A DNA stretch of 32,000 bases from positions 6,523-38,522 of the forward strand of contig JAQTOB010000007.1 of NCBI GenBank assembly GCA_028713575.1, given 5' to 3'. Of this stretch, positions 1 through 32,000 are shown one piece after another. Position numbers and translations under genes: made by a program. Below the pieces are notes generated by a model. It was not told the DNA's origin. It did not search any database and saw only the letters and a list, made by a program, of their open reading frames with translations. Every line of letters starts with the position of its first letter. Position 1 is the stretch's first letter. The DNA comes from Patescibacteria group bacterium (GTDB taxonomy: Bacteria > Patescibacteriota > Patescibacteriia > UBA2591 > UBA6264).

Positions 1-1080
1 TGGGGCTGGGAGAATTATAATTTAATTTTTAATAAATATTATCAGCCCCGTTATTTAGTTAAGGGAATAGACGCCACCTGGTTTGATCGTTCTCATAATC
101 AGGTGATTGATGTGTTGGCCTTATCAGGCCCTTTTGGTTTAGTTTCTTATCTAAGTATTTTTGGCGCGATATTCTGGTTGATTTACAAAAAGACAAAGAG
201 AGGAGACACATCAAAGAAAAATATTTCTTTAGTGATTTTAGGTTTGATGTTTTTGGCTTATTTTATTCAAAACCTTTTTGTTTTTGATACGCCGGCGCCA
301 CTTATTATCTTCTATTTTAGTTTAGGTTTGGTTTACTTTATTGCCAGTGATACATGGAGGTCTAACCTCCCAACTGACCTCCCAAAAGAGGTCAGGCCTC
401 GGGCGGGATCGCGTTTTCCGTTGCCGGTTTTGGTCCTTTTGGTCGTTGTTATTTCTCCGGCAATGATGTACAAATTTAATTTTGAACCGTTTCAGCAATC
501 GCGTTTAGGCGCCAAGGCCTGGAACGCAGCTAAGGTTGATTTTAATACTGCTCTTTATTGGTACCAAAAAGCTCTAAGCAAACCTTGTTTTACTAATTTA
601 GATACCCGAGTTTATTTAGCCCAGATGATTGCTCAAGGACATAACGATATTGGAGAAAAAACCACGCAGGACGATTTGCAAATACTGGGGTTGGGCACGG
701 AATTAGCCATTAGCGAATATAAAAAGAATACACAGGAACATCCCTGGGACGCCCGATATTGGCTTTATTTGGGTCAGTTATATGGCTTGGGTGTAAAATA
801 TGACCGATCATATATTGCAGAAGCAAAAAGAGTTTTAAATAAAGCTTTGTCGCTTTCTCCGAATCGCCAGCAGGTATATTTTGAGTTGGCGAGGATTTAT
901 TATTACGAAAAGGAGTACGCAAAAGCGATCACCCTTTTGGAACGGACCGTGGTTTTATCTCCAGAAGTGAGAGAGTCAATTCAGAAATTAAAAAATATGG
1001 TGGCAGTAGCGGAAAAAGAAAAACCAGATTTAGAAGAATTAGCTAAAGCAAAAAAGTTCTTAGAGTATTTGGCAAAATAA
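1..1080 (+). CDS. Polytopic membrane protein with C-terminal TPR repeats, O-antigen-ligase (Wzy_C)-like; 5' end outside the window
   Basis: Frame 1 is open from nt 1 (WGWENYNLIF...WFDRSHNQVIDVLALSGPFG), so the GTG at 103 in the track is probably not the true start. Hydrophobic helices are followed by TPR-like repeats (ALYWYQKAL, AKRVLNKALSLSPN, YAKAITLLERTV). The TAA stop is 1 nt from the pgk ATG. Confidence 0.6.
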   Translation, partial: WGWENYNLIFNKYYQPRYLVKGIDATWFDRSHNQVIDVLALSGPFGLVSYLSIFGAIFWLIYKKTKRGDTSKKNISLVILGLMFLAYFIQNLFVFDTPAPLIIFYFSLGLVYFIASDTWRSNLPTDLPKEVRPRAGSRFPLPVLVLLVVVISPAMMYKFNFEPFQQSRLGAKAWNAAKVDFNTALYWYQKALSKPCFTNLDTRVYLAQMIAQGHNDIGEKTTQDDLQILGLGTELAISEYKKNTQEHPWDARYWLYLGQLYGLGVKYDRSYIAEAKRVLNKALSLSPNRQQVYFELARIYYYEKEYAKAITLLERTVVLSPEVRESIQKLKNMVAVAEKEKPDLEELAKAKKFLEYLAK

Positions 1081-1081
1081 A

Positions 1082-2281
1082 ATGAAAATAAAAACATTAA
1101 AAAAAATAAAAAATTTGGAAAATAAAAAAGTCTTGGTTAGAGTTGGGTTTGATTGCCCGATTAAAAACGGAAAAATTATTGACGATTCCAGAATCAGGCA
1201 AATTTTGCCGACCATTAATTATTTAATTAAGAAAAAAGCTAAGATAATTTTAATCAGCCATTTAGGCCGACCATTAGATTATGAGAGTATTAGAACATTA
1301 GAACATAAGAATATGGAGATAAAAAAGAAATTCAGCTTACTGCCGGTTTACCGATATTTGAGAAATTTAAAACTGCCGGTTAAATTCGTTAACGACTGTC
1401 TGGGCTTGGAAGTGGAAAAGGCAGCGGGGAAGATGAGGCCCGGCCAGGTCATCTTGTTAGAAAATCTTCGTTTTTATCCCGGAGAAGAAAAAAACGATGA
1501 TATCTTTGCTAAAAAATTATCCGCCTTAGCAGACATATACGTTAATGAAGCCTTTTCCGCAAGTCATCGGAAAAACGCTTCTTTGGTCGCCATTAATAAA
1601 TATTTACCCGGTTATGCCGGTCTTTTGTTGGAAAAAGAAATAAAATATCTTAGTTCTTTTTTAAAAAATTCCAAACACCCTTTGATTGTTTTAATGGGCG
1701 GGAAGAAAATAGAAACTAAAATTAAACCTATTAAAAATTTATTAAAAAAGGCAGATAAGGTTTTGGTCGGTGGTTCTTTGGCTAGCAATTTTTTTAAAGC
1801 CAGAAATGATGAAATTGGCCAATCTTTTTACGAGCCATCAATGTTACCTTTAACTAAAGAATTATTAAAAAATAAAAAAATTATTTTGCCGGTTGATGTT
1901 AAGATAATGGCGAATAAAAAAATAAATGTTATTGATATTTTAGAATTAAGGAAGATAAAGAAAGATTTTGAAATTTTTGATATTGGGCCGAAAACCGTTA
2001 AAATGTTTGAAAAATGTTTTAAAAATGCTAAAATGATATTTTGGAACGGACCAATGGGATATTTTGAAGAAAGGCGTTTTCGTCAGGGCACCATTTCTGT
2101 CGCCCAGAAGATTTTAAAAAACAAAAAAGCAAAAATAGTTATTGGTGGAGGAGAGACATTGATTATTTTAAAAAATTTAAAATTAGGAAAAAACGTTTTT
2201 GTTTCCAGTGGAGGAGGGGCAATGCTGGAATTTATGGAAGGGAAGGTTTTGCCCGGAATTAGGCCACTACTTGGCAAATAG
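1082..2281 (+). CDS. pgk: Phosphoglycerate kinase
   Basis: 399-aa ORF with PGK hallmarks (VLVRVGFDCP, DDSRIRQILPTINYL, ILISHLGRP, NLRFYPGEE, FWNGPMGYFE, GGGAMLEFMEGKVLPG). The start is coupled to the upstream stop (TAAAATG). Confidence 0.95.
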   Translation: MKIKTLKKIKNLENKKVLVRVGFDCPIKNGKIIDDSRIRQILPTINYLIKKKAKIILISHLGRPLDYESIRTLEHKNMEIKKKFSLLPVYRYLRNLKLPVKFVNDCLGLEVEKAAGKMRPGQVILLENLRFYPGEEKNDDIFAKKLSALADIYVNEAFSASHRKNASLVAINKYLPGYAGLLLEKEIKYLSSFLKNSKHPLIVLMGGKKIETKIKPIKNLLKKADKVLVGGSLASNFFKARNDEIGQSFYEPSMLPLTKELLKNKKIILPVDVKIMANKKINVIDILELRKIKKDFEIFDIGPKTVKMFEKCFKNAKMIFWNGPMGYFEERRFRQGTISVAQKILKNKKAKIVIGGGETLIILKNLKLGKNVFVSSGGGAMLEFMEGKVLPGIRPLLGK

Positions 2282-2461
2282 GCGGTTTTGTCCCGCCCCA
2301 AGTCCGAACATACTTTGGTTGAAACAGAGAGTTATGCTCGCGGTGGACGCCTTCAGCTTACTCTAATTTTAGATTGATTTTATTCAAAGACTTGAGGCGG
2401 GATGCTCAAAATTCTATCAAAAATTTATTCACTCCGTTCTAAATTTTTGAGAATTTTGGCA
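2282..2461 (+). other. 180-bp structured non-coding insert between the two copies of the pgk 3' end
   Basis: Hairpin GGCGG-N7-CCGCC at 2281-2297. Long-range inverted repeat 2291-2304 / 2389-2402 (13 of 14). An 18-bp AT-rich stem with a 2-nt bulge at 2407-2426 / 2441-2458. No credible ORF. Confidence 0.5.
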
Positions 2462-2526
2462 GGGCAATGCTGGAATTTATGGAAGGGAAGATTTTACCGG
2501 GAATCAGGCCGCTGATGAAAACATAA
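2462..2526 (+). repeat. Relic second copy of the pgk 3' terminus (would encode AMLEFMEGKILPGIRPLMKT*)
   Basis: Direct repeat of 2217-2281. The first 29 nt are identical, followed by five synonymous third-position differences (ttg/tta, ccc/ccg, att/atc, cca/ccg, cta/ctg). An in-frame TAA at 2440-2442 upstream means it is not part of a longer ORF. Confidence 0.8.
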
Positions 2527-2557
2527 AAACTTAAAAATATAAAAAATTAAAATAATA

Positions 2558-2938
2558 ATGATTAAAAAGAAGAAAAGTTTTGAGGATATAAAAGCCTGGC
2601 AGTTAGCAAGGGAATTTAGAAAGGAAATTTATGCTATTACCAGAAAATTTCCGCAAGAGGAATAATTCGTTCTAACACCGCAAATAAGAAGGTCTGCCAT
2701 TTCAGTGAGTTCCAATATCGCGGAGGGTTGGGGTAGATATTCATTTCAAGAGAATATTCAATTTTGTAGGACTGCTCGTGGCTCCGTTAATGAAGTTTTG
2801 GATCAATTATATGTCGCTTCAGGTGAAAAATATATTAACGAAGATGAATTTAAAAAGTTATACCAAAATGGCAGAGAAATAGAAAAAGCGATTAATGGTT
2901 ATATTGATTTTTTAAGAAAGCAAAAGAGTAATTTTTAG
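2558..2938 (+). pseudogene. Four-helix-bundle protein (23S rRNA intervening-sequence protein family) interrupted by an in-frame TAA at 2663-2665
   Basis: ATG 2558 gives MIKKKKSFEDIKAWQLAREFRKEIYAITRKFPQEE*FVLTPQIRRSAISVSSNIAEGWGRYS...GSVNEVLDQL. The family motifs span the stop. The track ORF (GTG 2705) is only the distal part, in the same frame. Confidence 0.75.
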
Positions 2939-2983
2939 TTTTTTTAGTTTTTTAGATTTTTAATTTTTTAAGTTTTTAAACCT

Positions 2984-4237
2984 ATGTCTAAAATTCAAAA
3001 AATAAAAGCTAGAGAAATTTTGGATTCAAGAGGCAGTCCGACTATTGAAGTAAATATTACTTTGGAAAACGGACTACAAGCCAGAACAGCCGTGCCTTCA
3101 GGCGCTTCCACGGGCAAATATGAAGCCTGGGAATTAAGAGATAGCGACAATGAACGCTATTCGGGAAAAGGGGTTTTAAAGGCTTGTGAAAACGTGGAAA
3201 AAATTATTGCTCCGTCTTTGACAGGACAGGAACCTGACCCTCAAAAAGCAGACAAACTGATGATTGAATTAGATGGAACAACTAATAAAAATCGGCTGGG
3301 CGCTAACGCTATTTTGGGCGTTTCCTTGGCCGTGTCTAGGGTCGCCGCTTTAATGGAAAACCTTCCTTTATATCAGTACATCAGAAAAGCTTATGACCTG
3401 ACTATGGAAAAATACTTTTTGCCCACACCGATGTTCAATGTGATTAATGGCGGAAAACATTCTGATTCAGGTTTAGACATTCAAGAATTTATGGTTATTC
3501 CAATTAAAGGAGAAACTTTTCAAGAAAAAACAATGATTGGCGCGGAAATTTTTTCTGCTTTAAGAAAAGTTTTAGAAGCTCGCGGACTTACTTTTGCCGT
3601 GGGCGATGAGGGCGGCTTTGCTCCCAAATTAAAAAAAACGGAAAAAGTTTTTGACCTTTTAACATCAATTGCAGATTTTACCAAGCATCAATTAGGGACT
3701 GACGCTTTTTTGGGACTGGATGTGGCAGCTTCTGTTTTTTATAAAGAGAAAGAAAAAAAATATTTTTTTGAAGGGAAAAAAAGAAACAGCGAAGAGATGA
3801 GTAAAATTTATTGGCATTGGTTAAAAAATTGGCCCTTGATGTTGATTGAAGACCCCTTTTATGAAGACGACTGGGAATGGTGGTCTAACTTTACAAAAAA
3901 AGTTGGCGATTTAAACAAAATAATCGTTGGCGACGATTTATTTACTACTAATACGGGACGTCTTCAAAAGGGGGTGGAGAGTAGGGCGGCCAATGCGATT
4001 TTAATCAAATTAAATCAAATTGGAACTTTGACAGAAACAATAGAATGCATTAATTTAGCGCGAGAGAATAAATATAAGACTATTATTTCTCATCGTTCTG
4101 GAGAAACTAACGATGATTTTATCGCCGATTTGGCTGTGGCGGTCAACGCGGATTTTATTAAATCAGGGGCGCCGAATAGAGGGGAAAGAGTGGCCAAATA
4201 TAATCGTTTAATGGAAATAGAGGAAGAATTAGGATAA
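2984..4237 (+). CDS. eno: Enolase
   Basis: 417 aa with IKAREILDSRGSPTIEV, VPSGASTGKYEA, GDEGGFAP, IVGDDLFTTN, LIKLNQIGTLTET, SHRSGETND. Confidence 0.95.
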   Translation: MSKIQKIKAREILDSRGSPTIEVNITLENGLQARTAVPSGASTGKYEAWELRDSDNERYSGKGVLKACENVEKIIAPSLTGQEPDPQKADKLMIELDGTTNKNRLGANAILGVSLAVSRVAALMENLPLYQYIRKAYDLTMEKYFLPTPMFNVINGGKHSDSGLDIQEFMVIPIKGETFQEKTMIGAEIFSALRKVLEARGLTFAVGDEGGFAPKLKKTEKVFDLLTSIADFTKHQLGTDAFLGLDVAASVFYKEKEKKYFFEGKKRNSEEMSKIYWHWLKNWPLMLIEDPFYEDDWEWWSNFTKKVGDLNKIIVGDDLFTTNTGRLQKGVESRAANAILIKLNQIGTLTETIECINLARENKYKTIISHRSGETNDDFIADLAVAVNADFIKSGAPNRGERVAKYNRLMEIEEELG

Positions 4238-4254
4238 ATTTCTAATTATTCTAA

Positions 4255-4527
4255 TAAATCTACGACATCTACGAGGTCTCGCCTCGTAGGTCGCCTCGTA
4301 GGTCTCGCCTCGTAGGTAAATCCACGAGTAAATCTACGAGGTCTCGCCTCGTAGGTCGCCTCGTAGGTAACCTCGTAGGTAAATCCACGAGTAAATCTAC
4401 GAGGTCTCGCCTCGTAGGTAACGCCTCGTAGGTAACGCCTCGTAGGTAAATCCACGAGTAAATCTACGAGGTCTCGCCTCGTAGGTCGCCTCTAGGTAAT
4501 CTACGAGGTCTCGCCTCGTAGGTAACG
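4255..4527. repeat. GC-rich nested tandem/inverted repeat array (about 4.5 units of 63-67 bp built from CCTCGTAGGT and its complement)
   Basis: AAATCCACGAGTAAATCTACGAGG starts at 4318, 4381 and 4448. There are five ATCTACGAGG-TCTCG-CCTCGTAGGT hairpins (10-bp stem including one G-U). Each is followed by 0-2 extra unpaired (N2-4)CCTCGTAGGT copies, giving about 11 intact CCTCGTAGGT copies plus degenerate ones. Confidence 0.9.
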
Positions 4528-4607
4528 CCTTGTATAATTTAGAATTTATAATTTGTTTGTCCCGCTTGGAGTTTTAAATTATATTATTTGTTTTAGAATA
4601 AAATTTT

Positions 4608-6236
4608 ATGATAGAGGAGTCTAATGCTAAAAGTAAAGGTATATTAATTATTCTAGATGGTTGGGGAGTGGCGCCGCCGAGTCGGGGCAATGCGATAACT
4701 TTAGCTAAAACGCCCTTTTTTAATCATGCGGTTAAAAAATATCCTTATACAGAAATTTGTGCTCATGGTTTTTGCGCCGGTTTGCCGAAGAATCAGCCTG
4801 GGAATTCCGAAGCTGGTCATTTAAATTTAGGCGCTGGTCGCGTAGTAAAAGATGACGCCGTTTATATTTCAGAATCAATTCAGGATGGAACCTTTTTTAA
4901 AAATCCGGCGTTTTTAGAAGGGATAAATTATTTTAAAGATAAATTTGCCTCATCAACGACCCGTCAAAAAACCCAGAAAGTTCATTTAATGGGCTTGGTC
5001 ACGGAGGAAAGTAGCGCGCATTCTTCGCCAGAACATTGGTTGGCTATGATTCGTTTTTTAAATCAGGAAAATATAAAGGAGGTTTTTCTTCATCTTTTTA
5101 CTGATGGTCGGGATTCGGGTCAGCACGCCGCGATTAAGATTTTAGAAAGATTTAACCAAGAAATAAAAAATAATAATCATCATTCCGCCGATGAAACAAA
5201 GGTAGTTATTGCCAGTGTCGTCGGTAGGTTCTATGCTATGGATCGGACCAAGCGCTGGCAAAACGTTGAACAGGCCTACAATCTTTTAACTTCAGGCAAG
5301 GGCTTAAAAGTAAAAAACGCTCAAGAAGCCATTATTCAGGCTTATAACCGCGGAGAAACGGATGAATTTATTAGTCCCACGGTCATTGTTGATGAAAAAG
5401 AAAATCCTTTAGCGACTATTAATGATAATGATGTAGTTATTTTTATGAATTTGCGTTCTGATCGGGCCAGACAATTAACCAAGTCTTTTGTACAAAAAGA
5501 TTTTAATAAAAAAAATCCAGGTTCTTTTAAAAGAAAAAAATATTTTAAGGATTTATTTTTTATCGCCTTGACTGACTTTGGTCCTGATTTGGACGAAATA
5601 AGAACAGCTTATCCTTCACGGGAAATGAAAAATTCTTTACCGTCCGCGCTTGACGGGTTGCAACAATTTTATATTACTGAGACGGAAAAATACGCCCATT
5701 TGACGTATTTTTTTAACGGCGGTTATGATCATCCGGTAGCAGGCGAGGAAAGGGTGGTTATTCCTTCTCCTCAAGAACAAAACTATGATCAAGTTCCGAA
5801 GATGAGTGCGGATAAAGTTTGCCAAAGAGTCATTAAAGAAATTAATACGGAGAGACCTGATTTTATTGCCGTTAATTTTTGTAATCCAGATATGCTTGGT
5901 CATACGGGAAATTTAGAGGCCACAATAAAGGGTGTGGAACATGTTGATAGGCAAGTGGCGAAAATAGTGGGCGTGGCTAAAAAGAAAAAATATTGGATCA
6001 TTATTACTGCGGACCATGGCAACGCAGAGCAAATGATTAATTTGAAAACAGGAGAGATAGAAACCAATCATACGGTTAATAGAGTTCCTTTTATAATCAT
6101 TAATGCTTTAAAAGAAAATATAAAATTAAAAAAAGGCGGCAAATTAGCAGATGTGGCGCCGACAATTTTGGATCTAATGAGTTTAAAAAAACCTAGAGAA
6201 ATGACAGGGAATACACTCATTAGGACATTAGCATAA
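4608..6236 (+). CDS. gpmI: 2,3-bisphosphoglycerate-independent phosphoglycerate mutase, paralog 1
   Basis: 542 aa with LDGWG, GNSEAGHLNLGAGR, TDGRD, GRFYAMDRTKRW, ETEKYAHLTYFFNGG, NPDMLGHTGN, TADHGNAE. Catalytic Ser and metal ligands are present. Confidence 0.9.
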   Translation: MIEESNAKSKGILIILDGWGVAPPSRGNAITLAKTPFFNHAVKKYPYTEICAHGFCAGLPKNQPGNSEAGHLNLGAGRVVKDDAVYISESIQDGTFFKNPAFLEGINYFKDKFASSTTRQKTQKVHLMGLVTEESSAHSSPEHWLAMIRFLNQENIKEVFLHLFTDGRDSGQHAAIKILERFNQEIKNNNHHSADETKVVIASVVGRFYAMDRTKRWQNVEQAYNLLTSGKGLKVKNAQEAIIQAYNRGETDEFISPTVIVDEKENPLATINDNDVVIFMNLRSDRARQLTKSFVQKDFNKKNPGSFKRKKYFKDLFFIALTDFGPDLDEIRTAYPSREMKNSLPSALDGLQQFYITETEKYAHLTYFFNGGYDHPVAGEERVVIPSPQEQNYDQVPKMSADKVCQRVIKEINTERPDFIAVNFCNPDMLGHTGNLEATIKGVEHVDRQVAKIVGVAKKKKYWIIITADHGNAEQMINLKTGEIETNHTVNRVPFIIINALKENIKLKKGGKLADVAPTILDLMSLKKPREMTGNTLIRTLA

Positions 6237-6347
6237 GGATATTTAGAAGATGCTTAGGAGATACGATACTTGGGGTAAGGTTTCTAAGTAAGGGCCCCTA
6301 AGCAAGTGAAATGATGAGGTGCGTCCCCATCAAGGATGTTAATATCC
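6237..6347 (+). other. Candidate structured RNA/DNA element (three nested stems) immediately after the gpmI-1 stop
   Basis: Closing stem GGATATT (6237-6243) / AATATCC (6341-6347). Inner 8-bp stem TGCTTAGG (6251-6258) / CCTAAGCA (6297-6304). Third hairpin GATGAGG-N5-CCCCATC (6313-6331). GC-rich relative to the surroundings. Confidence 0.35.
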
Positions 6348-6348
6348 A

Positions 6349-6366
6349 ATCCGCCAGTTAGCGGAT
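6349..6366 (+). terminator. Hairpin ATCCGC-CAGTTA-GCGGAT followed by an A/T-rich tract, downstream of gpmI-1
   Basis: Perfect 6-bp stem. A homologous hairpin with a compensatory base-pair change follows gpmI-2 (8073-8088). Confidence 0.4.
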
Positions 6367-6476
6367 AAAATCTAATTTTTCATTTGACATTTAATCATTT
6401 AACATTGATTTGACGCTTAGCATTTGAACTTTGATATTTACGCTGACATTTTATTTTTAACAAAAATGATAATTCT

Positions 6477-8060
6477 ATGGCAGAATACCACAATAAAATA
6501 CAACCCGTAATTTTGATAATCCTGGACGGTTGGGGCATTGCGCCACCAAGTCAGGGCAATGCTGTGACTTTGGCAGAAACTCCGGTTTTAAATAAATTAA
6601 CCACACTTTATCCTACCATGACTCTTCAGGCCTCTGGTGAGGCGGTGGGTTTGATTTGGGGCGAGCCGGGAAATTCTGAGGTGGGGCATTTAAGTTTGGG
6701 TTCGGGAAAAATCATTTGGCAAAATCTTCCGCGCATCAATCAAACGTTGATGGAAGGCTCTTTTTATAACAACCCCGCTTTTTTAAAAGCTATGGAGCAT
6801 GTTAAGAAAAACAATTCCACTTTACATTTAATGGGTTTGGTTTCTAATGGCGCAGTACATTCTTCTAATGACCATTTATACGCTTTGTTGGAAATCGCGG
6901 CTAAACAGGAAATAAAAAATGTAGCTATTCATGTTTTTTTGGACGGTCGGGATACGCCTCAAGATAGCGGTCAAGGATTTATTAATGAACTAATGACAAG
7001 AATCAAAGATTTAAAAATCGGTAAAATTGCCACTTTATCCGGTCGGTTTTATGCCATGGATCGGGACAATCATTGGGAGAGAATAGAACAATCCTATTTG
7101 GCGATGACCAAAGGATTGGCAGAAAAAGAATTTAACGATCCATTAAGGGCTATAGAATCTTCTTATCAGGAAAAAATATATGACGAAGAATTAAAACCAG
7201 TAGTAATAGTGGATGAGGAAAATCAACCAGTCGGCAAAATTGAGGACAATGATGCGGTTATTTTTTTTAATTTTCGTTCTGACAGAGCCAGAGAATTGAC
7301 CAGAGTTTTTACGGCAGACGATTTTACTGGTTTTAGAAGAGAAAAAATTAAAAATTTATTTTTTGTTACCATGACAGAATATGAAAAAGGTTTACCCGTA
7401 GAGATTGCCTTTCCGCCAGAGAAGGTTGATAATCCTTTAGGAAAAATAATTAGTGACCAGGGTTTAAAACAGATGCATATTGCAGAAACAGAAAAATACG
7501 CTCATGTTACTTTCTTTTTTAACGGCGGAGTAGAAAAACCATTTTTAAATGAAAATCGTATTCTTATTCCTTCTCCGCGTGTCGCTTCTTATGACCAAAA
7601 ACCGGAAATGTCTGCGTCTGAAGTTTGTCATCAAGTTTTGTGGGGGATTGGGAGCGGGCAATATCATTTTATTGTAGTTAATTTTGCTAATCCGGATATG
7701 CTGGGCCATACCGGAAATATTCAAGCGGCGATAAAAGCCTTAGAAACATTGGATGAATTAGTGGGGCAAATTATAGATTTAGCTTTAAAAGAAAATTGGG
7801 TTTGTGTTATTACCGCTGACCATGGCAATGTGGAAGAAATGATTAATTTGCGGAGCGGAGAAATAAACAAGGAACATACCGCCAATCCGGTTCCTTTTAT
7901 TGTGGTGGACAAAAGATTAGAAAATAAAAATCTTTTAATACAATCCTTAGATTTGAACAATTTAACATCGGCCGGAATTTTAGCCGATGTGGCGCCAACG
8001 ATTTTGAAAATTATGGGATTGCCAAAGCCCAAGGAAATGAGCGGAACTTCGTTGGTTTAA
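6477..8060 (+). CDS. gpmI: 2,3-bisphosphoglycerate-independent phosphoglycerate mutase, paralog 2
   Basis: 527 aa with LDGWG, GNSEVGHLSLGSGK, LDGRD, GRFYAMDRDNHW, ETEKYAHVTFFFNGG, NPDMLGHTGN, TADHGNVE. Confidence 0.93.
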   Translation: MAEYHNKIQPVILIILDGWGIAPPSQGNAVTLAETPVLNKLTTLYPTMTLQASGEAVGLIWGEPGNSEVGHLSLGSGKIIWQNLPRINQTLMEGSFYNNPAFLKAMEHVKKNNSTLHLMGLVSNGAVHSSNDHLYALLEIAAKQEIKNVAIHVFLDGRDTPQDSGQGFINELMTRIKDLKIGKIATLSGRFYAMDRDNHWERIEQSYLAMTKGLAEKEFNDPLRAIESSYQEKIYDEELKPVVIVDEENQPVGKIEDNDAVIFFNFRSDRARELTRVFTADDFTGFRREKIKNLFFVTMTEYEKGLPVEIAFPPEKVDNPLGKIISDQGLKQMHIAETEKYAHVTFFFNGGVEKPFLNENRILIPSPRVASYDQKPEMSASEVCHQVLWGIGSGQYHFIVVNFANPDMLGHTGNIQAAIKALETLDELVGQIIDLALKENWVCVITADHGNVEEMINLRSGEINKEHTANPVPFIVVDKRLENKNLLIQSLDLNNLTSAGILADVAPTILKIMGLPKPKEMSGTSLV

Positions 8061-8072
8061 CTGAAAATTCAA

Positions 8073-8088
8073 TCCGTCAACTAACGGA
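8073..8088 (+). terminator. Hairpin TCCGT-CAACTA-ACGGA downstream of gpmI-2
   Basis: 5-bp stem in the context CAATCCGTCAACTAACGGACAAAAT, which parallels CAATCCGCCAGTTAGCGGATAAAAT after gpmI-1. Confidence 0.35.
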
Positions 8089-8131
8089 CAAAATTAAAAT
8101 TAATTAAATTAAAAAATTTTACTTAGTCTTT

Positions 8132-8171
8132 TTGCCCGCCTTCGCCAAGGCTACGGCGGACAAGCATTTTT
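8132..8171 (+). terminator. GC-rich hairpin plus T-run (TTGCCCGCC-N14-GGCGGACAA-GCATTTTTT)
   Basis: Stem with one mismatch, followed by a TTTTTT run at 8167-8172. Plausible intrinsic terminator for the glycolytic transcript. Confidence 0.45.
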
Positions 8172-8266
8172 TACACCTAAGATATTAGGATGAATTTTGC
8201 TTGCCCTCCACAGTTCCAGCTTACTGGAACGACGGATGGGCATTTGACTGAGCACAGCGAGGAAAT

Positions 8267-8611
8267 ATGGAAATAAAATATTTTTTTCAAAATTTTAAAT
8301 TAAACAGTCAGAACAAAAAATTTATTGAGGATAAAATTAAGAAATTGGAACGTTTTTCAGAAAAAATTTGGGAAGCAAAAATAGATTTAAGCTATCGGCC
8401 GACCAGAAAAAAAGAACAGACAATTAGATTAGAAATAAATTTAAGAATGCCTAATAAAATTTTAAGAGCTGAAGAAAGGGACAAAGATTTATTAAACGTG
8501 ATTGAAAAAGTGGAGAAAAAATTGAAGGGGCAATTAAGAAAATATCGGACATTTGGCGAAAAAAAGAAAAGAGAGACGCAGAAGATTATTGATAAGATAA
8601 AAAGGGGATAA
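8267..8611 (+). CDS. hpf: Ribosome hibernation-promoting factor / RaiA (YfiA) family, short form
   Basis: 114 aa whose pattern (FIEDKIKKLERF, AKIDLSY, RLEINLRMPNKILRAEE, DLLNVIEKVEKKLKGQLRKY) fits the HPF/YfiA fold. GAGGA Shine-Dalgarno 4 nt upstream of the ATG. Confidence 0.75.
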   Translation: MEIKYFFQNFKLNSQNKKFIEDKIKKLERFSEKIWEAKIDLSYRPTRKKEQTIRLEINLRMPNKILRAEERDKDLLNVIEKVEKKLKGQLRKYRTFGEKKKRETQKIIDKIKRG

Positions 8612-8634
8612 AGTTTTATTATAGGATTGTTTTT

Positions 8635-8666
8635 AAAGTTTGGTGGCCGAGCCACCAAACTTTTTT
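8635..8666 (+). terminator. Intrinsic terminator after hpf
   Basis: Perfect 13-bp stem AAAGTTTGGTGGC / GCCACCAAACTTT with a 3-nt loop, running into a T tract. A second 8-9-bp hairpin follows at 8690-8710 (TTGGGAAC-TTA-GTTCCCAA). Confidence 0.8.
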
Positions 8667-8842
8667 AAAATGAAAAGAGTTTTTAAAATTTTGGGAACTT
8701 AGTTCCCAAAGTTTATGCAAAAATGGGCTATCCCTAAAAAGTCGTTAGAAAGGGTTAAAAAAGACTAAAATAGGCCTCTAACTTTTTGCCTCAAAACTTT
8801 TTGCCTTGTTTTTTTTGATAAAATCTGTTAAATTATCTAATT

Positions 8843-11629
8843 ATGTCTTTACTTGTTAAAATTTTCGGTGACCCCAATGAGAAAGAACTGAAGAAACTGA
8901 AATCGCAGGTGGATGAAATAAATTCTTGGGAACCGAAATTAGAAAAATTGAATGATTCGGAATTGAAGGCTCAAACCGGACAACTCAAGGAATATTTGTC
9001 TCAGGGGAAGAAGGAAGATGATATTTTGCCTCAGGCTTTTGCTTTGGTAAGAGAGGCGGGGAAAAGGTCCCTAAAACAAAGGCATTTTGACGTGCAATTA
9101 ACCGGTGGCATTGCTTTACATCAGGGAAAAATCGCAGAAATGAGAACAGGAGAAGGAAAAACATTGGCCGCGACTTGTCCGGCTTATTTAAACGCTTTAA
9201 ACGGGAAAGGTGTGCACATAATTACAGTTAATGATTATTTATCTAAAAGAGATTGCGTTTGGATGGGACAAATTTATAATGCTTTGGGATTGTCGGTGGC
9301 TTGTATTGTGCATGATGCGGCTTATGTATATGATGAAAAATACATTGGTCAAAATCAAATCCGCCAGCCGGCGGACGAAAATCAAAATGAAAATCCAAAA
9401 TTAAAAATCAAAGAAATTGACAAAGAAAGAGATGAAATGGGAAGTTTTAAAGTTGTTGAAGATTATTTAAGGCCTTGTAGCCGCAAAGATGCTTATCTGG
9501 CCGATATCACTTATGGTACCAATAACGAATACGGTTTTGATTATTTACGGGATAATTTAGTGCACCGTCCCGAAGAAATGGCGCAACGAAAGCTGCATTA
9601 TGCTATTATTGATGAAATAGATAGCATTTTAATTGATGAAGCGCGCACTCCCTTAATTATTTCCAGTCCGGCCGAGGAATCGGCCGCTTTGTATTATAAA
9701 TTGGCGCGCTTGGTTGATAATTTAAAATCAAACGAAGATTATGTTATGGACGAAAAAATGAGAGCCGCAACTTTAACAGAAAAAGGAATGGACAGGATGG
9801 CGGAATTGTTGGGCGAGGACCCTTGGACAAATAATAATGTTGTTTTAATCCATCACATTGATGCGGCCCTGAAGGCCAAAACTATTTTTCATAAGGATAG
9901 GGATTATGTGATTAAATCAAGTTCAACCGGCGAAAAAGAAGTAATTATCATTGACGAGTTTACCGGTCGATTGATGTTGGGGCGGAGATATTCAGAAGGA
10001 ATTCATCAGGCGATTGAAGCTAAAGAAAATGTTCAGATTAAACAGGAGTCAAAAACATTAGCGACCATTACTTTTCAAAATTATTTTCGTTTTTATGAAA
10101 AGTTGAGCGGTATGACCGGCACGGCTTTGACTGAGGCGGAGGAATTTCACAAGATTTACAATTTAGAAGTATTGGTGGTGCCGACCAATAAGCCAATGAT
10201 TAGAAAAGATTTGGCAGATCGAATTTATCGGACTAAAGAAGCGAAATTTAAAGCCATTGTAGAAGAAATTAAACAACGACATACTCAAGGTCAGCCGATT
10301 TTAATTGGTACGGGCGGATTTGCCATTGGCGAACAAACCGTCGGCGCCATCGAAAAGAACAGGATTATCAGGGATTTTCTAGCCAAGGAAGGCATTGGTT
10401 GTCAGGTTTTGGACGCGACCAATCATGAAAAAGAAGGAGAAATTATTGCCCAAGCTGGACGATTAGGGGCCGTTACCATTGCCACTAACATGGCCGGTCG
10501 AGGCGTAGACATTATTCTCGGCGGCAACCCGCCGGACAAAGAAGAACAAAGAAAAATTCTTGAATTGGGCGGACTGCACATTATTGGTACAGAAAGACAC
10601 GAAGCAAGAAGAATTGATAATCAATTAAGGGGGCGAAGCGGGCGGCAAGGAGACCCGGGCTCTTCACAATTTTTTCTTTCCTTAGAAGATGATTTAATGA
10701 AGATTTTTGGCGGAGCCAGACTTTCTTCTTTAATGACTACTTTAAGAATTCCCGAAGAAATGCCGATTGAAAGCAAAGCGGTTTCTCGAGCCATTGAAGC
10801 GGCGCAAAGAAAAGTGGAAGGATTTAATTTTGATACTCGTAAACATCTTTTAGAATATGATGATGTTTTGAACAAACATCGAGAGGCGATTTATTGTTGG
10901 AGGAGGTCTATTTTAGAAATGACGGACCAAGAAATAAAAAAAGAAATTTTAAGATTAACCAAAGAAGAATTAAAAAAAACAGTTTCTTTTAATTTTACAA
11001 GGGAAAAAGAATATTTAGAAAAATTAAAAGAAATGATTAAAATGATTTTTCCTTTAACTTTAGAAATGGAAGATGATTTACAAAATGTTTTAGAAAAAAA
11101 AGAAAATAAAACAGACCTTGTTTTACAGGAAGAAATAATAAAACATTTGGAGAAAACAACCCTGCAGGCCTATGAACAGGCGAGCGAGAACATTAAACAG
11201 ATAAACAAGGATTGGGGAGACCAAGAGTCGGATAAAGATTCTTTAATGTCTAAAATGGCTAAATCAATTCTTTTACAAAGCATTGATCATTATTGGATTT
11301 ATCATTTGGAAATGATTGACAATCTTAAGGGCGGGATTGGTTTACGGGCCTATGGTCAGCAAGACCCTTTAGTTGAATATAAAAAAGAATCCAGAGGAAA
11401 ATATAGCCAGTTAATAGAAATGATTAATAAGCAGGTGGTCTATTCCATTTATAAAATCGGAGGCATCAGCGTTCCTCAGCCTAAAAAGGAGATGAAGCTG
11501 AAGGGGGCGGACAAGGGCGGTCAGTCCCAAGAAGTTTTTTTGCGGCCGAAGGGGGAGAAGAAAGTCGGGAGAAACGATCCCTGTCCCTGCGGCAGCGGTA
11601 AAAAATATAAACATTGTTGCGGGAAATAA
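8843..11629 (+). CDS. secA: Preprotein translocase ATPase SecA
   Basis: 928 aa with MRTGEGKTL (Walker A), IIDEIDSILIDEARTPLIIS (DEAD-like), TNMAGRGVDI, RIDNQLRGRSGRQGDPG, and the C-terminal zinc motif CPCGSGKKYKHCCG. Confidence 0.97.
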   Translation: MSLLVKIFGDPNEKELKKLKSQVDEINSWEPKLEKLNDSELKAQTGQLKEYLSQGKKEDDILPQAFALVREAGKRSLKQRHFDVQLTGGIALHQGKIAEMRTGEGKTLAATCPAYLNALNGKGVHIITVNDYLSKRDCVWMGQIYNALGLSVACIVHDAAYVYDEKYIGQNQIRQPADENQNENPKLKIKEIDKERDEMGSFKVVEDYLRPCSRKDAYLADITYGTNNEYGFDYLRDNLVHRPEEMAQRKLHYAIIDEIDSILIDEARTPLIISSPAEESAALYYKLARLVDNLKSNEDYVMDEKMRAATLTEKGMDRMAELLGEDPWTNNNVVLIHHIDAALKAKTIFHKDRDYVIKSSSTGEKEVIIIDEFTGRLMLGRRYSEGIHQAIEAKENVQIKQESKTLATITFQNYFRFYEKLSGMTGTALTEAEEFHKIYNLEVLVVPTNKPMIRKDLADRIYRTKEAKFKAIVEEIKQRHTQGQPILIGTGGFAIGEQTVGAIEKNRIIRDFLAKEGIGCQVLDATNHEKEGEIIAQAGRLGAVTIATNMAGRGVDIILGGNPPDKEEQRKILELGGLHIIGTERHEARRIDNQLRGRSGRQGDPGSSQFFLSLEDDLMKIFGGARLSSLMTTLRIPEEMPIESKAVSRAIEAAQRKVEGFNFDTRKHLLEYDDVLNKHREAIYCWRRSILEMTDQEIKKEILRLTKEELKKTVSFNFTREKEYLEKLKEMIKMIFPLTLEMEDDLQNVLEKKENKTDLVLQEEIIKHLEKTTLQAYEQASENIKQINKDWGDQESDKDSLMSKMAKSILLQSIDHYWIYHLEMIDNLKGGIGLRAYGQQDPLVEYKKESRGKYSQLIEMINKQVVYSIYKIGGISVPQPKKEMKLKGADKGGQSQEVFLRPKGEKKVGRNDPCPCGSGKKYKHCCGK

Positions 11630-11665
11630 TATATAGTTGACATTAAAAAATATCAACACGGACGC

Positions 11666-11694
11666 TTGACAATTGTCTAATAATCGTCTAAAAT
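11666..11694 (+). promoter_or_regulatory. Sigma70-type promoter TTGACA-17-TAAAAT upstream of fic
   Basis: -35 at 11666-11671, exact 17-nt spacer, -10 at 11689-11694. Lies 31 nt upstream of the fic ATG. Confidence 0.6.
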
Positions 11695-11725
11695 ATGTCT
11701 ATAAAGGAATAACATAAAGTGGCAT

Positions 11726-12754
11726 ATGTTTAAACCGAAATATACCATAACTAATAGATTGTTAGGCAACATTAAGCGCATAACGGAGATAGTCGTCAGT
11801 CTTAACAGTCGCGGTTTTCCCAAGGTTGTGCTCTATGAAATGGAACGACGGGCCAGGGAAATATCGGCTCATTCTTCCACAAGTATTGAAGGCAATCCTT
11901 TACCGTTGACTGAAGTCAGAAGAATCCTTAAAAATAAGCCGGAATTTATCCGTGATTCCGAGAAGGAAGTCTTAAATTACAACAAGGCTTTAATCGAGTT
12001 GAACGGGTTAATCAGGACGGGGAAAATTTTTCCCAATATCGGCTGGTTGGAAAAAATCCAAAAGACGGTTACGGACGGTTTAATTGAAAAATATCGCTGC
12101 GGACATATTCGAACCGAAGCGGTTTTTGTTAAGAATCCGAGAACCGGAAGAACGATTTATTGGCCGCCGGATTACGGAGACATACGGCATTTACTTGAAG
12201 ATTTGTTTGATTTTTTGAAAGAAAACATCCGGGAAGCAGACCCGCTTATTTTGGCTGGAATTTTCCATAAACAATTCGTGATTATCCATCCGTTTATTGA
12301 CGGAAACGGCCGGACCGCGCGCCTGGCGACAAAAGTCCTTCTGGCGAGAATGAATCTTAATACGTTCAACTTATTCAGTTTTGAGAATTATTACAACAAA
12401 AACGTTACCCGTTATTTCCGGGAAGTAGGATTAACCGGCAATTATTACGACATTGAGAAAAAAGTAGATTTTACCTCTTGGCTGGAATATTTTACGGACG
12501 GAATCATTGACGAACTTTTGAGGGTGGACAAAGAACTAAAAGAAGAGACGGTCAGTCCCAAGACGACGCTTAATGATTATCATCAGAAGATAATTAATTT
12601 TATCAAAGAGAAGGGATTTATCACCGATAAAGATTACTCCAAAATTACCGATCGCGCCCGGCCGACCAGAAACCTGGATTTTAGAAAGCTTATTGGTCTC
12701 GGTTTGATAAAAAAGGCCGGAAAAGGTAGGGCGACTTATTATAAGTTGAAATAA
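11726..12754 (+). CDS. fic: Fic-domain protein (AMPylase-type) with N-terminal inhibitory helix and C-terminal winged-helix region
   Basis: Canonical active site HPFIDGNGRTAR. N-terminal STSIEGN matches the (S/T)xxxE(G/N) auto-inhibition motif. The C-terminus (GFITDKDYSKITD...GRATYYKL) looks like a wHTH. Confidence 0.9.
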   Translation: MFKPKYTITNRLLGNIKRITEIVVSLNSRGFPKVVLYEMERRAREISAHSSTSIEGNPLPLTEVRRILKNKPEFIRDSEKEVLNYNKALIELNGLIRTGKIFPNIGWLEKIQKTVTDGLIEKYRCGHIRTEAVFVKNPRTGRTIYWPPDYGDIRHLLEDLFDFLKENIREADPLILAGIFHKQFVIIHPFIDGNGRTARLATKVLLARMNLNTFNLFSFENYYNKNVTRYFREVGLTGNYYDIEKKVDFTSWLEYFTDGIIDELLRVDKELKEETVSPKTTLNDYHQKIINFIKEKGFITDKDYSKITDRARPTRNLDFRKLIGLGLIKKAGKGRATYYKLK

Positions 12755-12837
12755 TCTTTCATATCGAAAGTGGTAAAAAATACAAAAGTTTACTTGAGCG
12801 CCGAGAACCTAAGCAACTAAGTAAACATATAAAATAT

Positions 12838-13281
12838 ATGGACGACAAAGAATTTTTAGAATTAGCAATTAAGCAATCAGAATTATCCGTCAGATAAGGA
12901 TTGTTTCCGTCCGGAGCGTTGGTAGTTTTAAAAGACAAGATTATCGCTTCGGAAACGAGTGATTTATATCCCGGTCATCAGCACGCGGAATCCAAGGCGG
13001 TTGATAACGCATTTTCAAAAAAAGGGATACTTAAAGAAGCAACCCTATATGCCTCAATGGAACCTTGTCTTATGTGTATCACGCGGGCTTACTGGGTGGG
13101 AATCAGAAGAATCGTTTATGCGATCAGAAAAAATAGCGTCAGACAGGAGTATTACGAAAGAGAACGGGATAATGAGGAAATAGTAGGGAGTTTTAATGAG
13201 TCAATAGAGTATTTACAGATTTCTGAGTTGGAAAAGGAGGCGCTGAGAATCGTTAAGACGTGGGAAAATAAGAGGAGATAA
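12838..13281 (+). pseudogene. CDA-fold (cytidine/deoxycytidylate/guanine-type) zinc deaminase interrupted by an in-frame TAA at 12895-12897
   Basis: ATG 12838 gives MDDKEFLELAIKQSELSVR*GLFPSGALVVLKD...HAES...EPCLMCITRAYWVGIRRIVYA. The HAE and PCxxC zinc/catalytic motifs are intact. The track ORF (TTG 12901) is the in-frame distal part. Confidence 0.75.
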
Positions 13282-13346
13282 AAATTATTTTTTAGCACTT
13301 GTTTTTTTTTATGGTTTTGTTAGAATGAAAAAACATTTATTTTTTT

Positions 13347-15026
13347 ATGGAAAGAAATAAACTTTGGACAATTTTCGCGATTATTTGTTTTCTCTCTTTA
13401 TTGGCTTTTTTAATCGTTTATCCGACCATTCCGGAATGGGTGCCGGGTTATAAATTGTTTTCTCGGCCAAAAATTCATTTAGGCCTGGACTTGCAAGGAG
13501 GAACTCAATTAATTTATGAAACAGACACTTCAGACATTCCTGACGACCAAAAGGTTGCGGCCGTGGAAGGAGCGCGAGATGTAATTGAAAATCGCGTTAA
13601 TGTTTTTGGTGTAACCGAACCATTGATTCAGACCTTGAAAAGCGGAAAAGAATGGCGTTTGTTGGTAGAATTGCCTGGGGTTCAAGATGTTCACGCCGCC
13701 ATTGAAATGATTGGAGAAACGCCAATTCTGGAATTTAAAGAACAAGGCTTGCCGCGCGAATTAACCACTGAAGAAAAAGAGCAAATTATAAAATATAATG
13801 AACAGGCTTTATTAAGGGCAGAAGAAGTTTTGAAACAGGCGTTAAAATCAAGCGCTGATTTTGCTCAATTAGCCAAAGAATATTCAGAAGATTCCGGTTC
13901 TGGTCAAAACGGAGGAGATTTGGGATGGTTCAGTCGGGGGACCATGGTTCCGGAATTTGAAAAAGCGGCTTTTGACGACTTATCCGTAGGAGAAATCACT
14001 TCTTCTTTAGTAGAGACCGATTTCGGTTATCATATTATTAAAAAAATTGATGAACGGATTAAAGAACAACAGTTGAAAGTAGAATCAGAAGATGTTGAGG
14101 GGATACAAATTCAGGCTGAACCGGAGAAAGAAGTCCGGGCCAGCCATATTTTAATTGCTACACAATCAATTGAAACAGCGCAAGGAATTGAGTGGCAATA
14201 TACGGGTTTGACCGGCAAGCAACTGAAGAGTTCTTTTGTTTCTTTTAACTCGCAGACCAATGAGCCGGAAGTTTCTCTGGAATTTAATGAAGAAGGAGCT
14301 AAATTATTTAGTGAAATAACCAAGCGCAATATCGGCAAACCAGTTGCCATTTTTTTAGATGGGTTGATTTTAAGCGTACCTATGGTACAAGAAGAAATAC
14401 CCAGCGGTCAGGCCGTCATTTCAGGGACTTTTGATTTAAAAGAAGCTAAAGAATTAGCACAAAGATTATCAGCCGGAGCCTTACCCGTGCCCATTAAATT
14501 AATCAGCCAACAAAATATTGGTCCGAGTTTAGGTCAGGTTTCGGTAAAAAAGAGCTTTATGTCCGGAATTATTGGGTTTTTGGTAATCATAATTTTTATG
14601 ATAAGTTTTTATAAAAAAAGAGGATTGATTGCCAGTTTAGCCCTTTTTATTTATGCCTTGATAGTTTTAGCCTTATTTGAATTAATTCCCGTTACTTTAA
14701 CTTTAGCCGGGATTGCCGGATTTATTCTTTCTTTGGGGATGGCTGTTGATGCCAATGTTTTGATTTTTGAAAGAGTTAAAGATGAGGAAGCATTGGGGAA
14801 GTCGCCTTTAAGCGCCATTCACGACGGTTTTAAAAACGCCTGGACTGCCGTTCGCGACGGCAATATTACCACTTTGATTGTCTGTTTTATCCTTTATTAT
14901 TTTGGAACCGGCCTGGTGAGAGGATTTGGATTAACCCTGGGATTGGGCGTTTTAATCAGTATGTTCACGGCTATTACCGTGACTAAAAATTTTTTGGAGT
15001 TAATGATTTCGTCTGATAAAAATTGA
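13347..15026 (+). CDS. secD: Protein-export membrane protein SecD carrying an inserted parvulin-type PPIase domain
   Basis: SecD elements: LGLDLQGG, ENRVNVFGVTEP, LVELPGV, PVAIFLDG...SVP, ALPVPIKLISQQNIGPSLG, and a C-terminal TM bundle. Residues ~133-271 instead match the rotamase signature (FAQLAKEYSEDSGSGQNGGDLGWF...FEKAAF...FGYHIIKK ... VRASHILIA). Confidence 0.9.
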   Translation: MERNKLWTIFAIICFLSLLAFLIVYPTIPEWVPGYKLFSRPKIHLGLDLQGGTQLIYETDTSDIPDDQKVAAVEGARDVIENRVNVFGVTEPLIQTLKSGKEWRLLVELPGVQDVHAAIEMIGETPILEFKEQGLPRELTTEEKEQIIKYNEQALLRAEEVLKQALKSSADFAQLAKEYSEDSGSGQNGGDLGWFSRGTMVPEFEKAAFDDLSVGEITSSLVETDFGYHIIKKIDERIKEQQLKVESEDVEGIQIQAEPEKEVRASHILIATQSIETAQGIEWQYTGLTGKQLKSSFVSFNSQTNEPEVSLEFNEEGAKLFSEITKRNIGKPVAIFLDGLILSVPMVQEEIPSGQAVISGTFDLKEAKELAQRLSAGALPVPIKLISQQNIGPSLGQVSVKKSFMSGIIGFLVIIIFMISFYKKRGLIASLALFIYALIVLALFELIPVTLTLAGIAGFILSLGMAVDANVLIFERVKDEEALGKSPLSAIHDGFKNAWTAVRDGNITTLIVCFILYYFGTGLVRGFGLTLGLGVLISMFTAITVTKNFLELMISSDKN

Positions 15027-15146
15027 TTCACCAACCAGCGGAGATAATTTTTCAGACACGAAATGTTGCCTTGTTAAATTTTTATGGAGCAGACCTGCCA
15101 GCGGCGGTTAACAGGGTAATCAAAATTAATAGATTAATTTTTTTGC

Positions 15147-16031
15147 ATGTTTGATTTTGTTTCTCATCGTAAAAAATTTTTATCCGTTTCCGGCATTTTA
15201 TTATTGATTTCTGTTTTATCTCTTATTATTTTTGGTTTAAAGCCGGGCATTGATTTTATAGGCGGAACAATGATGGAGATAGAATATGAAGACCAGGCTT
15301 TAACCAACGCGGAAATAAAAGAAAATTTAAATCAATTTAATCAGGAAATCGGACAAGTTCAAGTTAAGGCCACGGGTGATAAAGGATTTATTCTAAGATT
15401 TAAGGAAATTAATGAAAAAACACATCAAGAAATTTTAATAGCCCTGGAAAGTCCTTTGGAAAAAAAGTTTGAAACAATTGGTCCAGTAATTGGCCAAGAA
15501 TTGACACGAAAGACCAAATCAGCGATTATTTTGTCTTTATTGGCTATTATTTTTTATATTGCTTGGGCTTTTCGCAAGTTATCGCGTATTTCCGGCAAAG
15601 GAGAATCTTGGCGATACGGAGCAGGCGCTTTAGTGGCCCTTTTTCACGATATGATTATTCTTTTAGGACTTTTTTCTTTATTAGGAAGATTTAAAGGAGT
15701 GGAGATTGATGCCGCTTTTATTACTGCTATTTTAATTGTTCTTGGCTATTCCGTGAATGATACGATTGTGATTTATGATCGCGTTAGAGAAAATTTATTG
15801 ACTTATCATTTTAAAGATTTGGAAAAAACCATCAATTTGAGCGTTAACGAAAGTTTAGTCAGGTCATTAAATACTTCTTTAACCACGCTTTTGGCCCTAT
15901 TGGCCGTTTATTTATTCGGCGGAGATTCCATCAAAAATTTTGTTTTGGCCATGATGGTGGGAATTGGCGTAGGAACATGGTCTTCCGTCGTAGTGGCTGG
16001 TTCATTTTTACTTTGGAAAAGGAAAAAATAA
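15147..16031 (+). CDS. secF: Protein-export membrane protein SecF
   Basis: 294 aa with GIDFIGGT (Sec_GG motif) and a C-terminal 6-TM SecD/SecF domain (GYSVNDTIVIYDRVREN). Confidence 0.92.
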   Translation: MFDFVSHRKKFLSVSGILLLISVLSLIIFGLKPGIDFIGGTMMEIEYEDQALTNAEIKENLNQFNQEIGQVQVKATGDKGFILRFKEINEKTHQEILIALESPLEKKFETIGPVIGQELTRKTKSAIILSLLAIIFYIAWAFRKLSRISGKGESWRYGAGALVALFHDMIILLGLFSLLGRFKGVEIDAAFITAILIVLGYSVNDTIVIYDRVRENLLTYHFKDLEKTINLSVNESLVRSLNTSLTTLLALLAVYLFGGDSIKNFVLAMMVGIGVGTWSSVVVAGSFLLWKRKK

Positions 16032-16121
16032 TCCCTTTTTTAGGGGACAACAGAAGAAATAGGTCGAATAATAATTTAAATAATTAAGATGTATTCAAAA
16101 TACATCGCTGAAGGGCGAGGG

Positions 16122-17207
16122 ATGAAAGTTGCTTTAATCCATGATTTTTTGACGCAATACGGCGGAGCAGAAAAGGTTTTGGAGTGTTTTCATAAAATTT
16201 GGCCAACAGCGCCAATTTTTACTTTATTTTACGACCAGGAGGCGATGAGAGATAAATTTATTGATTGTGATATTCGTGTTTCACCAATCCAGAATTTGCC
16301 GTTTGGAGTAAAAAAATACCGCTGGTATTTACCCCTAATGCCGAGCGCGGTTGAAAGGTTTAATTTAAAAAATTTTGATTTAGTAATTTCTGATTGTTCT
16401 GCTTATGCTAAAGGAGTAATTACCCAACCGGGTACTTGTCATTTTTCATATATTCACACGCCCACGCGTTATTTATGGTCTGACGCCCATAATTACCTTG
16501 ATTCTTTAAAAGGAGGGGAGAAAATAGCAAGTAAAATTATTGCTCCGCTTTTAAATCGTTTGAGGATTTGGGACTATTTAGCGGCGCAAAGGCCAAATGC
16601 TTTAATTGCCAATTCAAAATTTGTGGCGCAAAGAATCAAGCATTATTATCACCGCGAGAGCACAGTGATTTATCCTCCCGTAGAAACAGATAAATTTAAG
16701 ATTAGCGAAAAAATAGACAAATATTTTTTAGTTGTTTCTCGCCTGAGACCTTATAAAAGAGTTGATTTGGCAGTGCAAGCTTTTAATCATTTAAAAATTC
16801 CTTTGAAGATTATTGGTGGAGGAGAGAGCAGAATATTAAAAAAAATGGCCGGGCCACATATTGAATTTTTAGGTATTCTTTCTAACCAGAAAAGAGCCGA
16901 TTATATGTCTCGTTGTCAGGCTTTAATATTTCCCCAAGAAGAAGATTTTGGCATTACAGCCGTGGAGGCCATGGCCAGTGGCCGACCGGTTATTGCTTAT
17001 CAAGCCGGCGGCGCCTTGGAAATAATAAAAGAAAATAAAACTGGTCAGTTTTTTAAAGAACAAACCTGGGAGAGTTTAGCTGAAGCAGTCGTTAAATTTA
17101 AAATAGAAAATTTTAATTCAAATAAAATTAGAGAACACGCTTTGCAGTTTAATCAAGAAAGATTTAAAGAAGAAATAAAGAGTTTTGTCCAAAATTATAA
17201 GCCCTGA
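16122..17207 (+). CDS. GT4-family glycosyltransferase
   Basis: MKVALIHDFLTQYGGAEKVL is a typical GT4 N-terminus, and the EX7E region is present (EDFGITAVEAMASGRPVIAYQAGGALEII). The upstream ATG at 16089 in the track lies inside an 8-bp hairpin (16088-16106), so 16122 is preferred. Confidence 0.85.
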   Translation: MKVALIHDFLTQYGGAEKVLECFHKIWPTAPIFTLFYDQEAMRDKFIDCDIRVSPIQNLPFGVKKYRWYLPLMPSAVERFNLKNFDLVISDCSAYAKGVITQPGTCHFSYIHTPTRYLWSDAHNYLDSLKGGEKIASKIIAPLLNRLRIWDYLAAQRPNALIANSKFVAQRIKHYYHRESTVIYPPVETDKFKISEKIDKYFLVVSRLRPYKRVDLAVQAFNHLKIPLKIIGGGESRILKKMAGPHIEFLGILSNQKRADYMSRCQALIFPQEEDFGITAVEAMASGRPVIAYQAGGALEIIKENKTGQFFKEQTWESLAEAVVKFKIENFNSNKIREHALQFNQERFKEEIKSFVQNYKP

Positions 17208-17392
17208 GATTGCCGAAGGACGCAGAAATTTTAGTTACAAAACCTTTACTTTGTCCCCCAATCTATGCTTTGTAATCCCAATTTTAATTTGGAGTTTAAT
17301 ATAGCCATCTAAACCACAGATTAGCGGCAGGGTGCTCAATGTTGTAGTAAAATTTATTTCGCATTGAGCTCGTAAATTTTAACAACATTGGT

Positions 17393-19000
17393 ATGTTTCA
17401 AAAAGTAGATAAATTTCAGAAAACAGTGACTGGCGGAGCGATTATTATCGCCCTTTTTTCAATTTTAAGCCGTTTACTTGGTCTTTTAAGAGACCGATTT
17501 TTAAGTAGCACTTTTGGCGCGGGTCAAATTTTAGATTCTTATTATGCCGCTTTTCGTTTACCGGACTTGATTTTTAATACTTTGGTTTTAGGCGCTCTTT
17601 CTTCCGTTTTTATTCCAGTTTTCATTAAATATTGGCATCAAGACGAAAAAGAGGCTTGGCGAATTACTAATGGAGTGCTGAATATTTTATTCCTGATAAT
17701 TTCTTGCTTAGCGATTATTTTGTTCTTTTTATCGCCGTTTTTAGTCAATTATATGGTGCCGGGATTTAGCCAGGAAGCAAAAAATTTAACGATTTCTTTA
17801 ACTAAAATAATGCTTTTAAGCACTTTGTTTTTTACCCTTAGCAATGTAGCGGGCAGTGTTTTAAATTCTTTTCGCCGATTTTTATCTTACAGTTTAGCGC
17901 CGATTATGTATAATTTAGGAATTATTTTTGGCATTTTATTTTTAACTAAAAAAATTGGTTATGTTGGTTTGGGCTGGGGCGTTGTTTTAGGCGCCCTACT
18001 TCATTTTTTAATTCAAATTCCAGCTTTGGTAAAAACAGGTTATCGTTGGCAACCAGTTTTAAATTTTTTTCATCCCGCGATAAAAAAAATCAGCGTTTTA
18101 ATGTTACCGCGCTGTTTTGGTTTGGCCATTTCCCAGTTTAATTTTATTGTTACCACTTTAATCGCTTCAAGTTTAACCATTGGCGCCGTGGCTATTTATA
18201 ACCTGGCTTTTAATTTAGTTAACTTTCCGGTAAGTATTTTTGGGATTTCTCTGGCGATTTCCATTTTTCCTCTTTTAAGCCAATGTTTCATTGAAGACAA
18301 GAAAACATTTTTTGTTAAATATTTTTCTCAGACGGTTAGAAAAATTATTTATTTAATTATTCCAACCACGGTTTTAATTTTGAGCCTAAGGGCGCAGATC
18401 GTTCGTTTAATTTTAGGGGCGGGTGTTTTTACTTGGCGTGATACAATTTTAACAGCTCAAACTTTAGGTTGGTTTTCTGTGTCTCTTTTTGCTCAAAGTT
18501 TGATTCCGGTTTTTGCTCGGGCTTTTTATGCCACCCAGGACACAAAAACACCGGTTAAAGCGGCAATGGTCAGTTTTTTTATTAATATTATCGCTTGTTT
18601 GATTTTTGGCAATTTAATGGGAGTGGGCGGACTGGCTTTTGCCTTCTCACTTTCTTCCATTGTTAATTTAATACTTCTTTATTTTTATTTTGATAAAAAA
18701 ATCACAAAATTACCCGATAAAGAAATTATGACTTCAGTTATAAAAATTTCTTTAATTTCTTTTTTAATGGCGATAATAATTCAAGCGGTTAAGTATTTGA
18801 TTGGTCCTTTGGTTAATATGCAAACTTTTATCGGCGTTTTATTGCAAACATTTTTTGCCGCTTTATTTGGTTTTATTTTTTATTTGACCACTACTTTAGC
18901 CTTTAAATTTGAGGAAGTGGGAGTGATTACACAAATGATTTCAAAAAGAATTTTAATCTTTAAAAACAAAGGAGGAAAAAGTGGAAAGAAAAATTTTTAA
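17393..19000 (+). CDS. murJ: Lipid II flippase MurJ (MviN family)
   Basis: 535 aa with about 14 predicted TM helices and a MurJ-like N-terminus (SRLLGLLRDRFLSSTFGAGQILDSYYAAFRLPD). Confidence 0.9.
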   Translation: MFQKVDKFQKTVTGGAIIIALFSILSRLLGLLRDRFLSSTFGAGQILDSYYAAFRLPDLIFNTLVLGALSSVFIPVFIKYWHQDEKEAWRITNGVLNILFLIISCLAIILFFLSPFLVNYMVPGFSQEAKNLTISLTKIMLLSTLFFTLSNVAGSVLNSFRRFLSYSLAPIMYNLGIIFGILFLTKKIGYVGLGWGVVLGALLHFLIQIPALVKTGYRWQPVLNFFHPAIKKISVLMLPRCFGLAISQFNFIVTTLIASSLTIGAVAIYNLAFNLVNFPVSIFGISLAISIFPLLSQCFIEDKKTFFVKYFSQTVRKIIYLIIPTTVLILSLRAQIVRLILGAGVFTWRDTILTAQTLGWFSVSLFAQSLIPVFARAFYATQDTKTPVKAAMVSFFINIIACLIFGNLMGVGGLAFAFSLSSIVNLILLYFYFDKKITKLPDKEIMTSVIKISLISFLMAIIIQAVKYLIGPLVNMQTFIGVLLQTFFAALFGFIFYLTTTLAFKFEEVGVITQMISKRILIFKNKGGKSGKKNF

Positions 19001-19397
19001 AAGAGAAGATTGGAAGAAAGCATTTCCTGATTTTTATCAAAGAGGGAATCTTCTAAAAAAGATAAAAATAAAAATAAGAGTAGAAGACAAAAAAGCCCTT
19101 GTAATCGGAGAGACCAGAGAAAAAATGGTAATGACAGTTCTGGAAAAAATGAAAAGACAGGGGAAAATCAGGGATTATATCAGGACGGAAAAATTTGGTT
19201 ATTTAGATTTAATTTTGGGCGTAGATTTTATCATTACATATGTGAATGATAAATATCGCGTTTGCCAATTTTCCGTTACTGGTCCGGCCTGGGTGAAAGG
19301 ACATAAAGAAAGGCATCCAGAGATACCGATTGTCAGCGTAAAGCTGAATGAAAATAAGGAGTCAATAGAAAAAAAGATCCTGAAATTAAAAATTTAA
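18981..19397 (+). CDS. Hypothetical protein (138 aa), no recognisable domain
   Basis: GTG start preceded by the strongest Shine-Dalgarno in the window (AAAGGAGG, 5-nt spacer). Overlaps the murJ 3' end by 20 nt. Followed by a terminator. Confidence 0.6.
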   Translation: MERKIFKREDWKKAFPDFYQRGNLLKKIKIKIRVEDKKALVIGETREKMVMTVLEKMKRQGKIRDYIRTEKFGYLDLILGVDFIITYVNDKYRVCQFSVTGPAWVKGHKERHPEIPIVSVKLNENKESIEKKILKLKI

Positions 19398-19400
19398 TTA

Positions 19401-19432
19401 AAAGAGGGCAGATTAGAAACGTCCTCTTTTTA
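19401..19432 (+). terminator. Intrinsic terminator after the orphan ORF
   Basis: AAAAGAGGGC / GTCCTCTTTT stem (10 bp including one G-U) with a T-run. Confidence 0.65.
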
Positions 19433-19435
19433 AAT

Positions 19436-19464
19436 TGACATTGGCTTTTAAATGACATAAAATT
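19436..19464 (+). promoter_or_regulatory. Sigma70-type promoter TTGACA-17-TAAAAT upstream of lepA
   Basis: -35 at 19436-19441, 17-nt spacer, -10 at 19459-19464. ATG codons lie 2 nt (19467) and 8 nt (19473) downstream. Confidence 0.6.
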
Positions 19465-19466
19465 AA

Positions 19467-21305
19467 ATGAATATGTTGAATTTAAATCTAATTAGAAATT
19501 TTTGTATTATTTCGCATGTTGACCATGGTAAATCAACATTAGCCGACCGATTTTTGGAATTGACAGGGACCATCAGTAAAGAAAAAATGAAGCCGCAATA
19601 TCTTGACCGCTTGCCCTTAGAGAGAGAAAGGGGAATTACTATTAAACTTCAATCCGTGACCATGCGTTATGATTTAGAAGGGAAAGAATATGTTTTAAAT
19701 CTAATTGATACGCCCGGCCATGTTGATTTTTCTTACGAAGTTTCTCGTTCATTGGCCGCAGTAGAAGGGGCGATTCTTTTGGTTGACGCTGGTCAAGGCA
19801 TTCAAGCGCAAACTTTATCTAACCTATATTTGGCGCAAAAACAAAATTTACAAATTATCCCCGTTATCAATAAAATAGATTTAGAAGGCATTGATTTAGA
19901 AAATGTAAAGAAAGAAATTATCAATTTATTGAAAATTGAAGAAAAAGAAATTATTTGCGCTTCGGCAAAAAGGGGAATTAATGTAGAAGAAATATTATTG
20001 GCAGTAATCAATAAAATCCCAGCCCCGAAAATTGAAACAGACCAACCCTTAAAAGCCTTGATATTTGATTCTTGTTTTGATGATTATAGGGGGGTAATTG
20101 CTTTTGTTCGCGTTTTTCAGGGCAGTTTAAGGGCGGAAGATAAAATAAAATTTTTAGCCACCAATATCACAACTTCTATTTTAGAAGTTGGCATTTTTTC
20201 TCCCGATTTTAAAAAAGAACCTGAATTGAAATCAGGACAAATCGGTTATATCGTCACCGGGCTAAAGGATATTGAAAAATGTAGAGTGGGCGATACAATT
20301 AGTTTAATCAATGGAGAAACAAAACCTTTGGTTGGTTATCATGAGCCACAATCAATGGTTTTTGCCGGACTTTATCCCAAACAAGGAGACCAGCCGGAAA
20401 AATTACGTCAGGCCTTAACAAAATTAAAATTAAACGACGCTAGTTTAATTTTTGAACCAGAACATTCCTTGGCCTTAGGTTTCGGTTTTCGCGCCGGGTT
20501 TTTGGGTCTTTTGCATTTAGATGTGGTTCAAGAGAGACTAAAAAGAGAATACGATTTAGATTTAGTTATTACTTCTCCCAGTGTTGCTTATCAAATATGG
20601 TTAAAGGGAGAAAATAATTTTTTAGTTATTCATTCACCGAGCGAGTTTCCCGACCCGGCTAAAATTGATAAAATTAAAGAACCATGGATGACTGTGGATA
20701 TTATTAGTCCACAAAAATATTTAGGCGTAATTATGGATTTTGCAACCACGGCGCCACAGGGAGCAAAATCCCGAACGAATTTTCTTTCTTTAGAATATTT
20801 AAGTCAAAGCGAAAATAAATTTGAACAAGGAAGAATAATTATTCATTTAGAAATGCCCTTATCATTACTTTTGGTTGATTTTTATGATAAATTAAAAAGC
20901 CTTACTCAGGGGTATGCTTCTTACAGTTACGCTTTTCTTGATTATCGTGAAGCAGAAGTTGTGAAGTTAGATATTTTGGTCGGCGGAGAAAAAGTAGAAC
21001 AATTAGCCACTTTAGTATATGATGATTGGGCTTATCAGGCCGGCCGTAAGATTGTAACGGCTTTAAAAGATATTTTACCTCGCCAGCTTTTTGAAGTTAA
21101 GGTTCAGGCGGCAATTGGAGGCAAAATTATTGCCGCAGAGAGAATTTCTCCTTTAAGAAAAGACGTGACAGCTAAATTGTACGGCGGAGATGTTACACGA
21201 AAAAGAAAATTATTAGAAAAACAAAAAAAGGGAAAGAAAAAGATGATGCAATTGGGCAAAGTTAACATTCCGGCTGAAGCCTATTTGGCCATTATGAAAA
21301 GATAG
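19467..21305 (+). CDS. lepA: Elongation factor 4 (LepA)
   Basis: IRNFCIISHVDHGKSTLADR (G1), DTPGHVDF, NKID, and a LepA-specific C-terminal domain (GKIIAAERISPLRKDVTAKLYGGDVTRKRKLLEKQK). The true start may be ATG 19473 given the promoter spacing. Confidence 0.95.
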   Translation: MNMLNLNLIRNFCIISHVDHGKSTLADRFLELTGTISKEKMKPQYLDRLPLERERGITIKLQSVTMRYDLEGKEYVLNLIDTPGHVDFSYEVSRSLAAVEGAILLVDAGQGIQAQTLSNLYLAQKQNLQIIPVINKIDLEGIDLENVKKEIINLLKIEEKEIICASAKRGINVEEILLAVINKIPAPKIETDQPLKALIFDSCFDDYRGVIAFVRVFQGSLRAEDKIKFLATNITTSILEVGIFSPDFKKEPELKSGQIGYIVTGLKDIEKCRVGDTISLINGETKPLVGYHEPQSMVFAGLYPKQGDQPEKLRQALTKLKLNDASLIFEPEHSLALGFGFRAGFLGLLHLDVVQERLKREYDLDLVITSPSVAYQIWLKGENNFLVIHSPSEFPDPAKIDKIKEPWMTVDIISPQKYLGVIMDFATTAPQGAKSRTNFLSLEYLSQSENKFEQGRIIIHLEMPLSLLLVDFYDKLKSLTQGYASYSYAFLDYREAEVVKLDILVGGEKVEQLATLVYDDWAYQAGRKIVTALKDILPRQLFEVKVQAAIGGKIIAAERISPLRKDVTAKLYGGDVTRKRKLLEKQKKGKKKMMQLGKVNIPAEAYLAIMKR

Positions 21306-21370
21306 GGAGCAAAGCGTTTATATTTTAGGTGAAATTTATTTTGTCAAAAAATTTATAAGCTTCAAAAAAT

Positions 21371-21769
21371 ATGGCAGTTTTAAAAAAAATTTTATCTTCC
21401 AAACCATTGTCGTATTTATTGGCCTTATTACTATTTTTTTCTTTTGTTTCTTTGGGGAGAGAAATAAATCGACAGATAAATCTTAAAAAAGAATTAAATT
21501 ATTTGAAAGAACAAACAATGACAATGGAATTAGAAAACCAAAAATTAATGGAAGATTTAGAAAAAATTCAAAGCGAATATTTTAAAGAAAGGGCAGCTCG
21601 CCTTAAATTGGGCTTGCGTAAACCGGGAGAAAGAATGATTGTCATTGTTCCTTCTAAAGATTTAGAAAAAGATGATTCTTCTGAAAAATATTTTCAGAAG
21701 AAAATTTCCAATTTTATGATTTGGTGGCAAAAGTTTTTCCCAAAATTTCAAGATTTTGAAAAGCCGTAA
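21371..21769 (+). CDS. Septum formation initiator (FtsB/DivIC-like) protein
   Basis: Single N-terminal TM helix, a coiled-coil (LKKELNYLKEQTMTMELENQKLMEDLEKIQ), and the family tail ERAARLKLGLRKPGERMIV. Confidence 0.7.
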   Translation: MAVLKKILSSKPLSYLLALLLFFSFVSLGREINRQINLKKELNYLKEQTMTMELENQKLMEDLEKIQSEYFKERAARLKLGLRKPGERMIVIVPSKDLEKDDSSEKYFQKKISNFMIWWQKFFPKFQDFEKP

Positions 21770-22052
21770 ATAATTTTTTTAAAGAATTTAAAAATAAAAA
21801 TTGAATTTAATTCTTAGTTTTTATTTTATTTTTGATTTTTAATAAATAATCTAAAGTTTGAATTTTATCACCATTCTCCAATCATTTTAATTCAACGTCT
21901 ACGCAACAAATATATTTTAAACCATAATATTTTTAATTTTGAAACATTTTTTGAAACGCAAAGGCGCGGAAACTAAAAGTTGTTTTTTTTGTTGATAATT
22001 TGTAAATAATTTGTTAAATTAAAAGAATAAAATTTTAAGCGAACAATAATCA

Positions 22053-22589
22053 ATGGATTATCAAATTGTTAAATGGTTTAATGGTTTAGCCAATCAAAAT
22101 TTTTATTTGGATATTTTTGGTATTATTTTAGCCGAATTTTTAATTTTTTCTTTACCCCTAATTATTATTTTATTTTATTTTTTTTCTGATAGAAAAAAGG
22201 GTTTATTTTTTTTGATTTTAAAAATAATTTTTTCTTTAATTTTCGCTTATAGTTTAAATTATTTAATTGGCTTGATTTTTCTTCGTCCTCGTCCTTTTGT
22301 TAATCATCAAGAAATCTATCAATTGGCTAAATTTTTTGCCAAAACAACAGATTATTCTTTTCCCTCATATCATACAACTACAGCCTTTGTTATGTCTTTT
22401 ATGGTTTTATTTGATTGGCGAAAATTTGGGACAATATTATTAATTTTGTCTTTATTGGTTGGTTTGGGAAGAATTTTTGTCGGAGTTCATTATCCTATGG
22501 ACATTTTAGGCGGGATTGTAACGTCTTTGTTGGCAGTAATTTCAATTAATTTTATTTTTAAATATTTTAACATAAGGAAAGTTAAATAA
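22053..22589 (+). CDS. PAP2-family lipid phosphatase (undecaprenyl-diphosphatase-like)
   Basis: The three acid-phosphatase motifs are present: LRPRPF, PSYH, GRIFVGVHYPMD. Multi-pass membrane protein. Confidence 0.8.
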   Translation: MDYQIVKWFNGLANQNFYLDIFGIILAEFLIFSLPLIIILFYFFSDRKKGLFFLILKIIFSLIFAYSLNYLIGLIFLRPRPFVNHQEIYQLAKFFAKTTDYSFPSYHTTTAFVMSFMVLFDWRKFGTILLILSLLVGLGRIFVGVHYPMDILGGIVTSLLAVISINFIFKYFNIRKVK

Positions 22590-22673
22590 TTATTAGAAAC
22601 GATAACATGTTCGGGATTAACAACTATTAGTAAAAATTATATTAATAGTGCAAGATAATAATACAATGAAATT

Positions 22674-22703
22674 AAACAAAACCGGAGTAATCCGGTTTTG
22701 TTT
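22674..22703. terminator. Bidirectional intrinsic terminator between the PAP2 gene and the tRNA cluster
   Basis: Perfect 13-bp stem AAACAAAACCGGA / TCCGGTTTTGTTT with loop GTAA. A/T tracts on both sides. Confidence 0.8.
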
Positions 22704-22723
22704 AATTTTAAAACAGAAAAGAA

Positions 22724-22795
22724 TAGCAGGTGTGGGAATCGAACCCACGACGGCACGCTTATGAAGCGTGTGCTCTACCGCTGAGCTAACCTGCC
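22724..22795 (-). tRNA. tRNA-Met (anticodon CAU), elongator-type; a lysidine-modified Ile2 cannot be excluded
   Basis: The reverse complement folds as a cloverleaf: GGCAGGT/ACCTGCT acceptor (G1-U72), GCTC/GAGC D stem, CACGC-TTCATAA-GCGTG anticodon arm, GTGGG-TTCGATT-CCCAC T arm. No encoded CCA. Confidence 0.85.
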
Positions 22796-22899
22796 GCTAC
22801 TCCGCCAATTTTTTATAATCTTAAATATTTATGATTATAATTTCAAGGCGGAGAATAATTTTGGTTGCCCTCCATAGCTTTAGGCGAGGGAGGGCCAAA

Positions 22900-22972
22900 T
22901 TGCGGGGGCAGGATTCGAACCTGCAACCTCCAGGTTATGGGCCTGGCGAGCTGCCATTGCTACTACCCCGCG
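22900..22972 (-). tRNA. Initiator tRNA-fMet (anticodon CAU)
   Basis: The 5' CGCGGGG and 3' CCCCGCA-A ends are identical to E. coli and B. subtilis tRNA-fMet, including the C1xA72 mismatch. T arm GCAGG-TTCGAAT-CCTGC. Anticodon arm CCAGG-CCCATAA-CCTGG. No encoded CCA. Confidence 0.85.
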
Positions 22973-22982
22973 ATATTGTTTT

Positions 22983-23010
22983 ATTATAACAATAAAAAAT
23001 TATTTTGCAA
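22983..23010 (-). promoter_or_regulatory. Promoter TTGCAA-16-TATAAT for the tRNA-fMet/tRNA-Met transcript
   Basis: Read on the minus strand: -35 at 23005-23010, -10 at 22983-22988. The -10 ends 10 nt before the mature tRNA 5' end. Confidence 0.55.
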
Positions 23011-23082
23011 GTTTAAACAAGTTTAAAAATAAAATAAACCCAAAAAACAAGTTAAAAAATTTAAAAAATAAATAGAAAAAAA

Positions 23083-23105
23083 CGAGAACCCAGGAAGAGT
23101 TCTCG
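23083..23105 (-). terminator. Intrinsic terminator (CGAGAAC-N9-GTTCTCG) followed by a T-run on the minus strand
   Basis: 7-bp stem. On the minus strand it is followed directly by TTTTTTT. Downstream of tRNA-Leu and a candidate small ORF. Confidence 0.6.
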
Positions 23106-23351
23106 CACATATTTTTTATCCTCCTATTTATTTTAAATTCTTTTCATTTTTCTTTTAAAGATATTTTCTTTATATTTTAGAGAATATCTTTGTTTTTTCA
23201 AGTTTAATTTTATTGCAGGAATGATGATTTCTTTCTGCAAAAAATTAAACCTGAAATATGGAATTAAATTGTCCCATATAATCATAAAAACCTCCTTTTG
23301 TTACAATATAAATTTATTTTATTATGGAAAATTGTATATACTCCGCACAAA

Positions 23352-23438
23352 TGGTGCCGCGGGAGAGAATCGAACTCTCATGGAGTTGCCCCCATACGAT
23401 TTTGAGTCGTACGCGTCTGCCTGTTCCGCCACCGCGGC
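23352..23438 (-). tRNA. tRNA-Leu (anticodon CAA), type II with long variable arm, CCA encoded
   Basis: Reverse complement GCCGCGG-TG-GCG-GAACAGGCAGA-CGC-G-TACGA-CTCAAAA-TCGTA-(variable arm TGGGGGCAACTCCAT)-GAGAG-TTCGATT-CTCTC-CCGCGGC-A-CCA. Confidence 0.9.
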
Positions 23439-23482
23439 ACCATTTATGCGGGATAAAATTATTTCCCTTTTCACCGCGGTTT

Positions 23483-23511
23483 ATTTTAGTAATAGTATAA
23501 CATAACTTCAA
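23483..23511 (-). promoter_or_regulatory. Promoter TTGAAG-17-TAAAAT upstream of tRNA-Leu
   Basis: Read on the minus strand: -35 at 23506-23511, immediately after the topA stop, and -10 at 23483-23488. Leaves a leader of about 40 nt before the tRNA. Confidence 0.45.
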
Positions 23512-23512
23512 T

Positions 23513-25636
23513 TTATTTGCACATTTTATTGCTACAAATAATATTTTTTCCTTTTCTTACCATTAAGCTGTTACAACGAGGACATTTTTCGTTGAGAGGT
23601 TCATCCCAAAGGGCAAAATCGCATTTTGGCCAATTTGAACAGCCGTAGAAAAACTTACCCTTGCGTGTTCTTTTTTTTACAATTTCACCATTGCATTTTG
23701 GACAAGGAACATTAATTGTTTCATTGTTTGAATTGTTTTGGTTTAATGATTGAGTATATTTGCATTTAGGAAAACCAGTGCAAGCTAAAAATTTTCCAAA
23801 ACGACCCATTTTTATCACTAATGGTTCATTGCATTTCGGACATCTTTTATCGGTTTGTTCATCGGTAAAAGTTTTATTTATTTCTTGTTCTTTCATTTTT
23901 AAATTTTTTATAAAGGGTTGATAAAAATTAATCAGCATTTTTAAATGATCATCTTTGCCCGCCGCCACTTCATCCAGCTTATTTTCCATTTCTGCCGTGA
24001 ATTGATAATCAACGATAACAGGAAAATGTTTTACTAAAAGATTATTAACCAAAACGCCTATTTCTGTCGGATAAAAAGCTTTTTGTTGCTTTTGTACATA
24101 GTTCCTATTTTGAATAGTAGAAATGATGGGGGCGTAAGTGGACGGCCGACCGATTCCATATTCTTCTAAAGTTTTAACTAAACTGGCTTCATTATAACGG
24201 GGAGGCGGCTCGGTAAAATGCTGTTCGGGCTTTAATTGTTTTAATTTTAAGATTTGATCGACTTTTAATTTTGGCAAATAACATTCATTTTGTTTTTCAG
24301 GATATATTTTAATCCAACCATCAAAATTAATACTTGATCCATTGGCGCGGAAAAGATATTGTTTTGCCTTAATATCCACAGAAATTGAATCAATGATTTC
24401 TGAAGACATTTGTGAGGCCAAAGCCCGACGCCAAATTAAATCATAAAGTTTAAATTGATTTTTATTTAAATATTTGGCAATTTCCTTCGGAGCATAACGA
24501 CAGTCAGTTGGCCGAATGGCCTCATGTGCTTCTTGCGCGTTTTTTATTTTTGTTTTATAAAAACGTTTTTGGTAATATTTTTTTCCGTATTCATTTTCAA
24601 TGAATAGTTGGCTTTCGTTTAAAAATTTATCTGCTAAGTGCAAAGAATCGGTACGCATATAAGTAATTAAACCGGTAATTGATTTTTTATTTAAGGCAAT
24701 GCCCTCATAAAGCTGTTGGGCAAACATCATGGTTTGTTTAACCGTAAAACCAAGCTTTTTGTTGGCCTCTTGTTGTAAGGTGCTGGTAGTAAACGGTGGC
24801 AAAGGATGTTTTGTCAATTGTTTTTCGTTTATTTTACTTACTTGATATTCAGCATCTTTTAGTTCTTTAATTATTTTTTCAACTTGTTCCTTATTTTTGA
24901 TCCCTGGTTTTTCCAAGGTCTGGTCATCTTTTTTTGTTAGTTTGGCCCAAAAAGAATTTTTTTCTTTTTCTAATTTTATTTCAATTGACCAGTATTCTTC
25001 GGGTTTAAATTTTTTGATTTCCTCCTCTCTTTCCATAATTAATCTAACTGCCGGAGATTGAACGCGTCCGGCAGAAAGCCCTTTAACCACTTTTTTCCAA
25101 AGCAGGGGAGAAAGATGATAACCGACTAAACGGTCAAGGATTCTTCTAGCCTGTTGCGCGTTAACTAAATTTTTGTCTATTTCTCGGGGATTTAACAATG
25201 CTCGTTTTACTGCTTCTTCGGTGATTTCGCCAAAAGTGATTCTATAAAAATTGGAAATTGGTTTGTTGTTTGTTTGCTGGTTGGTGGACTGATGTTTTGA
25301 ATTTTCAGGTTGTAAAACCTGGCTAAGGTGCCAGGCAATGGCCTCGCCTTCCCGATCTTCGTCAGTAGCAAAATATATTTTTTTTACTTGAGTAGAGAGT
25401 TTTTTTAATTTATTGACAATTTTTCTTTTTTTTGTGGGAATAACATATTGAGCTTCAAATTTTTTTTCTGGGTTAATCCCCATTTTTCCTTTAGGTAAAT
25501 CACGGACATGACCTTGGCAGGATTCAATTAAAAAATTTTTTTCTAAAAAACGGCTAATGGTTTTTGCTTTGGTTGGCGATTCAACGATGATAAGATTTTT
25601 TTTATTAGAATCAGAAATTTCTTTTTTTACAGACAT
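23513..25636 (-). CDS. topA: DNA topoisomerase I with three C-terminal zinc ribbons
   Basis: 707 aa with a Toprim N-terminus (LIIVESPTKAKTI, ATDEDREGEAIAWH), the active-site region (GLITYMRTDS), and CPKCN...C, CPKCNG...C, CPRCNS...C fingers. Confidence 0.96.
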   Translation of the reverse strand: MSVKKEISDSNKKNLIIVESPTKAKTISRFLEKNFLIESCQGHVRDLPKGKMGINPEKKFEAQYVIPTKKRKIVNKLKKLSTQVKKIYFATDEDREGEAIAWHLSQVLQPENSKHQSTNQQTNNKPISNFYRITFGEITEEAVKRALLNPREIDKNLVNAQQARRILDRLVGYHLSPLLWKKVVKGLSAGRVQSPAVRLIMEREEEIKKFKPEEYWSIEIKLEKEKNSFWAKLTKKDDQTLEKPGIKNKEQVEKIIKELKDAEYQVSKINEKQLTKHPLPPFTTSTLQQEANKKLGFTVKQTMMFAQQLYEGIALNKKSITGLITYMRTDSLHLADKFLNESQLFIENEYGKKYYQKRFYKTKIKNAQEAHEAIRPTDCRYAPKEIAKYLNKNQFKLYDLIWRRALASQMSSEIIDSISVDIKAKQYLFRANGSSINFDGWIKIYPEKQNECYLPKLKVDQILKLKQLKPEQHFTEPPPRYNEASLVKTLEEYGIGRPSTYAPIISTIQNRNYVQKQQKAFYPTEIGVLVNNLLVKHFPVIVDYQFTAEMENKLDEVAAGKDDHLKMLINFYQPFIKNLKMKEQEINKTFTDEQTDKRCPKCNEPLVIKMGRFGKFLACTGFPKCKYTQSLNQNNSNNETINVPCPKCNGEIVKKRTRKGKFFYGCSNWPKCDFALWDEPLNEKCPRCNSLMVRKGKNIICSNKMCK

Positions 25637-25677
25637 AATAATTTGTTTAATTTTATATTTTTGTTTGAAAGTTTATT

Positions 25678-26331
25678 TTATTGATTAATTGATTTTAAAA
25701 TTTCTAAAATTTCTTCTGGCTTGGTGACGGGTTTGGCCCCCATTTTAATCAAAAAATTGCAGCCTTGAGAATTTTCATTATAGATTCCACCCGGAACGGC
25801 AAAAACTTCTCGGCCTTGTTCAAGGGCAAAACGAGCCGTAATTAAAGCGCCTGATTTTATCGGCGCTTCTATTACCAAAACGCCCAAAGATAATCCGGAC
25901 ACGATTCGGTTGCGCGCGGGAAAAGTTAATTTAGAAGGCCTTGTTTTAGGTGGATATTCGCTTAGCAGGGCTCCGCCAGATTTGATGATTTCTTTGGCCA
26001 GTTTTTTATGCTTTGGTGGGTAAATTATATCCAGTCCCGACCCGAGAACGGCCAAGGTGCGGCCATGGTTTTCCAAGGCAATTTGATGAGCTAAGCCGTC
26101 AATTCCTAAAGCCAGGCCACTAATAATGGTCAGGCCGGCTTGAACCAAAACATTAACGAAATATTCTGTGGTTTTTTTCCCATAAAAAGAAATTTTTCTC
26201 GTACCTACTACGGCCAAAGGAAATTTTTCTTTTGATTTTAATTTACCAAGACAATATAATTGTTTCGGCGGACCATAAATCTCTTTCAGTAATTGAGGAT
26301 AATTTTTATCTTTAAGAGAAATAGTCAGCAT
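25678..26331 (-). CDS. dprA: DNA-processing protein DprA (Rossmann core only, 217 aa)
   Basis: Start reassigned to ATG 26331 (MLTISLKDKNYPQLLKEIYGPPKQLYCLGKL). Motifs GLALGIDGLAHQ, FPARNRIVSGLS, VIEAPIKSGALITA. The longer track ORF would run through the promoter region and into murG. Confidence 0.88.
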   Translation of the reverse strand: MLTISLKDKNYPQLLKEIYGPPKQLYCLGKLKSKEKFPLAVVGTRKISFYGKKTTEYFVNVLVQAGLTIISGLALGIDGLAHQIALENHGRTLAVLGSGLDIIYPPKHKKLAKEIIKSGGALLSEYPPKTRPSKLTFPARNRIVSGLSLGVLVIEAPIKSGALITARFALEQGREVFAVPGGIYNENSQGCNFLIKMGAKPVTKPEEILEILKSINQ

Positions 26332-26338
26332 ATCAAAG

Positions 26339-26367
26339 GTTATAACAGATATGATAAAATTTGACAA
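26339..26367 (-). promoter_or_regulatory. Promoter TTGTCA-17-TATAAC for dprA-topA; the -10 lies 7 nt from the dprA ATG
   Basis: Read on the minus strand: -35 at 26362-26367, -10 at 26339-26344. The -35 overlaps the murG -35 on the other strand (shared core TTGACAA). Confidence 0.55.
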
Positions 26368-26389
26368 GACGATTGAAAAAAGATAAAAT
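26361..26389 (+). promoter_or_regulatory. Promoter TTGACA-17-TAAAAT for murG; the -10 lies 6 nt from the murG ATG
   Basis: -35 at 26361-26366, exact 17-nt spacer, -10 at 26384-26389, ATG at 26396. Confidence 0.6.
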
Positions 26390-26395
26390 GATTTT

Positions 26396-27490
26396 ATGAA
26401 AATTATTTTAAGCGGCGGCGGGACCGGCGGTTCAGTTATGCCATTATTAGCCGTAGCTGAAGAGATAAAAAAACAGTGTGCAAAAGATGCGCCACAAATG
26501 CGCAATTCTGAATGCGAATTTTTATTTATTGGTACAAGAAAAGGAATCCCAGAAAAGAAATTAGTTCAAGAAAAAAATATTTTATACCGGTCAATTTATA
26601 GTGGCAAATTAAGACGTTATTTCTCTTTTAAAAATATCACGGACATTTTTTTTATTTTATTCGGATTTATTCAATCCATTTTTATAATTTTAAGATTTAA
26701 ACCGCAGGCCATATTTTCTGCCGGCGGATTCGTAGCCGTACCTTTGTCTTTAGCCGGATGGTTTCTTCGTATTCCTATTTTTATTCATCAACAAGACATT
26801 GTTCCCGGCTTGGCCAATAAAATTATTGCGCCTTTGTCTAAAAAAATTACAGTCAGTTTTGGAGTTTCTTTAAAAAGCTTCAATCCGCAAAAAACGATTT
26901 TAACGGGCAATCCGGTGCGACCGGATATTTTTGAAGGCCGAAAAGAAAGAGCCATAAAAAAATTTAGTTTAGAAAAGGGTTTACCGACATTATTGATTAT
27001 TGGTGGCGGTACCGGCGCTAAAGATTTAAATGATTTAATTTTTCAAATAGTTCCTCAATTAATTGATTTTTGCCAAATTATTCATTTAACTGGCCTAAAT
27101 AAAAGTATAATTAATGAAAAATTAAATCATCGGCGTTATCATCAAATAGAATTTTTGACCAAAGAAATAATAGATGTTTATCAGGCCGCTGATTTAGTTG
27201 TTTGTCGAGCCGGGCTGGGAACTTTGACCGAATTAAGCGTTTTAAAAAAACCTTTAATTTTAATCCCAATTCCCGATTCTCATCAAGAGGCCAATGCTGA
27301 ATATTTTAAAGAAAAAGCGGATATTGTTGTATTAAGTCAAAAAAAAATAATCGCTAAAATATTATTAAAACAAATTAAAAATTTAATTATGTCGCCGGAC
27401 GATTTGAAAAGAACAGGAGAAAGTATTTATCAATTGATACAGTTGCGGGCAGGAGAAAAAATTAGCAAGATAATTTTAAAAGAAATTTAA
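26396..27490 (+). CDS. murG: UDP-N-acetylglucosamine:lipid I GlcNAc transferase MurG
   Basis: 364 aa with N-terminal GGGTGGS, GGFVAVP, GNPVR, IIGGGTGA, and the C-terminal region CRAGLGTLTELSVLKKPLILIP...HQEANA. Confidence 0.92.
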   Translation: MKIILSGGGTGGSVMPLLAVAEEIKKQCAKDAPQMRNSECEFLFIGTRKGIPEKKLVQEKNILYRSIYSGKLRRYFSFKNITDIFFILFGFIQSIFIILRFKPQAIFSAGGFVAVPLSLAGWFLRIPIFIHQQDIVPGLANKIIAPLSKKITVSFGVSLKSFNPQKTILTGNPVRPDIFEGRKERAIKKFSLEKGLPTLLIIGGGTGAKDLNDLIFQIVPQLIDFCQIIHLTGLNKSIINEKLNHRRYHQIEFLTKEIIDVYQAADLVVCRAGLGTLTELSVLKKPLILIPIPDSHQEANAEYFKEKADIVVLSQKKIIAKILLKQIKNLIMSPDDLKRTGESIYQLIQLRAGEKISKIILKEI

Positions 27491-27491
27491 T

Positions 27492-27517
27492 GAGGACCAA
27501 ATTGGCCCTCTTTTTTT
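27492..27517 (+). terminator. Intrinsic terminator after murG
   Basis: GAGGACC-AAATT-GGCCCTC (one mismatch) followed by TTTTTTT. Confidence 0.7.
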
Positions 27518-27734
27518 GCAATTTTTGTTTACTATATTAATTTTCCAAAAAATTTTATTAATATAGTTTTTTTATGGGGTCCTCCTAGTTACGCTTACGC
27601 GAGTCGGGGGAATTGCATTTTAGAACGGAGATATTAAATAATAATACCTTAGCCATTCATTTTTATCCTCCTTTTATTATAAGAAATATTATACAAAAAT
27701 AAAAAAATTTGTATAAAAAGTTATCCACAGTTTA

Positions 27735-27761
27735 TTAGCACTCAATCTTGACGAGTGCTAA
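27735..27761 (+). promoter_or_regulatory. CIRCE operator (HrcA binding site), perfect consensus
   Basis: TTAGCACTC-AATCTTGAC-GAGTGCTAA matches TTAGCACTC-N9-GAGTGCTAA exactly. Lies 39 nt upstream of hrcA. Confidence 0.95.
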
Positions 27762-27776
27762 TAATTTGAATATAAT
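27748..27776 (+). promoter_or_regulatory. Promoter TTGACG-17-TATAAT of the hrcA operon; the -35 is embedded in CIRCE
   Basis: -35 at 27748-27753 (CIRCE spacer and right arm), 17-nt spacer, -10 at 27771-27776. Confidence 0.7.
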
Positions 27777-27799
27777 TAAATTAGTTTAATTTTTATATA

Positions 27800-28510
27800 A
27801 TGAAATTTAATATTCAAGAAGACATAACCGAAAGACAACAGGGCCTGATAAAAAATATTATTGAAGAATATGTTGAAAAAGCTCAACCGATTGGTTCGGA
27901 GTTTTTAAGTGAAAAAACAAAACCGAGAATAAGTTCGGCGACTATTAGAAATGAAATGGTTGATTTGGTTAAAAACGGATATTTGGAACAACCTCATCTT
28001 TCTGCCGGGAAAATACCAACCCTGAAAGGATGGCAATATTATTTAAATAATTTATTAATTGAGGAGTCGCCATCTATTTATAAAAATAACCTGTCAAAGA
28101 TAAAAATAAAAAAAGACGACCAAAGAATGATTATAAAATTTTATGCCAAAAAAATTTCGGAATTAAGCGGACAATTATGCATTTTGGCTTTTAGTAATAA
28201 TGATTTTTATTATACCGGTTTAAGCAATTTATTAAGCCAGCCGGAATTTACAGACCGGTCAGTTGTTCACAATCTTTCGCAGGTTATTGATCATTTAGAT
28301 AAAATTTTATCAGAAAATTTTGACTTCTTAGGAAAAGAAACAAAAATTTTAGTCGGAAAAGAAAATCCTTTTGGCGATTTTTGCGGCGCCATTTTTACAC
28401 ATTTAAAATTCATTAAAAAATATATTTTAATCGGAATTTTAGGTCCGGTAAGAATGAATTATAGAAAAAATTTAGCCTTGATTAAGCGAGTTCAAGAATT
28501 AATAAATTAA
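27800..28510 (+). CDS. hrcA: Heat-inducible transcription repressor HrcA (short, 236 aa)
   Basis: N-terminal wHTH ERQQGLIKNIIEEYVEKAQPIGSEFL...SSATIRNEMVDLVKNGYLEQPHLSAGKIPT. Operon context with CIRCE, grpE and dnaK. Confidence 0.88.
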   Translation: MKFNIQEDITERQQGLIKNIIEEYVEKAQPIGSEFLSEKTKPRISSATIRNEMVDLVKNGYLEQPHLSAGKIPTLKGWQYYLNNLLIEESPSIYKNNLSKIKIKKDDQRMIIKFYAKKISELSGQLCILAFSNNDFYYTGLSNLLSQPEFTDRSVVHNLSQVIDHLDKILSENFDFLGKETKILVGKENPFGDFCGAIFTHLKFIKKYILIGILGPVRMNYRKNLALIKRVQELIN

Positions 28511-28514
28511 TTTT

Positions 28515-28979
28515 ATGTCCAAAGAAAAAGAAATAGAAAAATTAAGAAAAGAATTAGAGGAGGCAAAAAAAGAATCAATAGAGCATTTAAACGGCTGGAA
28601 AAGAGCCAAGGCCGATTATCTTAATCGGGAAAAAGAAATTAATCGGGAAAAAGTGGATTGGGTGAAATTTAGCAATCTGGAATTGATTTTAAAGATTTTG
28701 CCGATTTTAGACGCCTTTGACCAATCTTTAAAACAAATTCCTGATGATTTGAAAGAAAATAAATGGATAAAAGGCGTATTTCAAATTAAACAACAGCTTG
28801 AAGATTTTCTAAAAATTCAAGGCGTGGGAAAAATAAAATCAGTGGAAGAAAAATTTAATCCTGATTTTCATGAAGTAGTGGAGAAAAGAGGAGAAGGGGG
28901 GAAAATTATAGAAGAGATTCAAGCCGGTTATTTAATGAATAATGAAGTAATTAGGGCGGCTAAAGTCATTATTAAGTAA
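28515..28979 (+). CDS. grpE: Nucleotide exchange factor GrpE
   Basis: 154 aa with a coiled-coil N-terminus, WKRAKADYLNREKE, ILPILDAFD, and FNPDFHEVV...GYLMNNEVIRAAKV. Confidence 0.9.
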   Translation: MSKEKEIEKLRKELEEAKKESIEHLNGWKRAKADYLNREKEINREKVDWVKFSNLELILKILPILDAFDQSLKQIPDDLKENKWIKGVFQIKQQLEDFLKIQGVGKIKSVEEKFNPDFHEVVEKRGEGGKIIEEIQAGYLMNNEVIRAAKVIIK

Positions 28980-29023
28980 AATAAAGGTCTTTATATATTT
29001 AATTAGTTTAATTTATTATTAAT

Positions 29024-29452
29024 ATGACATTAGTTCCTTTTCGTCACGGCTGGTTCTGGGAGCCAAATGATATAGATAAATTTTTTGATGAATGGCCGCA
29101 AATGAAATCAGCCGACTTTATGCCGGCAGTCAACGTTTATGAAAAAGACAATAAAGTGATGGTAGAGGCAGTGGTCACCGGATTTGACCCGAAAAAAGTT
29201 GAAATTTCAGTTCAGGACAACGCTTTAATCTTAAAAGGAGAAAATCAGAAAAAGTCAGAAGTAGAAGAAAAAAATTATTATTATCATGAAGTTAAATCGG
29301 GAAGTTTTTACCGGGCAATTACTTTACCGGTCAAAGTAGCGGGTGAAAAAACACAAGCAGTCTATCAAGACGGTATTTTAAAGATAGAGATTCCCAAAGC
29401 CAAAGAAATTAAAAGTAAAAAAGTACAAGTCAAGGTTGTCAATAAAAAATAA
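29024..29452 (+). CDS. Small heat-shock protein (Hsp20/alpha-crystallin family)
   Basis: 142 aa with an alpha-crystallin domain (PAVNVYEKDNKVMVEAVVTGFDPKKVEISVQDNALILKGE...GSFYRAITLP...AVYQDGILKIEIPK). Confidence 0.9.
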   Translation: MTLVPFRHGWFWEPNDIDKFFDEWPQMKSADFMPAVNVYEKDNKVMVEAVVTGFDPKKVEISVQDNALILKGENQKKSEVEEKNYYYHEVKSGSFYRAITLPVKVAGEKTQAVYQDGILKIEIPKAKEIKSKKVQVKVVNKK

Positions 29453-29529
29453 TCTGATAAATAAATTAAATTAGCAAGACCGGCTATTTATTTTACCGGC
29501 CGGGCTGATAATTAAATAATGAGGTATTT

Positions 29530-31383
29530 ATGGGAAAAATAATAGGTATTGATTTGGGGACATCCAATTCCGCCGCCGCTTATATGGAAGCGGGGAAACC
29601 AAAAATGATTCCTTCAGCCGAAGGAACAACTGTTGTCGGAGGGAAAGCTTTTCCTTCTTATGTTGCCTTTACCAAAGATGATCAACTTTTAGTGGGTGAA
29701 CCGGCCCGGCGTCAAGCCGTAGCCAATTCTGAAGGAACGATTTTGGCCACTAAGCGGAAAATGGGTACGGACTACAAATATAAAATTTATGGTAAGGAAT
29801 ATACGCCCCAGCAGATTTCCGCTTTTATTTTGCAGAAAATAAAAAAAGACGCGGAAATGTATTTGGGAGAAAAAATAGAAAAAGCCGTGATTACGGTCCC
29901 GGCTTATTTTAGTGATGCGCAACGTCAAGCAACCAAAGATGCTGGCGCCATTGCCGGCTTGGAAGTAATTAGATTAGTAAACGAACCGACCGCCGCCAGT
30001 TTAGCTTACGGTTTAGATAAAATAAAGGAAAAAGACCACCAGGTTTTGGTTTTTGATATGGGTGCTGGTACTTTAGATGTAACGATTATGAATTTTGGAC
30101 AGGGAGTTTTTGAAGTTATTTCCACTTCCGGAGATACCCAGCTGGGCGGCACAGACATGGATGAGGTTTTAATTGATTATTTAGTCAAGGAATTTAAAAG
30201 AAAAGAAGGGATTGATTTAAGTAAAGATAAAATGGCGACGCAACGGTTAAAAGAAGCAGTAGAAAAGGCTAAGATTGAAATTTCTTCGGTGCTGGAAACA
30301 GAAATAAATCTGCCCTTTATTACCGCTGACGCTCAAGGGCCGAAACATTTATTAATGAAAATTACGCGGGCAAAGTTGGAAGAATTAGTGGAACCAATTG
30401 TGGAACGTTCTCGCGAATCGATTGAACAGGCAATGAAAGACGCCAAGCTTAAGCCCCAGGATATTGAAAAAATTATTTTAGTTGGCGGCCCGACAAGAAT
30501 GCCGATTGTTAAAAAATTTATTGAGAATATTTTCGGACAAAAGATAGAAAGGGGCGTTGACCCGATGGAATGTGTGGCGATGGGTGCGGCCATTCAAGCC
30601 GCCATCTTGGGCGGAGAAACAGAGGTTAAAGATGTCTTACTCTTGGATGTTACGCCCTTGACTTTAGGCATAGAAACATTAGGAGAGGTAATGACTCCCT
30701 TAATTGAAAGAAACGCGACTATTCCCACTTCTAAATCGCAGGTATTTTCCACGGCCGCGGATAGCCAGACATCAGTAGAAATTCATGTCTTGCAGGGTGA
30801 GAGGCCTATCGCCAGAGATAACCGCACTTTAGGAAGGTTTATTTTGGACGGTATTCCGCCGGCGCCGCGAGGCATTCCCCAGATTGAAGTAACCTTTGAT
30901 ATTGACGCCAACGGTATTTTGACCGTTTCCGCCAAAGACAAGGCAACCAACAAAGAGCAACATATTACCATTAAAGACAGTAGCGCCCTTTCAGAAAAAG
31001 AAATTGACAAAATGAAAAAAGAGGCGGAAAAGTTTGCCTCAGAAGACCGAAAAAACAAAGAACTGATTGACCTAAGAAATCAAGCAGACACCTTGGTTTA
31101 TACTTCAGAAAAAGCGATAAAAGACGCGGGTGATAAAATCAATAAAGAAGAAAAAAGTACAGTAGAAGATAAAATAGATCAGTTGAAGAAGATAAAAGAC
31201 AAGGGAAATGAGGAAGAAATCAAAAAAGCGATTCAGGAATTGGGAGACGAGGTTCAGAAGATTGGAGCAAAAATGTATGAACAGGTTAAAAAAACAGAAA
31301 AAGACCAGAAAGGTAATAAAAATGAAGAAAAAAAAGAAGGAGAAGAAGGTCCGATTGAAGGAGAAGTGGAAGAAGAAAAGTAA
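29530..31383 (+). CDS. dnaK: Molecular chaperone DnaK (Hsp70)
   Basis: 617 aa with [19 protein letters not shown]-like ([10 protein letters not shown]), VGGPTRMP, and the substrate-binding domain ([11 protein letters not shown]). GAGG Shine-Dalgarno 6 nt upstream. Confidence 0.97.
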
Positions 31384-31402
31384 GAGATAATTGAGGATAG
31401 AT

Positions 31403-31438
31403 AATCATAAAATGACGCAACGGCGTCATTTTATGATT
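31403..31438. terminator. Perfect 16-bp hairpin downstream of dnaK
   Basis: AATCATAAAATGACGC-AACG-GCGTCATTTTATGATT. Sits between convergent genes and has no clean 3' T-run on the plus strand. Confidence 0.5.
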
Positions 31439-31474
31439 AAAAAATAAATATAAGGAATTAATAAAAAAACGAAA

Positions 31475-31504
31475 GAGGATGAACAAAAACATTTGTTCAT
31501 CCTC
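31475..31504 (-). terminator. Intrinsic terminator of the minus-strand YdjM-like gene
   Basis: Perfect 13-bp stem GAGGATGAACAAA / TTTGTTCATCCTC. On the minus strand it is followed by TTTCGTTTTTTT. Confidence 0.75.
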
Positions 31505-31509
31505 GTAAA

Positions 31510-32000
31510 TTATAGGCATAGAAAGAGATTGTCTCTCAAAATTTTTTTGGATTTCCTGGCGTTTTTTGCCATTATTCCGGCTTCTTGTGCCAGCTGTGTG
31601 GCGTCTTTCTTTTCTAAAAGCAGCCTTCCTTTTTTCCACCTTATTTTATAAGAGATAGAGTTAAAAGGATAAATCCATCTCACTCCATCAAAGTTTTTAT
31701 CAATGGTGTCGTGAATAAGATGGAAAAACAAGGTCGTGGACAACAATATTCCCAGCAATATCCCTTCAATCAACATACCGCCAATGAAAGTAAGAGGTAT
31801 CACGATTAGGGGAAGGTGTCCCAGAAATTTGTGAGTATATGAATACTCATCTAGGCTCAGGATTGTCTTTTTCTTCTTGCAGCACCAACGAAAAAATTCA
31901 TTTACGATAATGTCTCCGTCGAGAATAAAAGCAAAAAAGAAAATCATCCCTGCCTGCCAGGAAAATAGCCCCAGAGTCCTACCCAGTAAAGCGAAACTTA
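31510..32000 (-). CDS. Membrane protein, possibly a YdjM/DUF457-like metal-dependent hydrolase; N-terminus outside the window
   Basis: The minus-strand frame stays open past the ATG at 31947 to the window edge (…SFALLGRTLGLFSWQAGMIFFF…). Hydrophobic helices and an HLIHDTID motif. The functional call is weak. Confidence 0.55.
   Translation of the reverse strand, partial: SFALLGRTLGLFSWQAGMIFFFAFILDGDIIVNEFFRWCCKKKKTILSLDEYSYTHKFLGHLPLIVIPLTFIGGMLIEGILLGILLSTTLFFHLIHDTIDKNFDGVRWIYPFNSISYKIRWKKGRLLLEKKDATQLAQEAGIMAKNARKSKKILRDNLFLCL

Follow-up and report, generated by a model that had tools for sequence, protein, structure and literature searches.

The window (the whole 32-kb stretch of Patescibacteria DNA analysed here) carries on its forward strand an eno (enolase) gene at 2984–4237, an open reading frame for which an identical protein matches Pfam Enolase_N and Enolase_C, and a gpmI gene (cofactor-independent phosphoglycerate mutase) at 4608–6236, also assigned by open reading frame and Pfam; a second gpmI paralog lies at 6477–8060. 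The spacer between eno and the first gpmI (4238–4607) is about 370 bp long including a repeat array of about 280 bp (4258–4538), which is made almost wholly of two 10-mers, ATCTACGAGG (the left arm) and CCTCGTAGGT (the right arm). The initial annotation had placed this array at 4255–4527; the array is real, and its true limits are a degenerate left arm at 4258, 21 nt after the eno TAA stop, and a degenerate last right arm, CCTTGTATAAT, ending at 4538. With at most one mismatch, CCTCGTAGGT matches the 32-kb window 16 times, 11 times exactly on the forward strand and five times on the reverse strand as CCTCGTAGAT (which is ATCTACGAGG on the forward strand), and every match lies within 4267–4523; 0.46 matches are expected, the maximum in shuffled sequence is three, and none of 100 shuffles reaches 16.

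Organisation of the array

Five identical hairpins, ATCTACGAGG-TCTCG-CCTCGTAGGT, located by motif search and parsing, occupy 4267–4291, 4332–4356, 4395–4419, 4462–4486 and 4499–4523. Their starts are 65, 63, 67 and 37 bp apart, and all five are in direct orientation, with the TCTCG loop on the forward strand. Alongside them stand additional right arms, six of them exact and two degenerate, and four left arms in degenerate form, ATCCACGAG or ATCTACGAC, all on the forward strand. The array opens with the degenerate left half-site ATCTACGAC (4258–4266, by reading of the sequence). Hairpin 1 is followed by two extra right half-sites at 4294–4303 and 4308–4317, preceded by the loop parts CG and CTCG, and then by a degenerate left half-site ATCCACGAG (4320–4328) that is able to pair with the right arm before it. 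Hairpin 2 is likewise followed by two extra right half-sites (4359–4368 and 4371–4380) and a ATCCACGAG half-site (4383–4391), and hairpin 3 by two more (4424–4433 and 4438–4447), which TRF and the motif search find as a 14-nt period, CGCCTCGTAGGTAA, and by a third ATCCACGAG half-site (4450–4458). A right half-site with a 1-nt deletion, CCTC-TAGGT (4489–4497), separates hairpins 4 and 5, and the decayed right half-site CCTTGTATAAT (4528–4538), which contains TGTATAAT at 4531–4538, closes the array. The composite unit thus reads degenerate left arm ATCCACGAG, hairpin ATCTACGAGG-TCTCG-CCTCGTAGGT, and one or two extra right arms, and direct reading of the sequence bears out the unit layout given in the initial annotation (left arm, hairpin, one or two extra right arms). 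Each of the six exact extra right arms stands after 2–4 nt, which are part of the loop or AA/AACG, and the duplicated segment in the window array always takes in the right arm together with the 3' portion of the loop or linker, 12–14 nt in all. TRF reports periods of 63 and 12–14 nt in the array, and its roughly 22 half-sites follow one another at about one helical turn plus 2 bp, with an irregular spacing of 12, 13 or 14 nt. The gaps between arms are 1–5 nt or another arm; unlike in a CRISPR array, unique spacers of similar length are absent.

The hairpin is 25 nt long, with a stem of 8–10 bp and a 5-nt loop. A 10-bp stem had been proposed for it; the hairpin is real, and its stem consists of eight Watson-Crick pairs, one T.G pair at the second stem position and a closing A-T. 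At the imperfect outer pair the sense strand has T.G, which RNA can form as a wobble, and the antisense strand has A.C. The GC fraction is 0.525 in 4300–4499 against 0.35–0.43 around it and 0.35 in the window overall, so the array is richer in GC than its flanks, as had been said of it, although not extremely so.

The array is not a gene. All three forward frames contain stops, and a 69-aa antisense open reading frame (4246–4455, reverse strand) is the hairpin read in frame as TYEARPRR repeats; Pfam contains no match to it, and its frame is lost in the sister assembly L001 described below. These two facts rule out the array as coding sequence, in line with the initial annotation, which had thought coding unlikely. 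A known RNA family is ruled out by the Rfam 15 covariance models, which yield no match in the window at gathering score and none in 4150–4700 even at E ≤ 1. Scans for an intrinsic terminator or a two-hexamer promoter in or after the array give nothing above shuffle expectation, and no terminator-like run of T follows it. We note that TGTATAAT resembles, by eye only, an extended -10 box facing gpmI; it is not called by the two-hexamer promoter scan. The predicted fold of the array has an energy of -138 kcal/mol (z -10.8) as RNA of the forward strand and of -128 kcal/mol (z -8.7) for the other strand, and the long nested pairings in it stem from the surplus right arms. Plasmids, phages and IMG/VR contain no match to the array by DNA or by protein profile, and there is no sign of a phage, plasmid or viral origin. 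No open reading frame of the IS200/IS605 family lies in or near it.

Variation at the eno-gpmI junction

The exact Eno protein of the window is also encoded on a 517-kb JGI contig (L001, Ga0378408_0000012 of JGI 3300037067) and on the Logan contigs L002 and L003, and a 99% variant is encoded on a further Logan contig, L027. All three Logan contigs end inside the array, as short-read assemblies usually do at repeats, which indicates that assemblers struggle there. The window and L001 represent near-identical sister strains: they differ at one position in the 3,176 nt of flank from pgk to the start of the array, and at 28 columns in the 281 nt of the array itself, a difference about 300-fold above that of the upstream flank. 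The two strains share the middle two units unchanged, and the first and last units are rearranged. The initial annotation's suggestion of a hypervariable locus therefore agrees with the comparison of these two close strains; the internal unit counts come from short-read assemblies that often break inside the array, so the exact number of copies may be in error. At its 5' edge the array exists in two forms, each found in two independent assemblies (the window and L027 on the one hand, L001 and L002 on the other).

A relative whose Eno is 84% identical has the same gene order as the window (wzy/TPR, pgk, eno, gpmI, gpmI2, S30AE, secA), and in four separate contigs of this relative eno and gpmI are only 2 nt apart (TAA-AT-ATG). 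This arrangement indicates that the ancestral state was a translationally coupled pair. On the comparison of these sequences the array is a recent insertion between eno and gpmI, which ancestrally lay close together, and the spacer of about 370 bp is specific to the lineage of the window. One candidate source of such an insertion, a "REPtron scar" in which the array and its AT-rich flanks would be the leftover of a deleted transposase gene, is unsupported: local alignments of both array flanks to the flanks of three transposase genes described below (L006, L010 and L022) are no better than those of shuffles.

The hairpin elsewhere and its transposase genes

An exact 23-mer of the hairpin occurs on two contigs of Patescibacteria UBA6816 and on one contig of a probably mis-binned MAG, and an exact 21-mer core occurs on ten metagenome contigs of 35–42% GC; the hairpin is present at 13 loci in other contigs. 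These dispersed copies occur as singles or small clusters, with three clusters on the two UBA6816 contigs. Copies on the ten 21-mer contigs that are away from Y1 genes lie outside long open reading frames, by open reading frame listing, and mostly between genes of the same direction. The initial annotation had proposed to check whether clusters in related genomes always sit at gene 3' ends; copies are found in other Patescibacteria, mostly between same-direction genes, their orientation is mixed, and some flank or lie inside transposase genes. The orientation relative to neighbouring genes is about 6 to 3, a sample too small to conclude a strand bias that would support an RNA role. The strong fold on either strand together with this mixed orientation fits a DNA-level element. 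Within 39 kb of the window's own genome (the window and a further 7 kb of L001) there is one hairpin cluster only.

Three contigs (L006, L010 and L022) have the hairpin on either side of a gene for a Y1/HUH transposase of 235–240 aa. A more distant Y1 gene (L009) has its own flanking hairpin, and a foreign cluster of the window-type hairpin lies downstream of it. The idea of a REP-like palindrome cluster in the initial annotation is thus upheld in that other Patescibacteria contain the hairpin as a dispersed repeat between genes, where it also flanks RAYT-like Y1 genes. The transposase product matches Pfam Y1_Tnp with 32.6 bits (cut-off 23); its best NCBIfam model is REP_Tyr_transpos, at 31–46 bits and so below the cut-off of 80, and the IS200 model scores much lower or is unmatched. 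In an alignment of 25 homologs every sequence retains the HUH histidines and the tyrosine. An AlphaFold model of the protein (pLDDT 86, pTM 0.86) has as its best PDB fold match 4er8 (E 3e-6, TM 0.62), the structure of E. coli TnpA_REP in complex with a REP hairpin, which ranks ahead of the IS608 and ISDra2 TnpA structures; a sequence search of the PDB with the family profile gave marginal matches only (E 0.04–0.35). From the Pfam match, the sub-threshold RAYT model and the fold match, the predicted transposase appears to be RAYT-like. It has more than 2,300 homologs; the few among them that bear a name from their source are mostly labelled "transposase" and come chiefly from Patescibacteria.

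Nine transposase genes from different lineages could be read as DNA, three with the window-type hairpin (L006, L010 and L022) and six with sister hairpins (L017, L018, L019, L023, L024 and L033). In all nine the flanking hairpins match a hairpin inside the open reading frame, and the hairpin sequence differs between genes: the cognate hairpin is ACCTACGAGG-TCTCG-CCTCGTAGAT in L006, L010 and L022, ATGTACGAGGTTCGACCTCGTACAT in L017, ATGTACGCGGTCTCGCCGCGTACAT in L018, CTTACGAGGCTAAGCCTCATAAG in L019, ATAGACGAGGTCTCGCCTCGTCCAT in L023, ATGTACGAGGTCTCGCCTCGTACAT in L024 and GTTTAGAGGTTGAACCTCTAAAC in L033. The copies belonging to one gene are identical in L017 and L018, and elsewhere differ at most by an inversion of the loop, a loop base or the outermost stem pair; L017 also has a second hairpin cluster 3 kb from its transposase gene. 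Among eight lineage representatives, five of the ten stem pairs are changed on both sides and 95% of the cells are paired, values that none of 500 shuffles reaches. Judged by these alignments, compensatory changes maintain the palindrome across lineages, and the co-variation of gene and hairpin is the pattern that would be expected of an enzyme and its cognate palindrome.

Half-site duplications like those of the window are also found beside complete hairpins upstream of the L006 gene and downstream of the L024 and L026 genes, and in the latter two their copy number differs even though the encoded protein is identical; the L010 open reading frame itself contains a 15-nt in-frame half-site duplication (PRRLT-PRRLN).

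The internal hairpin copy is in frame at a fixed site of the protein (residues ~57–66 of P0001), which is the disordered linker that joins the N-terminal strand and helix 1 to the HUH strand, and the only low-confidence loop of the structural model. A peptide of the YEV.PR type (YEV.PR, YEAKPH and similar) is present in 62 of the 120 closest homologs, and many of the others have peptides there that back-translate to different palindromes (VRGSTSN, ERGLTSF, SEVGLPK); for the "RGSTS-type" homolog P0027 the palindrome-coded peptide is a reading from back-translation only. L009 is without an internal copy and yet is flanked by its own hairpins. The RAYT literature consulted here describes REPs that overlap the ends of the transposase gene, and not an in-frame internal copy.

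The window has no such gene. Neither tblastn nor profile HMM searches of six-frame translations find a Y1 transposase in the 39 kb formed by the window and L001's further 7 kb, as the initial annotation had said of RAYT-type transposases nearby, and none of the best 120 of the more than 2,300 homologs is on a 517-kb contig such as that of L001. P0005 (SRR22315505), the closest homolog from a sibling sequencing run, was considered as a partner and rejected, its cognate hairpin being different. With no Y1 gene in the 39 kb and none of these 120 homologs on such a contig, any cognate enzyme in this genome is hypothetical, and it is possible that the array is an orphan with no resident partner. 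REPs are normally remote from their transposase, and the absence of a RAYT gene nearby is for that reason not evidence against a REP identity.

Nature and origin of the array

These comparisons identify the array as a lineage-specific, hypervariable cluster of a dispersed, transposase-associated palindrome. We consider it probable that it is a cluster of REP-type palindromes, of the kind recognised as single-stranded DNA by RAYT/TnpA_REP Y1 (HUH) transposases. The strongest argument that it belongs to a REP-type system is the co-variation of gene and hairpin, despite the lack of such a gene near the window.

Its resemblance to known systems of this kind is only partial. In the E. coli REP/BIME and REPtron system, as outlined by Messing 2012 (PMC3479197) and Corneloup 2021 (PMC8266576), tnpA_REP is flanked by REPs. 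Like the E. coli REP, the window hairpin is a short imperfect palindrome that is GC-rich relative to its genome, forms clusters after genes and has its imperfection near the base of the stem, and as in the REPtron a Y1/HUH gene is bordered by the same palindromes in other Patescibacteria, where the best structural match of the modelled protein is to E. coli TnpA_REP itself. Unlike a canonical REP, it has no unpaired 5' GTAG tag; its GTAG is 3' of the inner stem and is paired with a 5' CTAC (CTAC-GAGG...CCTC-GTAG), and sister lineages have a self-complementary GTAC, or GTCC and ATAA. The hairpins are direct and not alternating, BIME linker motifs are absent, and the linkers are tandemly duplicated half-sites; the BIME architecture mentioned in the initial annotation is not supported, since all five hairpins point the same way. 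The Patescibacteria enzyme also differs from E. coli TnpA_REP in its length (~235 aa against the 165 aa of the 4er8 chain) and in scoring below the NCBIfam RAYT cut-off, its cognate genes carry an in-frame hairpin copy inside the open reading frame, and its hosts belong to the phylum Patescibacteria, with small AT-rich genomes.

The likeness to the Pseudomonas REPIN-RAYT system (Bertels & Rainey 2011, PMC3116915; Bertels 2017, PMC5581495) is that non-autonomous palindromes are tied to a RAYT-type gene which has the over-represented sequence in its own flanks, and that each lineage pairs its own repeat with its own gene. A REPIN, however, consists of two inverted REPs that form one long hairpin, whereas the window units are single direct hairpins with half-sites and include no inverted doublets. 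GTAG-tagged REPs, according to a survey by Di Nocera 2013 (PMC3733652), lie between same-direction or convergent genes as dimers or clusters in 8 phyla, with some inside genes and some overlapping the 5' or 3' ends of tyrosine-transposase genes. Window-type hairpins similarly lie between same-direction genes, in clusters, and some are inside genes; a copy at a fixed place within the transposase open reading frame is not described in that survey. The IS200/IS605 family, as summarised in PMC8266576, shares with the Patescibacteria genes a Y1/HUH enzyme and a coding sequence bordered by palindromes, and its enzyme recognises subterminal hairpins on single-stranded DNA. The window element differs in having no transposase and no distinct left and right ends, and the Patescibacteria genes differ in scoring higher on the RAYT than on the IS200 model and in having identical hairpins on both sides and inside. 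We file the array as a variant and not as a canonical REP because its GTAG is 3' and paired, it lacks a BIME or REPIN layout, the enzyme is sub-threshold and there is one cluster in 39 kb. It is a variant of the REP/RAYT kind, and is neither a gene nor a conserved regulator.

A dedicated cis-regulatory RNA of the glycolytic operon, acting as 3' stabiliser, terminator or attenuator, or processing site and selected as such, is an unlikely alternative to a REP-type cluster. It would suit the strong fold of the forward strand, the imperfect pair that is a wobble in the sense RNA and A.C on the other strand, and the position 21–30 nt after the eno stop, and E. coli REPs are reported in PMC8266576 to affect transcription and mRNA turnover. 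It is hard to reconcile with the absence of the array at the same junction in the syntenic relative, where eno and gpmI are 2 nt apart, and with an array that diverges about 300-fold faster than its flank when close strains are compared. There is also no Rfam match even at E ≤ 1 and no T-run terminator; unrelated spacers contain the hairpin pointing either with or against transcription, and beside the L006 gene it is the sense strand that has the A.C mismatch. Less probable again is a purely local minisatellite, produced by replication slippage from a palindrome that arose by chance and has no tie to a mobile element or transposase. The identical 21–25-nt hairpin recurs on at least 12 further contigs, which come from a range of samples and lineages, and there it brackets Y1 genes; these dispersed copies already largely refute such an origin. 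The periods of 12–14 and 63 nt are indeed typical of slippage or unequal exchange, and the single cluster in 39 kb with no transposase nearby would fit as well; slippage accounts for the growth of the array, however, and not for the origin of its seed.

A series of about 22 half-sites, spaced by approximately a helical turn plus 2 bp, could also suggest an iteron-like or other array bound by protein on double-stranded DNA (a replication origin, partition site or operator), an idea put forward in the initial annotation to which we assign very little probability. No replication, partition or regulator gene is adjacent, the position is mid-way in a chromosomal housekeeping operon, the spacing is irregular (12, 13 or 14 nt), plasmids and phages contain no match, and the element is absent from the same spacer in the syntenic relative. 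Least credible of all are an assembly artefact and a translated repeat protein. The ends of three Logan contigs inside the array might suggest the former, but five independent assemblies agree on the sequence that leads into the array, and two (the window and L001) span it whole with the same middle units; the latter could appeal to the 69-aa antisense open reading frame, which has no family match, whose frame is lost in L001, and whose repeat units have lengths that are not multiples of 3.

The REP-type reading can be given a plausible history. One or a few hairpins would have been placed at the eno-gpmI junction by a Y1 transposase acting in trans, or would have arrived by recombination with foreign DNA; IS200/IS605 TnpA and TnpA_REP act on hairpins in single-stranded DNA, as PMC3479197 and PMC8266576 describe. 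The array may then have grown by local duplication of the 63–67-bp composite unit, through unequal exchange, and by duplication of 12–15-nt segments made up of the end of the loop and the right arm, through slippage or template switching at the hairpin. Such local duplication of segments would explain why each left arm has several alternative partners. Transcripts reading through from eno would contain a chain of very stable RNA hairpins that could protect the eno 3' end, an effect reported for E. coli REPs; gpmI would be uncoupled from eno, and its expression would rely either on read-through or on a promoter within the 80 AT-rich bp that follow the array, for which TGTATAAT, made by the last degenerate arm, is a possible candidate. 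Such effects on the eno and gpmI transcripts are probably by-products of the insertion and not the reason for the sequence.

Most of what is known about REP elements and their domesticated transposases comes from Proteobacteria, and the way in which REPs spread is not yet settled. In the REP systems that have been studied the enzyme binds single-stranded REP and cleaves it at CT, and the transposase is single-copy in each genome and vertically inherited. The top-ranked literature on Patescibacteria or CPR and repetitive extragenic palindromes contains no REP term, and the mention of RAYT together with CPR that the literature yields concerns an archaeal locus only. The present array indicates that the streamlined genomes of ultra-small Patescibacteria also carry REP-type elements, which are able to interrupt a housekeeping operon with translational coupling and to change hundreds of times faster than the DNA around them. 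Short-read assemblies of Patescibacteria genomes break at such elements, which makes them a source of contig ends and of strain markers.

It is conceivable, though we lean somewhat against it, that Patescibacteria have a REP-transposase system of their own, in which the gene contains an in-frame, co-varying copy of its cognate hairpin and of which the window array is an orphan, locally amplified offshoot. The internal copy could be a protected master that renews the dispersed hairpins, or else a target through which the enzyme regulates or limits itself. If such a system exists, the half-site expansions in the window would be a signature of hairpin processing by the enzyme or by replication. 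The transposase clade, with a copy of its own target in its open reading frame, is a simple natural system for tests of the co-evolution of Y1 enzymes and their hairpins.

Hairpin copies within transposase genes

RAYT-like (REP-associated tyrosine transposase) Y1 transposase genes of Patescibacteria carry a copy of their own flanking hairpin in frame, at a fixed site within the reading frame. This site falls in the disordered linker that precedes the HUH motif, and the encoded peptides include TYEVSPRR, MYEVRPRT, MYAVSPRT, SYEAKPHK and CLEVEPLN. Nine genes with such an internal hairpin could be read at the DNA level, and in all nine the internal copy matches the flanking one; these copies lie at 249-273 in contig L006, around 2097-2117 (- strand) in L010, 10189-10213 in L017, 10171-10195 in L018, 10181-10204 in L019, 1920-1944 in L022, 348-372 in L023, 532-556 in L024 and around 4880-4905 in L033. 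The same peptide type is present in 62 of the 120 closest homologues, and we found no description of an in-frame internal hairpin copy in the RAYT papers that we consulted.

An insertion, a duplication and a possible recombination tract in the window

A truncated 23S-rRNA-intervening-sequence-protein gene lies between pgk and eno (2282-2983; ORF 2705-2938). Its match to PF05635 covers only profile positions 43-106, it is missing from the syntenic relatives L028 and L032, and it is probably a pseudogene. The gene is a second lineage-specific insertion within the same glycolytic operon as the hairpin array. Cofactor-independent phosphoglycerate mutase is encoded by two tandem paralogues (4608-6236 and 6477-8060), both of which are also carried by L028; the gpmI duplication is therefore older than the array. 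Near secA, a 1.15-kb segment (11630-12782) that contains a Fic/DOC gene (11726-12754) stands in place of a 461-nt segment of the sister-strain contig L001. Divergence between the two is also unusually high over the adjoining 3' end of secA (107 differences), which suggests a tract of recombination or insertion.

Other palindromes in the window and on related contigs

Long perfect hairpins with 12-18 bp stems are found in the window at 8635-8663, 22669-22708, 31402-31439 and 31475-31504. By coordinates, the first is shortly past the end of the S30AE ORF (8611) and the second adjoins a tRNA-Met gene (22724-22795). These hairpins may be ordinary terminators; their sequences are unlike that of the array, to which they are not related.

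In UBA6816 contigs, the REP hairpins are adjoined by another palindromic repeat, about 60 nt long (AATTCAGGGTCTGACCCCTTGGGGTCTGACCCTAATCCCTGAATTCGAGACTCAGCCTCC; L005 6385-6440 and 6530-6590, L006 826-885). A 38-nt inverted repeat (6310-6347 with 6765-6805) encloses the entire L005 cluster, which makes the structure composite and MITE-like. A separate hairpin family, TGACAGGG-TCCGT/TCCGA-CCCTGTCA, shares contigs L004, L016, L008 and L012 with the array's CTACGAGG hairpin. Although its label is that of an uncultured Gammaproteobacteria MAG, L004 (CAZNTW010000019.1) has a GC content of 37%, bears the Patescibacteria hairpin, shares near-identical sequence with L016, and is probably a mis-binned contig. 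Since the two hairpin families occur on common contigs, palindromes of more than one family are present in these genomes.
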